DNA from: Eukaryota sp. TZLM1-RC
Taxonomy: Eukaryota; Protista; Metamonada: BaSk clade
Assembly (NCBI GenBank): GCA_040285825.1
Contig: JAUPSS010000008.1
Location: 1-64,000, forward strand
Reading direction: 5' to 3'
Length of the DNA: 64,000 bases
In this document: piece after piece, positions 1 through 64,000 of the stretch
Numbering within the stretch: the stretch's first letter is position 1
Layout: each line of letters starts with the position of its first letter
Position numbers and translations under genes: made by a program
The notes under the pieces: generated by a model
What the model saw: the letters and a program-made list of their open reading frames with translations, nothing else
Told to the model about the DNA's origin: nothing
Databases searched by the model: none

Positions 1-3000
1 GTCAAGTGTGGAGTTTTTGTCATATAAGAAATGGGGATTTCAAAATGAAAACTATGACAAATTGTTTTAGCTTTTTGGTGCAGTACTTTTTGATCAATAG
101 AGCATCTAGTTTCGTGTACTGATTTTGCAAGAAAAAGTGTTTGTTGAATTTATGAAATTTTAAACTTATTTTTATTTATGTTTTAATAAAAAGAAAAACT
201 TCTTTATCAATGTAAAAAGCTCACGCAACAATGTTTTTACACCAAAAAATGTGATCAAGAACACATGTTGTATTTATAAACTTGAAAACTTCTCTTGTAA
301 AATGCGCCATTCGTTTCCCATTTTTCAAAGGCAAGATAACCATGTATAAATTGTCGCAAATGTTGTAAAAAGATTATCAACAAAGGAATTCAAATCAAAT
401 GAATGACATGAACATTGGTTTTTAATGATGTATAAAGCTCATAAGTTTTGAAAAAGATACTGACCTAATCAAAAGAATGATAATCGTGCAGAAAATAGCG
501 TTACCGTTGCCATATACAAACGATCACCTTTTGATTCAAATCAAACAAACGATATCTGTTTCTAGAATACATTCAAAAATGAAACTGAAACTGTAAAAAT
601 TGAATTTATTTTTGTTTTCTGTCAAATAACAAAAGTAAAAATAATTTTTCTTTATCAATGTAAAAGTTCATGCAACAATGTTTTTTTACACCAAAAATGT
701 GATCAAGAACACATGTTGTATTTATAAACTTGAAAACTTCTCATGTGAAGTGCGCCATTCGTTTCCATTTCAAAGGCAAGATAACCATGTATAAATTGTC
801 GCAAAATGTTGTAAAAAGATTAACAACAAAGGAATTCAAAACAAATGAATGACATGAACATTGGTTTTAATGATGTATAAAGCTCATAAATTTTGAAAAA
901 GATACTGACCTAATCAAAAGACTGATAATCGTACAGAAATTAGTGTTACCGTTGCCATATACGAACACATGCAGAAAACAGGAAAGCAAAACTAAAATTA
1001 ATGCATTATGGGTTGGTAAAAATTCCAATGTCAAAATTGGAAAATCTGATGTTGGATTTTGATGTTAGACTTGGCTTGGCCAAGAAAAAAAGAATCCCGC
1101 TTTTGCAAATCTTTTACAAGATATGTGTGACAGTACTTCTTCTGCCTTAGTAACAACAATTCCACAAGTTTATGGTACTCTCTTATCCGATTCTGCTTTG
1201 GACTCTGAATATGAGATTTCGTTCCTTTATCTGGCCTGATAATTTACCTCATAATTTAATTTGTAAATGTTCTCGAGAAATTACAACTACTCATTTGTTA
1301 AATTGTAAACATTTTATTACTTTTTAGAAGCAAGGTTCATGATGCTGTAAGAGACCAGTTATATTGTATGTGTAAATCTCATAGAATTGAATCCTTCTTG
1401 GAACCTCTGTTGTCAAATCTGTTTGATGCTGAAAATGATTTTCATAAGAATAATAGAGGTGATGTCATATTACCTGGATTAGATGGAAGCTTTATTTTTA
1501 TTGGATGTAATGTCTGTTGATCCTTGTAATGCCTCAAATGAAAGGCTTGTTAATTCTGAAATTCATAATCCCCTTTCAAATGCTGAAAATTTTAAATTCA
1601 AAAATACAATGAACCTTTTGTCCAAATTGGCCAGTCTACAGCATGCAAAAATACAATTTGTATCCATTTGTATTTTCCCTTTTTGGTTCACTTGCACCAA
1701 CTGCTTTACGTTTTTGGATGATTTTTGAAATGATTGTAAAGAGAAGAACTGGCAGAAATTTCAACAGGTTGTTTTGGCAAAAATAGAATTGTGTTTTCTA
1801 TTTTTAAGGGATGTTGAAGATGGTTTCTGATGCTTTGCTTTCTCTTGGATCTCACTATGAGAGAGTTGCATCTAGTGTTTTTGTTTTGGGAGAGATGGAT
1901 TTTTAGATGTTGATTTATAGGTTTTAGAATAAAAATTAAATTTTTAAAAAAATCTGAAGTTTGAAACCAGACCCAAAAATCTGATCTTTCAACCCGAGCA
2001 ACCTTCTGCGGTTTTTTCTCATTTCCGTACTCCGACTTTTGGGATGCTTCTGTAACTTCAAAACACATTATACTCTTAGTGCCATGATTCTTGGGGGCAG
2101 AAGGGTAGGCATCACAATTGCCATCAGTGCAGCAGCCTTGCCTAGCGCATTTTGGATTTCTATTCCGTAAATCTTGTACCTATCGGTTATTGTAAGTGTT
2201 TCGTTTGACTCAATCACTCTTTTGATCTCAATTGTTCATGGATTGGCTTGATGTCTTCACCGTTGTACTTTCTTCTTGATGAAGACCTTTTCTTTATAAA
2301 GTTTCCCTGGACAGTATTCTTTTCAGTACATACATCATCTTTTCTGCCAACACTATTGTTTTCAAGATTGCCATTTAAACAGAATACATAAATCATTTCT
2401 TCATGTATCAAACCTGCCTTGTATCACTTGTGCATAAGCATGTTTTCACAGAAAGTGTGAGAACACAATAACATTCAACAGCGTTTGAAACACTCATATG
2501 GATATTACAATTCAAAGATTTATTGTCAAGTGTGGAGTCTTTTTGTCATATAAGAAATGGGGATTTCAAATGAAAACTATGCCAAATTGTTTTAGCTTTT
2601 TTTGGTGCAGTATTTTTTTGATCAATAGAGCATCTGATTTCGTGTACTGATTTTTGCAATAAAAAGTGTTTGTTGAATTTAAGAAACTCTAAATTTATTT
2701 TTTTATTTATGTTTAAAAAAATGAAGAAAAAAACTTCTTAATCAATGTAAAAGTTCATGCAACAATGTTTTTCTACACCCAAAATGTGATCAAGAACACA
2801 TGCTGTTTTTATAAACTTGAAAACTTCTCATGTGAAATGCGCCATTCGTTTCCCATTTTTTCCAAAGGCAAGATAGTCATGTATAAATTGTCGCAAATGT
2901 TGTAAAAAGATTATCAGCAAAGAAATTCAAATCAAATAAATGACATGAGCATTGGTTTTTAATGATGTATAAAGCTCATAAATTTTTGAAAAAGAAATTG

Positions 3001-3365
3001 ACCTAATCAAAAGAATGATAATCGTGCAGAAAAATAGCGTTACCGTTGCCATATACAAACGATCACCTTTTGATTCAAGTCAAACAAATGCTATCTGTTT
3101 CTAGAATACATTCAAAAATGAAATTGAAACTGTACTTTTTGGAATTTATTTTTATTGTTTCTGTCAAATAACAAAAGTAGAATAATTTTCTCTTTCAATG
3201 TAAAAGTTCACGCAACAATGTTTTTTTCTACACCAAAAATGTGATCAAGAACACATGCTGTATTTATAAACTTGAAAACTTCTCCTGTAAATTGCGTCAT
3301 TCGTTTCGATATTTTTCAAAGGCAAGATAACCATGTATAAATTGTCGCAACAGTTGCAAAAGGAT
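1..3365. repeat. Tandem macro-repeat of about 1.6 kb per unit, each unit with an internal ~445-bp sub-duplication; unit 1 carries a non-LTR insertion
   Basis: gtcaagtgtggag... recurs at 1 and 2525. The sub-repeat aatgtaaaag.tca.gcaacaatg...gttgccatatac occurs at ~210, ~657, ~2745 and ~3197. An inverted copy lies at 19739-21435. Confidence 0.85.
1050..1948 (+). mobile_element. 5'-truncated CRE-like RLE non-LTR retrotransposon, family B
   Basis: Frameshifted C-terminus with CCHC (CKC..THLLNC), RSKVHDAVRD, RGD..LLDV and an A-rich tail. The 9-bp TSD AAAATCTGA is at 1041-1049 and 1949-1957. The uninterrupted target ggaaaatctgaagtttg is seen on the minus strand at ~21355-21370. Confidence 0.85.
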
Positions 3366-3429
3366 CACTTTGACTCTTCTTTAAGTGAACTTTTTAATAC
3401 AAAAGGGTGGTAATCAACATTAGTGTACA

Positions 3430-6400
3430 TTATGACTCTTTTTGAATCACCACGCTGTTTGAATTACCAAGTATTAAACAAGAAAAGAAATGAATAAAAG
3501 TACAGAATTTATTAATGATTAAATTAACTAACAGGATTATAAAACAAAAAGTATCTTTGCGTCTCAAAAGATGAATCTCTGAGGATAAAGCACTGATCTG
3601 CATGTCAACATCTTGAATCTTATTTTTCAAGAATTCTTTTTGTTGATTTAAGTCGTCAAGTCCACCCTTGGCAGCAGAAACGGGGGCCTGGGAAGCTAGC
3701 TTAGCATTTCTCCTATTCATTATTTCAAACATTGAATTCCGCTTCAGCAGTAATTCATTGAGTTCTTTTAATCTGGCAGTATTTTCCTTAACAAGTGACT
3801 TATATTGGCTTTCCAAGTTGGATAGAACATTCCGCTGATTGACAACTTCCTTATTAAACTGATGGTCTCTGATTGAAACCTTTTGAGCTACTTCGGAAAT
3901 TTCACCCGCCTGCAAAGTAAACTTTTTCCAAGTCATCCAAGTTTACTATTTGGCCAAACTGAAGTACTTGAATATCCTCAAGTTTCTGTTGTGAACTTTC
4001 CAAATCATTGAGTGAATTGCCCTAATTGATTATAAAGTTCTTTACGCTCTTTGGATAAAAACTTTGCATTTGTATTTCAGTCGTTGTTTTTTTCTTCAAC
4101 TTGTTTGTCGATTTCTTTTTCCAACATTTGAGTGAGTCCATCTGGAACTAAAACTGTATTTTCAGGCTGAACAGGAATATTAGAAGCATCAAGAGCCGTA
4201 GAAATTCTGGAAGAGTTTAAAACTAAGGAAATACGTATTTGATTCACTTTGGATTGTTTAATTTTTTTGTAAATCTTCAATTTCTCCTTGAAGAACTTCC
4301 AAAGCTGAAGAAACAGACTTCTCCTTTGATTGAATTTGACTTAGAAAAACCTTCGTTTGATCAACAACAGCCTGTAATTTATCAAGTTCCTCCTGAATTG
4401 TCACTCTTTTTAATGCGCAAATCCAATACTGATTGATGTAAACCAGAATCACAATTAGGGGGACAATCATCAGGATCGCCAGCAGTAAGATCAAAATCAA
4501 AATCATCATCAAAATCGGACAAATCATCAAAATCATCATCATTGTCATCATTTGACTTTATTTTTCTCTTAAAAATTCGCAAAAAGGGCATCGCGATGAG
4601 GTTCAGCTTCCACTACCAAGGCATCAAAATCAGCGAAAAGGTTGCTTAGTTTTGCTGTTGCAGGCATTTAATTCGGCCATTTTGTCCTGTAATTGATCTT
4701 CAAACTTTGCCACATCTTGTTGAATTCTCGATTGCTGCTCGAGCTTGACAGAAATTTTCTCTCGTATTTTAAATTCTTGATCTTCAAAATTCTTTACAAG
4801 AGAAAAATTCCTGGCCAAGAATAGTTAGCCTTAATTTTAACTGAGCAATAAGATAACACTTCTCAATTCTTTCGGTACAAAGAGAATTAAATTTGTTTAA
4901 GAAAGCAGCACGGATTTGTTCATCTTTTGCATTAATTTGATGAATTTTATCTAGGTACTTTTTCTTAATGAGTTGACTTCTAAACTTATTTAAGCCCAAG
5001 CCAGAATAACGACATTTGTCATTTTCTAGGGTAATCTCTTCATCACTAGAGTCGTGTAAATTGAATAAAACATCCTCTAAAGTGTCTTGACCTTCTTCTA
5101 CCTTTTTTAAACCTCCAAAGCCACTAGATTCTTGACTCTCTTTGCTGAACTCCTTAAACTTCTTGAATTTATGCAACATTTGATCATTTATCTTGAACAA
5201 AAGCTCAGGCTGTTCTTCCATGGTTAATACTGGAACATCAATCAGATCGTCAATAGATTCATCAATCATTGACAGTAAACTTTTTGACTTGGTTTCTACG
5301 GTGTTTGATGCCCCTAACTATAGCAATCTTTTCATCTCGAAGTTGACTTACCTTCTTGTTGAAGTTTTTTTACAATAATAAGATAGGTTCTCAAAGCCAC
5401 CGCCAACTCAAGCTGTTTTGTCTGCGTGTCGATACGTAGTTCATTAGGGACCACAAAACCATTACTTTCTTTTTAAGGAAAAACTCCGATATCGTTTTTT
5501 TAGCTTTGCTGATAAGCTCCATGTCTGCTGGATCATTGCAATCATTAGCGGGCTTTAATTTCAAAAGTTGCGACCACTCTTCTTGCCGTTGTTGCATTCG
5601 GAACTTCCTTGCAGCTAAGCGTTCGTGTGTTGTGTGTTCAGTAGAAATAGAATTGGCAACAGGTGAACCTAATGAAGTTACTTTCGAAGGTAAACGTCGA
5701 TGTGCTACAGAAGAAGAGCTACTGGCTGGCTCATTTATAACAATTGAACACTCAGTATCATTTTCCTGAGGTTGTGAATGTTGAAAATGAACAGTAACCA
5801 CATCAAAATCTAGAGAAGACATCATTGAGTTTTCAAAATGACAAAGGAAACCGTAATCAAATGATTGAGACAAAGAGATTGTGGAAACCGAACTAGATTG
5901 GTCAAACGAAAACACAGAAACTTTTTAAATTATCAATGTAAAACTGAAGAAAATGTTTCAACTTTGAAACTTGTTGTTCAGTTGAAATAATTTCATCCTG
6001 TTTTTCACTAACAAGACTTTGTTTTTCTGTTCAGTAAATCGTTTTCAACAAATTCAAACAAATCCTGGTCAAAATAAAATTCATTTCTACTCAGCTGATT
6101 TTCTGTAGATTTACGGTAATTTTTTGAGTAATCTACTGAATTCCATTTTTAATTGGTTAATTTTTGCTCTCATTATAGATTGCCGTTTACTTGCCAATTC
6201 CTCACGTTGAGATAAACTTTTTTTGTTGTAAAGTTTCTTCAATGGTCAAAGCAGCTTCATCCAAATCGTAGACACCAAGAGTATCACTTAGCATATTTAA
6301 GGGTTCAAACGGTGGATGAGAGGTCTCATCAGTAGAGTAAAAAACGACAGAGCCATCATGACCCAGAGAAATTAAAAAGTTAGAACATTGGGAAACCCTG

Positions 6401-8562
6401 GTTAACGAATTTTTTTAGAAGAACTTAAAGAACTTTCAATGTGAGATTGGCGAGATACTCTTAGTGGATAAGCCAGTCCAATACTACATTCGTCATCAAA
6501 CGATTTTTCAAAGCTCCAATAATGAATATTACCATCAATTGTACTAGCAGTAAGAACAGTGTCAGAACAATGAATGGAACCAGGGCAAATTGGGACTTGG
6601 TTGGGGGTGAAAAAAGACTTTACTATTGTAAAAACATTTCCATTTAGTTTTAGACAATGAATAGTTCCAGTCAGATTACCCAAACCAGTAATAAACATTT
6701 GATCTTTAATTGTGCTGAAATAGACATCACAAATTTGAAACTTATCAAAGTGTTTGATACCATCATTAGGTAGAGCCAAAGGTTCCAACTCATCAATTTT
6801 GGCATCAATTTCTTCCTTAGAATACCCTTCATTTGACAAATTGTGGCTCATATCTTCTATTAATTTTGAACGTTCAGCTTGTAAGTCTCGGCGTTTCTTG
6901 AGCAAATCACGTTGCTTGGGCGGTGGTAAACAAAATCCAGCTAACTCATTAGGTAAATGAACAATATCAAACTTAAGACTACCTTCCAACCCAGTTGTTG
7001 GGGAATAAATCCATCCCAAAAAAACTTTAATTAAAAAAATCAGCACCGACCGTGACCAGAAAACCATTCTTAATAGCAGCTAATTTCGGGGGCTCGGTGA
7101 TATTAATTGAAAAGGTGCTAAATGACACCATACAAACAGGTGTGAGTACATTATTAGGAATATCAAGGGAGTACTTCCACAAAACACCATCTTTCGATAC
7201 AGTGACGACATAGACATCACTGAGAGTGGAAGAGACATCAAAGTGATTGACACAAATGTCGGTAATAGCTGCTTTACAAGGCCTGAGTGCAGAAAATAAA
7301 ATGAATCCACCTAGAGAAGCGCCAACCAACCGAACAATACCATTAGTGGTCCCAATTAAAGCAAGATGTGGGATAGAAAAGTGTTCAGCAAATGAATAAA
7401 GACAAGACCCGTTACCATGAAATTGTTCAGAAAGGATGGTTGTAGGCTTACAGTAATCACGACAATCAAAAATGATGAGTTTCCCATCAAATCCATAACA
7501 AAGGACATGAGAGGAGTTTAACCAGCTTCCACCAATAATAGGACCTGAATAACAAACAAAAAGAGTTTCGTAATCAAATGGTAAATTGTTTTGTAACAAA
7601 ACCTTATGTACAGCACCGCTAGTATCAGTTACTAATAATGCCTTGTCAAGTAGTTCAAGTGAATGAATTCTTTGGTTGGAAATTTCTAAACTAGTTAATG
7701 GTGTAACAAAGACTTCCAGTCCAAATTCTGGATAAGCCTGGTCAATAAGATCAAAATCCCAAGCTTTTATGAACCCATCCTGACCTGCAGAGACCACAAC
7801 TGAAGGGGTTGAGTCTTCACCATAAATCAAACACAAAGACTCTACATTTCCCTCGTGACAATTACTTGAAGAATTTGGTTTAATGACAGCTTTAATTAGA
7901 GCTCCTTCCCAGAGAAAAAGATTACCAGATTCGGATCCACACAAAACTTTACCATCAGGGAATTGTACGAAACCATAAATATCAGAGAGTTCCACTGCAC
8001 CAAACCTTCCTAGTTTACCGTCGAGCTTGAGACCTGTGAAAGTTTTAGCCATTGACCAGAACTTGATGTGAACAATACCAGAAGTGACAAGATGGCGATC
8101 GTTAAGGGGAGAGAAAGCAATATTGAAAACATCTTGAGAAAATGCCTTAGATCTTAGCATAATGCACTCACTTTCCCAGTCCCAAACAGTAAGAGTATAG
8201 TCTGGAGATGAACCTACAGAGGCAATGTATTTGTCAGATTGAGAGAATGTTAGAGAAGAAAATCTGTTACTGGTACCTCCAGAAAGAGTCTTGAAAGGGG
8301 TAAGATCAGGGAGAGTATAAATAACAATATTAGGGTTGTCTCCACAATAGCCTACTGCTATGTACAGACTGTTCTTAGATAAAGCGATGCACCCAATTCC
8401 AGAGAAAGAGTTCTGAACGGTAACAAGAGTCCCAGTGGAGAAGTCACTGACATGCCAAGCGTTGCTAGAAACATATGCGATAGAAGAACAGTTCCCATTG
8501 AGAGGAAGTACATTACATCTTCTATATGTATCAAAGCCAAAGGTATAACGACGACAGAGCAT
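3430..8562 (-). CDS. CFAP44: Cilia- and flagella-associated protein 44 (WDR52), split by several frameshifts; 3' end approximate
   Basis: The N-terminal WD40 segment ASVGSSPDYTLTVWDW..RSKAFSQDVF..HIKFW.MAKTFTGLKLDGKLGRFG..PDGKVLCGSESGN matches CFAP44. Downstream ORF pieces give the coiled-coil region, an acidic tract with DDCPPNCD, and EIHLLRRK near the C-terminus. Confidence 0.88.
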
Positions 8563-8619
8563 AATATATCAACCTAAGCAAATGCAATTCCAGTTATAAA
8601 TCTCAACTAGAACACAATT

Positions 8620-10560
8620 ATGCATCTTGTTTGTTTCTTAGTATGTACCCTCTTTGTATTTGCGTCACTGGATCAATACAGTTCCAGTAACTCCTGGTCT
8701 TCTCTTGTTTCATATGATAACTTCCTTTGGTTTCCTCAACAGTTGGATCATTTTGATACTAATAATTCTGTTTTGTGGAATCAACGCTATTGTTATTACA
8801 CTTCATCTGGCTATACGGATGGAAAACCTATCCTTATCTCACTTCCGGAAGAACAACCTTTGAATGAAACTGCTTGTAAATATGGATATTTAGTCGACCT
8901 TGCCGATGAGCTTCAAGCTGTTCTCCTTGTTCCTGAGCACCGTTTTTATGGTGCATCAATTCCTTTAGGTAATCTCTCTGTAGAAACCATCCATCTAACT
9001 TCTAATAAGCAGTCGTTGTTAGACCTGGCCAATTTTGCACAATTCTTCAAAACAAGGTTTCCTGAAAGTGATGTATTGTTTGTTGGATCTTCAGTTTCCT
9101 TTGCGGTTCAGTTTAACTCACTCAATGCAATTGGAAGTTCAAAGGAAGATTCTGGTTCTTACTTTGGATACCAAGTCAGTCGTGACTGGCTGACTTTGCT
9201 TTTAGAAGGGGAATTTTTGGAAGAACCAAAACCTTTTTCTACTGCTTTACTAACTGATAGAGTCACTGATCTTGCCTTTTTTGAAAATGATTTGTCCTTA
9301 ACGAGGTCATTGATGATTGGGTTTGTTATTGTAGTGTTATCAAATATCATTGTAGTTTTTTTGTTCAGATTTTATTCTTCTGGATCAAAGACCTCTCATT
9401 CTAATATTAGTTTCAATGAAGATGACATCTTGGGTGAAGGAAGCTGTGGGACGGTGGTCTTTGCTGGTCAATTGAACGATGGTCGGTCTGTGGCAGTCAA
9501 ACGTATTTTGAGCACCTTTTATGACCTTGCTAAGATTGAAATTGATCATTTATTACAGGCCGATTCACACCCTAATATAGTGTCGTACTTTGGCTTTGTG
9601 AGTTCAAAGCAGTTTATTTACCTTGCCCTTGAACTTTGCAAGTCCAATTTGAAAAATTATTTAAAGTCAAACGAGGTAAATTTTGCTCAAAAAAAGAGTT
9701 TATTATTGAATGTGATTACTGGATTGAACCACCTTCATCAGCAAAACATTATTCACAGAGATTTGAAACCATCTAATGTTCTAATTGGCCAGGATAACAT
9801 GGCAAAACTTTCAGATATGGGCCTCTCAAGAAAACTTGATAAAGATCAGTCCCACTTAACTACTCAACAACTCGGAAGTGGAAGTCATGGATGGAGAGCT
9901 CCTGAGGTGGTTGATAACTTTGGTAGAAAGGGACGAATAACTACAGCTGTGGATGTGTTTTCATTTGGTTGTTTAGTTCATTATGTCCTTACTGGAGACC
10001 ATCCTTTTGGCTCCACGATTGAAAGAGAATATAATATATCAAAGGGATTAACCAAAATTTCTCCAAGAATTGATAAACTAGCCGACAGTCTAATAAGACA
10101 ATGTATAAGAACTCAACCAAACAGAAGACCTTTCACCAGTCACTTAATTGTACATCCCTTCTTTTGGGAACCATCAAAACTGTTATATTTTTTGGAGGAT
10201 GTTTCTGACCGAGTGGAAAGTGAGTTACCTACATCTCCTTTGGTCAGGTCTCTTGAACGTTGGTCTCATGAGGTTTTTGGTCCGTCTTGGAGGGATAGAT
10301 TGGATTCTTTGTTTATAAGGTCTTTGGGACCGTTTAGAAAATATGATTTTTCTTCATTAAGAGACTTGTTAAGAGTAATTCGTAATAAGAAGCATCATTA
10401 CAGAGATTTGCCTATTGATGTTCAACAATTAGTTGGAAGTCTCCCTGATGGTTACCTGAACTACTTTGTTGGTAAGTTTCCACCTTTAGTGCTTGTTTGT
10501 TATAATTTTGTTAGTGATGAGTTACAAAGGGAAAATGTTTTTCAAGCCTACTTTGAATGA
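8620..10560 (+). CDS. IRE1: IRE1-type Ser/Thr kinase-endoribonuclease (KEN) with an N-terminal peptidase S28-like luminal domain
   Basis: In order: signal peptide; S28 motifs QQLDHFD, QRY and EHRFYGAS.P; TM helix; kinase LGEGSCGTVVF, VAVKR, HRDLKPSN, SDMG and GWRAPE; KEN domain DVSDRVE and DLLRVIRNKKHHYRDLP. Confidence 0.92.
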   Translation: MHLVCFLVCTLFVFASLDQYSSSNSWSSLVSYDNFLWFPQQLDHFDTNNSVLWNQRYCYYTSSGYTDGKPILISLPEEQPLNETACKYGYLVDLADELQAVLLVPEHRFYGASIPLGNLSVETIHLTSNKQSLLDLANFAQFFKTRFPESDVLFVGSSVSFAVQFNSLNAIGSSKEDSGSYFGYQVSRDWLTLLLEGEFLEEPKPFSTALLTDRVTDLAFFENDLSLTRSLMIGFVIVVLSNIIVVFLFRFYSSGSKTSHSNISFNEDDILGEGSCGTVVFAGQLNDGRSVAVKRILSTFYDLAKIEIDHLLQADSHPNIVSYFGFVSSKQFIYLALELCKSNLKNYLKSNEVNFAQKKSLLLNVITGLNHLHQQNIIHRDLKPSNVLIGQDNMAKLSDMGLSRKLDKDQSHLTTQQLGSGSHGWRAPEVVDNFGRKGRITTAVDVFSFGCLVHYVLTGDHPFGSTIEREYNISKGLTKISPRIDKLADSLIRQCIRTQPNRRPFTSHLIVHPFFWEPSKLLYFLEDVSDRVESELPTSPLVRSLERWSHEVFGPSWRDRLDSLFIRSLGPFRKYDFSSLRDLLRVIRNKKHHYRDLPIDVQQLVGSLPDGYLNYFVGKFPPLVLVCYNFVSDELQRENVFQAYFE

Positions 10561-10628
10561 AAAGAATATTAATAATCGATCGTATTGAACTATTAATTTA
10601 TATTGTTTGCCTAAATGACTAAAACTGG

Positions 10629-11591
10629 TTATTTTAAAACATAAACAAATTCTTCAACGTATTCGTGTTTGCAATCGCAAGAATTTTCACAAGAATATAT
10701 GAGTAAAGAGGTAAAATCTACATTGTCTGTGTTACCTAAATAAATAATTGATGGTAAAACTTGAAATTCAAATACCCTTTTGGAGCCACAATAGGAACAA
10801 TTAGGAACTGTTAAATTTGGTTGTGGACAAGGCCACAAAGGTTCACCATCAAAACAATATCGAATAATTTGTTTAGAGTTTCGGCTTATTCGGGCGGAAA
10901 ATTCAGCAAAAAGTGACAATGATTCATCTACTTTGGCGACATTTTCAAAATCTTTCATATCCTTTTCAGACAAAAACTTATCTTCTATGGTAACTTCTTC
11001 ATCACTATCAGGCTCATCTTCGCACTCTATCCAGTACTGCTTGAAACAAAAAGAAGAAGGAGATTGTTGAGTGAGTGATGGTTCATCAGTAAAAGTTGGG
11101 CATTCCTTTGAGTGACATTCTTGCCAATGTAAGACTTGGTGGTTCTTGCAACAATACCACACTGCCTTGCACGATGAGCACCTTAACGGAGCAAGGCAAC
11201 CACAAACAGAGCAAAGAGGAGGTAACTGGGAAAGAGGTTGATCAGTAGATATGGGAGGTGAATCTTTATAGAACGGATTATGTTTAGGTAATTGGGCTCT
11301 CAAAACCTTCACAGAAGTTGAGAGTCCCTGGCAAGCAGGTGTGTTACAAATAAAGAGGTAAAGAGTGCGGTGAAAAGCTGTAGAATGTTCATCATCGTCC
11401 AAAGGAACATAAAGCTGTAACAGAAATTTCATCTGCGAAGAACATGTGGAACAATTCAATGATAACGAACCAGGAATATTTTGAGGTACAAGAAAGCTGG
11501 GAAAACCACCAAACTTAGATGGGAAATGTTGTCGTTCAAAAAGATGTTGTTGGGAAGGTGGAAGGTTCTCAAGAACAGCAAGAGTGGTCAT
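10629..11591 (-). CDS. PDCD2: Programmed cell death protein 2 family (uS5 chaperone) with MYND zinc finger
   Basis: SKFGGFP, CxxC..FLLQLYVP..FHRTLYLFIC, MYND CSVCG..CSSCK..YCCKNHQ.LHW..HSKEC, and C-terminal QIIRY..PLW..CSYCG..RVFEFQ. Confidence 0.92.
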   Translation of the reverse strand: MTTLAVLENLPPSQQHLFERQHFPSKFGGFPSFLVPQNIPGSLSLNCSTCSSQMKFLLQLYVPLDDDEHSTAFHRTLYLFICNTPACQGLSTSVKVLRAQLPKHNPFYKDSPPISTDQPLSQLPPLCSVCGCLAPLRCSSCKAVWYCCKNHQVLHWQECHSKECPTFTDEPSLTQQSPSSFCFKQYWIECEDEPDSDEEVTIEDKFLSEKDMKDFENVAKVDESLSLFAEFSARISRNSKQIIRYCFDGEPLWPCPQPNLTVPNCSYCGSKRVFEFQVLPSIIYLGNTDNVDFTSLLIYSCENSCDCKHEYVEEFVYVLK

Positions 11592-11614
11592 TCTCACAAA
11601 TATTGTCTATAATA

Positions 11615-12410
11615 ATGGAACCAGTGTCTTTTCCGCAAATGTAAAGGGATGTCACACATGATTCACTTTCATAGTTTCAATGTCCTTAGTTGAGTCTGGA
11701 ACACCTCATTCGGTACAAATTCAAGTATACAATTATTATGTCTCTGGAGCTCGACGTTTCGGAACGACTACCATTGATCTCCTGGTCGAAGACATTAATG
11801 CTGTAACTCCTGAATTGCTCCCTTTGCTTTGTTCTCTCCGCAAAACCCAATCTGTCTGTCTTTCTCCTTTATACAATATCTTTTAATTCCAACTTTTCCA
11901 TTTGTTTCGTTGCCGGAAGGCATTCTAGCTGTAATTATGTATGGGTTGGATAAAGCGGGTGAGGGCAAATTGTTTAAAAGTGTTAAGATAATGGCTAGTG
12001 GGGTACCTACACTACATTCTCCCGTTTCTTGGTAAAAATTATTTACCCTTGTTCTTCCGCTGCCTTTGCGGATAACGCTTTTGCTTAAGTATGGAGAAAG
12101 TTTGATATGAACGACTGGATTCAATAGATTTAGGTTTTCTTTTATTTGGTTTATTATTAAATCGTAGATACGCTTCTGAATATATAATAGAATGGAGTGT
12201 TTCCTCGGTAATTTCTCCACAAGACCACCTCACAGTGCAGAAGGGTCCTTGAGCAGTATTTCACTCTTCAAGCATTTCTTCGATGGCTTATTTGCCTCAA
12301 TCAGTGGCTTCGATTTCTCTGAGAAGATCAACTTTATCAGGATCATCATCGTCGTAATCTTTGTTCTCTTTGAAACTTTGTTTCTTCAGCAGTCATCAGG
12401 GTCATAAGTG
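11615..12410 (+). pseudogene. Fragmented gene of unknown function, head-to-head with PDCD2
   Basis: ATG at 11615, a damaged intron-like stretch ending ttcatag at 11674, and overlapping short plus-strand ORFs (11680-11886, 11829-12035). No family recognised. Confidence 0.25.
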
Positions 12411-12769
12411 ATAATGTGGAGCTGGAATGGCTTTCTGCAATTAAGAATGGGTCTAAGCAAGATTTATTGGGCTGTTTTATTTTTCGACGAATATACACCA
12501 GTAACAAAAGTATTCTCTGTTGTATGCTCTGTATTTATATATCAATTGTTTTGACTGGGCGTGTCGACTAAATGGTGATGTTGTAGTTCTTCCCATTTCT
12601 TTTACAATTTACCCTTATTTTCCAGTGGATTATTTACTTCAGTTTAAGTAATGGGAAAATTGGTAATGATTTTTAATGTTCATCTCACAACGTATTTTTA
12701 CTGCTGATTCTTAGATTTCTGAGTTGATGGAAGTTGGAGGTGATATTTCGTCTAAAATTGAATTGATAA

Positions 12770-14035
12770 AAACTCTTCCATTTACATTTTATTTATTAAT
12801 GATATTATACCCTGTTTTTTAGTGAAAATATCTTACATAACAAATGTTTAGGAACCATAATGATGTTCAGGGATACAATTATCCGCCTGATTGTATTCTG
12901 TTGTCGTTTTTGATCAGTATAAGTCAAATATGTTTTCACCTAAGACCTCTAAAGAGTCTGGGCATGTTTTCTAGAATGCTACGAAATTTGATCCCAGATG
13001 AATCCAATTACACGAAAGATTCTGAAGTAATTCTGAAAGGAAAAACGTCAACACAATCGAAATGATGGGGTTAATGGGTTTTCCACCAGAAAGATTATTG
13101 CTTGAAGTTAATGAAAACTAAATTGCCCAAATCCAGCGAGTTGACTGAATCACCACACTTTTGACAGAACCAAGAATAGAATGGGATGAATGGGATGGCA
13201 GCATAAAGAAAACAATGGAAGAAATTTTGTTAAACAGATGAAATAGCAAAAGATAAGATTCTTGACTTCCGGCCAGATCGAAATCATGTACCTTTTCCGA
13301 AGGAAAACAAGAAATGAAAAGAATATACTTTCAAAAGGCCCACTGCTCCTCAAAGGAGAAGAGAAATTCTGAACAAAGACCATCAAAAATTCTATAAGTA
13401 AGTCAAAGAATCATGTATTTATCAAAACAAAACTGAGAAGGAATGAGAAGAAGAACTAAGACAATCTTCAAAGAAAACTCTAGATCATGAAGAATTCCTA
13501 TATTACTACAAGGCAAAAAACAACTGTTCTCTCCATGTTGGAGCTTTTCACTTTAACAAAGAATTGAGAGTCATGAAACTGCGAAGATTCATGGCCACAG
13601 AGAGGTTTGAAGCAAAATGGATGAATGAACTTGAAAATAAGTTTGGATGTCCAGAAGATAACATTGTAGTGATGAGTGATTGGAGGCAAACCAATTTTGA
13701 ACATCAAGCACCTACAAATAATGTTCGTTATAGAAAAATGTTTAAAAACGTAACTTCCGTCTATTGCCGCTGGATGAATAAAGAACAAGTTGTTGATGTC
13801 ATGCATGTGTACTCGAGGGAAAAGAAGGTGAAAATGTAAAGAAACATCGAGTACCTAACCCAAGACCTTACAGGAGATCAAAAAACCAACGGTCCTTAGA
13901 CATGGATTACTCACTTGAAAGAAGTGTGGACGTCTATGGAATCGTAATATCAATGCTGTTCTTGATATGATTCATGTTGTGAATGAGTATCTCAAAGAAA
14001 ATGAAAGACCTCAAGTTTTGAAAAGATCAACTTGA
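12770..14035 (+). pseudogene. Decayed Fanzor1 (eukaryotic TnpB-like RuvC nuclease); start approximate
   Basis: Reading across frameshifts gives TIE-NDGV (~13053-13073), PQRRREI..KKTLDHEEF..K.KN..KLRRF..NKFGCPEDNIVVMSDW..QAPT..RKMFK, LDE*RTSC*CHAC (13770), PNPRPYR, RHGLLT*KKCGRLWNRNINA and ENERPQVLKRST*. Confidence 0.88.
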
Positions 14036-14105
14036 TTCATTTCGTCTTCATATTCCAGTAATCTCAACAGGTTACTACAATTTGACATTTTTGTGCTATT
14101 TGCTG

Positions 14106-14603
14106 ATGCCCAGACCTGGACACACATGTTTGTTAGCAGTAAATCTTCCAACTGGCTCATTAGAAGATGCTGATAACTATTTCTCACACTGGGGAACAGT
14201 TGAAAACCTGCAACATGCCTACATTGATGATGCCCATCGTTTTCTTATCCAATACGCTACAGAGGAACAGGCACAACGCGCTTACCACGACATTCGTACA
14301 GATCCTATCATTACGGATCACCAGAATAAGTTTTTGAAAAAGCTTTTTGTCCTCCGTTCAAGTGATTTATTTACCCATGTCAAGAAAAAGGTTCCTATAG
14401 CTAAAACCGCTGCTGGCCAGCGACCTTCACTACTTCCGTACACACCTCCTCCCTTCCCAGACCAAGATTACATCAATGAAATTGTATTCTCTTATTCTGA
14501 ACCAAAGAGAAGGGTTAATCAGTTTGGGCAATTATATTCTAGGTTTTATGGACAAGGTGGTATGAATGTATTTTCAGAAAGAGACCGTTATCCACAGTAT
14601 TAA
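14106..14603 (+). CDS. RRM-like RNA-binding protein
   Basis: LLAVNLP..DNYFSHWGTV..FLIQYATEEQAQRA follows the RRM pattern. Confidence 0.6.
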   Translation: MPRPGHTCLLAVNLPTGSLEDADNYFSHWGTVENLQHAYIDDAHRFLIQYATEEQAQRAYHDIRTDPIITDHQNKFLKKLFVLRSSDLFTHVKKKVPIAKTAAGQRPSLLPYTPPPFPDQDYINEIVFSYSEPKRRVNQFGQLYSRFYGQGGMNVFSERDRYPQY

Positions 14604-14625
14604 CTTTTTAAAAAAGAAAAAATAA

Positions 14626-16077
14626 TTATACAAAATCTTTAATATTAAATTGATCCAAATCAAAACCATTGGAAAGATCATTACTTGAGGATAATAATGA
14701 CCAGAATTTCGATGTTTGGGTCAGCCTAGGAATTGTGCTATTAGAATTCACAAAGATAAGTTCATTACATAAATCATGACTTATTTCTTCTCTCTTTCTA
14801 CTATCAAGTTTAATTCTTCTTTGTTTTGTGTTTTTTCTTAAAAATTGTTGAGGCTTATGAGTTCTATTAGTTGGGGTTAATGATTTAGATCTCATCTCGG
14901 CTTTTGGCAAAATTTTTGGATCCGAAAGAAATAAAAACAACTCATTTTTCAAGGCTTTTAATCTTTTCACAATTGATTGCTGGAATGGGTCAGAACTCTC
15001 TGAATTTCCTTCTTTTTTGAACTGATCAACTAAGATTTGAAGTTCTTTAATTTCATCTGTAAGCATGATGCCTTTATGAGATCGTAACGAACTTCTGGTT
15101 CTAAAACCTTTGATTGTCTTTCGAATAACATCAATTTGATTTTGATTGGAGTGATTGTTAACTACTTGCTGTTTCCATTTTTGATTGCTTCTTTTTACTC
15201 CATCACCTTGATTACTAACTGGTTGATTTCCAACTTTTTTCACCCTCTTTACTGTTTCCTTTGACTCTCTTTTTTGTCCTTCACTGATCTTACTATTAAA
15301 ATGCCCGTTTTTCAAACTTGATCTAACAGTTTGCCTATTATGACAACCATCCACGAGTTCATTGATAACTTCATTGAATCTTAATGAAACATTGCCCAGT
15401 AAAGAAGATAAACAAATAACTGAAGGTAATTCAGTTTTAAACTTTATGAAACTCCTTTCCTTTCCAGTAATTGCTGGTTTTGATTGGTCATGTATTTGGT
15501 CATTTTCAAAGATGTGCTGTTCATTAATATGAGAATTAACATGAGAGAAGGTAGAACGAACAGAGGAAACAGATGGTGATGTGGAAGTTTGATTAGAGTT
15601 TGATTGATTGACTGGCAAAATCTCTTCATCTTCATGCCAATGATAACTTCCATCTGAATCGTTCCTATTTTGAACTTCACAAATATTCTGTTCATTGGAC
15701 AAAACTTCAATTTCTGGTGAAGTTACAGGTTCAGGAGAAATAGATATAGATTCCTTGAATTTCCAATGGGAAGGAGGGGAATTCTGAGGGGTAGGTTCTG
15801 GAGAAGAGTGATAATGGATATCGGAGTCAGACACTGAATGATCAGAAAGATGAGAAGGTGGAGAAAAGGTTTGAGTGGTGACAGGGGAGTACAAATGGTC
15901 TGGAACAGTAGCATTTTGAGTGTTTGTAGCTGAAGGAGCAGTGGTGGTGCTAGAACTAGAGTTGGATGAGATTAGCTTATGTTGGCTTATCAGTTGCTTT
16001 AAACGCTCTTGTCGTTCAGCTTGCGCATGTCGTAGTTTTTCCAAACGTTCCAGCAGCACAGAACTCGAAGAATCCAT
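14626..16077 (-). CDS. Hypothetical low-complexity/coiled-coil protein with an IQ-like motif (alternative start 16107)
   Basis: Open frame of about 480 codons. N-terminal coiled coil, Ser/Pro-rich middle, IRKTIKGFRTRSSLR. Confidence 0.7.
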   Translation of the reverse strand: MDSSSSVLLERLEKLRHAQAERQERLKQLISQHKLISSNSSSSTTTAPSATNTQNATVPDHLYSPVTTQTFSPPSHLSDHSVSDSDIHYHSSPEPTPQNSPPSHWKFKESISISPEPVTSPEIEVLSNEQNICEVQNRNDSDGSYHWHEDEEILPVNQSNSNQTSTSPSVSSVRSTFSHVNSHINEQHIFENDQIHDQSKPAITGKERSFIKFKTELPSVICLSSLLGNVSLRFNEVINELVDGCHNRQTVRSSLKNGHFNSKISEGQKRESKETVKRVKKVGNQPVSNQGDGVKRSNQKWKQQVVNNHSNQNQIDVIRKTIKGFRTRSSLRSHKGIMLTDEIKELQILVDQFKKEGNSESSDPFQQSIVKRLKALKNELFLFLSDPKILPKAEMRSKSLTPTNRTHKPQQFLRKNTKQRRIKLDSRKREEISHDLCNELIFVNSNSTIPRLTQTSKFWSLLSSSNDLSNGFDLDQFNIKDFV

Positions 16078-16135
16078 TGATGCTGGAAGGGTTTCAAAAA
16101 AGTGCATTCACTCAAATTTAAACTCAAAATCTCGA

Positions 16136-17365
16136 ATGTTTTCCCTTCTTCTGCTGTTTCTACTTGGATTACCATGCTTATATTATGCTGTAAGAATTTT
16201 TGGCGATGTTCGTTCCTTCTTTTTGTTAGATCTATCCACATATAAACCTCCTCCCGAAAACACTGTGACGAAGTCGCAGTTTATGGAGATCTTAAATTCT
16301 ATGAATGTATTCTCACAAGCATCTCTTGATTTCCAAAGGAAGATCTTGTACCTTTCGGGCCTTGGTGATTCAACAGCATTGCCATCAAACTTCTTTAAGA
16401 CTCCGCCCACATTTAACATGACTGACTGCACTAATTTCACATGCTCCATCATCTTTGAAACAGTCTCAAATCTTTTACAAAAGCTCTCATTTTCTCCTTC
16501 AAATTCCAATATTGATTATGTCATCGTCACTTCTTCCTTCTTCTCTGTAACCCCCACCCTGGCCCATCGCATCATTGATCACTTTTCCCTTCCATCCCTT
16601 CCCATTTCCCTAGTCGGAATGGGATGCGCAGAGAGCTTAATTGCTGTAGATTTAGCCAGAAAATTGCTGAAACAAAGAAGGGGACGTTGTCTTGTCGTTT
16701 CTGTTCAACCAGTTTCTTCTTCATTTTACTTTGGCTCGGACAGGTCAATGTTGATCCCCAATAGTTTGTTTCGCTTGGGGTGTACCGCGTCTCTGTTCAG
16801 CAATTTGATTAAAGATTCCAGACGTGCAAAGTTTTCGTTATCATGTGTACATCGTTCAATCAGTTTGGGTGAATCAATCAAATCATTAGAACTAAAATCA
16901 GATTTTCACGGTCACACAGGTTTTTCTCTATGTCACGATTTATTAGACCACTATTTGAAGGTTATTCGGAAAAACCTGAAATGCGTCGCCCCTAAAGTAT
17001 TTCCAACTCGATATCTACTTTCTTACATACTTCAATTTGTGAAGTTTTTACTTCAACCCACAATCAGATCACCTCCTTCTTGGCCAAGCTTCTCTCTTGG
17101 TGCTGATCACTTCTGCCTTCATGTAGGTGGCAGAGGAGTATTGGATGTTTTAGAGGAAAGTCTTGACCTGAATGAAGACCAACGAGAACCATCTAGAGCT
17201 GTGCTTGAAAGGTATGGGAATGTATCTGGATCAGGAGTTTTCTATGCTTTGGATTATTTGTTAGAGAATAATAAGTTAAGTAGAGGTAGTTCTGTATGGA
17301 TGTTGGGATATGGAGCTGGGTTAGAGTGTGTCAGTGCATATATGAGGTGTAGAAAGGTAGTTTGA
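16136..17365 (+). CDS. FAE1/KCS-type 3-ketoacyl-CoA synthase (very-long-chain fatty acid elongase)
   Basis: N-terminal TM, FQRKI..SGLGDST, GMGC (catalytic Cys), YFGSDRSMLIPNSLFR.G, HFCLHVGGRGVLD and SRAVLERYGNVS. Confidence 0.9.
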   Translation: MFSLLLLFLLGLPCLYYAVRIFGDVRSFFLLDLSTYKPPPENTVTKSQFMEILNSMNVFSQASLDFQRKILYLSGLGDSTALPSNFFKTPPTFNMTDCTNFTCSIIFETVSNLLQKLSFSPSNSNIDYVIVTSSFFSVTPTLAHRIIDHFSLPSLPISLVGMGCAESLIAVDLARKLLKQRRGRCLVVSVQPVSSSFYFGSDRSMLIPNSLFRLGCTASLFSNLIKDSRRAKFSLSCVHRSISLGESIKSLELKSDFHGHTGFSLCHDLLDHYLKVIRKNLKCVAPKVFPTRYLLSYILQFVKFLLQPTIRSPPSWPSFSLGADHFCLHVGGRGVLDVLEESLDLNEDQREPSRAVLERYGNVSGSGVFYALDYLLENNKLSRGSSVWMLGYGAGLECVSAYMRCRKVV

Positions 17366-17759
17366 ACATGTCTTTGTCTTGCGAAGTAATAAAGACCTAG
17401 TTCATTTGTGACTCAAAAATTTTGTTATACATACAATTAAACTGGAGCTCATGCACAAAACATTGTTTGAAGTTGTACTTTGGACAATCAATATTTATGA
17501 ATAATTGAATTAATAATGCTGAACATGAGTTGAGTAACATGTTCAGAGTATGTTTTCCATCCCTATTCCAAAATACACAACTTTATGTTTTCACGTTGTA
17601 GCAGTCCTCTTCATGGGATTAATTTGATAATATCATGTTTCAGATTTTTGTTTCAGTTCTTGAATTTTGCTTTCAGAATGATCAATATCATCATGCCTTT
17701 CAGCAATCTGAAAACGATTTTTTAACCACTTCTTCCTCTTTGACTTGGTTGAATGCATT

Positions 17760-18221
17760 GGGATCTTTCACTTTTACAGTGTAGTTGGTTTTCCACCTCA
17801 ATTGTTTGCAACACACGCAGTTTGTCATTTGCTGGCGCAATACTCACCTATTAAATAAACGTTAATTCCTTTTTAACAATAATTCATGGTGAAATGATTT
17901 CATTTTGATATAGTCAGTCAAGAGCAATTAATTTTTGAAAAATTTTTGAAAACTTATCTTATATTTATTGGACAGAAACCTCGGTTATCAATTGCATGTA
18001 AATAAAAAAGAAATTTGCAATAGGTTTACAGATGTTCTTCTTCACCATTTGCTGTTTCATATTGTATCAGTTTTTGAGTTTTCACTGCATGCAACTCCAA
18101 ACCGTTTGAGTGTAGGTAAAACTCCTCCGTTTCTCTGAACTTTTCTGTTTAAAGTACAGAGGCAGAGTATGAAAGAGCTTAATTTCCTCTTCTTCTAAAC
18201 AATTTTAATATTAAAGCTAAA
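17760..18221. repeat. Dispersed ~0.7-kb repeat Y. This copy continues at 34887-35165; other copies are at ~38550-39260, 40497-40618 + 41722-42330 and 47455-47960
   Basis: Near-identical gtagttggttttcc.cctc...aaagctaaattgaatcgatgaaaaatc in each copy. It is the host site of both LTR insertions. Confidence 0.85.
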
Positions 18222-18349
18222 TGATGCTGTGTGGTTAGACATTGTACAGAATAGAGATAAAAGATAAAGATATTTATTCAATTTCACTGGCCCTTATAAA
18301 GGCCGTCACTAGTGAAGTCTATACTAGACTAATTGTCCACAGTACAACA
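18222..18349 (-). repeat. 3' LTR, subfamily A
   Basis: TG...CA ends. Immediately preceded on minus by the PPT GAGAGGGAAAAGGTAG. Confidence 0.92.
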
Positions 18350-18840
18350 CTACCTTTTCCCTCTCGTAGGTCTCGTACGAGAGCTATAAGAATTAACTGC
18401 AGGGGAATTTGTCTTAGATTTAGAATTGGAATTCATTTTCCGTTTCCTGGTAGAGTGAGGACTAAGGGTTCGCAAATATGATTGGTATGCCTCAGTGCTT
18501 TTGACGTCAGCAACTGGGACAGACGATGTCTCGCCGCCATACCAAACTGCGGTGCAATAAGGAATTTTATTGTCATTCGAGTCTATAAAATCGAAGTGAT
18601 CTACAACCTTAATAATTACAGATTCTTTCATATCACCGGCAGCAATGTTCTTATGCCAATCTATATCTTCTTTAGGGAAGTCAGAGAGGTATAGTTTACA
18701 ATGATTAATACTTGCCGTAGACATCGAACCAGTGACGAGATTCTTGAGTGATAAACTTGGATTGGATTTAACTTCTTCAAAGAGAAAAGGGCCAGCGAAG
18801 CAAGCATGGAGTTTATCATTAGTCTTTAATCGCAAAACTA
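18350..18840 (-). pseudogene. 3' end of integrase (GPF motif plus chromodomain-like tail), subfamily A
   Basis: FAGPFL..IIKVVDHF..YCTAVWYGGETS. Paralogous to 24418-24908 and cut at 18840. Confidence 0.85.
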
Positions 18841-19738
18841 TTTTCTTTAAAATTTAATTTTATTCTAAACCTATAAATCAACATCTAAAAAATCCATCTC
18901 TCCCAAAACAAAAACACTAGATGCAACTCTCTCATAGTGAGATCCAAGAGAAAGCAAAGCATCAGAAACCATCTTCAACATCCCCTTAAAAATAGAAAAC
19001 ACAATTCTATTTTGCCAAAACAATCTGTTGAAATTTCTGCCAGTTCTTCTCTTTACAATCATTTCAAAATCATCCAAAACACGTAAAGCAGTTGGTGCAA
19101 GTGAACCAAAAAGGGAAAATACAAATGGATACAAATTGTATTTTGCATGCTGTAGACTGGCCAATTTGGACAAAGGTTCATTGTATTTTTTTGAATTTAA
19201 AATTTTCAGCATTTGAAAGGGGATTATGAATTTCAGAATTAACAAGCCTTTCATTTGAGGCATTACAAGGATCAACAGACATTACATCCAATAAAATAAA
19301 GCTTCCATCTAATCCAGGTAATATGACATCACCTCTATTATTCTTATGAAAATCATTTTCAGCATCAAACAGATTTGACAACAGAGGTTCCAAGAAGGAT
19401 TCAATTCTATGAGATTTACACATACAATATAACTGGTCTCTTACAGCATCATGAACCTTGCTTCTAAAAGTAATAAAATGTTTACAATTTAACAAATGAG
19501 TAGTTGTAATTTCTCGAGAACATTTACAAATTAAATTATGAGGTAAATTATCAGGCCAGATAAAGGAACGAAATCTCATATTCAGAGTCCAAGCAGAATC
19601 GGATAAGAGAGTACCATAAACTTGTGGAATTGTTGTTACTAAGGCAGAAGAAGTACTGTCACACATATCTTGTAAAAAGATTTGCAAAAGCGGGATTCTT
19701 TTTCTTGGCCAAGCCAAGTCTAACATCAAAATCCAACA
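18841..19738 (-). mobile_element. CRE-like family B 3' fragment
   Basis: Reverse complement of 1050-1948 with the same 5' junction. Its A-rich tail abuts the Gypsy integrase. Confidence 0.85.
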
Positions 19739-21435
19739 TCAGATTTTCCAATTTTGACATTGGAATTTTACCAACCCATAATGCATTAATTTTAGTTTTG
19801 CTTTCCTGTTTTCTGCATGTGTTCGTATATGGCAACGGTAACACTAATTTCTGTACGATTATCAGTCTTTTGATTAGGTCAGTATCTTTTTCAAAATTTA
19901 TGAGCTTTATACATCATTAAAACCAATGTTCATGTCATTCATTTGTTTTTGAATTCCTTTGTTGTTAATCTTTTTACAACATTTGCGACAATTTATACAT
20001 GGTTATCTTGCCTTTGAAATGGAAACGAATGGCGCACTTCACATGAGAAGTTTTCAAGTTTATAAATACAACATGTGTTCTTGATCACATTTTTGGTGTA
20101 AAAAAACATTGTTGCATGAACTTTTACATTGATAAAGAAAAATTATTTTACTTTTTGTTATTTGACAGAAAACAAAAAATAAATTCCAATTTTTTTTACA
20201 GTTTCAGTTTCATTTTGAATGTATTCTAGAAACAGATATCGTTTGTTTGATTTGAATCAAAAGGTGATCGTTTGTATATGGCAACGGTAACGCTATTTTC
20301 TGCACGATTATCATTCTTTTGATTAGGTCAGTATCTTTTTCAAAACTTATGAGCTTTATACATCATTAAAACCAATGTTCATGTCATTCATTTGATTTGA
20401 ATTCCTTTGTTGATAATCTTTTTACAACATTTGCGACAATTTATACATGGTTATCTTGCCTTTGAAAAAAATGGGAAACGAATGGCGCATTTTACAAGAG
20501 AAGTTTTCAAGTTTATAAATACAACATGTGTTCTTGATCACATTTTTGGTGTAAAAAAACATTGTTGCGTGAGCTTTTACATTGATAAAGAAGTTTTTCT
20601 TTTTTTTATTAAACATAAATAAAAAATAAGTTTAAAATTTCATAAATTCAACAAACACTTTTCTTGCAAAATCAGTACACGAAACTAGATGCTCTATTGA
20701 TCAAAAGTACTGCACCAAAAAGCTAAAAACAATTTGTCATAGTTTTCATTTGAAATCCCCATTTCTTATATGACAAAAAAACTCCACACTTGACAATAAA
20801 TCTTTGAATTGTAATATCCATATGAGTGTTTCAAACGCTGTTGAATGTTATTGTGTTTTCACAATTTCTGTGAAAAACATGCTTATGCACAAGTGATACA
20901 AGGCAGGTTTGATACATGAAGAAATGATTTATGTATTCTGTTTCAATGGCAATCTTGAAAACAATAGTGTTGGCAGAAAAGATGATGTATGTACTGAAAA
21001 GAATACTGTCCAGGAAAACTTTATTACGATAGAGTCTTCATCAAGAAGAAAGTACAACGGTGAAGACATCAAGCCAATCCATGAACAATTGAGATCAAAA
21101 GAGTGATTGAGTCAAACGAAACACTTACAATAACCGATAGGTAAAAGATTTACGGAATAGAATTCCAAAATGCGCTAGGCAAGGCTGCTGCACTGATGGC
21201 AATTGTGATGTCTACCCTTCTGCCCCGAAGAATCATGGCACTAAGAGTATAATGTGTTTAAAGTTACAGACGCATCCCAAAGTCGGAGTACGGAAATGAA
21301 AAAAACCGCAGAAGGTTGCTCAGGTTGGAAGATCAGATTTTGGGTCTGGTTTCAAACTTCAGATTTTCCAATTTTGACATTGGAATTTTACCAACCCTTA
21401 ATGCAATTAATTTTGGTTTTGCTTTCCTGTTTTCT
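19739..21435 (-). repeat. Inverted copy of the 1.6-kb macro-repeat unit
   Basis: Reverse complement of 1-1049 plus 1949-2524. Confidence 0.85.
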
Positions 21436-21444
21436 ACATTTTCA

Positions 21445-23049
21445 ATTGATTTTGTATATATTTGAATTAATTGAGTGTATTAATTTTTAAACATTAAATT
21501 GTAAAAAAAGCAAAAAATCAAAAAGTATACAATTGAATGTTGTAAACTAATAAAACAATTGCTGTAAGTGTAAGAGTATCGTATTTGATACGATTTACTG
21601 AGGCTCATATGAAGTTCCTAGTTTCGTATATTGACCAATGGTTGTTTATTACAATCATTGGTCAAATCTTTAAAGTCCATTTTGGGACAATTAATATAAC
21701 AATTGTGGTGTTAAAGTCCGTGCTATGGTCATTTGATTAGTCATTGGTATGATTGGTTGAATGATCATTGGTATGATTAGATGAGTTGCATGTATGTACT
21801 AGATGTGATCAACTTGTGATCAAACTTTGTGTGAAATTGTGTGTTAGTAATGTTGGCTATGTGTTACTTGATCAGTACAAACTCATGATTACTTTTTCAA
21901 ATGATTTTTGTATATATATTTTTTTGTATATATTTGAATTAATTGAGTGTATTAATTTTTTTAAACATTAAATTGTAAAAAAAGTAAAAATCAAAAGTAT
22001 ACAATTGAATGTTGTAAACTAATAAAACAATTGCTGTAAGTGTAAGAGTATCGTATTTGATACGATTTACTGAGGCTCATATGAAGTTCCTAGTTTCGTA
22101 TATTGACCAATGGTTGTTTATTACAATCATTGGTCAAATCTTAAAGTCCATTTTGGGACAATTAATATAACAATTGTGGTGTTAAAGTCCGTGCTATGGT
22201 CATTTGATTAGTCATTGGTATGATTGGTTGAATGGTCATTGGTATGATTAGATGAGTTGCATGCAGTCTTTATGTACTAGATGTGATCAACTTGTGATCA
22301 AACTTTGTGTGAAATTGTGTGTTAGTAATGTTGGCTATGTGTTACTTGATCAGTACAAACTCATGATTACATTTTCAAATGATTTTGTATATATTTGAAT
22401 TAATTGAGTGTATTAATTTTTAAACATTCAATTGTAAAAAAAGTAAAAAATCAAAAAGTATACAATTGAATGTTGTAAACTAATAAAACAATTGCTGTAA
22501 GTGTAAGAGTATCGTTTTTGATACGATTTACTGAGGCTCATATGAAGTTCATAGTTTCGTATATTGACCAATGGTTGTTTATTACAATCATTGGTCAAAT
22601 CTTTAAGGTCCATTTTGGGACAATTAATATAACAATTGTGGTGTTAAAGTCCGTGCTATGGTCATTTGATTAGTCATTGGTATGATTGGTTGAATGGTCA
22701 TTGGTATGATTAGATGAGTTGCATGTAGTCTTTATGTACTAGATGTGATCAACTTGTGATCAAACTTTGTGTGAAATTGTGTGTTAGTAATGTTGGCTAT
22801 GTGTTACTTGATCAGTACAAACTCATGATTACATTTTCAAATGATTTTGTATATATTTGAATTAATTGAGTGTATTAATTTTTAAACATTAAATTGTAAA
22901 AAAAGTAAAAAATCAAAAAGTATACAATTGAATGTTGTAAACTAATAAAACAATTGCTGTAAGTGTAAGAGTATCGTTTTTGATACGATTTACTGAGGCT
23001 CATATGAAGTTCCTAGTTTCGTATATTGACCAATGGTTGTTTATTACAA
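21445..23049. repeat. Tandem satellite, ~462-bp unit, ~3.5 copies
   Basis: tttgaattaattgag recurs at 21461, 21933, 22394 and 22856, with internal gtcattggtatgatt sub-repeats. Confidence 0.92.
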
Positions 23050-23079
23050 CCATTCACAACTATTTTTATCACAACTATT

Positions 23080-23530
23080 TATTATGAACACCTCTGATCT
23101 CTCTCTTCCAGCCAAAATGTCTTCAGCCAACATCAGAATATTTAGAGCAGTATTAGTATCTCGATACCAGAAGGTTTTCATTGTTTACACTGCCTCAAAC
23201 CCCTGTGAACTACTTGTCGATCTTTATAGTTGCCCAATTCATCCAAGGTTTGCCTAATTTTTGATTAATTTTACGGATTCACTTCCTTTTTGTGGACCCT
23301 CGTTTTGAGAGAACCTTTGTTTTCAAAAAGTTTCATGAAACTTTCTCTATCACTGCGGAAGAAGTATTCACCTTGCCGGTTATTTGCACCTTTCCGATGT
23401 TTTAGAAAACCAATTAAAAAATTTTGTTCACCTTGAGTAAATAATTTGAATATCTTTTTTTGGGTACTTTTTTTCTTTGGATATACTGGGAGAATAACCC
23501 ACATTTTGACATCTTGTGCTTTTTCCATAG
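23080..23530 (-). pseudogene. Second Fanzor1 relic (C-terminal zinc finger and RuvC-III)
   Basis: Minus strand reads RQVVHRGLRQCKQ, then after a 1-nt shift KTFWYRDTNTALNILMLAEDILAGRERSEVF. Upstream, NFLIGF..SFMKLFENKG resembles the Fanzor IGFGDW..GFRKLF segment. Confidence 0.75.
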
Positions 23531-23539
23531 CATTAACTT

Positions 23540-24281
23540 TTTGTTCTTCCTTTAATTCATTGAGACCAGAATTTTTGCTGATTTATTGGATGTAGAACCA
23601 GGAATGTTGAAAAATCACTTATTTTCTTCAGCAAATTTGGGTTGTATAGGATTTACTAAATCTTCTTTTTTTGTCAATCAGCTTTTATGGGTGGAGACAA
23701 GAATTATATTTATGATTTTTTTCGTAGATTTCCTGATGATTCTCATTTGTTAGTTCCCAGTTGCAGTCCATATTTGTATGAGTTATTTTGTGAACTTGAT
23801 AGATTGCCACCACAAATTTGGACCAAATCTTTTCCCCAATCAATTCAAGAAATTCCAAACCGATTTCTTTTTAATTTGCAGTTTTGCTGTAAAAAGTTTC
23901 AACAAAAATTGTCAAAGATTTTTGAAAGCTTGGATTTTGATGTCAGACTTGGCTTGGCCAAGAAAAAGAATCCCGCTTTTGCAAATCTTTTACAAGATAT
24001 GTGTGATAGTACTTCTTCTGCCTTAGTAACAACAATTCCTCAAGTTTATTGCACTCTCTTACTTATTCTGCTTGGACTGTGATCATGAGATTTTGTCCCT
24101 TTATCTGGAATGATAATTTACCTCATAATTTAATCTGTAAATGCTCTCGAAAAATTACAATTACTCATTTGTTAAATTGTAAACATTTTATTACTTTTAG
24201 AAGCAAAGTTCATGATGCTGTAAGAGACCAGTTATATTGTATGTGTAAATCTCATAGAATTGAATCCTTTTTGGAACCTCT
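23540..24281 (+). mobile_element. Diverged CRE-like family B fragment, truncated by LTR B
   Basis: LDFDVRLGLAKKKNPAF..CKC..HLLNC..HDAVRD..ESFLEPL, broken at 24281. Confidence 0.8.
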
Positions 24282-24417
24282 TGATGCTCTATCCATATAT
24301 GATAACAAAGAATAAGGAATAATTTATCAGAATTTCACCGGCCCTTATAAAGGCCATCACTAGTGAACTATGTTATATAAATATAAATGTACTAGACTAA
24401 TTGTCCACAGTACAACA
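24282..24417 (-). repeat. Internal 3' LTR, subfamily B (136 bp)
   Basis: Same termini and PPT as LTR A, diverged interior. No 5' partner in the window. Confidence 0.85.
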
Positions 24418-27400
24418 CTACCTTTTCCCTCTCTTAGATCTCGAACGAGAGCTACGAGTACTGACTGCAGGGGAATTAGTCTTAGATTTGGAATTAGAAG
24501 ATACCTTCCGTTTCCTGGTAGTGTGAGGACTAATAGAGCGCAAATATGTTTGATATGCCTCAGTGCTTTTGACGTCAGCAACTGGGACAGACGAAGTCTC
24601 GCCGCCATACCAAACTGCGGTACAATAAGGAACTTTATTATTGTTCGAATCTACGTAATCAAAGTGATCTATAATTTTAACGATTACAGATTCTTCCATA
24701 TCGCCAGCAGCAATATTCTTATGCCAATCAAGATCTTCTTTAGGGAAGTCTGAAAGGTATAGTTTACAATGATTTATACTTGCCGTAGACATCGAACCAG
24801 TGACAAGATTCTTGAGTAATAAACTTTTATTGGATTTAACTTCTTCAACGAGAAAAGGGCCAGCGAAGCAACCATGGAGTTTACCATTAGTCTTTAATCG
24901 CAAAACTAAGTCACCTTTATTAAAAGGGTTCCTATGTTTGTTAACTTCAGGCAGTTGTTGAGCTTGCCTGAGCTCTGCCTCTTCTCTCTTCTTTGAAATC
25001 TTTTCAAGTTTTGCTTCAAGATCTTTAACAAAGGGAATATTAACATTAGCTGATTTTATTAATTCAAACATATTACTAGGATCAGCTCTAGGGCTGTGGT
25101 CGCTACCAAACATTAAATTGTAGGGCGAATGACCAGTAACTCTACTAATAGTTGAATTGATTTGAAGTTGTACAATTGGGATATATTCACTCCAATTGCT
25201 ATAATCGCCAGAGTCCACCAAAATCTTTCTTAGACTTTGTAAGATGTCTCTGTGTCGTCTTTCTACTAAACCATTGCTTTGTGAAAAGCTAGTTAGTGAA
25301 CGACTTACTTCAATGTTTAATAAATCGCATAACCCTTTGAATATGGTATTTGCAAATTCAATACCATTGTCACTATGATTCAACAGTGGGATACCAAAAA
25401 TTGATACTACACTCCATAGGAGGTGATTGGTTGCCTCCACTGCATTCAATTCCTTTACAGGGCAAATGATCGTATACCTAGTGAACGAATCTACGAAAAC
25501 TATTAAATATTTGAATCCATTATCATCTTGTTGTAATGGTCCAATAGTATCTGCGTTTAATCGTGCAAAAGGTCGATCAGCCCAAAGAGAGCCAGATGAT
25601 TCAATGACATTTTTAGGCACATGTGCCGTCTTTTGACATGCTGGACATCTCTTAATATGATTAATCATGTCTTTGCGCATGTCGGGCCAAACGTAATCAC
25701 TATTGAGTAATTTCTTTACGCAAGTCGTCACACTAGGATGGCCAACATTTGCATGTCCATGAATGATAGTTAAAGTCTGCTTCTTTAAACTATCTGGGAT
25801 AACAATTTTCCCACGATTGTTGGTACACAATTGAATATCTTAATTATAATTGTAATCTTTATAATAATTAGGATTTGAATCAACATCTGTAAGTTGTTCT
25901 TGCCTAATCTTTGAGATCCAAGTGTCAAATAAATCAAATTTAGTATCCTCAACTGCTTCTTTCAATGCATATAAGCTATTGTTTGTGGGTAGCTCAATTG
26001 TGGACGGTTGAGTAATATCATCCCTTAACAAATTAACTCTAGTTAATAAATTTAAATAGGGTAATTGTTCTTCAACTCTGTGAGGTGCCAAGTTTCTCAC
26101 TTGTTGGACTCGAGGAGTTTTGGGTTTGGTGTCAACCAATCTAGACAACATGTTAGCCCAATAATTCTCCTCGCCTGCAGTGTGGACTACATCAAAATTG
26201 AATTCTGACAATATTGGTAACCACCTCTTCACAATTCTGTTCTTTTCAGGAGCTGATATGAGGTATGCTAAATTTCTATGATCAGTGAAAATAGTTAATT
26301 TCCTCGAAATTAAATAATTTTCTAAACTACTGTCAGTGAGAATTAGTAAAATTGCATACAACTCTTTCTGAAGTACAGACCAATTCTTTTGTGAAGTTGA
26401 TAATAATCTGCTAAAGAAGGCAATAGGTACAACCTTTCTCTTAATTAGCGGTGTCGTAGGATCTTTAGGTGGGTTAGCTTCTTGCCATATAACTCCACCT
26501 ACAGCCACATCGGACGCGTCAGCACTTATTAAAATATGCTTGTCTTCTGAGGGCAATTCAAGAGGGATATTTGCTTTGATAAGGTTTATAATCTTACCAA
26601 AAGCCTCGTCATGATCAGGAGTCCACTTGATTTTTGACGGTTTGTTTCTGGTTAATTTGTTGATTGGTTCTATCAAGTCAGACAAATTTGGCAACCAGTC
26701 ACGTATATAATTGATCGAACCTATAAAACTTCTAACTTCAGGTAATGTCCAGGGTTTGGGTAGGTTGATCAGTCCCTCGATCCTAGATTCATCTATATAA
26801 CGGGTTTTGTTTACAAAAATACTACCTAGTATTTGTATTTCATGTTTGCAAGTGGTAACGCTACACTTGGGTAGGCCAAGGTTAACTCTAAAACGTTTGG
26901 CGCGTTCTAGGACCGTACCTACACTAGATAGAAATTCATCCAGAGTCGAAGCTACTATTATTATATCATCGATATAAATAAATACGCCCTTAGAATCAAA
27001 TATTTCCATCATGATGTTTTGGAACACTGCAGGAACGTTCTTCAAACCAAAACAAGCCCTTTTAAAACTGATCGACATCCCGGGAATTGATACGGTAGTT
27101 TTATCAATATCCTCCTCTGCAATGTTGAGCTGCCAAAATGCCTTAGGTAAATCTAGAGTTGCTATATAATTAGCTTTACTTAGAAACTCTAAAATGTCGC
27201 CAATCCTGGGCAAATTTGCCTCTACAGGTTTAGTTAAATCATTTACTCCACCAATACCACTAAAATCGCCAGTTAACCGTGGTTTCCTGTGATCAGGGTA
27301 AATCACAAGACAGATGGGACTACTGAATTGAGACTTTGCGGGCACAGCAAATCCATTACGGATCAATTCGTTAAAAATTTCCTCGGCTACCCGTTGTTTT

Positions 27401-27681
27401 TCTGGGTTTAATCTTTGAGGTTTCCTTTTGACGATCTTACTTTCGTCATAAAATGAAATGGTTATCGGCTGACAATCAATTCCATCCGGGTGAGGTAGCC
27501 CACTAAATACATTTCTATATTTTTCGAGTAGCACGACTAGGCGTTCCTCGTCCCTAATGTCATCCAGGCATATTCTACATCCCAACTCATCTAACTCATG
27601 TCTAAATGTGGAATGCCCAAAATCATTACCTAAGTCTGATTCATTACTCAATTGTTCTATGAATCTAATTCGTTGACAAAT
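24418..27681 (-). CDS. Gypsy pol 3' part: RT, RNase H, integrase and chromodomain-like tail, with one in-frame TAA at 25840-25842
   Basis: LDLPKAFWQ, FGLKN, YIDD; DASD, ELYAI, TDHRNL; HHCC (HGH..H..CPAC), LNADTIGP, SDNG, NGLVER; GPF. Confidence 0.92.
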
Positions 27682-30600
27682 GAAATCGTATTTATTGAAT
27701 TTGCACACTTGATTAAATTAAATCATAACTAATGGGACGACTATCATTAAACCAAGATTTCCTCTACAAAATCTTTATTTGCTTGCTGTCTAGCTAAAGC
27801 TTCTCTAATTCGATTGAAAAACCGCGGTAATCTATTAATAATGGCAAATTGAATCCGTGAACGCCATAAAAAAATATCAAATCTTTTCATTGTTTTTTCT
27901 TTCACCATTTTTTGGAAGTCATCCAAAAAAGTTTCTGCTTCAACTGATAATCTTCCATTTATCGAAAATGGGAAAGCAATAAAAACCAGCTGTGTATTTC
28001 TATCGACATTTGCATCTTCAATTTCTTTATCATATTTTCTATGTTTTTCTTTTGCTTTAAAATCCAGAGCAGCCACAGGATTAAGTTTTGTTCTGTGAAC
28101 CAAAATATCGTTTGCAACATTACATGAGACAAAGTCAACAATAGCTTCAGAATTATCAATCCAATCACAGTATACATCACCTCTATCATCAGAACCAAAA
28201 TTATTCAGAGAAAGTGTTTCCTTCAGCAGGGGCTCTTTGATACACGATATCCTTGCAGTTTGTGCCATATTGAAAACAGTGTCTCTAACAGCATCATGTA
28301 ATGAAGAACGATAAGTTATCAATTTAGAGCAATTTAGAGCATGGCGCAAAGTGAGTTGAGGTGAATTCGAACAAATACATTTTTCTTTTGATAATAATTG
28401 GTTAATGGGGATGTTCAAATATAATCTCATTTTTGTTACAAATGCGTCATTAGTGGCACACAATCCAAATCTTCGTGGTACAATGGTTACAAAAAGTGAA
28501 GAATCTGACGCCTTGTTTTCACAAACACCCTTTTCCAATAACAATGAGTGAAGATCTTGATTTAAAACAGCCGAGCTGCAAATATTATTATAAAGATCTT
28601 TTTCATACATTCCAGTCAATCTTTTCTGTAATGTTCGAAGAGTGTACTTCAAATTTAAAACATTTTTTTCTGGAATATTGCCATTGAATGATTGGGGAAA
28701 ACATCGACCCCATTTTTCTACATCAATTCTTGAAATTTCTTCATTTAAAGCAAAAACAGTGGAACTTTGCGTTGTCATCAATAAATCTTCCCAATCTGCA
28801 AATCTTTCGGAAAACTCAAAGATTGCATTTCTGCATCCACCAACAAAAGCACACGAGGTAAGAATAGAGAAATTACAACTACTCATTTGTTAAATTGTAA
28901 ACATTTTATTACTTTTAGAAGCAAGGTTCATGATGCTGTAAGAGACCAGTTATATTGTATGTGTAAATCTCATAGAATTGAATCCTTCTTGGAACCTCTG
29001 TTGTCAAATCTGTTTGATGCTGAAAATGATTTTCATAAGAATAATAGAGGTGATGTCATATTACCTGGATTAGATGGAAGCTTCATTTTATTGGATGTAA
29101 TGTCTGTTGATCCTTGTAATGCCTCAAATGAAAGGCTTGTTAATTCTGAAATTCATAATCCCCTTTCAAATGCTGAAAATTTTAAATTCAAAAAATACAA
29201 TGAACCTTTGTCCAAATTGGCCAGTCTACAGCATGCAAAAATACAATTTGTATCCATTTGTATTTTCCCTTTTGGTTCACTTGCACCAACTGCTTTACGT
29301 TTTTTGGATGATTTTGAAATGATTGTAAAGAGAAGAACTGGCAGAAATTTCAACAGATTGTTTTGGCAAAATAGAATTGTGTTTTCTATTTTTAAGGGGA
29401 TGTTGAAGATGGTTTCTGATGCTTTGCTTTCTCTTGGATCTCACTATGAGAGAGTTGCATCTAGTGTTTTTGTTTTGGGAGAGATGGATTTTTTAGATGT
29501 TGATTTATAGGTTTAGAATAAAATTAAATTTAAAAAAAAAGGTAAGAATAGAAGCCTTCGTCCACCCTAAAGCACCATAATGTGGACTAAGGTAAGCATG
29601 ATCTGGAATTTGAAACATTTTACATCCCAGTAATTGAGACAGAACTTTTGCACGTAACTCATTAAACTTTTGAGCCAAAGGTCTAGTGACGAGAGGATTT
29701 GTAGATCGAAATATATGATTAAAATTGGAACTAAAACACAGTCTTATAATGGTAAATTTGATGTGTTTTTTTATATCTAAATTCATCATTCGGTCAATTT
29801 TGTCAGAAATTGAGTTCAACTTTTCAAATAATTGTTTGGTAATTTCATCATTATTTCCTAAAAACGAACCCAAATGACGAATAGCATCAATTGAATATAA
29901 TTTGGCTTGAATTTCAATATCATCAATTATTGTGGAAACTGGAGAATTCGATAACAAAACACATTTAAGTAAATTAAGTCGGAGACCAATTTTGGTAAAT
30001 AATTCTTTAAAACATACAGTTGCTTTTTTCACAATATTTAAATCACCAATAAGCACAACATCATCCATATATGCAATCATTTTTAGTGAAGGAAACATCT
30101 CTTGAATTTGCAGTAGAATAGGATGAATGGCCAAACAAAACAAAAGAGGTCCTAGCTGATCTCCTTGCTTTACGCCACTTGATGAACTCAAAATGTTGTT
30201 ACCAAAATGTAAATTAGAATATGTGCAATGTGTTGATTGAAAATATGGTATTAATTCCGGCATATATTGCAATAGAGCACCATGGATACTGCGACGACTT
30301 AGTGAATTGAAAGCATTACTAAAATCCAATGACAAGCAAACATTGGATTCATTTTGACGAAATAAGACATCGGTAGCAAAAATCGCTGAAGAGACTCCAT
30401 CTGTAGTATTTATACCATATTGAAAGGGTAATAAAATCTTTTTAGCTTTTTCATTGAACCTGATTAAGCAACACGCAGAAAAAATATTGTGTAAGCTCTC
30501 AGAGACTGCAATAGGACGAACATCCATTTTTGAATTTTTGACAAGTGCAGTCAAACGAGAACTTCTTAATTCTTCTGGGTATTTGCGTTGACCAGATAAT

Positions 30601-31406
30601 ATTTGGTTGAAAAATTTGGTCAATAAACCAAGGCAATCTTCTGAAGAAATAATCGCGGCTTTTACATGATCAATAGTAATACCAGAAAGTCCGGCAGACT
30701 TACCACGTGGTCTCTTTTTGATAACCGAAAAAACTTCTGATGGCATCAATGGATAATTTTCCCAGTATGTGCCGTAAAAATTTTGATCCATTATAGGGTC
30801 TTCATAAGGATTAAGTATTTTTAGTTTATCTATTGTATTTTCATTGTTGGGTGCTTTAACTCCGGGACTTAAAGCTGACAAAGCCTTGGACCATTTGTTG
30901 TCAAAGCATTTGTCTTCAAAAATTTTACTTAATTTCTCGGATGACTGATTTCTCGGTGCTATATTAGTTAAATCTTCGGAAATATTTACGAAATTTTGTT
31001 CAAAAGGAGGACAAAAAGAACCAAAAAATTCCCAAATAATATTGATAGCATACTTTCCTTTACATAATTGATCCAAAAATCTTTGAAAAACGAAAGCAAA
31101 TTCATTGCATTTGGTCGGATGAATTTCTTGAGGTATTCTTATAGGAGGATGGTAGTTATCAACTATGCGGCATTTCAAGCATCGATCAGAAGTTTTTCCT
31201 TTTGCATTTTTTCTAAAAGAAATACCACAATTGTTGCAAATTTTGTGCTTCAATCGATTGCTAACTGGTTTTGCAACAACTTGTGGAGCATCATTTATGG
31301 GTTCTACCTTAGACTCTTTCCTTCTAATAAATTTTCTTTTACATTTTGTTTCAGAATTTGCCACATCATTTTTTCCAACATTGGGGCATGTTCGAGCATT
31401 ATGTTA
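27682..31406 (-). mobile_element. Near-full-length CRE-clade-like non-LTR retrotransposon (RT + RLE), family A, inserted in gag-pol
   Basis: 8-bp TSD TGACAAAT at 27674-27681 and 31407-31414. RT motifs VRPIAV, PFQYG, DFSNAFNS, GVKQGDQLGPLLF and YMDD. RLE motifs CIC..HALNC, HDAVRD, RGD..VD..K.KEKHRKY. The 5' end is cut inside a zinc knuckle (HNARTCP). Confidence 0.93.
28869..29539 (+). mobile_element. 5'-truncated CRE-like family B inserted antisense into family A
   Basis: TSD (A)GGTAAGAATAGA at 28856-28868 and 29540-29552, with a poly(A) tail. Removing it restores GWTKASILTSCAFVGG. Confidence 0.93.
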
Positions 31407-33238
31407 TGACAAATTCTATTATCAAACTCACATTCAGCATTTAAGATGGTGCGGTGTTCGCGATCCAAATTAATATTAAAACCGTGCTCCGTGCGTAGCC
31501 CCAAGGTTTGTAATAAGTCTCTTCCGATCAAAAAATTGTTGGTACCAGGAATGATCTGGAATTCGATCCTTAAAAACACTTGAGTGGCCAAGCTACCCAC
31601 ATTTAGAGCAAGAACACCACTTGCACATCCCAGGGTCGTGGAGCGAATACCATTTGCCGATAAGTATTCGACAGTCTTATTGTCATTAACTGTCATATTA
31701 CATTTAGAGGCTAAATCCATTGATAATGCTGAAAATGCAGCTCCATTATCAATTTCGCCTTGTACTTCCACGTTATTTATTGTGCAGGTTAACCAAAGTT
31801 CCCCGTTAGAACTTTCTTGGTCCTCTGCTACCCTGGATAGTCTAACACTGTGGATAGAACCCACAGAATTGGATGACTCTCTAAATCTTTTTAATGGATT
31901 TAAGTGATTATGATTCGAATCTGCTTTGCTCATTTTATAAATGGATTTGATTGAATTATTTGTAAGGTTATTGTTAAAAGATGTATAATCATCTGATTTA
32001 TTAATACTACTTTTACGTTTTCTATCACGTTTTTCACCTCCTTGACGCTTTTTTGAACCTGGTCTTCCCACTAATTTAAAACATTTCTCTTCAGGATGTT
32101 TATTGGTTTTGCATAAGCTACACCATTGCTCTGAAGGGATGGGTCGACTGCTTACTCTAGGGTTCTCAAAAGGACCTTTTGACTGGCTTCGTCCTTTTTG
32201 TGCAGGAGCGTGAGCACCAAAAGCTGTTCTTATCAAATTCATGTCTTTGATCGAGGATTCAAGGCTGTTGACCTTATTAACAAATGCGTTACCTAAATCG
32301 TAAATCGCATCGCCCAGTTTCTCGTTACTCGAATCAAACTTGCCAATCCAAATGATATATGCGTCCATCAATTGATTGTTTGTTTTGTCGTTGTTAGTTT
32401 CGAGAAATCTCTTTGCTGGGTAGACGACAGACGAATTACCATCCGTTCCGGGCATAATTGTAGAGCGTCGAATTATATATATGATCTGCTCTATGAAGGC
32501 TGTCCATGAAGATTCAGCAGTCATTCTGCGACTGATCTCAGGTGGTCTTACAGATCTTAAAGCCTTGTCAACATCGGTAGGGTTTTTGTACTGGGTGCTG
32601 AGTAGCAAATATTCCCAGATTTCGGCGTCAGATGGGTTGTTGCCTAACACGTTTGTTCGGCCTCCATAAAAACTCTGCCATTCTGCGATGACCTTACCTT
32701 CGATCATAAATCTCAAATACAAAGGGTCCACTTCGAAGAACATAGATCTAACGAAGTCGTACTGATGAACAGGTTGACCGTATTTGGTGATCGGCGTAAA
32801 TATTCTGGTGGGTCCATCGCGATCCCTAACTGTTTTAGCCCAATTGCCAAAGTTAAGAACGAAGTCGAAGATCTTCTTGGCGTCAAACGCTTCATTTAAC
32901 TTAACTAGGCATCTGAGTTTGTCGTCTATTCTTTTCCTCAATTTCTCCTCGTCTGTTACAGGAGTTCTATAAAGACCGAGGGTGTCGACGAGAGAATCTC
33001 TAGGAGCATTCGTTCCTAGGGGTTGCGTGGGTAAAGATGAATTTATAACAGATGCTTGTGTAGGAGTTGCTTCACAAGAAGCTCTCCTAGATGCCAAAGG
33101 CCCTACAGAAGGTGTTCTAAATAGGTTCATATTCCTCTCTTCTGAAGGCAATGTTTCGCCCAACTTAATGATAAATCTTGTCTTAGGAGGTTCCTCCTGC
33201 ACAGGTACGGTCTGGGCTGGTGGCCTTAAATCCACCAA
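31407..33238 (-). CDS. Gypsy gag plus aspartic protease (5' part of a single gag-pol ORF)
   Basis: Zinc knuckle CSLCKTNKHPEEKC, protease IDNGA and FLIGRDLL. It joins pol in frame (DNRIC-QRIRF) once the insertion is removed. First in-frame ATG is at 33130. Confidence 0.88.
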
Positions 33239-33372
33239 TCTGGTGCATTTTTAGATCCTCTAGGGACCCCAGTTAGTTTATGATCATATGGAAGGCAACT
33301 GCTCTTTATTAAGACATTCTCAAAAACATTTTGGTCGGGCCAGCTATCAACCCATGCCTTAAATTTTGTCAT

Positions 33373-34779
33373 TCATGCATCAGGATATACTAATTTTAAC
33401 TTGTTAGGGCCAACACGTTGCTCTTTCAATTCAATTACCCTTGTGCCTATTTCTCTAATGTAGGACTCTTTGGTATGAAATTGAAGGGTGTCACCTCGTG
33501 ATTCATCGAATCTGCCCCCAAGCATAATAAAAATGTCCGCAATGGAATCTTTTGGGTGTACGTTCTCCTCTTGGAAATGCCTTACGACGCCTCTAAGGTT
33601 TCTACCTTGTTGGTTATGAGGATACATTTTAGCTATCCAAAATAGTCTGTCGTAAGCTTCTTGATTTCCACTGAAATATATTTTGTGGTCCTCAATTGCA
33701 ATTCTATGCCATTTGGCAGGCCTGGGAGTAGCAGCTTGATACTTTGAACGAGGTGCGCTAAAATAGCAATCCTCGACTGCACTCATCCCACACGAGACTG
33801 CCGAATCGGTAAGATCATCCAATCTCTTTAAAAGATTTGGACTCTGATCATAACTCTCGTAGACGACATCGTCAAGTGTTTTGCCGTGGGCTTCCCCAAA
33901 GAGAAAGGGCCAACGTTTCGCTAAATAGTCACGTCTGACCTTCTCACATTCGGCTGAATCAACGTTTCCTGAGAGGCGTTCTGCCTCATTCTCAGCCATT
34001 TTTAGTAATTCATCATCGCTCCAATCTATTACATCATCAGGAGGATTGGCGATGAGATCCAAAATGAAATCTCTAGTTACAGCCTCAACTGCCTTTGCTA
34101 GTTTCCTTCGGTAAAGACCTTGAGAAGTCCTTTCCGTAGATGGAAAACTTGGAGTTGGATTAGAAGGTTTGGGTGTATGAGGTGGTTCATCATCGCTCTC
34201 ATCCTCTCTCCTGCTGTTGTTCTGATAATGAGATCCTCTGGAATCACTTTGTGGTTCCTCACTTGAGCTGATGTCAGAAGTAGGTGAGGAGGGAGTTTTA
34301 CGTGAGGAGCTAGTCGTAGACTGTTGCTCGCCTTCGCCTCCTTCACCTTCTGTACAAGCGTTAGATTTGTTAGTTACAACAAACGCTTTGAATTCCCATT
34401 GCTCGCTCGGAGTGAGAAAACTCTTCCTACAAGGAAGGAGCTCCGAGGAGTTGTTGGGGTATGTGTACAGTTCTGTCACATCAGCAACGTGATTACCACT
34501 CTCCTTATTAGGGAGGTGACTTCCTTTCTGAGAGGTAGGGCTCTCCTCAGTGTGAAGTTCACTCTCCTTATTGGGGAGGTGACTTTCTTTCTAAGAGGCA
34601 AGGCTCTTCTCAGCGGAAAGCTCACTCTCCTCAGGAGGATTACTCTTCCCGAAGGAAGGATTACTCTTTTCGAAAAAAGGTTTACTCTCCGTAGATGGAG
34701 GATTACTCTCCTGAGAAGGAGGATTACGGTTAATGTGTTGGCCGGAGCCATTAATTGATGATGCTGTATGGTTAGACAT
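33373..34779 (-). CDS. Extra ORF upstream of gag, function unknown, with one TAG at 34591-34593
   Basis: ORFs 33373-34479 and 34591-34824 share a frame. The ATG at 34779 lies inside the 5' LTR. The TAG aligns with CAG in the adjacent 63-bp repeat copy. Confidence 0.7.
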
Positions 34780-34886
34780 TGTACAGAATAGAGATAAAAG
34801 ATAAAGATATTTATTCAATTTCACTGGCCCTTATAAAGACCGTCACTAGTGAAGTCTATACTAGACTAATTGTCCACAGTACAACA
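34759..34886 (-). repeat. 5' LTR, subfamily A; candidate PBS TGGCTCCGGCC at 34750-34740
   Basis: 126/128 identical to 18222-18349. Confidence 0.92.
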
Positions 34887-35169
34887 TAAATTGAATTGAT
34901 GAAAAATCATATTTTGAAAAGTTTTCCCTTTTAGAATTACTGAGAAGTAAATGAAGAATATCACCATTAATCAAAAGTAAATTTACAAAGGATTTGTATC
35001 CACCATTATCTATACATCCTTTTAGAAAAAGATTTTTACATTAATGATAAAGGATAGAAGGTTTTACTTATTTTGCTTTTCCAACATGTAAGTATTTTTT
35101 TAACTTAATAAAAAGCACCAATGAACCGAGTAAAAAAATTATTTAACTTTTATTAGACTTACAAACTTG

Positions 35170-35808
35170 ACAAAATAAAATCATAACTAATGGGACGCAT
35201 TCAATGAACCAAAATTTCTTCTGCAAAATCTTGGTCTGCTTACTGTTTAGCTAAAGCTTCTCTAATTCGAATAAAAACCGAGGTAATCTCTTAATAATGG
35301 CAAATTGAATTCGAGAGCGCCATAAATAGATATCAAATCTTTTCATTGTTTTTTCTTGAACCATTTTTTTGGAAATTATTCAAAAAAGTTCTGATAGTCT
35401 TCCGTTTATCGAAAATGGAAAAGCAATAAAAACAAGTGGTCTATTTCTATCAGCATTAGCGTCTTCGATATCTTTGCCTTTTTTCTATTATATTCTGTAG
35501 CTTTAAATTCAAGGGCACTTACAGGATTAAGTTTTCTTCTTTGAACCAAAGTGCCATTTGCAACATTACAGGAGACAAAGTCAACAACAGCTTCAGAGTT
35601 CTCAATCCAATCACAGTATACATCACCTCTGTCATCAGAACCAAGATTATTCAATGACAAAGTTTCTTTCAGCAGAGGCTCTTTAATACACGAGATTCTT
35701 GCAGTTGGTGCCATATTGAAAACGGTGTCTCTGACATCATCATGTAATAAAGAACGATAGCTTATCAATTTAAAACAATTCAGAGCATGACGCAAAGTGA
35801 ATTCAGGT
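35170..35808 (-). mobile_element. CRE-like family A' 3' fragment (duplicate at ~42370-42996)
   Basis: RHALNC..HDDVRD..RGDVYCDW RLE remnant. Confidence 0.8.
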
Positions 35809-35849
35809 AAATTTAAAAAAAGATAGAGTAAAAATAGTTAAAATATTTA

Positions 35850-36300
35850 ATTTATTGAATTTGCACACTTGATTAAATTAAATCATAACTAATGGGACGA
35901 CTATCATTAAACCAAGATTTCCTCTACAAAATCTTGATTTGCTTGCTGTCTAGCTAAAGCTTCTCTAATTCGATTGAAAAACCGCGGTAATCTATTAATA
36001 ATGGCAAATTGAATCCGTGAACGCCATAAAAAAATATCAAATCTTTTCATTGTTTTTTCTTTCACCATTTTTTGGAAGTCATCCAAAAAAGTTTCTGCTT
36101 CAACTGATAATCTTCCATTTATCGAAAATGGGAAAGCAATAAAAACCAGCTGTGTATTTCTATCGATATTTGCATCTTCAATTTCTTTATCATATTTTCT
36201 ATGTTTTTCTTTTGCTTTAAAATCCAGAGCAGCCACAGGATTAAGTTTTCTTCTGTGAACCAAAGTATCGTTTGCAACATTACATGAGACAAAGTCAACA
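35850..36300 (-). mobile_element. CRE-like family A short 3' fragment
   Basis: Near-identical to 27690-28142. It is absent from the duplicated block at ~43020. Confidence 0.85.
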
Positions 36301-36829
36301 ATAAAAAATAGTCAAATTAGTGCTCTTGAATATAATTTTTGAAATTCACAATCCACATCACAGTTAGTGGTGTGTGATCTTGATTTGGAAGTATACATCT
36401 CCGTTTGAGCATTATATAGATATTAGACATATAATCGAAAGTACCAAATAACAAAGTCTTGAATTGCCATTGTCCAAATTAGATTTTTTGGTTGAATCTT
36501 TTTCCTCTTGAAGTTTCTGTAAGATGAACAGTTGCTGATAGTTGCGTTCCATTGATTAAAAGATTGACTATTGCAAAGTTTACACTGAATTCCGTCTGTA
36601 AAGAATTGGCATATCAAGTTTTCAAATGCTAGTTCTGCAACTTTTCTGCTAGAGAATCTCGTAAATTGTTGTATGACAAAGTAGAATAATATTAAAACTA
36701 TAGGTGGTGACCTGAAAAGGTTGCAAGCTCAATATATCACGTTGAATGTCAATAGAAAAATTCTTTTTCATTAAGTAAACATAAATGGTCTATACTTTTT
36801 TAGAAAATTTATTTTATTTCAAATAATAC

Positions 36830-37300
36830 AATCTAGAAATCAACATCTTCAAAACAAGCTTCCACACCATCAATCCATACAACAGGAATATCTTGGTAAT
36901 GTACACTCACAGACATCAAAGTTTGGAAAATAATTTTAGAAATTGTTGTGAAAATAATAAGAATAGTACGATTTAACCACATACGACTATCAAAACGCTT
37001 ATTCATTCTTCTTTTTACCAGATTTTTAAAATCATCAATAAAATTTATGGCAGTTTTTCCAAGACGTCCATACAAAGATATAGCAAATGGGCAAAATTGG
37101 TAATACATATAAGAAATATGTTTCAACTCTTTTAAAGTATTTGTACATTTTTCCCTTTGTACAATTCTGAATCATCAAGAGGGCTACTTCGGATTGTACA
37201 TTTTTCAAAGCATTTTTCTTGCTTACATCCACTGTTACAACAACAGCAACAACATTCAGGATGTCATCAAATGAGAGCACAACAACATCAGCACGCCGTT
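36830..37300 (-). mobile_element. CRE-like family C 3' fragment (copies at ~39730-40500 and ~45735-46210)
   Basis: RRADVVV..VTVDV..FCPFAISLYGRLGKTA..FIDDF..WLNR RLE tail. Confidence 0.75.
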
Positions 37301-37379
37301 TTCCATATTTTGGTTTTCTTACTTTTTAATTTTTTTTAAAATATATTTATTTTTATTCAACAACAAATATGAAATACAC

Positions 37380-38190
37380 AATTAAAACTCCACATTCTCA
37401 AAACCTGCCTCCCCTACATCAAAACAATTAATCGCTAAAGATTCTGAAAATTTCCCAAAAGAAGATAGTGAATCAGAAATTAGTGTTACCATTCCCTTAA
37501 AAATAGAAAATACAATCCTGTTTTGCCAGTAAACACGATTGAAAATTCTTCCAGTTCTTTCCATTACAACTACAACAAAATCCTCAAGGAAAGCCATAGC
37601 AGCCTTACCTAGAGATGCAAGCAAAGAAAAAAAAATGGACATAAATTAAATTGGGCATGAGAATTTTCATTAACCGAGGCAATGGGTTTCGCATATTTAG
37701 CAATTTTATATTTTTCGCCTGCAAGAAGAGGATTATTTACATCCGAGTTAATGAAATGTTCGTTAGAGGAATTACATGGGTCAATAGACATGGCGTCCAA
37801 AATAGTAAAACTACCATTTAAACCAGGAACAACTAGATCACCTCTAGTCAGACCCATAGAAGCTCTGTTGTAACGCGTACTATCAATATTGGGATCATCA
37901 AGAATTAATTTTGATAACAGCGGTTCTAAAAAGGAATCTACTCGATATGATTTGCAAATTACATAAATTTGGTCCCTGACGTTATTATGCACTTTGCTTC
38001 TAAACGTAATGAAATGTTTACAGTTCAAAAGATGAGTAAACAAAAGAGGTTTACCACATTTACAAGTTAAATGATTGGGCAAATTGTTTGGCCACAGAAA
38101 ACAACGAAAACGCATGTTTAGAAGCCATTCATTGTTGTTTAACAAAAGTCCATAAACAGAGGGAACTTGAGTTACTAAAGCAGCACTTTT
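37380..38190 (-). mobile_element. CRE-like family D 3' fragment (copy at ~46285-47090)
   Basis: CKCG..THLLNC..KVHNNVRD..RGDLVVP..LDAMSID..EKYKIAKY. Confidence 0.8.
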
Positions 38191-38398
38191 TAATTTATAT
38201 CAATGTATTGGAAAATACAAATTAATTTTACTAGAAGAATAAAACCAATGTTTCAGTTTGTAATTGGGACTATACAAACCAAATGCTGAATGGATTGGTC
38301 TTATTTCCTGTTTTTTACTCAAGTTTAGACTCATATAACCGTATGACAACGTACCAGACTGCATTCTCAATATACTGACCGACTGTTTAGCTGTTGAA

Positions 38399-38480
38399 GC
38401 AAGCGTGACCGAGTTGGTTATGGTGTTGGATTCAAGTCCCAATGGCGAAAGCCGCGCGAGTTCGAATCTCGTCGCTTGCA
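38399..38480 (+). tRNA. tRNA-Leu(CAA)
   Basis: Acceptor stem GCAAGCG/CGCTTGC, anticodon loop TT-CAA-GT, long variable arm GGC-GAAA-GCC, T-arm GCGAG-TTCGAAT-CTCGT, discriminator A and a downstream T-run. Confidence 0.9.
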
Positions 38481-40618
38481 TTTAACTCACCCATTTTTTT
38501 CTGGCATTTTTTTGACTTGGTTGTACGCAAATTGGTTGATATCTTTTACTTTTGCACTGTAGTTGGTTTTCCGCCTCTATTGTTTGCAACACATGCAGTT
38601 TGTCTATTGCTGGCGGAATACTCACCTATTAAATAAACTTTCATTCCCTTTTTGACAATAATTCATGGTGAAACGATTTCATTTTGATATAGTCAGTCAA
38701 GAGCAATTAATTTTTGAAAAATTTTGATAACTATCTTTTATTTATTGGACAGAAACCTCGGTTATCAATTGCATGTAAATAAAAAAGAAATTTGCAATAG
38801 GTTTACAGATGTTCTTCTTCACCATTTGTTGTTTCATATTGTATCAGTTTTTGAGTTTTCACTGCTTGCAACTCCAAACCGATTAAGTGTAGGTAAAACT
38901 CCTCCGTTTCTCTGAACTTTTCTGTTAAAAGTACAGAGGCAGAGTATGAAAGAGCTTAATTTCCTCTTCTTCTAAACAATTTTAATATTAAAGCTAAATT
39001 GAATCGATGAAAAATCATATTTTGAAAAGCTTTCCCTTTTAGAAGTACTGGGAAGTAAATGATGAATATCACCATTTATCTAAGGTAAATTAACAAAGGA
39101 TTTGTATTCACACTGCAGATGTTTCACCACCATTATCTATACATCCTTTTAGAATAAGATTTTTACATTAATGATGAAGGATAGAAGGTTTTACTTATCT
39201 TGCTTTTGCAACATGTAAGTGTTTTTTTAACTTAATGAAAAGCACCAATGAACCGAGCAAAAATAGTCAAATTAGTGCTCTTGATTTTCGAGTCTACATC
39301 TCCGTTTGAGCATTATATTGATATTAGATATATAATCGAAAGTACCAAATAACAAAGTCTTGAATTACCATTTTCCAAATTAGATTTTTTGGTTGAATCT
39401 TTTTTTCTTGAAGTTTTTGTAAGATAACAGATACTGATAGTTGCATTCCATTGACTAAAAGTTTAACTATTGCAAAGATTACACTGAATACCGTCTGTAA
39501 AGAATTGGCATATCAAGTTTTCAAATGCTAGTTCTGCAACTTTTCTGCTAGAGAATCTCGTATATTGTTGTATGACAAAGTAGAATAATATTGAAACTAT
39601 GGGTGGTGACCTGAAAAGGTTGCAAGCTCAATATATCACGTTGAATGTCAATAGAAAAATTCTTTTTGATTAAGTAAACATAAATGGTCAATATTCTTTT
39701 AGAAAATTTATTTTATTTCAAATAATACAATCTAGAAATCAACATTTTCAAAACAAGCTTCCACACCATCAAACCGTACAACAGGAATATCTTGGTAATG
39801 TACACTGACAGACATCAACGATTTGAAAATAATTTTAGAAATTGTTTTGAAAATAATAAGAATAGTACGATTTAACCACATACGACTATCGAAACGCTTA
39901 TTCATTCTTCTTTTTACCAGATTTTTAAAATCATCAATAAAATTTATGGCAGTTTTTCCAAGACATCCATACAAAGATATAGCAAATGGGCAAAATTGGT
40001 AATCCATATAAGGAATATGTTTCAACTCTTTTAAAGTATTTGTACATTTTTTCCCTTTGTACAATTCTGAATCATCAAGAGGGCTACTTCGGATTGTACA
40101 TTTTTCAAAGGATTTTTCTTGCTTACATCCACTGTTACAACAACAGCAACAACATTCAGGACGTCATCAAACGAGAGTACAACAACATCAGCACGCCGTT
40201 TTTCATAATTTGAATTTCTTACGTTTTCATTTATATCAAGAGACCTCAACAACAAAGGATTCAATATGATAGGAAATACACATTGCATGGATTTGATATC
40301 TTACTGGAACGAAGAAATCTGTTGTAATTAAATAGATGTGATAATGTCAAACCAGCTCACCTTTTGCAAAACAAATCATTGAGCAAATTACAAGGCCATA
40401 GATAGCAACGCATTCTCATAGCGGTGGACCATTGGTCGTCATTTAAAAATAAACCATAAATCTCGGGATTTTGGTTCAAAAAAACAGTACGCATTAGGAT
40501 CATTCACTTTTACAGTGTAGTTGGTTTTCCACCTCATTTGTTTGCAACACACGCAGTTTGTCTATTGCTGGCGCAATACTCACCTATTAAATAAACGTTA
40601 ATTCCTTTTTGACAATAA

Positions 40619-41721
40619 TGTTGTTGTTGAACTCAAATTGAATTAGTAGGTTTCTTTGTATTTCGACTGATGACGTGATACTCATTTATGAATCAGTTTT
40701 ATTAATAAACAACAGATTTCTCTCTCTCCTTCGTGTGTTCATCTGCCTAACGGCATCAATAATTATTGGCCCTTCTTATTTCAGATGACTGTTCCTTCTG
40801 TCAACCTCCCGTCTCCTTCTTCCATGAAAGTTGAAAGTGTTCTCTTGTTCCTACAAGAGTGGAAGATCTATTCTTCTGTGACTTCTAAGAAAGAGCTTGT
40901 TCCAGCAAGACTCTTGGTCGATTCTTTTCTGTTAGAGTCCCTATCTCTCCAGAAATCCGACGTCTCTTCCAGTGACGATGTTCTTCTTAGACATCTTCAA
41001 TCTGTCGTATCGTTCGCCACGTACGAAGATTTTAGTCTGGCTATGTCAGAACTGAAGCTTGATATCCGTATTGGTGACGTCCGAGAACGTATGTCCTGTT
41101 ACCTGCGACGTTTCCTCCAGGTAAAGAGTAGGGCTTCCGGACTGAAGTTACCAGACACAGCTTTTCTGAATCGATTTGCCAGAGGAATTCTTCCCGTAGG
41201 TCTTCAACGTTCTCTACTAGCGAGAATTCGAGATGATTTATTCCCAGATCTTCACTCTCGTGTCATAACCACTACTGATGAGCTGTTGGACTGCTCTAGG
41301 GTTGCTTCATGGACTCGTGGCTTCAAAACCTCAGTGAATGATGTGGAACGTACGGCTGGCACGAAAACGAGGTCCTCTTGGCGCTCTCAGGATTTAAAAA
41401 ATCAATCGTGCTTCAAGTGCCACAAGCCTGGACACATCTCCCGCGATTGTCCATCTAAAATCAAACATGAGGTAAATTATTTGTGTCACACAAACGATGC
41501 ACCAAAGAGTTTAACAAACCTTATATCTTCCCTCTATTGAGCCAGTACTGTATTTGTCCTCAGAAAAGTGGGAAAAAGTAGTGTTGTTGTTGAACTCAAA
41601 TTGAATTAGTAGGTTTCTTTGTATTTCGACTGATGACGTGATACTCATTTATGAATCAGTTTTATTAATAAACAACAGATTTCTCTCTCTCCTTCGTGTG
41701 TTCATCTGCCTAACGGCATCA
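40619..41721 (+). mobile_element. Gag-only non-autonomous LTR element (TR-GAG-like), 1103 bp
   Basis: 140-bp LTRs at 40619-40758 and 41582-41721 look identical (TGTTG..GCATCA). TSD ATAA at 40615-40618 and 41722-41725. PPT AGAAAAGTGGGAAAAAGTAG. Confidence 0.93.
40785..41540 (+). CDS. Gag protein with CCHC zinc knuckle
   Basis: Intact 251-aa ORF containing CFKCHKPGHISRDCP. Confidence 0.88.
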   Translation: MTVPSVNLPSPSSMKVESVLLFLQEWKIYSSVTSKKELVPARLLVDSFLLESLSLQKSDVSSSDDVLLRHLQSVVSFATYEDFSLAMSELKLDIRIGDVRERMSCYLRRFLQVKSRASGLKLPDTAFLNRFARGILPVGLQRSLLARIRDDLFPDLHSRVITTTDELLDCSRVASWTRGFKTSVNDVERTAGTKTRSSWRSQDLKNQSCFKCHKPGHISRDCPSKIKHEVNYLCHTNDAPKSLTNLISSLY

Positions 41722-43062
41722 ATAAGTCATGGTGAAGCGATTTCATTTTGTTATAATCAGTTAAAAAGGAAATACTTTTTGAATAAATTTTGATAACTTA
41801 TCTTTTATTTATTGGAGAAACCTCGGTTATCAATTGCATGTAAATAAAAAAGAAATTTGCAATAGGTTTACAGATGTTCTTCTTCACCATTTGTTGTTTC
41901 ATATTGTATCAGTTTTTGAGTTTTCACTGCATGCAACTCCAAACCGATTAAGTGTAGGTAAAACTCCTCCGTTTCTCTGAACTTTTCTGTTAAAAGTACA
42001 GAGGCAGAGTATGAAAGAGCTTAATTTCCTCTGCTTTTAAACAATTTTAATATTAAAGCTAAATTGAATCGATGAAAAATCATATTTTAAAAAGCTTTCC
42101 CTTTTAGAATTACTGGGAAGTAAATGATGAATATCACCATTAATCAAAGGTAAATTAACAAAGGATTTGTATTCACACTGCAGATGTTTCACCACCATTA
42201 TCTATAAATCCTTTTAGAAAAAGATTTTTACATTAATGATAAAGGATAGAAGGTTTTACTTATTTTGCTTTTCCAACATGTAAGTATTTTTTTAACTTAA
42301 TAAAAAGCACCAATGAACCGAGTAAAAAAATTATTTAACTTTTATAAGACTTACAAACTTGACAAAATAAAATCATAACTTATGGGACGCATTCAATGAA
42401 CCAAAATTTCCTCTGCAAAATCTTGGTCTGCTTACTGTTTAGCTAAAGCTTCTCTAATTCGAATAAAAACCGAGGTAATCTCTTAATAATGGCAAATTGA
42501 ATTCGAGAGCGCCATAAATAGATATCAAATCTTTTCATTGTTTTTTCTTGAACCATTTTTTGGAAATCATTCAAAAAAGTTCCTGATAGTCTTCTGTTTC
42601 GAAAATGGAAAAGCAATAAAAACAAGTGGTCTATTTCTATCAGCAGTAGCGTCTTCGATATCTTTGTCTTCTTTTCTATTATATTCTATAGCTTTAAATT
42701 CAAGGGCACTTACAGGATTAAGTTTTCTTCTTTGAACCAAAGTGCCATTTGCAACATTACAGGAGACAAAGTCAACAACAGCTTCAGAGTTCTCAATGCA
42801 ATCACAGTATACATCACCTCTGTCATCAGAACCAAGAATGTTCAATGACAAAGTTTCTTTCAGCAGAGGCTCTTTAATACACGAGATTCTTGCAGTTCGT
42901 GCCATATTGAAAACGGTGTCTCTGACATCATCATGTAATAAAGAACGATAGCTTATCAATTTAGAACAATTCAGAGCATGACGCAAAGTGAATTCAAATG
43001 AATCTAAAAAAAGATAGAGTAAAAATACTCAAATTAGTGCTCTTGAATATAATTTTTGAAAT

Positions 43063-45242
43063 GGGTCAGGGACACACCTACCCACTTTTTTTAAAAGTGA
43101 AACACACCTACCCACTGCTGAATTTTTTGGTACTTCTGTACCCAATTGTTTTAAGGATACTTATCCATCCCGATTTGTTTGATGATGTAATCATGTTTGT
43201 GTTTCTTAATTACTTGGTACGTTCACCAAATTCATCTCAAACATCAAATAAACCGTTTATGGACATGTTAAGCATACGATAAACCTCCCTAATCTCTATT
43301 GATCTTCAACTAAGTCTTCCAATGCAGAAGATTCTTCCGATTCACTCCAATCTGAATCATCGCTGCTGCCTTCTACACCAAACTGCGGGCGGACGACTGT
43401 TAGTTCTGGAACTTCACTGTCTGGTATCTCTCCTCCATCTCTTTGTTTCTTCTTTCTCTGCCCTTCTCCAGCGCGGAACCGTCGTTGACGTGGTCTTCCT
43501 CTTTGCCTTACAACTTGTGGTGCTTGAGTTTCAGTCTCTTTTAGTTCAATACTTAGGTCTACTGGCATAATTCCCTCCTCGTAAGTTCTGGCATAATTCT
43601 CTCTCAAATAATAAAGGTCCACTGCACTCACTATGTTTTTGTCCATATATAAAAGTGCTGCCACCGCATGAACACAAGGGTATCCATATTGGTCCCAAAA
43701 TCCACATGAACAACATTGTTTGTTCAAATCCACCAACCATGATTTTTCATGCTGTGTAACCTTCAGCACTGAACCTTCCCCTCCCCTGGAAATTGTCACA
43801 ACTTCTAAACTGCGAGCTTCAACAACAGTGCTCTTCAACTTTGCCCACAATGATTTGCAAACAATGGATGTTGTGTTCATCGCTTCAGTTCTTCCTTCCT
43901 CAAACCATTTTGTCAGTTTCAAGCAGATTTCGCTGATCATTCTAACAAGAGGCATACCTCTTGCTCTAAGAAGCCAAGCATTCAAGCTTTCAACTACATT
44001 GGAAGTCAAATGTCCGTAACGGAGTCCTTCGAAATAACAGCTTGCCCAATGATGTTTTCCAGCCTTTATCAGTTTCTCATACACTGGTTTTGATTGACAA
44101 CGGATTTCATTCATTATGAGATCAAATTCGTCAGTTGTTGTAGCTCTAGCTGCACTCCAAATAAATCCTGTGAACCTCGCCCTCATATTTTTGGTCAAAT
44201 GGCGAACACAAAAAGCGTGTTTGGCAGTAACAAAAACAGTAGCAACCGCATCGCAAAGTCCTTTTTCTCTGTCGGAAACAATGGTGTTGATATCTGAACC
44301 ATATGCATCACGAAAACGTTGACAAAACCAGGTCCAGTTGTCTTTGTTTTCGGTCGACACTACTGCAAAGGCCAGTGGAAACAAATGGCCCTCTGCATCA
44401 ATGGACGTGGATGTCAACAACACTTGTTTATGTTTGGTTTTCAAGTGCGTCCCATCCAGAAGAACCATTGAACGACAAAATGCAAATCCCTTGATTGTAC
44501 CTTGCAGCGCTATGAAGAATCGTCTAAAGGTGTCAGTTGTATCCTTTTCAAGATCAATAACACTTCCGGGGTTTCTTTGACTTAAAAGTTCCAAATAGTG
44601 GTCAAGTTTTTTGTAGCTTGATTCTTCAGTTTCATAAAGATTGGTTTTAATCATGTGCCGTACCCGCTTAACAGTGTGATTGGGAAGTATAAATCCAGCC
44701 GCTGTGTTTAAATCCACTTTCAAATGCTTGGAGCTGATGGCAGGATCCTTTTGGATTTTTGTACGAATGAATGTCAAAGAGGCAAGGCATTTTGTGGAAG
44801 GAGGAAGAATCTTGTAGGAAGAAGTTAGATTACCATCACAGGAATGAGCTTTATACCGCTTAACCTCATAAGGAGTTGTTGTAGAAGCGGATTTAGGCCG
44901 TGTAGCATAGCATTCAAACGTACATCTTTTATTTTTGCAACGAGCATAAATTCTTGTATGTTCAGACTTTTTGTAGACACAATAGGCACTGCTCTGGACA
45001 CAATCTAGACGAATCAGTTCCTTTATGATTTCCATCGAAGCCAGGGAACCGATTTTCAAGAGATAATCGGTGTCGTTATGTTTGAGAGTTATAGTTGATT
45101 CAGCAACAACGGAAGAGGTTGTTGTCATGTCCAATCTGCAAAGAAGTCCTATCAGTAAAAAAGTGGGTAGATGTGTTCACTTTATTGTGGTGGGTAGACG
45201 TGTTCCACTTTTTGCAAAAATTGGTAGATGTGTACTTTTCCC
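43063..45242 (-). mobile_element. Mutator-like element (MULE), 2180 bp
   Basis: 9-bp TSD TTTTGAAAT at 43054-43062 and 45243-45251. GGG...CCC ends with imperfect TIRs built on an acac..ctaccca motif. Empty site at ~36335. Confidence 0.93.
43296..45128 (-). CDS. MULE DDE transposase with SWIM zinc finger and AT-hook
   Basis: LLDGTHL, SDREKGL, FCVRHL, TSNVVESLN, CSC..GYPCVH and RGRP. The ORF is uninterrupted. Confidence 0.93.
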   Translation of the reverse strand: MTTTSSVVAESTITLKHNDTDYLLKIGSLASMEIIKELIRLDCVQSSAYCVYKKSEHTRIYARCKNKRCTFECYATRPKSASTTTPYEVKRYKAHSCDGNLTSSYKILPPSTKCLASLTFIRTKIQKDPAISSKHLKVDLNTAAGFILPNHTVKRVRHMIKTNLYETEESSYKKLDHYLELLSQRNPGSVIDLEKDTTDTFRRFFIALQGTIKGFAFCRSMVLLDGTHLKTKHKQVLLTSTSIDAEGHLFPLAFAVVSTENKDNWTWFCQRFRDAYGSDINTIVSDREKGLCDAVATVFVTAKHAFCVRHLTKNMRARFTGFIWSAARATTTDEFDLIMNEIRCQSKPVYEKLIKAGKHHWASCYFEGLRYGHLTSNVVESLNAWLLRARGMPLVRMISEICLKLTKWFEEGRTEAMNTTSIVCKSLWAKLKSTVVEARSLEVVTISRGGEGSVLKVTQHEKSWLVDLNKQCCSCGFWDQYGYPCVHAVAALLYMDKNIVSAVDLYYLRENYARTYEEGIMPVDLSIELKETETQAPQVVRQRGRPRQRRFRAGEGQRKKKQRDGGEIPDSEVPELTVVRPQFGVEGSSDDSDWSESEESSALEDLVEDQ

Positions 45243-47300
45243 TTTTGAAATTCACAATCCACATCACAGTTAGTGGTGTGTAATCTTGACTTGGAAGTAT
45301 ACATCTCCGTTTGAGCATTATATAGATATTAGACATATAATCGAAAGTACCAAATAACAAAGTCTTGAATTGCCATTGTCCAAATTAGATTTCTTGGTTG
45401 AATCTTTTTCCTCTTGAAGTTTTTGTAAGATGAACAGTTGCTGATAGTTGCGTTCCATTGACTAAAAGATTAACTATTGCAAAGTTTACACTGAATTCCG
45501 CCTGTAAAGAATTGGCATATCAAGTTTTCAAATGCTAGTTCTGCAACTTTTCTGCTAGAGAATCTCGTTAATTGTTGTATGACAAAGTAGAATAATATTA
45601 AAACTATAGGTGGTGACCTGAAAAGGTTGCAAGCTCATTATATCACGTTGAATGTCAATAGAAAAATTCTTTTTGATCAGGTAAACATAATTGGACAATA
45701 TTTTTTAGAAAATTTAATTTATTTTCAATAATACAATCTAGAAATCAACATCTTCAAAACAAGCTTCCACACCATCAATCCATACAACAGGAATATCTTG
45801 GTAATGTATACTGACAGATATCAAAGTTTGGAAAATAATTTTAGAAATTGTTGTGAAAATAATAAGAATAGTACGATTTAACCACATACGACTATCAAAA
45901 CGCTTATTCATTCTTCTTTTTACCAGATTTTTAAAATCATCAATAAAATTTATGGCAGTTTTTCCAAGACGTCCATACAAAGATATAGCAAATGGGCAAA
46001 ATTGGTAATACATATAAGGAATATGTTTCAACTCTTTTAAAGTATTTGTACAATTTTCCCTTTGTACAATTCTGAATCATCAAGAGGGCTACTTCGGATT
46101 GTACATTTTTCAAAGCATTTTCTTGCTTACATCCACTGTTACAACAACAGCAACAACATTCAGGATGTCATCAAATGAGAGCACAACAACATCAGCACGC
46201 CGTTTTCCATATTTTGGTTTTCTTACTTTTCAATTTTTTTAAAAATATATTTATTTTTATTCAACAACAAATATGAAATACACAATTAAAAAACCACATC
46301 CTCAACACCTGCCACCCCTACATCAAAACAATTAATCGCTAAAGATTCTTGAAAATTTCCCAAAAGAAGATAGTGAATCAGAAATTAGTGTTACCATTCC
46401 CTTAAAAATAGAAAATACAATCCTGTTTTGCCAGTAAACACGATTGAAAATTCTTCCAGTTCTTTCCTTTACAACTACAACAAAATCCTCAAGGAAAGCC
46501 ATAGCAGCCTTACCTAGAGATCCAAGCAAACAAAAAAATGGACATAAATTAAATTGGGCATGAGAATTTTCATTAACCGAGGCAATGGGTTTCGCATATT
46601 TAGCAATTTTATATTTTTCGCCTGCAAGAAGAGGATTATTTACATCCGAGTTAATGAAATGTTCGTTAGAGGAATTACAAGGGTCAATAGACATGGCGTC
46701 CAAAATAGTAAAACTACCATTTAAACCAGGAACAACTAGATCACCTCTAGTCAGACCCATAGAAGCTCTGTTGTAACGCGTACTATCAATATTGAGATCA
46801 TCAAGAATTAATTTTGATAACAGCGGTTCTAAAAAGGAATCTACTCGATATGATTTGCAAATTACATAAATTTGGTCCCTGACGTTATTATGCACTTTGC
46901 TTCTAAACGTAATGAAATGTTTACAGTTCAAAAGATGAGTAAACAAAGAGGTTTACCACATTTACAAGTTAAATGATTGGGCAAATTGTTTGGCCACAGA
47001 AAACAACGAAAACGCATGTTTAGAAGCCATTCATTGTTGTTTAACAAAAGTCCATAAACAGAGGGAACTTGAGTTACTAAAGCAGCACTTTTTAATTTAT
47101 ATCAATGTATTGGAAAATACAAATTAATTTTACTAGAAGAATAAAACCAATGTTTCAGTTTGTAATTGGGACTATACAAACCAAATGCTGAATGGATTGG
47201 TCTTATTTCCTGTTTTTTACTCAAGTTTAGACTCATATAACCGTATGACAACGTACCAGACTGCATTCTCAATATACTGACCGACTGTTTAGTTGTTGAA

Positions 47301-47382
47301 GCAAGCGTGACCGAGTTGGTTATGGTGTTGGATTCAAGTCCCAATGGCGAAAGCCGCGCGAGTTCGAATCTCGTCGCTTGCA
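47301..47382 (+). tRNA. tRNA-Leu(CAA), duplicate
   Basis: Identical to 38399-38480. Confidence 0.9.
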
Positions 47383-48171
47383 TTTAACTCACCCATTTTT
47401 TTCTGGCATTTTTTTGACTTGGTTGTACGCAAATTGGTTGATATCTTTTACTTTTGCACTGTAGTTGGTTTTCCGCCTCTATTGTTTGCAAAACATGCAG
47501 TTTGTCTATTGCTGGCGGAATACTCACCTATTAAATCAACTTTCATTCCCTTTTTGACAATAATTCATGGTGAAACGATTTCATTTTGATATAGTCAGTC
47601 AAGAGCAATTAATTTTTGAAAAATTTTGATAACTTATCTTTTATTTATTGGACAGAAACCTCGGTTATCAATTGCATGTAAATAAAAAAGAAATTTGCAA
47701 TAGGTTTACAGATGTTCTTCTTCACCATTTGTTGTTTCATATTGTATCAGTTTTTGAGTCTTCACCGCATGCAACTCCAAACCGATTAAGTGTAGGTAAA
47801 ACTCCTCCGTTTCTCTGAACTTTTCTGTTTAAAGTACAGAGGCAGAGTATGAAAGAGCTTAATTTCCTCTTCTTCTAAACAATTTTAATATTAAAGCTAA
47901 ATTGAATCGATGAAAAATCATATTTTGAAAAGCTTTCCCTTTTAGAATTAGTGGGAAGTAATCACTTTCCTCATTCAAAACTGAACTTACCTTTATTTAC
48001 ATTTTACCTGGTCATCAGAAGTTCCGTACTTTCAAAAATTGGCTGCAATAAATAATCTCAACAATCATCCCTCTGAACTACATGCTGTCACTTGAACGTA
48101 TTGAAGTTTGAATGCATCTTATCTCTTGATATCGAGTTTATTTACCTTACCCTGGTCCTCATTTCACCTCT

Positions 48172-48640
48172 ATGTCTCATGCGATCAATCTCACAGATTT
48201 CGAATTCGTAACACACGGTGCCTCTGGAAAACCTATCGTCCTAGGTCGTGGTGCATTTAGTGTAGTATACTTACTCTCTTGTCGTCGTACTGGCACATAT
48301 TACGCCCTCAAGAACATGCTCACAACACCCATGAATGAGGATGATAGATACTGATGCAAAAGAGAAGTAGATTTGCTCTCATCTTTGAACCACAATCATA
48401 TAATTCCAATCAAGGGAGCTAATGTTCTTACAGATTCTATTGATATTCTGCCATTCTGCAATAAGGGTTCTCTTTATGACTTTATAAGAAACAAGAAAAG
48501 TTTATTGATAACGACATTATTATTAATATCCTAAAACAAGTTACATCCACAGTGGTTTTTCTTCATCAAAATGGGTATCTACATCGAGATGTATCCAGTA
48601 GTAATTTTCTGATAAGTTCAATGCATCCTACACATGTGTA
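48172..48640 (+). pseudogene. Truncated protein kinase
   Basis: LGRGAFSVVY, YALK, KREV.LL..LNH and HRDVSSSNFL, with stops/frameshift and no DFG or C-lobe. Confidence 0.8.
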
Positions 48641-49487
48641 TCTTTTCCATTCTCCCAACTTTCCTCCTTCAGACCCGTTTGCGCATCCTTCAAACCCCTT
48701 TGTAATCATCCTCCCAAAACGCTTTCATTCCAAGATTCTCTGGTTCAACATACCATATAAACACCCACAAACTTATCTTCAGTGATCATTGTTACTTCAT
48801 ATACCCCTGCTAACGAGGTTAGCCTCATCTAGTAAACCCAGTTTGTTCCAAGTGTGCAATCAAACTGTGGAGGAAGAGTATGATGTATTAACTACTTGCA
48901 TATTCGTTATCTGACGTTTAAATCACATAAGTTTACACAATATTTTGTGTCTTTCATACCCAGATAATTGTAAAGCGCTGCAGAAGTCGACGAATCATCA
49001 TGATGCAAAAGTACTAGATGTTGAAACAATGGTAATTTAACACAATAAATATTTTTGAATAATGCAATATGTAAATATATTAAAAGTGGAAACAGAATGT
49101 TTTATTGGGACCTCTACATAGTTGAGGATCATGGATCAAACACAATGTGCAGTATATATAAAACTGAACACAAAGAAATCAAAATAAAAAGATAGTACAG
49201 TTTAAAACCTCAAGCATGGGAAAACTAATATTTAAAGTGTTATGGGCTGACAATAGGCGCTCGCATGATATCTGAGTTACATGAGAGCTGATGCTTGAGA
49301 GTTTTCCTTGGAATTGAGTGCATTACGTACAAAAGGAAGATTGTCATGCGATAGAAGAAGATCGAAGGTGTATGGCATTGATGGAAAGGCGTGAGAAGAG
49401 GTGGTTGTTAACTGGTGGGAGGGTGTTGTGAATTTGAAAACTCCTGAGTTGCAAATCACAATAACTGTTGACTTTCCAAAGATCAAG

Positions 49488-52400
49488 ATGGATGTTGACT
49501 CTATCATAAACTCCCTTGATTTCAAACGGCGTCTAGATGGCTTTCCACTCGATATACAACCAAACATTGTTGCTCTCATTTCTGCTGTGCTCCGTTTCTC
49601 CACACAAACTATCTCTGATGAGAATGCTCTATTGCGTTCCGAGTTGGATCGCTCTCATCAAAACTATGCTGCTTGCGAACGCACCCTCTCCCGTCTTCAA
49701 TCTCATCATAAAGCAAGAGAAGAGGAATCCCAACAAGCTATTGAAGCCGCACAGTCCCTCACACAGCAGTACCAATCAAGACTCCAACTGACTGAATCTC
49801 AACTTGAGGAAACAAAGTCTGAACTATCCAAATCTCAAGTACTTTTCTCTTCAAGATCCTCGGCTATTCCAGCCGAAACACCATCTGTTATTGAAATGTA
49901 TCACCAACTGCAAGATGCTCAAAACTTGGCCAAAAAAGAACAATTGGAGAGGGAAAAGTTGGAGACCTATTTGCAAGAAATTCACAAAGTTCTTGAAGAA
50001 AAACAGCCCGCTCTCACTTTATTACAAGAGTCTTGGTCGATGAGCGAAGTTACCCAAAAAGCTATGAGCAGTCGACTAAGAGAGTCCTTAGAAGTTGAGC
50101 AGGAGAGCTCGAAATTAAAGGCAACAGTTCATAATCAATCAAAAGTGATTGAGAAGTTGAAGCAGCAGAATGCTCAATTGTTAGCCAGATCGGAAGGTAA
50201 GTCAACTGATGATTCTGCTGTTGTATTCTCTGATTATAAACAACTTATTGATCGGAATGTTGAATTAATGAAGAAGGTTGAAGAATTGAATTCTGATCTC
50301 TCAGCCAGCCAGGACCTTCAAACCATTGCTGACCTTCAACAGTATGTGCACGAACAACAAGTTTTGATTGACCATTTGAAAGAAGATCGAGATGCATTAG
50401 CTAATAAGTTGAAAGTTCAAGAAGGTCTTCTCAAGTCAAGCAATTATGATCCCTCAAAGACCAGGTATGGAGAACAAATCTCAGTAGCATCACCATACAC
50501 TGTGCAACTCGAACAAAAAGTTCATTCACTCGAATTGAACATTACTGAACTAGTAAGTAGAAACAATTCTCTTATCGAGTCATTAGACCACCTTCGTCAA
50601 TCCTTGCACGATGTTCGATCTGAATCTGGTGAACTTCGACAACAGAACTCTACTTTACGAAACGATTTAACCACTTCTCATGGTGAGTATCAAACTTTAA
50701 TGGCCCAATTCAATGAAATCATTCGGACAAAGAGTGAGACTGATGGAGAGCTTAATCAATCTAAACGTGAATTAGGGGTAGTCAATGCAGAGTTGGATCA
50801 TTATAAAAGTCTATGTGTTCAGCTTTCTGATTCAAGTTCTCAACTAAACTCCAAAATTTCTGAATTAGAGACTCGATTACAAAAAGAGATCAATAGAGCA
50901 CAAGCTTCGTCATCATCGCTTGTCAGTGCACTTGATGACAATCAGAAACTTAAGGATTACGTGTCTACTCAATCAAAAGAGATTGATTCTCTCAAAAATG
51001 AAGTCTTTGAGCTTAAAACAGGTAAACAGCCACCGGTGGTTCAAGATTTGGAAGAAAATATCATCAATTTAACCAAAACTATCGAAGAAAAGGAGACCTT
51101 ATTAACGGAATTACAATCAAAATTGCTTGAAGCTCATAAAAAAGAAGAAATTCTCTCAAAGTCTGTGGAGGATAGCTCAAATAAGGTGAAACATTTGACC
51201 TTTGTTATTGAAACATTGAAAGCAACACAAGGTGATTCTCAACTTAATATTGACTCACTATCTGCCCAAATTCATCAATTGTCACGAGGTAAAAATGACC
51301 TTGAGCTCAGAATTGAAGGTTTGTTAAAGGAAATAGAAAGTAAAAATGCTTTTATTTCAAAGTTGACTGAACAGGTTTCAACTCTGTCTGCTGAGAATAG
51401 ATCTTTGGAACAACTTGTTGAAAAGCAAAAAATTGACTTTAAGGAAATCGAACATTTGCATGAGAGGGAATCCAAAAACAAGGAGATTTCTATTGAAAAA
51501 CTGAATCAATCACTTTCCCTTTCGGAATCATCCATTACTCGACTGGAAACTGAACTTCAAACAGTCAAGAAAGAACGTGAAACGCTATTGAATCGACTCT
51601 CTGACCATTCAATTTCGGAACCATTCCAAGAATCACTTTCCTTTCATGAAAAAGAAAGAGAAGCTTTTAGAACTGAGGTTGAACGTTGGTATACAGAGTT
51701 TTCTGCCATTAAACATAATTATGCTCTTTTGGAAAGTGAATTATTAAATATGAAAAGTCAGATCATCACTAGCGAATTTGATTCTCAGAAGAGTACTCTA
51801 TTGGAAGAGAAAAATAAACAATTGGAGGAAGAAATTCAAAGACTTTCAGGACAAGTCAGTGAATTCTCTACGAAAGTACAGCAACTCAATGCTGATGTGG
51901 AACAACTTTCTGCTCAGAATTTAACATTAGTGTCTGAAAAAGAACATGCTATTGACATGGAACAGAAACTTAGTAAGGCTTTAACAACAGTCAATGAGAA
52001 TGGCAAAAAGTGGAAAGAGCGTGCGAAATTGGCTGAACAACAATTGGAAGGACATAGTGCAAAGAAAAAAGGTGATTTAAATGATGTTTTGCAAATGAAA
52101 AAGGAAATTCAGCTGTTAGAACAGTATATTCTGAAATTCAAACATTATCTCAAATTAAAACAAAATTTGGTCGGAATTCTTAGAAGTCGTATAACCCAAT
52201 TGAAAGAAGAAAAAGACAAGGCATCTACTGAGCCAGAATCAGCTGTGGGGTTTGTTTTTGATGCTCCCCCACCCTCCTGGCCTGTTAACCATCATTCTTC
52301 TTCAAATTCTTCAGTTCCAGGTGGGTTTGTCTTTGAAGAAGCTAATGGCGAAGCTGCCATGGAAGGAGTTTTAGTTGAAGAAAATGTAAAAGAAGAAAAA

Positions 52401-52703
52401 GAACATGGATTCTTTTTTGATGCAAAACCTTTACTTAGTGCAGGAACTGTTCCTGAATCAGAAATGCTTCCACTATTAGCTGAAGGATTTACTTATCCTA
52501 CTTCCCCAGTTTCATTTTCTTTTTGTCCTGATTCATTGAGTGATGCTATTCCATGTAGTCCACAAGAACCTGATGTTGACAATGTAGGATTTATTTATAG
52601 AACAATTAATCCTTTTAAATATGAACCGACAGTGTTAGATGCTACAACAGTAGCTCCTATTGAGCCTACTTATTTCTCTGGCGGTTTTGTTTTTGGTGAG
52701 TAA
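49488..52703 (+). CDS. TPR/Mlp1/NUA-like nuclear basket coiled-coil nucleoporin
   Basis: Long coiled coil. EMYHQL..KEQLEREKLETYLQEIHKVLEEKQPAL and VVFSDYKQLIDRNVELMKKVEEL resemble the conserved TPR/Mlp segments. The acidic tail has GFxF motifs. Confidence 0.7.
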   Translation: MDVDSIINSLDFKRRLDGFPLDIQPNIVALISAVLRFSTQTISDENALLRSELDRSHQNYAACERTLSRLQSHHKAREEESQQAIEAAQSLTQQYQSRLQLTESQLEETKSELSKSQVLFSSRSSAIPAETPSVIEMYHQLQDAQNLAKKEQLEREKLETYLQEIHKVLEEKQPALTLLQESWSMSEVTQKAMSSRLRESLEVEQESSKLKATVHNQSKVIEKLKQQNAQLLARSEGKSTDDSAVVFSDYKQLIDRNVELMKKVEELNSDLSASQDLQTIADLQQYVHEQQVLIDHLKEDRDALANKLKVQEGLLKSSNYDPSKTRYGEQISVASPYTVQLEQKVHSLELNITELVSRNNSLIESLDHLRQSLHDVRSESGELRQQNSTLRNDLTTSHGEYQTLMAQFNEIIRTKSETDGELNQSKRELGVVNAELDHYKSLCVQLSDSSSQLNSKISELETRLQKEINRAQASSSSLVSALDDNQKLKDYVSTQSKEIDSLKNEVFELKTGKQPPVVQDLEENIINLTKTIEEKETLLTELQSKLLEAHKKEEILSKSVEDSSNKVKHLTFVIETLKATQGDSQLNIDSLSAQIHQLSRGKNDLELRIEGLLKEIESKNAFISKLTEQVSTLSAENRSLEQLVEKQKIDFKEIEHLHERESKNKEISIEKLNQSLSLSESSITRLETELQTVKKERETLLNRLSDHSISEPFQESLSFHEKEREAFRTEVERWYTEFSAIKHNYALLESELLNMKSQIITSEFDSQKSTLLEEKNKQLEEEIQRLSGQVSEFSTKVQQLNADVEQLSAQNLTLVSEKEHAIDMEQKLSKALTTVNENGKKWKERAKLAEQQLEGHSAKKKGDLNDVLQMKKEIQLLEQYILKFKHYLKLKQNLVGILRSRITQLKEEKDKASTEPESAVGFVFDAPPPSWPVNHHSSSNSSVPGGFVFEEANGEAAMEGVLVEENVKEEKEHGFFFDAKPLLSAGTVPESEMLPLLAEGFTYPTSPVSFSFCPDSLSDAIPCSPQEPDVDNVGFIYRTINPFKYEPTVLDATTVAPIEPTYFSGGFVFGE

Positions 52704-52892
52704 TTAATTATTTTTTTAATAAAACAAACAAATCAAATTAATTTTAGTGACATAGATGAAAAAGTTGTATCGAAACAATAGTTTAAACCCTCCCTCCACA
52801 TTGTACACACTATCTATTTTTCTGTGTAATAATGATCAAGGATCAATACTACCGTTATCTATATTAATCAACAGCTTGGGTTTAGTTAATGA

Positions 52893-53339
52893 TTACTTTG
52901 ACTCAATCATCATAGTTATAGGGCCATTGTTGGTTAAAGATACATCCATCATTGCCTGGAATTGTCCAGTTTCGACTGAAGGATGTTGTTCTTTAAAACA
53001 TGTGACAACATAGTCGAACAGTTCTTCGGCTCTTTCTGCGGGCATCGAGTAATGAAAATCGGGCTTATTACCTTTCTTCACATTACCGTAAAGTGTGAAC
53101 TGTGATACAAGAAGAATTCCTAGCTTCAAATCTGAGACAGACTTTTGCCATGGTCTACCATCATCACCTGGCCAAAGACGGAGATTTAAAACCTTTCGTG
53201 TTATCCAATCGGCTTCCTTATGCGTGTCTGATGTGGATATCCCTATCAAGACACATATTCCACCATCAATAGCTCCAGTGATAGTACCATCCTCCAATGT
53301 TACAGATGCTCTTTTAACCCGTTGAACCAGAGCTTTCAT
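52893..53339 (-). CDS. DTD1: D-aminoacyl-tRNA deacylase
   Basis: MKALVQRV, SQFTL, KGNKPDF and NNGPIT motifs. Confidence 0.95.
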   Translation of the reverse strand: MKALVQRVKRASVTLEDGTITGAIDGGICVLIGISTSDTHKEADWITRKVLNLRLWPGDDGRPWQKSVSDLKLGILLVSQFTLYGNVKKGNKPDFHYSMPAERAEELFDYVVTCFKEQHPSVETGQFQAMMDVSLTNNGPITMMIESK

Positions 53340-53373
53340 CTTTTGGACTAAGAGAATATGATGATATAATACC

Positions 53374-53521
53374 GGTTTTTGCTAAACTTGTACTTTTTGC
53401 TAAACTTGTACTATCTAAAGTTTTCTCATGATACAACATCCTGAACGCGATAGTGCTAGAGTGAATGATATCAGATGGTACATGTTTAGGAAAATTTATT
53501 GGTACAAGTTTAGCAAGACCC
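53374..53521. mobile_element. 148-bp Mutator-type MITE
   Basis: TIRs ggtttttgctaaacttgtac / gtacaagtttagcaagaccc. 9-bp TSD TATAATACC at 53365-53373 and 53522-53530. Confidence 0.88.
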
Positions 53522-54429
53522 TATAATACCAGTTTGGATTTTCTGTTTAGGATTTAATCTATTTTGACTCCTTTTGCCCTTTCCCCATCTCTAATTGAAA
53601 TGGTTGGTTAACTATGAATACAATTTTTTGTCAATTTTAAGTGACAGTGATTTCACGGTTAACCGTTCCACGGTTACACAATTAATCACAGCGGCTAAAT
53701 TGTGGTAGTCAGCTTGAAATTGAAGCCTTGAATTATTGCTTCATTTCATTCTTGCGTTTCTGTCCTTATATCATTCTTGTTTACTTTCATTTGATCTTCT
53801 TTCTGTTCTGTGTTATAAATTGGTCAAATTATCACCAATTTCTTCCTGTTTTCTTTCCATAACAACTAGTTTTCTTTTGAACTCTTGATTTAGTATAATA
53901 CGTGTACGCCTTGTACGTCTGCACTCTTATTGAATTTGATCAAACATCGCATCACTAATGTCCCAATAAGTTGAGGCTATTGCGTTTGTTCTCAGTTTAT
54001 TAAGTTTTTTAATGGTGGATCATGTCGATATTCCTTTTTTGTACAACTTGCGAAAATACAAACTATTTATTTTTTGACATTATTTCTGAAAATTCAACAT
54101 AAAAATCAACATATACGAACTCAATGAAATTAAAAAATTCCTTGTTTCTATATAGAGTTATATATATGCTGTCACCTAAAAAACTTCATTCAATTTTGAT
54201 ATTTTGCAGAAGAGAAATGAATGAAGCATTGTTAGTATCACGTATTATGATATCTTTTCATCGTTCTGTTTAAGTATTATCTTTGTATTGATGCAAGAAG
54301 TAAATAAATAATGTTCTTTGGTGGGTTTGATTATCGGAAACTGATCTTATTCTTGAACTATCAGACACTACAGACACTCGAACTTTGCATTCAGTTAAAC
54401 AAATATAAAATCAAATAAACAGAACTCAA

Positions 54430-56520
54430 AATGACGCTCCCCAGCATTATATTGAAAATCCAACTGTTTTTCTCAAAATTTCTTCGTCTTGCAATTTCTT
54501 TTCTCGATTTGAACTTTAAACTTCATTCCCTTATTAATGTAATACGTACCGATGCTGTTAAGTGCATCCTCAAGCACGACCTTCGTAATGAAAGTTTTGA
54601 AAACCTACGTGATCTCTTATTTCGTTTAAAAGAACTTCTTCCTAGATATCACCTCCCCTACCCTGAGTTCTATACCTACAATAAGCAGTTTTCCTCTTCT
54701 CGCCCTGATGATCTTGCCTCCAATTGCTCTCAACCTCCATCGCGATTTTCTTCTTGTCGTTCTTCTCATCAACATCGACCCAAATCTAATCGCAACTCTC
54801 CATATAAGTTGTCTCGAACTATTTCAATTTCTTTCTCCCCTTCTACAACTTCCGCTAACCTTCTAGCTAGACGCTCCCCTGAAATTATCAGCTGCTTCTG
54901 CAAAAAACCTGCACACATGATTAATGATTGTGCAGATCGTCAATGCAGAGTTTCTCAATAACATAAGGCTGAAACGCAACCCCGTAATCGCAATCCTCAA
55001 CAGTCTGAGTGTCTCCTGATTCGTCAAAATCATTCTCCTAGTTCGAAGTTCCTAAACAAAATCTTTAAGGAACAACAGAAACTTTCTGATTCCGATTCTC
55101 TGTTTGCCGATAGCTAAATTCATCGGAACACCGGTTTAAAAATGTTGAATTCTTTTTCAGCCAAAGATATTAATTCCTCTATCTCTTCGTGCTGAAATTT
55201 TACTTCTTACTCATGGTTCTGTAAAAGCTGGACATCTTCCTGTAGACATTGCCTGGAAGAAATTGAAAGACTTTGACTTTCATTGGCCAGATATGAAAGC
55301 TGATCTAATTTCACAAATTGCTGAATGCATTCCATGCCAGAAGACCGCTCCCATTTGAAAAACAATATCCCTACTACTGGCTCTCTCAACTCTGTGAAAC
55401 GCCCCTTTGAGTATCTTCACTGTGACACAATCGGTTCGCTCTTTGTTGACTCTTATGGCAACAAATATGTTCTTCATTTTGTAGATACCTTTTCAAAATT
55501 TTCAATCCTCGTTCCTGTCACTGATATAACCGCCCTTACTGTGGTTAATTCCATTCTAACTGATGTCTACTCCGTCTTTGGAGCTCCCCGCTCAATTCAT
55601 TCTGATAATGAATCTGGATTCTCAACAAAATATTCTCTCTTCTGTGCCAATACCTTAATATTGAGCACTTCATGTCCATCCCTCATTTTCACCAATCAAA
55701 TGTTCTAGTAGAAAGACAACCTCGTTTGTCTTACAAGCCCCCCGAAATCTTTTACTCGGTTTCGCTGATTATCAGAACTGGTCAAATTACATTTCAACGT
55801 GTCAGCTGATCAGAAACTCACATCCTAGAAAGTCTTCTGGAACCTCTCCTTATTTCCTACTATTTGGAACTTAACCCTCTTCTCGTCTACTTTCTCAAGA
55901 GATGCTAGATGCTTTCAAGTCTCTCGCCAATCAACCAGACATTCCTGACTACCTCTCTCATCTCTCTTCTTTGACTCAAGTTCTTACCGACTCCTGGAAG
56001 TGTTCCAAACACAGAATCGACCTTGACTCTCATGATCCTGAACCTAGTGCACTTATAACTAGTAAATTTCACCCTGGTGATCGAGTGTTTGTCCTTTTGA
56101 GATAAATCTGCTAAACTCCATGTTCACTTTGTAGGACGCTATGCGGTTGAAAGACAACTAACTGACTCCTCCATTTTAGTGAAGAATCCCATCACCAAGA
56201 ACTCGCTTTAGACCTCTATTCACTTAGTAAAACCCTGCGCCTCATCCTTACCAAAGGAAATTCTTGACTCCTATGTAGCTGTCGACAAAGGAGAACACCT
56301 CATTGATGCCATTGACTTCATCGAAAATGATGAAACGACCGTTATCTGGTCAGATGCAACCAGTACGATACAGCCTGTTAACTCAATCAAGAACACTAGT
56401 GCTTACAAGCGATACATGCTTTTTCACGATGATACCCCTAGAAAAAAACCCGTGGAAAAAGAAAGAAGAGGTAGTGTTGGCATATTGCCATATTTAGTTA
56501 GTTTAGTTTAGTCGATGACA
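54430..56520 (+). mobile_element. Decayed, internally deleted Ty3/Gypsy element (gag joined to integrase)
   Basis: Knuckle remnant CFCKKPAHMINDC. Integrase remnants RPFEYLHCDTIG, FVDTFSKF and IHSDN. PPT aagaaagaagaggtag followed by TGTTGG at 56475. Confidence 0.8.
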
Positions 56521-57649
56521 TGCCATTCATTATTTTAAATTCTTGTACTTTTCTTTGTGATTTTCCTTGCAACATTGATAAACTCCTGTTCTCGTTTTTA
56601 ATGTTATTTTACAGTGCACAAAACCCAACAGATAGCACTTTTTGGTAGACCTCATTTATGTCCAATATCTATCAAAAATTCTAGTGGAACACACTGATGC
56701 ATTCCAAATACAGCTGCAAAAATACAGCTATATATCCAAATGCATTTATATAGTCTTCGACATAAGTCAATAATATAAAAGAACAATCAACAATGATATT
56801 TTTAATAAAACTAAAACAATTTGAAAAGAAGGGGCCAAGACCCTTCTAATTCTTTTCTACTTCAGTTGAAAAGATTTTGTCAACAATTGTGTTCTTTTTC
56901 TTCCTCATTTTTTCTACCGGTACTGTGTTTCTTTTCAGCTGCTGATGAAACACAAGCCATGGGAAAATCTTCTCTCTGTTTTCGTCCGTGTCTTCTAGGA
57001 TGCTGCCTAGTTATAGTGATATCTCGTCTAGTGAATTGTCTTCTACATTGTGAATTCAATCGTTTATTGTTGTGTATTCTTCATCTGATCCCAAACCCAG
57101 ATCCAAAATGAAAACGTGAAAATCAATAAAACTGGTGACATTCAACAATTTGTTTTCAACGAAAAGATCGTTGTTCACAATGTTTTTGTAAATCTGTTGT
57201 ATGAAGATAAACTGGTAAACAATTCAGATTGAAAATGCACTGAGGATCGCTTTTTGAGTGGGTTGTGAGTACAAACTTTTTTTACTCACTCAGTTTTCAC
57301 TCACCCCACAAAACGCTCTTTCACAAATTATAAATAGCCTTTATTGACAAAGAAGTAGGGCTAAACCCGTCTGTAGTTCTATATCAATTCGTCTTGTACA
57401 CAATAAGATCAACCTTGCTTCTTTTGTAACAGAAGAGATATGATGTCATCACAACAACTTCATAAGCAGAGAGCTTATACGTCTTACATCAACCTGCTTT
57501 CTTTTGGGACAGAATGTCTATATCAATAAACTTTGTAGTATTGAGCTTTTTATTGCCATAACATTTAACAAAACTAACAAACAGACAGTCACTATTATTT
57601 ATGGGGTATACATACGACATGTTGTTGTTTTCACAAGAGCTTGCGTCCC

Positions 57650-58241
57650 TCAGGGTCCATGCATCTGAGGACACTAAGGTTAGGGCATGTTATACCTATA
57701 TGTTTCTTAACAAACCACAGGCTTATATAGCTCAATACTTCTGCATTTCACAGTCAACTCTTAGTCGCTGGTTATAGGCTGCTTTTATCAAATCAATCAA
57801 CAATGATGAAACTCCAAATTCACGCCTAATGTTGTAAACTGCAGAGGTATCCTTTATTGTTTCTTTGGTCAAAGAAATTTAGGATTTTTGAGAACAAACA
57901 CTAGCAGCCGAAGTGTATTAATTGTTAATGGATGTAGAATTCATCTGTCACCCTTTATAACCGCTGCTTTGAACAAAATGGGCATTTTTTATATCGTATT
58001 ACCACCATATTGCCCAGAATCAAATCCTATTGAGGCGTACTTTTCGGTTTTAAGAAAAAATATTTGTGATGCTTCTCACCAAATCAAAGGCAAAAGTTCC
58101 ATTGAGATTATTCAAACAGTTTTACCACAGCTTAAGTTCGATTGTACTGCTCTCTTCAATCATAGTGGGTGGATTGATTATCAACTGTATGAGTCTCCAT
58201 ATTTATCTGAGAATATGTCTGAGTATATATTAGACCATTAG
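57650..58241 (+). pseudogene. IS630/Tc1-mariner (DDE_3-type) transposase remnant
   Basis: HTH IAQYFCISQSTLSRW (~57726), VLIVNGCRIH and LPPYCPESNPIEAYFS. Confidence 0.75.
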
Positions 58242-58410
58242 TTCAAAAATAAAATTGTTTATCATTTGGGAAATAACTGTCGCTGTGCAAGACCGACCTG
58301 CATTCACTATTTCTTCGTTAGAACTATTTGATTGTGTTGCAGGCGGAGAGACAAAATCGTTTTCTACTCTTGGCATTCTGGATGGGGGTCATTAGCATCA
58401 TCAACCTGAT

Positions 58411-59160
58411 CTAAGGCACGCTCAGCAAGTGGCATAAGTCTTGCACGACAGATCTTCTTTTAAGAGATTGACAAAAGCCTGCAACTTTTTTAAACAATAT
58501 AGTTCTTTGAACTTCCTCAAAACGGTTTCTCTCGGCATCAATCCGAAGTAGTTCACGTGATAACATTTGTGCGACATCATTTCCAAAGTTTTCATCTTCG
58601 TCATCACTTTCGGGTTGATTGACAGAATTGAAAAATCGAGATAAATCGGTAGGTATAATAGTAGAAGAAGCCTCACGCTTCTCCACAAGAGAGGCCCAGT
58701 ATTTCCAAATGGCTGATGGAGCCGATACACCTGCGTTGAGCTCTTTCAAGTCTTCAACTGGCATTTTGATAACCTCTTGTTGTACCTGCTCTTGCTGCCA
58801 CATTTTGTAGGTCTCCTTGTCCACATCAATGGGGTTGACCTTGATTGTAAAGGCTACACCCTCCCCACTGTGCGCAGAAATCCATCCAGCTATCGTTGAG
58901 GTTACTCCTGGACGAAACTGGCTGCCGGTTGACTTGTATTTGACTTCAAGTTGCCAGTCACTGTTAAACTTCTTTTTCTTTGCAGACAATTGGGAGTGGA
59001 AAAATTGATGAGCAGCTTCCTGAAGTTCTACTGCGGTAAAGCAGTTGTCATAATAAAGGGATATTTCCTGTTGAAAGAAGGCACGGGCACCTTTGTACAG
59101 TTGTAGCATCAGTTGTACCTTGATGGAGGATGCATTGGCTATACTGAGGAAAGAAAACAT
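58411..59160 (-). CDS. Hypothetical protein, possibly transposon-borne
   Basis: Open frame of about 250 codons from the ATG at 59160, higher GC than its flanks. No family recognised. Confidence 0.55.
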   Translation of the reverse strand: MFSFLSIANASSIKVQLMLQLYKGARAFFQQEISLYYDNCFTAVELQEAAHQFFHSQLSAKKKKFNSDWQLEVKYKSTGSQFRPGVTSTIAGWISAHSGEGVAFTIKVNPIDVDKETYKMWQQEQVQQEVIKMPVEDLKELNAGVSAPSAIWKYWASLVEKREASSTIIPTDLSRFFNSVNQPESDDEDENFGNDVAQMLSRELLRIDAERNRFEEVQRTILFKKVAGFCQSLKRRSVVQDLCHLLSVP

Positions 59161-59255
59161 AAATTTATTGGGTGAGTGAAAAGACATGCAATGTGTTGAT
59201 AATTCATTTGAATTGAAAATCACAGCAGCATTTTTCTTCATTTTTCTTATAAATC

Positions 59256-60266
59256 ATGCAGTCATTGAGACCAACACCTTTGGTTACTTTCCCTAATCCT
59301 ATGCATCGTCTACCTGCCCTCAATCAACCACCTCAATCAAAAGCCATCAGCAAGAGGAAACTACACAGGAGACTCATATTGCTATCTATACCTATACTAA
59401 TTTTTATGTTTATCATAGTACTTGTGAATGTTATTACTTCTAACACTCACGATCCTATTCCAGATGATCCAATCAACCCCATTCCACCACATTTTCATTC
59501 ATTTTTCTCTCTACATTTCATAGATGTAGGCCAGGGCGATGCAACTCTTTTAATTGGATCTCATAATAGTACGAATTTTTCTGTTTTAATTGATACTGGA
59601 CGATGGCAAACCAATGATGTTGTACCCTATCTCATATCCCAAAACATTGACCACCTCGATTTAGTAATCATAACCCATCCCCATGCTGATCATATTGGTC
59701 AACTACCTTCAGTACTTCATAACTTTCAAGTGGATGAGGTGTGGATGTCAGGAACTTCAACCACATCCCAAACCTTCTTACGTGCTTTGAGGGCTACTTT
59801 GCAGTCAAATGCCTTGTATAAGGAACCCCGCTACGGGGACTCGTGGAATAAGGGAGGTCTTGCCCTAGAAGTGTTGAATCCCACATTTATTGGCTCTGAT
59901 CTTCATGCTGGATGTGTCTGTGTACGGGCTGTGTATGGTGATTTCAAGGCTGTGTTTACAGGTGATGCTGAAGAATCAACCGAAAGAGCAATGAATTCCA
60001 GAAAACTAAACAACCTCAGTGCCCAATTGCTGAAACTTGGTCACCATGGAAGTTTCACATCTTCCACAGAGTCTTTCGTAGATGCTGTGAACCCTAAAAT
60101 AGCAATTTACTCTGCCTCTGCAACCAATGGTTATGGACATCCCTCTCCGGTTGTGCTTGAACGATTGGCTGATAGAGGTATACCAGTTTTTGGTACTGCT
60201 GAAAGAAGCACAATTGTTGTTGATGTCAAGCATACAGGAGGGGATTTTGTACTGAGGGCTGCTTAG
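59256..60266 (+). CDS. Membrane-anchored ComEC/Rec2-type metallo-beta-lactamase-fold hydrolase (putative nuclease)
   Basis: TM helix, then FIDVGQGDA, LIDTG, THPHADHIG, FTGDAE, LKLGHHGS and N.YGHP. Confidence 0.9.
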   Translation: MQSLRPTPLVTFPNPMHRLPALNQPPQSKAISKRKLHRRLILLSIPILIFMFIIVLVNVITSNTHDPIPDDPINPIPPHFHSFFSLHFIDVGQGDATLLIGSHNSTNFSVLIDTGRWQTNDVVPYLISQNIDHLDLVIITHPHADHIGQLPSVLHNFQVDEVWMSGTSTTSQTFLRALRATLQSNALYKEPRYGDSWNKGGLALEVLNPTFIGSDLHAGCVCVRAVYGDFKAVFTGDAEESTERAMNSRKLNNLSAQLLKLGHHGSFTSSTESFVDAVNPKIAIYSASATNGYGHPSPVVLERLADRGIPVFGTAERSTIVVDVKHTGGDFVLRAA

Positions 60267-60511
60267 TTTTTGCTCTACTTGAACTGAATACTTTCTTTAT
60301 GTAATAAAAATTGAGGTTTAGCTAAACTTCGATAATGTGGTTTGATCTCTAAAAAAATTATTTGCCATTAAGATTCTTTGTTCTTCAAAACTTTGAATAT
60401 TTGTGACCTCTTTAATGTTGTTTGGAAATAATTGTTAATGACTTAAATAGATAGAAACGAATAAGTCAATAATTTACTATTAATAAAAACAAATTCTTCC
60501 TCAAGCCAAGG

Positions 60512-61934
60512 TTAGACTATTGGATCCACTGTCTCAACCAGAGACTCAATTCCAAGGTTATCAATTCCACGAACCTGTGATTAATTAATTCAAAACAAAC
60601 AAACTAATTTAAAATACCCAGAATCACCCCATTCTGAGCCCCAACTGTTCTGAATTTCCCAGTATTTCATTCCATTTTCTACTCCATAACCAGTGAGAGT
60701 AACTAAAATGAGAGTAAAAAGAGTTGAACAAACCCACATGTGATGTTTCTACAAACCAACCAAATCTTTTGATTTCATACTCATTAAACATAAAAACACC
60801 TGATTTGTAGTTGGCAAACGAAGGGTGCTTCTTTCCATCTTTGAGAGGCACAGCAAAAGAGACAGCTTGAGGACCATTATGATACAAGTCTTGCATGATG
60901 GCTTCTTCTGTTGCATTTCCATAATAACCACCAACAAAACCATAACTGGCAACTTTCCAGTGGTTCAAACCCTTAGTGTCACGACAGGACATATCCTTTG
61001 CTTCATATTTGTAATCTTTTTCCTCCACAATACCCTTTTCATAAGCCATTCTTCCACATTCAAAACCAAAACCCCCAGAACATCCCTGGGAGTATTGGTT
61101 ACAATCAACAACTTAGATTAATGAAGAGGAGATTGGTTCATACCATGTTGGGGAGCTAAGATGGGAAGAAACTTACCTTTGCTTTTGACGGCAATACGAG
61201 CACTCATAGCAGTAGTGAAGGCAAATGCATAACACTGGAGTGAGAGATGATGTCACACATACGGATCCACACGATGCTTGATTCCTTACTTCGGGAACAA
61301 TTCCAGGTGTATCTCTCCAAGAGAAGTTAACAGGGAGGTTTTTGGGATGGGATTCTTTGCTGTAAAACATCTTTTGGAGATCAACAGGCTTGCGATAACG
61401 AACCCACTGTCTTCCCACATTAGGAATATCAAACTGACGGCTGGAATCGACAGTGTAAGTGAGAGGTACTTGTTCAGCTGTAAAAGGTTCGTTTTCCATT
61501 TCAAAGTCTAGAGGAGGGACATAGCTTTTACGACGGGCAAACAAACAGCCGTACTGCTTGGTTACTTTATTTTCGTACCATCCTTCATAACTTTCATCGC
61601 AGAAGGACTTGATCTCTCCAGTGGTTTTATCTTCAGTGAAGTTGAAGAACCAGTAGATAGATAAAGAAGGAAGAGAAAGTCCAACACCTTGATTATAAAC
61701 CATGGTCCATTCACCTTTGTCCTGCCCATGAGTAACGATATTAGGTTCTTCTAGTTGAACCTGGATACGGTCATGAACAAGAAACGATCCTCGACAGTTT
61801 TTAACAGGGTCAGCTTGAGGAGTTGAAAGGACAAATTCCCATGGTCCAAAAGCATGTTCTGCAAAGCAAGCTACAGGATGATCAGCGAAAGACACTGATA
61901 CAAAGAGAATCACAAAAAGACAGGATGTGAGCAT
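60512..61934 (-). CDS. CTSC: Cathepsin C / dipeptidyl peptidase I, with four introns (61235-61262, 61112-61143, 60703-60733, 60575-60604)
   Basis: Signal peptide and exclusion domain (DHPVAC, WTMVYNQG). Splicing restores NQASCGS-CYAF, YSQGCSGG, GGYYG, SHVVTLTGYG, QNSWG..WG and RGIDNLGIES. Confidence 0.92.
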
Positions 61935-61949
61935 GGTTTGTGGTATATA

Positions 61950-63010
61950 CTATAGGTATAGACTATCCTGGTTTTGGGTACGATTTTTATCAATATTAAG
62001 TTTGGTTGTAACTTCTAATATAACCAAAGTTTGTCTTCCATTATCGGGCATGATAAATCCTTGGATTGGAATATTGATTGAACCAGCCAAAACAGCTCTC
62101 ATTGAAATATTTGCCCTAGTTCCAATTCCCTTTACTCTTACAATACCATTTTTCCCACTCATTGTTTTGTATAATGATGCTTTTTTCTGTGATGCATCAA
62201 CTGACCAAAAGATTTCAAATATAAGTGAAAGAATTTCTGTTAAACTTTCCATATATTTTGAAATTTGATTTGTTTATGACATGTCTCTTCCGTGATCCGA
62301 TATTTTTGCAAACTTTGACAAATCAATCGCAGAAATAGTTGAATCAGACGTCATTGCTTTATGAGTTAGACTGTTTCTTGGAAGTACAACTTATTTTGTG
62401 AAATAATATTCAATTGGCCAAGGAATTCCAATATTATGAAAAATATCTCGTGAAACTTTTCTCAAAATATCATATGCGTTTTGTGTTGTATAAACAGTTT
62501 CATCTGGACTAGTGAATCCAATAAACATAGATTTCGGTAAACCCGCTTTGTTTATTTTAATTTGATTAAAAGTTCCAGATTGTTTATTTTTGCACTTTAC
62601 ACAAACATATCCTTTTTGTGTCTTTTCTTTTAAAGTTTGAAGAGTATGATATTGTCCATTTGTTTGTTGATGTTGTAGACCAAATTGTTTACAAGATGGA
62701 CAAATACACATGAATGTTTGAGCTACAATTTTAAAAACCTCCTTCAACATCACAGGCATGTAAAATCCAACATTGAATTTTATTCTACTGTGACTTTCAC
62801 TTATCATGCATTCCTCTGTGAAATTCACTCCTGTTTTCAACTTTCTCAATGTCTACTCACAGGCTGTAAGAGACATGTAACATCATTTGACAAAGACAAT
62901 CATGATCTTCATCAATGGGCTACCTCACTTAAATACACCAACTGCTTTCACAGAACAAAGCCTCGCGACTTGATGTATCTAAGTGGATCTATCAAATGCT
63001 ACTAAGCCAT
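61950..63010 (-). pseudogene. Highly divergent N-terminal fragment of a multisubunit RNA polymerase largest subunit (RPB1/beta-prime family)
   Basis: ORFs 62391-62849 and 61950-62252 are in the same frame. HSRIKF..CICPSC, and SLYKTMSGKNGIVRVKGIGTRANISMRAVL..NIPI..MP..TL..EVTTKLNID parallels RPB1 [25 protein letters not shown]..PFNID. Confidence 0.7.
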
Positions 63011-63069
63011 TTGTAGATCGGTCTCAAAAGTTTTTCAAAAAAAATTAAAAAAAATAAAAACCTCAAAAT

Positions 63070-64000
63070 AACGTATTTATTGAATTTGCACACTTAATTA
63101 AATTAACTCAATACTAATGGGACGACTATCATTGAACCAAGATTTCCTCTACAAAATCTTGATCTGCTTGCTGTCTAGCTAAAGCTTCTCTTATTCGATT
63201 GAAAAACCGTGGTAATCTATTAATAATGGCAAATTGAATCCGTGAACGCCATAAAAATATATCAAATCTTCTCATTGTTTTTTCTTGCACCATCTTTTGG
63301 AAGTCATTCAAAAAAGTTTCTGCTTCAACTGATAATCTTCCATTTATCGAAAATGGGAAAGCAATAAAAACCAGCTGTGTATTTCTATCGACATTAGCCT
63401 CTTCAATATCTTTATCATATTTTCTATGTTTCTCTTTTGCTTTAAAATCCAGAGCAGCCACAGGATTAAGTTTTCTTCTGTGAACCAAAGTATCATTTGC
63501 AACATTACATGAGACAAAGTCAACAATAGCTTCAGAATTATCAATCCAATCACAGTATACATCACCTCTATCATCAGAACCAAAATTATTCAGAGAAAGT
63601 GTTTCCTTCAGCAGGGGCTCTTTGATACACGATATCCTTGCAGTTTGTGCCATATTGAAAACAGTGTCTCTAACAGCATCATGTAATGGGAAACGATAAG
63701 TTATCAATTTAGAGCAATTCAGAGCATGGCGCAAAGTGAGTTGAGGTGAATTCGAACAAATACATTTTTCCTTTGATAATAATTGATTAATGGGGATGTT
63801 CAAATATAATCTCATTTTTGTTACAAATGCTTCATTAGTGGCACACAATCCAAATCTTCGTGGTACAATGGTTACAAAAAGTGAAGAATCTGACGCCTTG
63901 TTTTCACAAACACCCTTTTCCAATAACAATGAGTGAAGATCTTGATTTAAAACAGCCGAGCTGCAAATATTATTATAAAGCTCTTTTTCATACATTCCAG
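63070..64000 (-). mobile_element. CRE-like family A copy (RLE end), running off the window
   Basis: Near-identical to 27687-28615, with an intact C-terminal ORF at 63129-63995. Confidence 0.9.

What the first reader, a model, noticed from the sequence alone, without database searches (positions are those of the whole stretch)
8620..10560. IRE1 with a peptidase-S28-like luminal sensor domain in place of the canonical one
Seen: one uninterrupted 646-aa ORF running signal peptide, S28 (PRCP/DPP7 family) N-terminal half, TM, IRE1 kinase, KEN RNase. The S28 part (QQLDHFD, QRY, EHRFYGASIP, QSLLDLANF) degenerates right at the nucleophile motif (FVGSS instead of GGSYGG), and the later Asp/His half is absent. 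Established: canonical IRE1 has an unrelated luminal dimerisation/sensor domain. Inference: a dead peptidase fold may have been recruited as a peptide- or ligand-sensing ectodomain for a kinase-RNase. That would be a rewired UPR sensor or a new receptor-RNase. I know no description of this architecture.
Basis: partly seen in the sequence, partly recalled or inferred. Interest (0 to 1): 0.85.

Follow-up and report, generated by a model that had tools for sequence, protein, structure and literature searches.

The report
IRE1 sensor with dead-peptidase luminal stub
The only IRE1 stress-sensor gene I could find in the soda-lake protist Skoliomonas litria has lost the usual sensing domain inside the ER and carries a truncated, catalytically dead copy of the cell's own S28 peptidase instead, a natural domain swap that could show what an IRE1 sensor domain really needs to do.

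Summary
Window 8620-10560 (+) is one 646-aa ORF: signal peptide, S28 peptidase piece (Pfam E 2e-26), one TM helix, then an intact IRE1 kinase and KEN RNase. The genome is Skoliomonas litria TZLM1-RC (GCA_040285825.1).

New here:
- **Sister strains are canonical.** The IRE1 orthologues of GEM-RC and TZLM3-RCL keep a canonical IRE1 luminal domain. The swap therefore happened on the S. litria branch.
- **The stub is home-grown.** It is a fast-evolving paralogue of the organism's own S28 peptidase, which is still intact on another contig.
- **The stub is smaller than described.** It holds strands 1-5 of the hydrolase core, a 94-aa gap starting just after the nucleophile position, a ~40-aa cap remnant, then a ~30-aa tail before the TM helix. 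The Asp and His regions are gone.
- **It still looks selected.** The frame is open (P<0.005 under drift) and substitutions avoid family-conserved columns (P=0.006).
- **The junctions are real.** Short-read contigs bridge both without a mismatch.
- **No other example found.** No second IRE1 and no other S28-KEN protein turned up.

My reading: a real, probably working IRE1 whose luminal part acts as a generic ER-targeting and self-association or chaperone-binding stub, not a peptidase-like ligand sensor. That mechanism is inferred, and expression is untested. This is a new variant of a known kind.

The parts
8563..8619 (.). 57-nt divergent intergenic spacer between the EML-like WD40 gene (minus strand) and the IRE1 gene; presumed shared promoter
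8620..10560 (+). Whole chimeric IRE1 gene, 646 codons plus stop, single exon; annotated as one CDS in GCA_040285825.1
8620..8682 (+). Predicted signal peptide (aa 1-21), inherited from the S28 parent
   Evidence: Hydropathy; alignment with the N-termini of skoliomonad S28
8692..9093 (+). S28 alpha/beta-hydrolase N-terminal segment (aa 25-158): strands 1-5 and their helices, ending at the nucleophile position; three N-glycosylation sequons; Cys58 and Cys86 shared with skoliomonad S28
9088..9216 (+). Remnant of the S28 SKS cap region (aa 157-199 = skoliomonad S28 profile 258-300), joined directly after a 94-aa in-frame gap (P0283 166-259)
9217..9306 (+). Tail before the membrane (aa 200-229); the join between S28-derived and IRE1-derived sequence lies here; no clear amphipathic helix. 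AlphaFold2 gives low confidence to the whole stretch aa 166-231, which also takes in most of the SKS remnant
9307..9381 (+). Transmembrane helix (about aa 230-254); homology to the sister IRE1 P0011 starts here, at aa 232
9415..10164 (+). IRE1 protein kinase domain (aa 266-515) with VAVKR (291), HRDLKP (379) and SDMG (398)
10183..10554 (+). KEN / Ribonuc_2-5A endoribonuclease domain (aa 522-645) with FRKY (572) and RNKKHHY (588)

Best explanation
SHOWN: this is the IRE1 orthologue of Skoliomonas litria TZLM1-RC, and no second IRE1 turned up in its annotated proteome. Its cytosolic kinase-RNase module is complete and evolves at the same rate as in the sister strains. Its canonical luminal domain, still present in Skoliomonas sp. 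GEM-RC and TZLM3-RCL, has been replaced by the 5' part of a paralogue of the organism's own S28 peptidase. That part comprises the signal peptide, strands 1-5 of the hydrolase core, a 94-aa gap beginning right after the nucleophile position, and a short cap remnant. The catalytic Asp and His regions are missing, so it cannot be a peptidase. The remnant evolves several times faster than the intact S28 genes, yet it stays open and keeps family-conserved positions. INFERRED mechanism: the S28 leader puts the stub into the ER lumen and preserves the type I topology. The stub, an incomplete glycosylated half-fold with a poorly modelled stretch (aa ~166-231) leading to the membrane, serves as a generic luminal module. 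It may self-associate or be held by ER chaperones such as BiP, and it would release IRE1 for oligomerisation when chaperones are titrated away. The transmembrane helix could add sensing of membrane stress. Oligomerisation would then switch on the kinase and RNase as in any IRE1. I do not think the stub senses a ligand in a peptidase-like way.
For: Real gene: single ORF, one CDS in the NCBI record. Two Logan short-read contigs, 8992-9232 and 9204-9430, match with 0 differences and bridge the internal S28 gap (nt 9094) and the S28-to-TM join (nt 9217-9315). Orthology: the kinase-RNase is 56% and 52% identical to P0011 and P0012 and forms a clade with them (SH-aLRT 99). Its end branch is 0.73, against 0.64 and 0.80 for the sisters. 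It aligns end to end with human and mouse IRE1alpha at E 1e-89 with the catalytic motifs present. Swap on this branch: homology to the sisters begins only at the TM helix. The sisters' luminal parts are 37% identical to each other (E 6e-50). P0012's luminal part matches that of P0013, an IRE1 carrying the usual luminal Pfam families (PF13360, PF13570), at E 1e-8. A profile including them hits the human IRE1 luminal domain 2hz6 at E 2e-28. The rRNA tree places GEM-RC and TZLM3-RCL outside TZLM1-RC (PMC11603281). Origin of the stub: the best hit among 1.84 billion representatives is the GEM-RC S28 P0131 (E 7.5e-29). The same genome holds an intact 462-aa S28, P0283, on contig JAUPSS010000010.1. 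The stub groups with the three skoliomonad S28s at 100/98 support, with an end branch of 1.21 against 0.15-0.55. A clade of stub plus P0283 is not rejected (AU p 0.49). Constraint: at 65 columns where the three orthologues agree, the stub keeps 25 of 33 family-conserved residues but only 13 of 32 variable ones (Fisher P 0.006). Both lineage-specific Cys are kept. In a drift simulation, 190 codons stay stop-free in only 0.05-0.45% of runs. Sole copy: the IRE1-module search returned only P0011 and P0012 as close kin, although TZLM1-RC proteins are in that database. Plausibility from the literature (abstracts read): IRE1 without its sensor domain still responds to membrane or lipid cues (PMC5555659; PMC3172275; Arabidopsis deltaLD and IRE1C, PMC6788458). 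Disordered luminal regions drive IRE1alpha clustering (PMC11480506).
Against: No RNA data could be reached, so transcription, the 5' end and translation from the first ATG are untested. The selection signal may date partly from before the fusion, when the paralogue may still have been a whole enzyme. A half alpha/beta-hydrolase fold may not fold at all, and the high pLDDT for aa 37-157 is driven by an alignment of full-length S28 proteins. Several near-invariant S28 positions are changed (for example G to E in GGE, and G to S in GGS). The claim of a sole IRE1 rests on annotated proteins of 355-1130 aa only. No fusion orthologue exists for a dN/dS test. Chaperone binding, self-association and membrane sensing are all inference, and I found no clear amphipathic helix next to the TM helix.
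Confidence: 0.55

Rival explanations
1. The dead S28 stub is a true new sensor domain. It would bind a peptide, glycan or other luminal ligand and gate the kinase-RNase, giving a rewired UPR sensor or a receptor-RNase.
For: The stub is kept open and its substitutions avoid fold-critical positions. Its fast evolution (end branch 1.21) could reflect adaptation to a new role. Earlier notes from this scan report other kinases in this genome joined to enzyme-like domains (s1-643750, not checked by me).
Against: The elements that build the S28 substrate pocket in PRCP are missing: the SKS cap, the M/N helices and the C-terminal hydrolase part. Only about 120 residues are modelled as folded. There are no paralogues and no family expansion.
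Confidence: 0.15
2. The S28 piece is a passenger. The working protein starts at Met232, the first residue of the TM helix, giving a sensor-less, membrane-anchored IRE1 like Arabidopsis IRE1C. The upstream 231 codons would be a leader or a recently captured relic.
For: Met232 sits exactly at the start of the TM helix, where homology to the sister IRE1 P0011 begins. Sensor-less IRE1 forms exist and work in plants (PMC6788458). The stub is truncated and partly degenerate.
Against: 231 in-frame codons without a stop after about 57% amino-acid divergence are very unlikely under drift (0.05-0.45%). Substitutions are non-random with respect to family conservation (P 0.006). The ATG at 8620 is the first after an in-frame stop and lies 57 nt from the divergent neighbour, which fits a normal promoter arrangement.
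Confidence: 0.12
3. The gene is on its way out. The rearrangement destroyed luminal sensing, the UPR is being lost in this lineage, and the ORF has simply not decayed yet.
For: Many parasitic metamonads lack a classical UPR (from memory, not tested here). The luminal part is heavily damaged, with a 94-aa gap and a truncation.
Against: The kinase-RNase branch length equals that of the sisters and every catalytic motif is intact. The stub has diverged far yet stays open, so the fusion is not young enough for decay to have had no time.
Confidence: 0.08
4. Assembly or annotation artefact: two separate genes (an S28 fragment and IRE1) were joined by misassembly.
For: The gene lies within 9 kb of a contig end. 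The only reads available come from what is probably the same culture as the assembly.
Against: Independent short-read unitigs cover 8992-9430 with no differences and bridge both junctions. The frame is continuous. The S28 piece is a diverged paralogue (43% identity to P0283), not a collapsed copy of the intact gene.
Confidence: 0.03

Closest known systems
Canonical IRE1 / ERN1 (yeast Ire1p, human IRE1alpha; luminal structures 2be1 and 2hz6)
   Same: Type I membrane topology. Kinase plus KEN RNase with all catalytic motifs. Clear orthology to the IRE1 of sister Skoliomonas strains.
   Different: The whole canonical luminal domain, which dimerises and binds BiP and unfolded proteins, is absent. 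An unrelated alpha/beta-hydrolase fragment of about 200 aa takes its place.
Arabidopsis IRE1C and engineered IRE1B deltaLD (Mishiba et al. 2019, PMC6788458)
   Same: IRE1 proteins without the unfolded-protein sensor domain that still have biological activity. They are a precedent for activation that bypasses the sensor.
   Different: IRE1C simply lacks a luminal domain and coexists with the canonical IRE1A and IRE1B. Here a foreign domain has been inserted and no canonical paralogue was found.
S28 peptidases (PRCP, DPP7, thymus-specific serine protease; Pfam PF05577)
   Same: The N-terminal ~130 aa are homologous, with QxLDHF, QRY and EHRFYGxS motifs, and are modelled as strands 1-5 of the fold. 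The top structural hits are 3n2z and 3jyh.
   Different: The nucleophile elbow, most of the SKS cap and the Asp and His parts are missing, and the piece is fused to a TM helix and IRE1. It is not an enzyme.
RNase L and other kinase-KEN proteins with different N-terminal modules
   Same: They show that the kinase-KEN module can be driven by non-IRE1 sensor domains. RNase L uses ankyrin repeats. One search also lists zf-CCCH + kinase + KEN proteins (P0032, P0063, P0104).
   Different: Those are old, separate, soluble families. Here the swap is recent, lies within the IRE1 orthologue itself, and keeps the signal peptide and TM helix.
Laboratory IRE1 chimeras with the luminal domain replaced by a leucine-zipper dimeriser (Liu, Schroder and Kaufman 2000; recalled from memory, not read here)
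   Same: They support the idea that any self-associating luminal module can activate the cytosolic part.
   Different: They are engineered and constitutively active. Whether the natural S28 stub self-associates is unknown.

Membership tests
IRE1 / ERN1 | Ser/Thr kinase domain directly followed by a KEN (Ribonuc_2-5A) RNase domain | tested here: met
   Pfam E 5e-50 and 9e-42. End-to-end alignment with IRE1alpha structures at E 1e-89.
IRE1 / ERN1 | Catalytic motifs of the kinase (beta3 Lys, HRD, DFG-type Asp) and the RNase (Tyr, and Arg-Asn...His of RNKxxHY) | tested here: met
   VAVKR 291, HRDLKP 379, SDMG 398 (DMG is also present in the sister IRE1 P0011 and in P0013), FRKY 572, RNKKHHY 588. 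The assignment of residue roles comes from established knowledge.
IRE1 / ERN1 | Type I membrane protein: signal peptide, luminal part, single TM helix, cytosolic effector | tested here: met
   Only two hydrophobic segments, aa 1-21 and about 230-254. This is a prediction only.
IRE1 / ERN1 | Canonical luminal sensor domain (fold of 2hz6 and 2be1) | tested here: not met
   No such hit in Pfam or PDB for aa 1-231. No similarity to the sisters' luminal domains, which do belong to that fold family.
IRE1 / ERN1 | Orthology by phylogeny of the cytosolic module | tested here: met
   Clade with Skoliomonas GEM-RC and TZLM3-RCL IRE1, SH-aLRT 99, with similar branch lengths.
IRE1 / ERN1 | Stress-induced unconventional splicing or RIDD of mRNAs | not testable with these tools
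   This needs experiments or RNA data from stressed cultures.
Peptidase S28 | Homology to the S28 alpha/beta-hydrolase core | tested here: met
   PF05577 at 93 bits. Skoliomonad S28 profile E 3e-41. Foldseek hit to 3n2z E 1e-8, covering only about 27% of the target.
Peptidase S28 | Complete Ser-Asp-His triad (PRCP Ser179, Asp430, His455) with a GxSxG elbow | tested here: not met
   GGSY is replaced by GSSV and followed by the 94-aa gap. The regions carrying Asp (P0283 395) and His (426) are absent.
Peptidase S28 | SKS helical cap over the active site | tested here: not met
   Only a remnant of about 40 aa is left (profile 258-300), and it is modelled as unstructured.

The most novel reading that the evidence does not exclude
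The S28 stub is a working, newly evolved sensing ectodomain. Either it reads ER folding load through a mechanism unrelated to the canonical groove, for example as a permanently incomplete fold that acts as a built-in chaperone client. Or, because S28 enzymes are lysosomal, the protein has left the ER and works as a receptor-RNase in the food-vacuole or lysosomal membrane of this bacterivore. Either way it would be a natural proof that the IRE1 luminal domain is replaceable by an unrelated module.
Probability: 0.15. Interest if true: 0.85.

Novelty: new variant of a known kind. Interest (0 to 1): 0.6.

Why it matters
How IRE1 senses stress is a long-running dispute between direct binding of unfolded proteins, release of BiP, and membrane stress. 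The evidence so far comes from engineered deletions and chimeras in yeast, mammals and plants. Here evolution appears to have run the experiment itself. In one free-living, culturable protist the apparently only IRE1 has had its sensor replaced by an unrelated, broken enzyme fragment. Close relatives that still have the canonical sensor are also in culture. If the gene is expressed and stress-responsive, comparing these strains would show which luminal properties are truly needed. It is also a clean, datable case of a pseudo-enzyme born by gene fusion, because the parent gene is still present in the same genome.

Tried and rejected
1. Adjacent-gene deletion model: I asked whether an S28 gene sits next to IRE1 in the sister strains, so that a simple deletion could have fused them. 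It does not, and the three IRE1 loci share no synteny.
2. The 43-aa 'cluster mates' P0009 and P0010 of the window protein are unrelated sequences. This is a database glitch, which also hides the self-hit. Two look-ups were wasted.
3. tblastn of S28 proteins and of sister IRE1s against the whole 64-kb window found no other S28 piece and no relic of a canonical luminal domain.
4. A metagenome scan with aa 28-300 found nothing. The findings index has no other note on IRE1 in this genome.
5. Reads: only three runs from one sample were offered, none on record as RNA. Two small contigs cover 8992-9430 and the rest of the gene is uncovered. Expression is therefore untested.
6. MAFFT's global alignment suggested that aa 159-185 continue S28 contiguously with small deletions. 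I rejected this in favour of the profile-supported match to positions 258-300.
7. GTATGT at 8641 as a hidden intron: splicing to either nearby AG would break the frame, and the motif count in the window is at chance level.
8. I looked for an amphipathic helix beside the TM helix, as in yeast Ire1, and found none convincing.
9. The placement of the stub inside the skoliomonad S28 clade is unresolved. The best tree puts it with P0131 and P0282, but a clade with P0283 is not rejected.
Full report
**What is there.** Window 8620-10560 (+) is a single uninterrupted ORF of 646 codons. It starts at the first ATG after an in-frame TAG and lies 57 nt from a divergently oriented EML-like WD40 gene. Pfam finds four things in order:
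- Peptidase_S28 at aa 40-158, covering profile positions 1-121 of 434 (E 2e-26, 93 bits against a cut-off of 25).
- Pkinase at aa 266-515.
- Ribonuc_2-5A (KEN) at aa 522-645.
- Only two hydrophobic segments, aa 1-21 (signal peptide) and about aa 230-254 (TM helix).

The N-terminal part matches human PRCP 3n2z at E 7e-13. The C-terminal 385 aa align end to end with human and mouse IRE1alpha at about E 1e-89. The motifs VAVKR, HRDLKP, SDMG, FRKY and RNKKHHY are all present.

**Whose genome.** The exact protein is encoded on JAUPSS010000008.1 of GCA_040285825.1, at contig positions equal to the window coordinates, and is annotated there as one CDS. A protein from another contig of the same assembly is named 'Eukaryota sp. 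TZLM1-RC'. That strain is Skoliomonas litria, a free-living anaerobic metamonad from soda lakes (PMC11603281; genome paper PMC11316075). Neither paper mentions IRE1. Notes from other agents of this scan also name the organism S. litria.

**Is the join real?** Only three runs from one sample were offered, none recorded as RNA. Two Logan short-read contigs lie at 8992-9232 and 9204-9430 with no differences. The first bridges the internal S28 gap (nt 9094). The second bridges the S28-to-TM-to-kinase transition (nt 9217-9415). The reads probably come from the same culture as the assembly, but they are independent of the long-read assembler. The S28 piece is also a diverged paralogue, only 43% identical to the intact gene, so it cannot be a collapsed or mis-placed copy. 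I put misassembly at about 3%. Expression could not be tested.

**The sister strains keep the canonical sensor.** The closest relatives of the kinase-RNase module are P0011 (Skoliomonas sp. GEM-RC, 781 aa, 55-56% identity) and P0012 (TZLM3-RCL, 813 aa, 51-52%). Similarity to P0011 starts only at the TM helix (aa 232), and the luminal parts show nothing in common with this protein.

The two sisters' luminal parts (about 350 aa) are 37% identical to each other (E 6e-50). That of P0012 matches the luminal domain of P0013, an IRE1 carrying the usual luminal Pfam families, at E 1e-8 and gives a weak PF13570 hit. A profile that includes them finds the human IRE1alpha luminal domain 2hz6 at E 2e-28, and also the luminal domains of PERK and yeast Ire1.

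The rRNA tree puts TZLM3-RCL deepest and GEM-RC as sister to TZLM1-RC plus Soap20-RC. The canonical domain was therefore lost and replaced on the branch leading to S. litria.

**No second IRE1 found.** The search with the IRE1 module returned no second close hit from TZLM1-RC, although that proteome is in the database. The caveats are that only annotated proteins of 355-1130 aa were searched.

**Where the stub came from.** An exhaustive phmmer search of aa 1-230 against 1.84 billion representatives gives as best hit a full-length S28 peptidase of GEM-RC (P0131, E 7.5e-29). Its orthologues are P0282 (TZLM3-RCL) and P0283. P0283 lies in the same genome as the window, on another contig, and is intact at 462 aa.
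- In a tree of the N-terminal block, the stub groups with these three at 100/98 support.
- Its end branch is 1.21 substitutions per site, against 0.15-0.55 for the intact genes.
- A sister relationship with P0283 is not rejected (AU p 0.49).

The stub is therefore a home-grown paralogue that has evolved two to eight times faster than the intact genes. There is no S28 gene next to IRE1 in the sisters and no synteny between the loci. A simple deletion between neighbouring genes is not supported.

**Exact anatomy of the stub.** A profile of the three skoliomonad S28s matches aa 25-159 to positions 32-166 (E 3e-41). It also matches aa 157-199 to positions 258-300 (E 6e-7 when aa 151-231 are searched alone).
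- In P0283 numbering, residues 166-259 are missing in frame. The break comes immediately after the Ser that aligns with the nucleophile (GGSY becomes GSSV).
- Homology fades by P0283 position 300-315.
- The Asp (DPW, 395) and His (HCAD, 426) regions are absent.

In PRCP the hydrolase domain is built from residues 46-204 and 405-491. [quoted passage not shown] The stub therefore keeps strands 1-5 with their helices and a scrap of the cap.

AlphaFold2, run with an S28 alignment, gives pLDDT above 90 for aa ~37-157 and below 50 for aa 166-231. Foldseek returns PRCP and DPP7 but covers only about 27% of them. This is a pseudo-enzyme fragment, not a peptidase.

**Is the stub maintained?** Three observations say yes, at least until recently.
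- In a simulation of drift on codons 28-217 to the observed divergence, the frame stays stop-free in only 0.05-0.45% of runs, and indels were ignored.
- At the 65 columns where the three intact skoliomonad S28s agree, the stub keeps the residue at 25 of 33 family-conserved columns but only 13 of 32 variable ones (Fisher P 0.006).
- Both Cys residues specific to skoliomonad S28 are kept, and three N-glycosylation sequons are present.

Against this, some near-invariant positions have changed, such as GGE to EE and GGS to GSS. Part of the signal could also predate the fusion. The kinase-RNase module shows no acceleration: its end branch is 0.73, against 0.64 and 0.80 in the sisters.

**How it probably works (inference).** The S28 leader delivers the N-terminus into the ER, and the IRE1 TM helix and cytosolic module are unchanged. 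The protein should therefore still be an ER-membrane kinase-RNase switched on by oligomerisation. The luminal part cannot use the canonical groove or the canonical BiP site, and it lacks what S28 enzymes use to hold substrates.

I think the most likely role is generic. A half alpha/beta-hydrolase fold with a poorly modelled stretch leading to the membrane is the kind of object that ER chaperones hold and that self-associates when they are scarce. That would recreate a BiP-titration switch. The TM region could add the membrane-stress input that works without a luminal domain (PMC5555659, PMC3172275, PMC6788458). Disordered luminal segments are known to drive IRE1alpha clustering (PMC11480506). 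None of this is shown here.

Rivals are a true new ligand sensor (0.15), a passenger leader with translation from Met232 (0.12), a decaying gene (0.08) and an artefact (0.03).

**Comparison with what is known, and novelty.** Sensor-less IRE1 exists (Arabidopsis IRE1C, PMC6788458). Kinase-KEN modules with other N-terminal domains also exist: RNase L, and the zf-CCCH forms seen. I found no IRE1 with an S28 or other hydrolase-derived luminal domain:
- None among the 120 best IRE1 hits.
- None among the 150 best S28 hits, where every long one I scanned was S28-only, mostly tandem copies.
- None in the named Atlas clusters listed.
- None in JGI metagenome contigs.
- None in the paper library.

InterPro itself could not be queried. 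I file this as a new variant of a known kind: an IRE1 orthologue that fails the luminal-domain criterion of the family while meeting all the others.

**Side observation on origin.** The intact S28 gene P0283 has three 31-35-nt introns, after aa 83, 168 and 213. The fused copy has none, and its 94-aa gap starts three codons before the exon 2 / intron 2 border. This hints at a mis-spliced cDNA origin. However, intron positions differ even between sister strains, so the hint is weak.

**Rules.** No spliced model or joined sequence was used.

Noticed in passing
L012:8001-9487 (S. litria S28 gene P0283); L011:10001-11403 (GEM-RC orthologue): P0283 has three tiny introns (31, 35 and 32 nt, GTATGT...AG) after aa 83, 168 and 213. 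The GEM-RC orthologue has a single intron after aa 193. Intron positions are therefore not shared between sister strains. The S28 copy fused to IRE1 has none of them, and its 94-aa gap begins 3 codons before the exon 2 / intron 2 border, which may point to a mis-spliced cDNA origin.
   Followed up: partly
window 8563-8619: Only 57 nt separate the start codons' sides of the divergent EML-like WD40 gene (7027-8562, minus strand) and the IRE1 gene. This looks like a very small bidirectional promoter.
   Followed up: no
proteins P0032, P0063, P0104 and P0016: Some metagenomic kinase-KEN proteins carry zf-CCCH domains (PF00642) alongside the kinase and KEN domains. A 431-aa 'IRE1 family protein' is filed under an archaeon MAG, which is probably eukaryotic DNA binned by mistake or something worth a look.
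   Followed up: no
window 8620-10560 (database record): The protein collection places this 646-aa protein in a 90% cluster whose representative and other member are unrelated 43-aa proteins (P0009, P0010). As a result the protein does not appear as its own hit in homology searches.
   Followed up: yes
window 8550-10500: AT skew is clearly negative (T-rich coding strand) over the S28, linker and TM part up to about 9600, and near zero over most of the kinase. The two parts of the gene differ in composition.
   Followed up: no
window 10629-11597 (minus strand): The downstream neighbour is a PDCD2-like protein (zf-MYND + PDCD2_C). Its stop lies 68 nt from the IRE1 stop, so the two genes converge in a compact arrangement.
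   Followed up: no
P0011 (GEM-RC IRE1), L001:10001-12346: The annotated N-terminus of the GEM-RC IRE1 has no obvious signal peptide, and its alignment with P0012 starts at P0012 residue 63. The 5' end of that gene model may be wrong.
   Followed up: no
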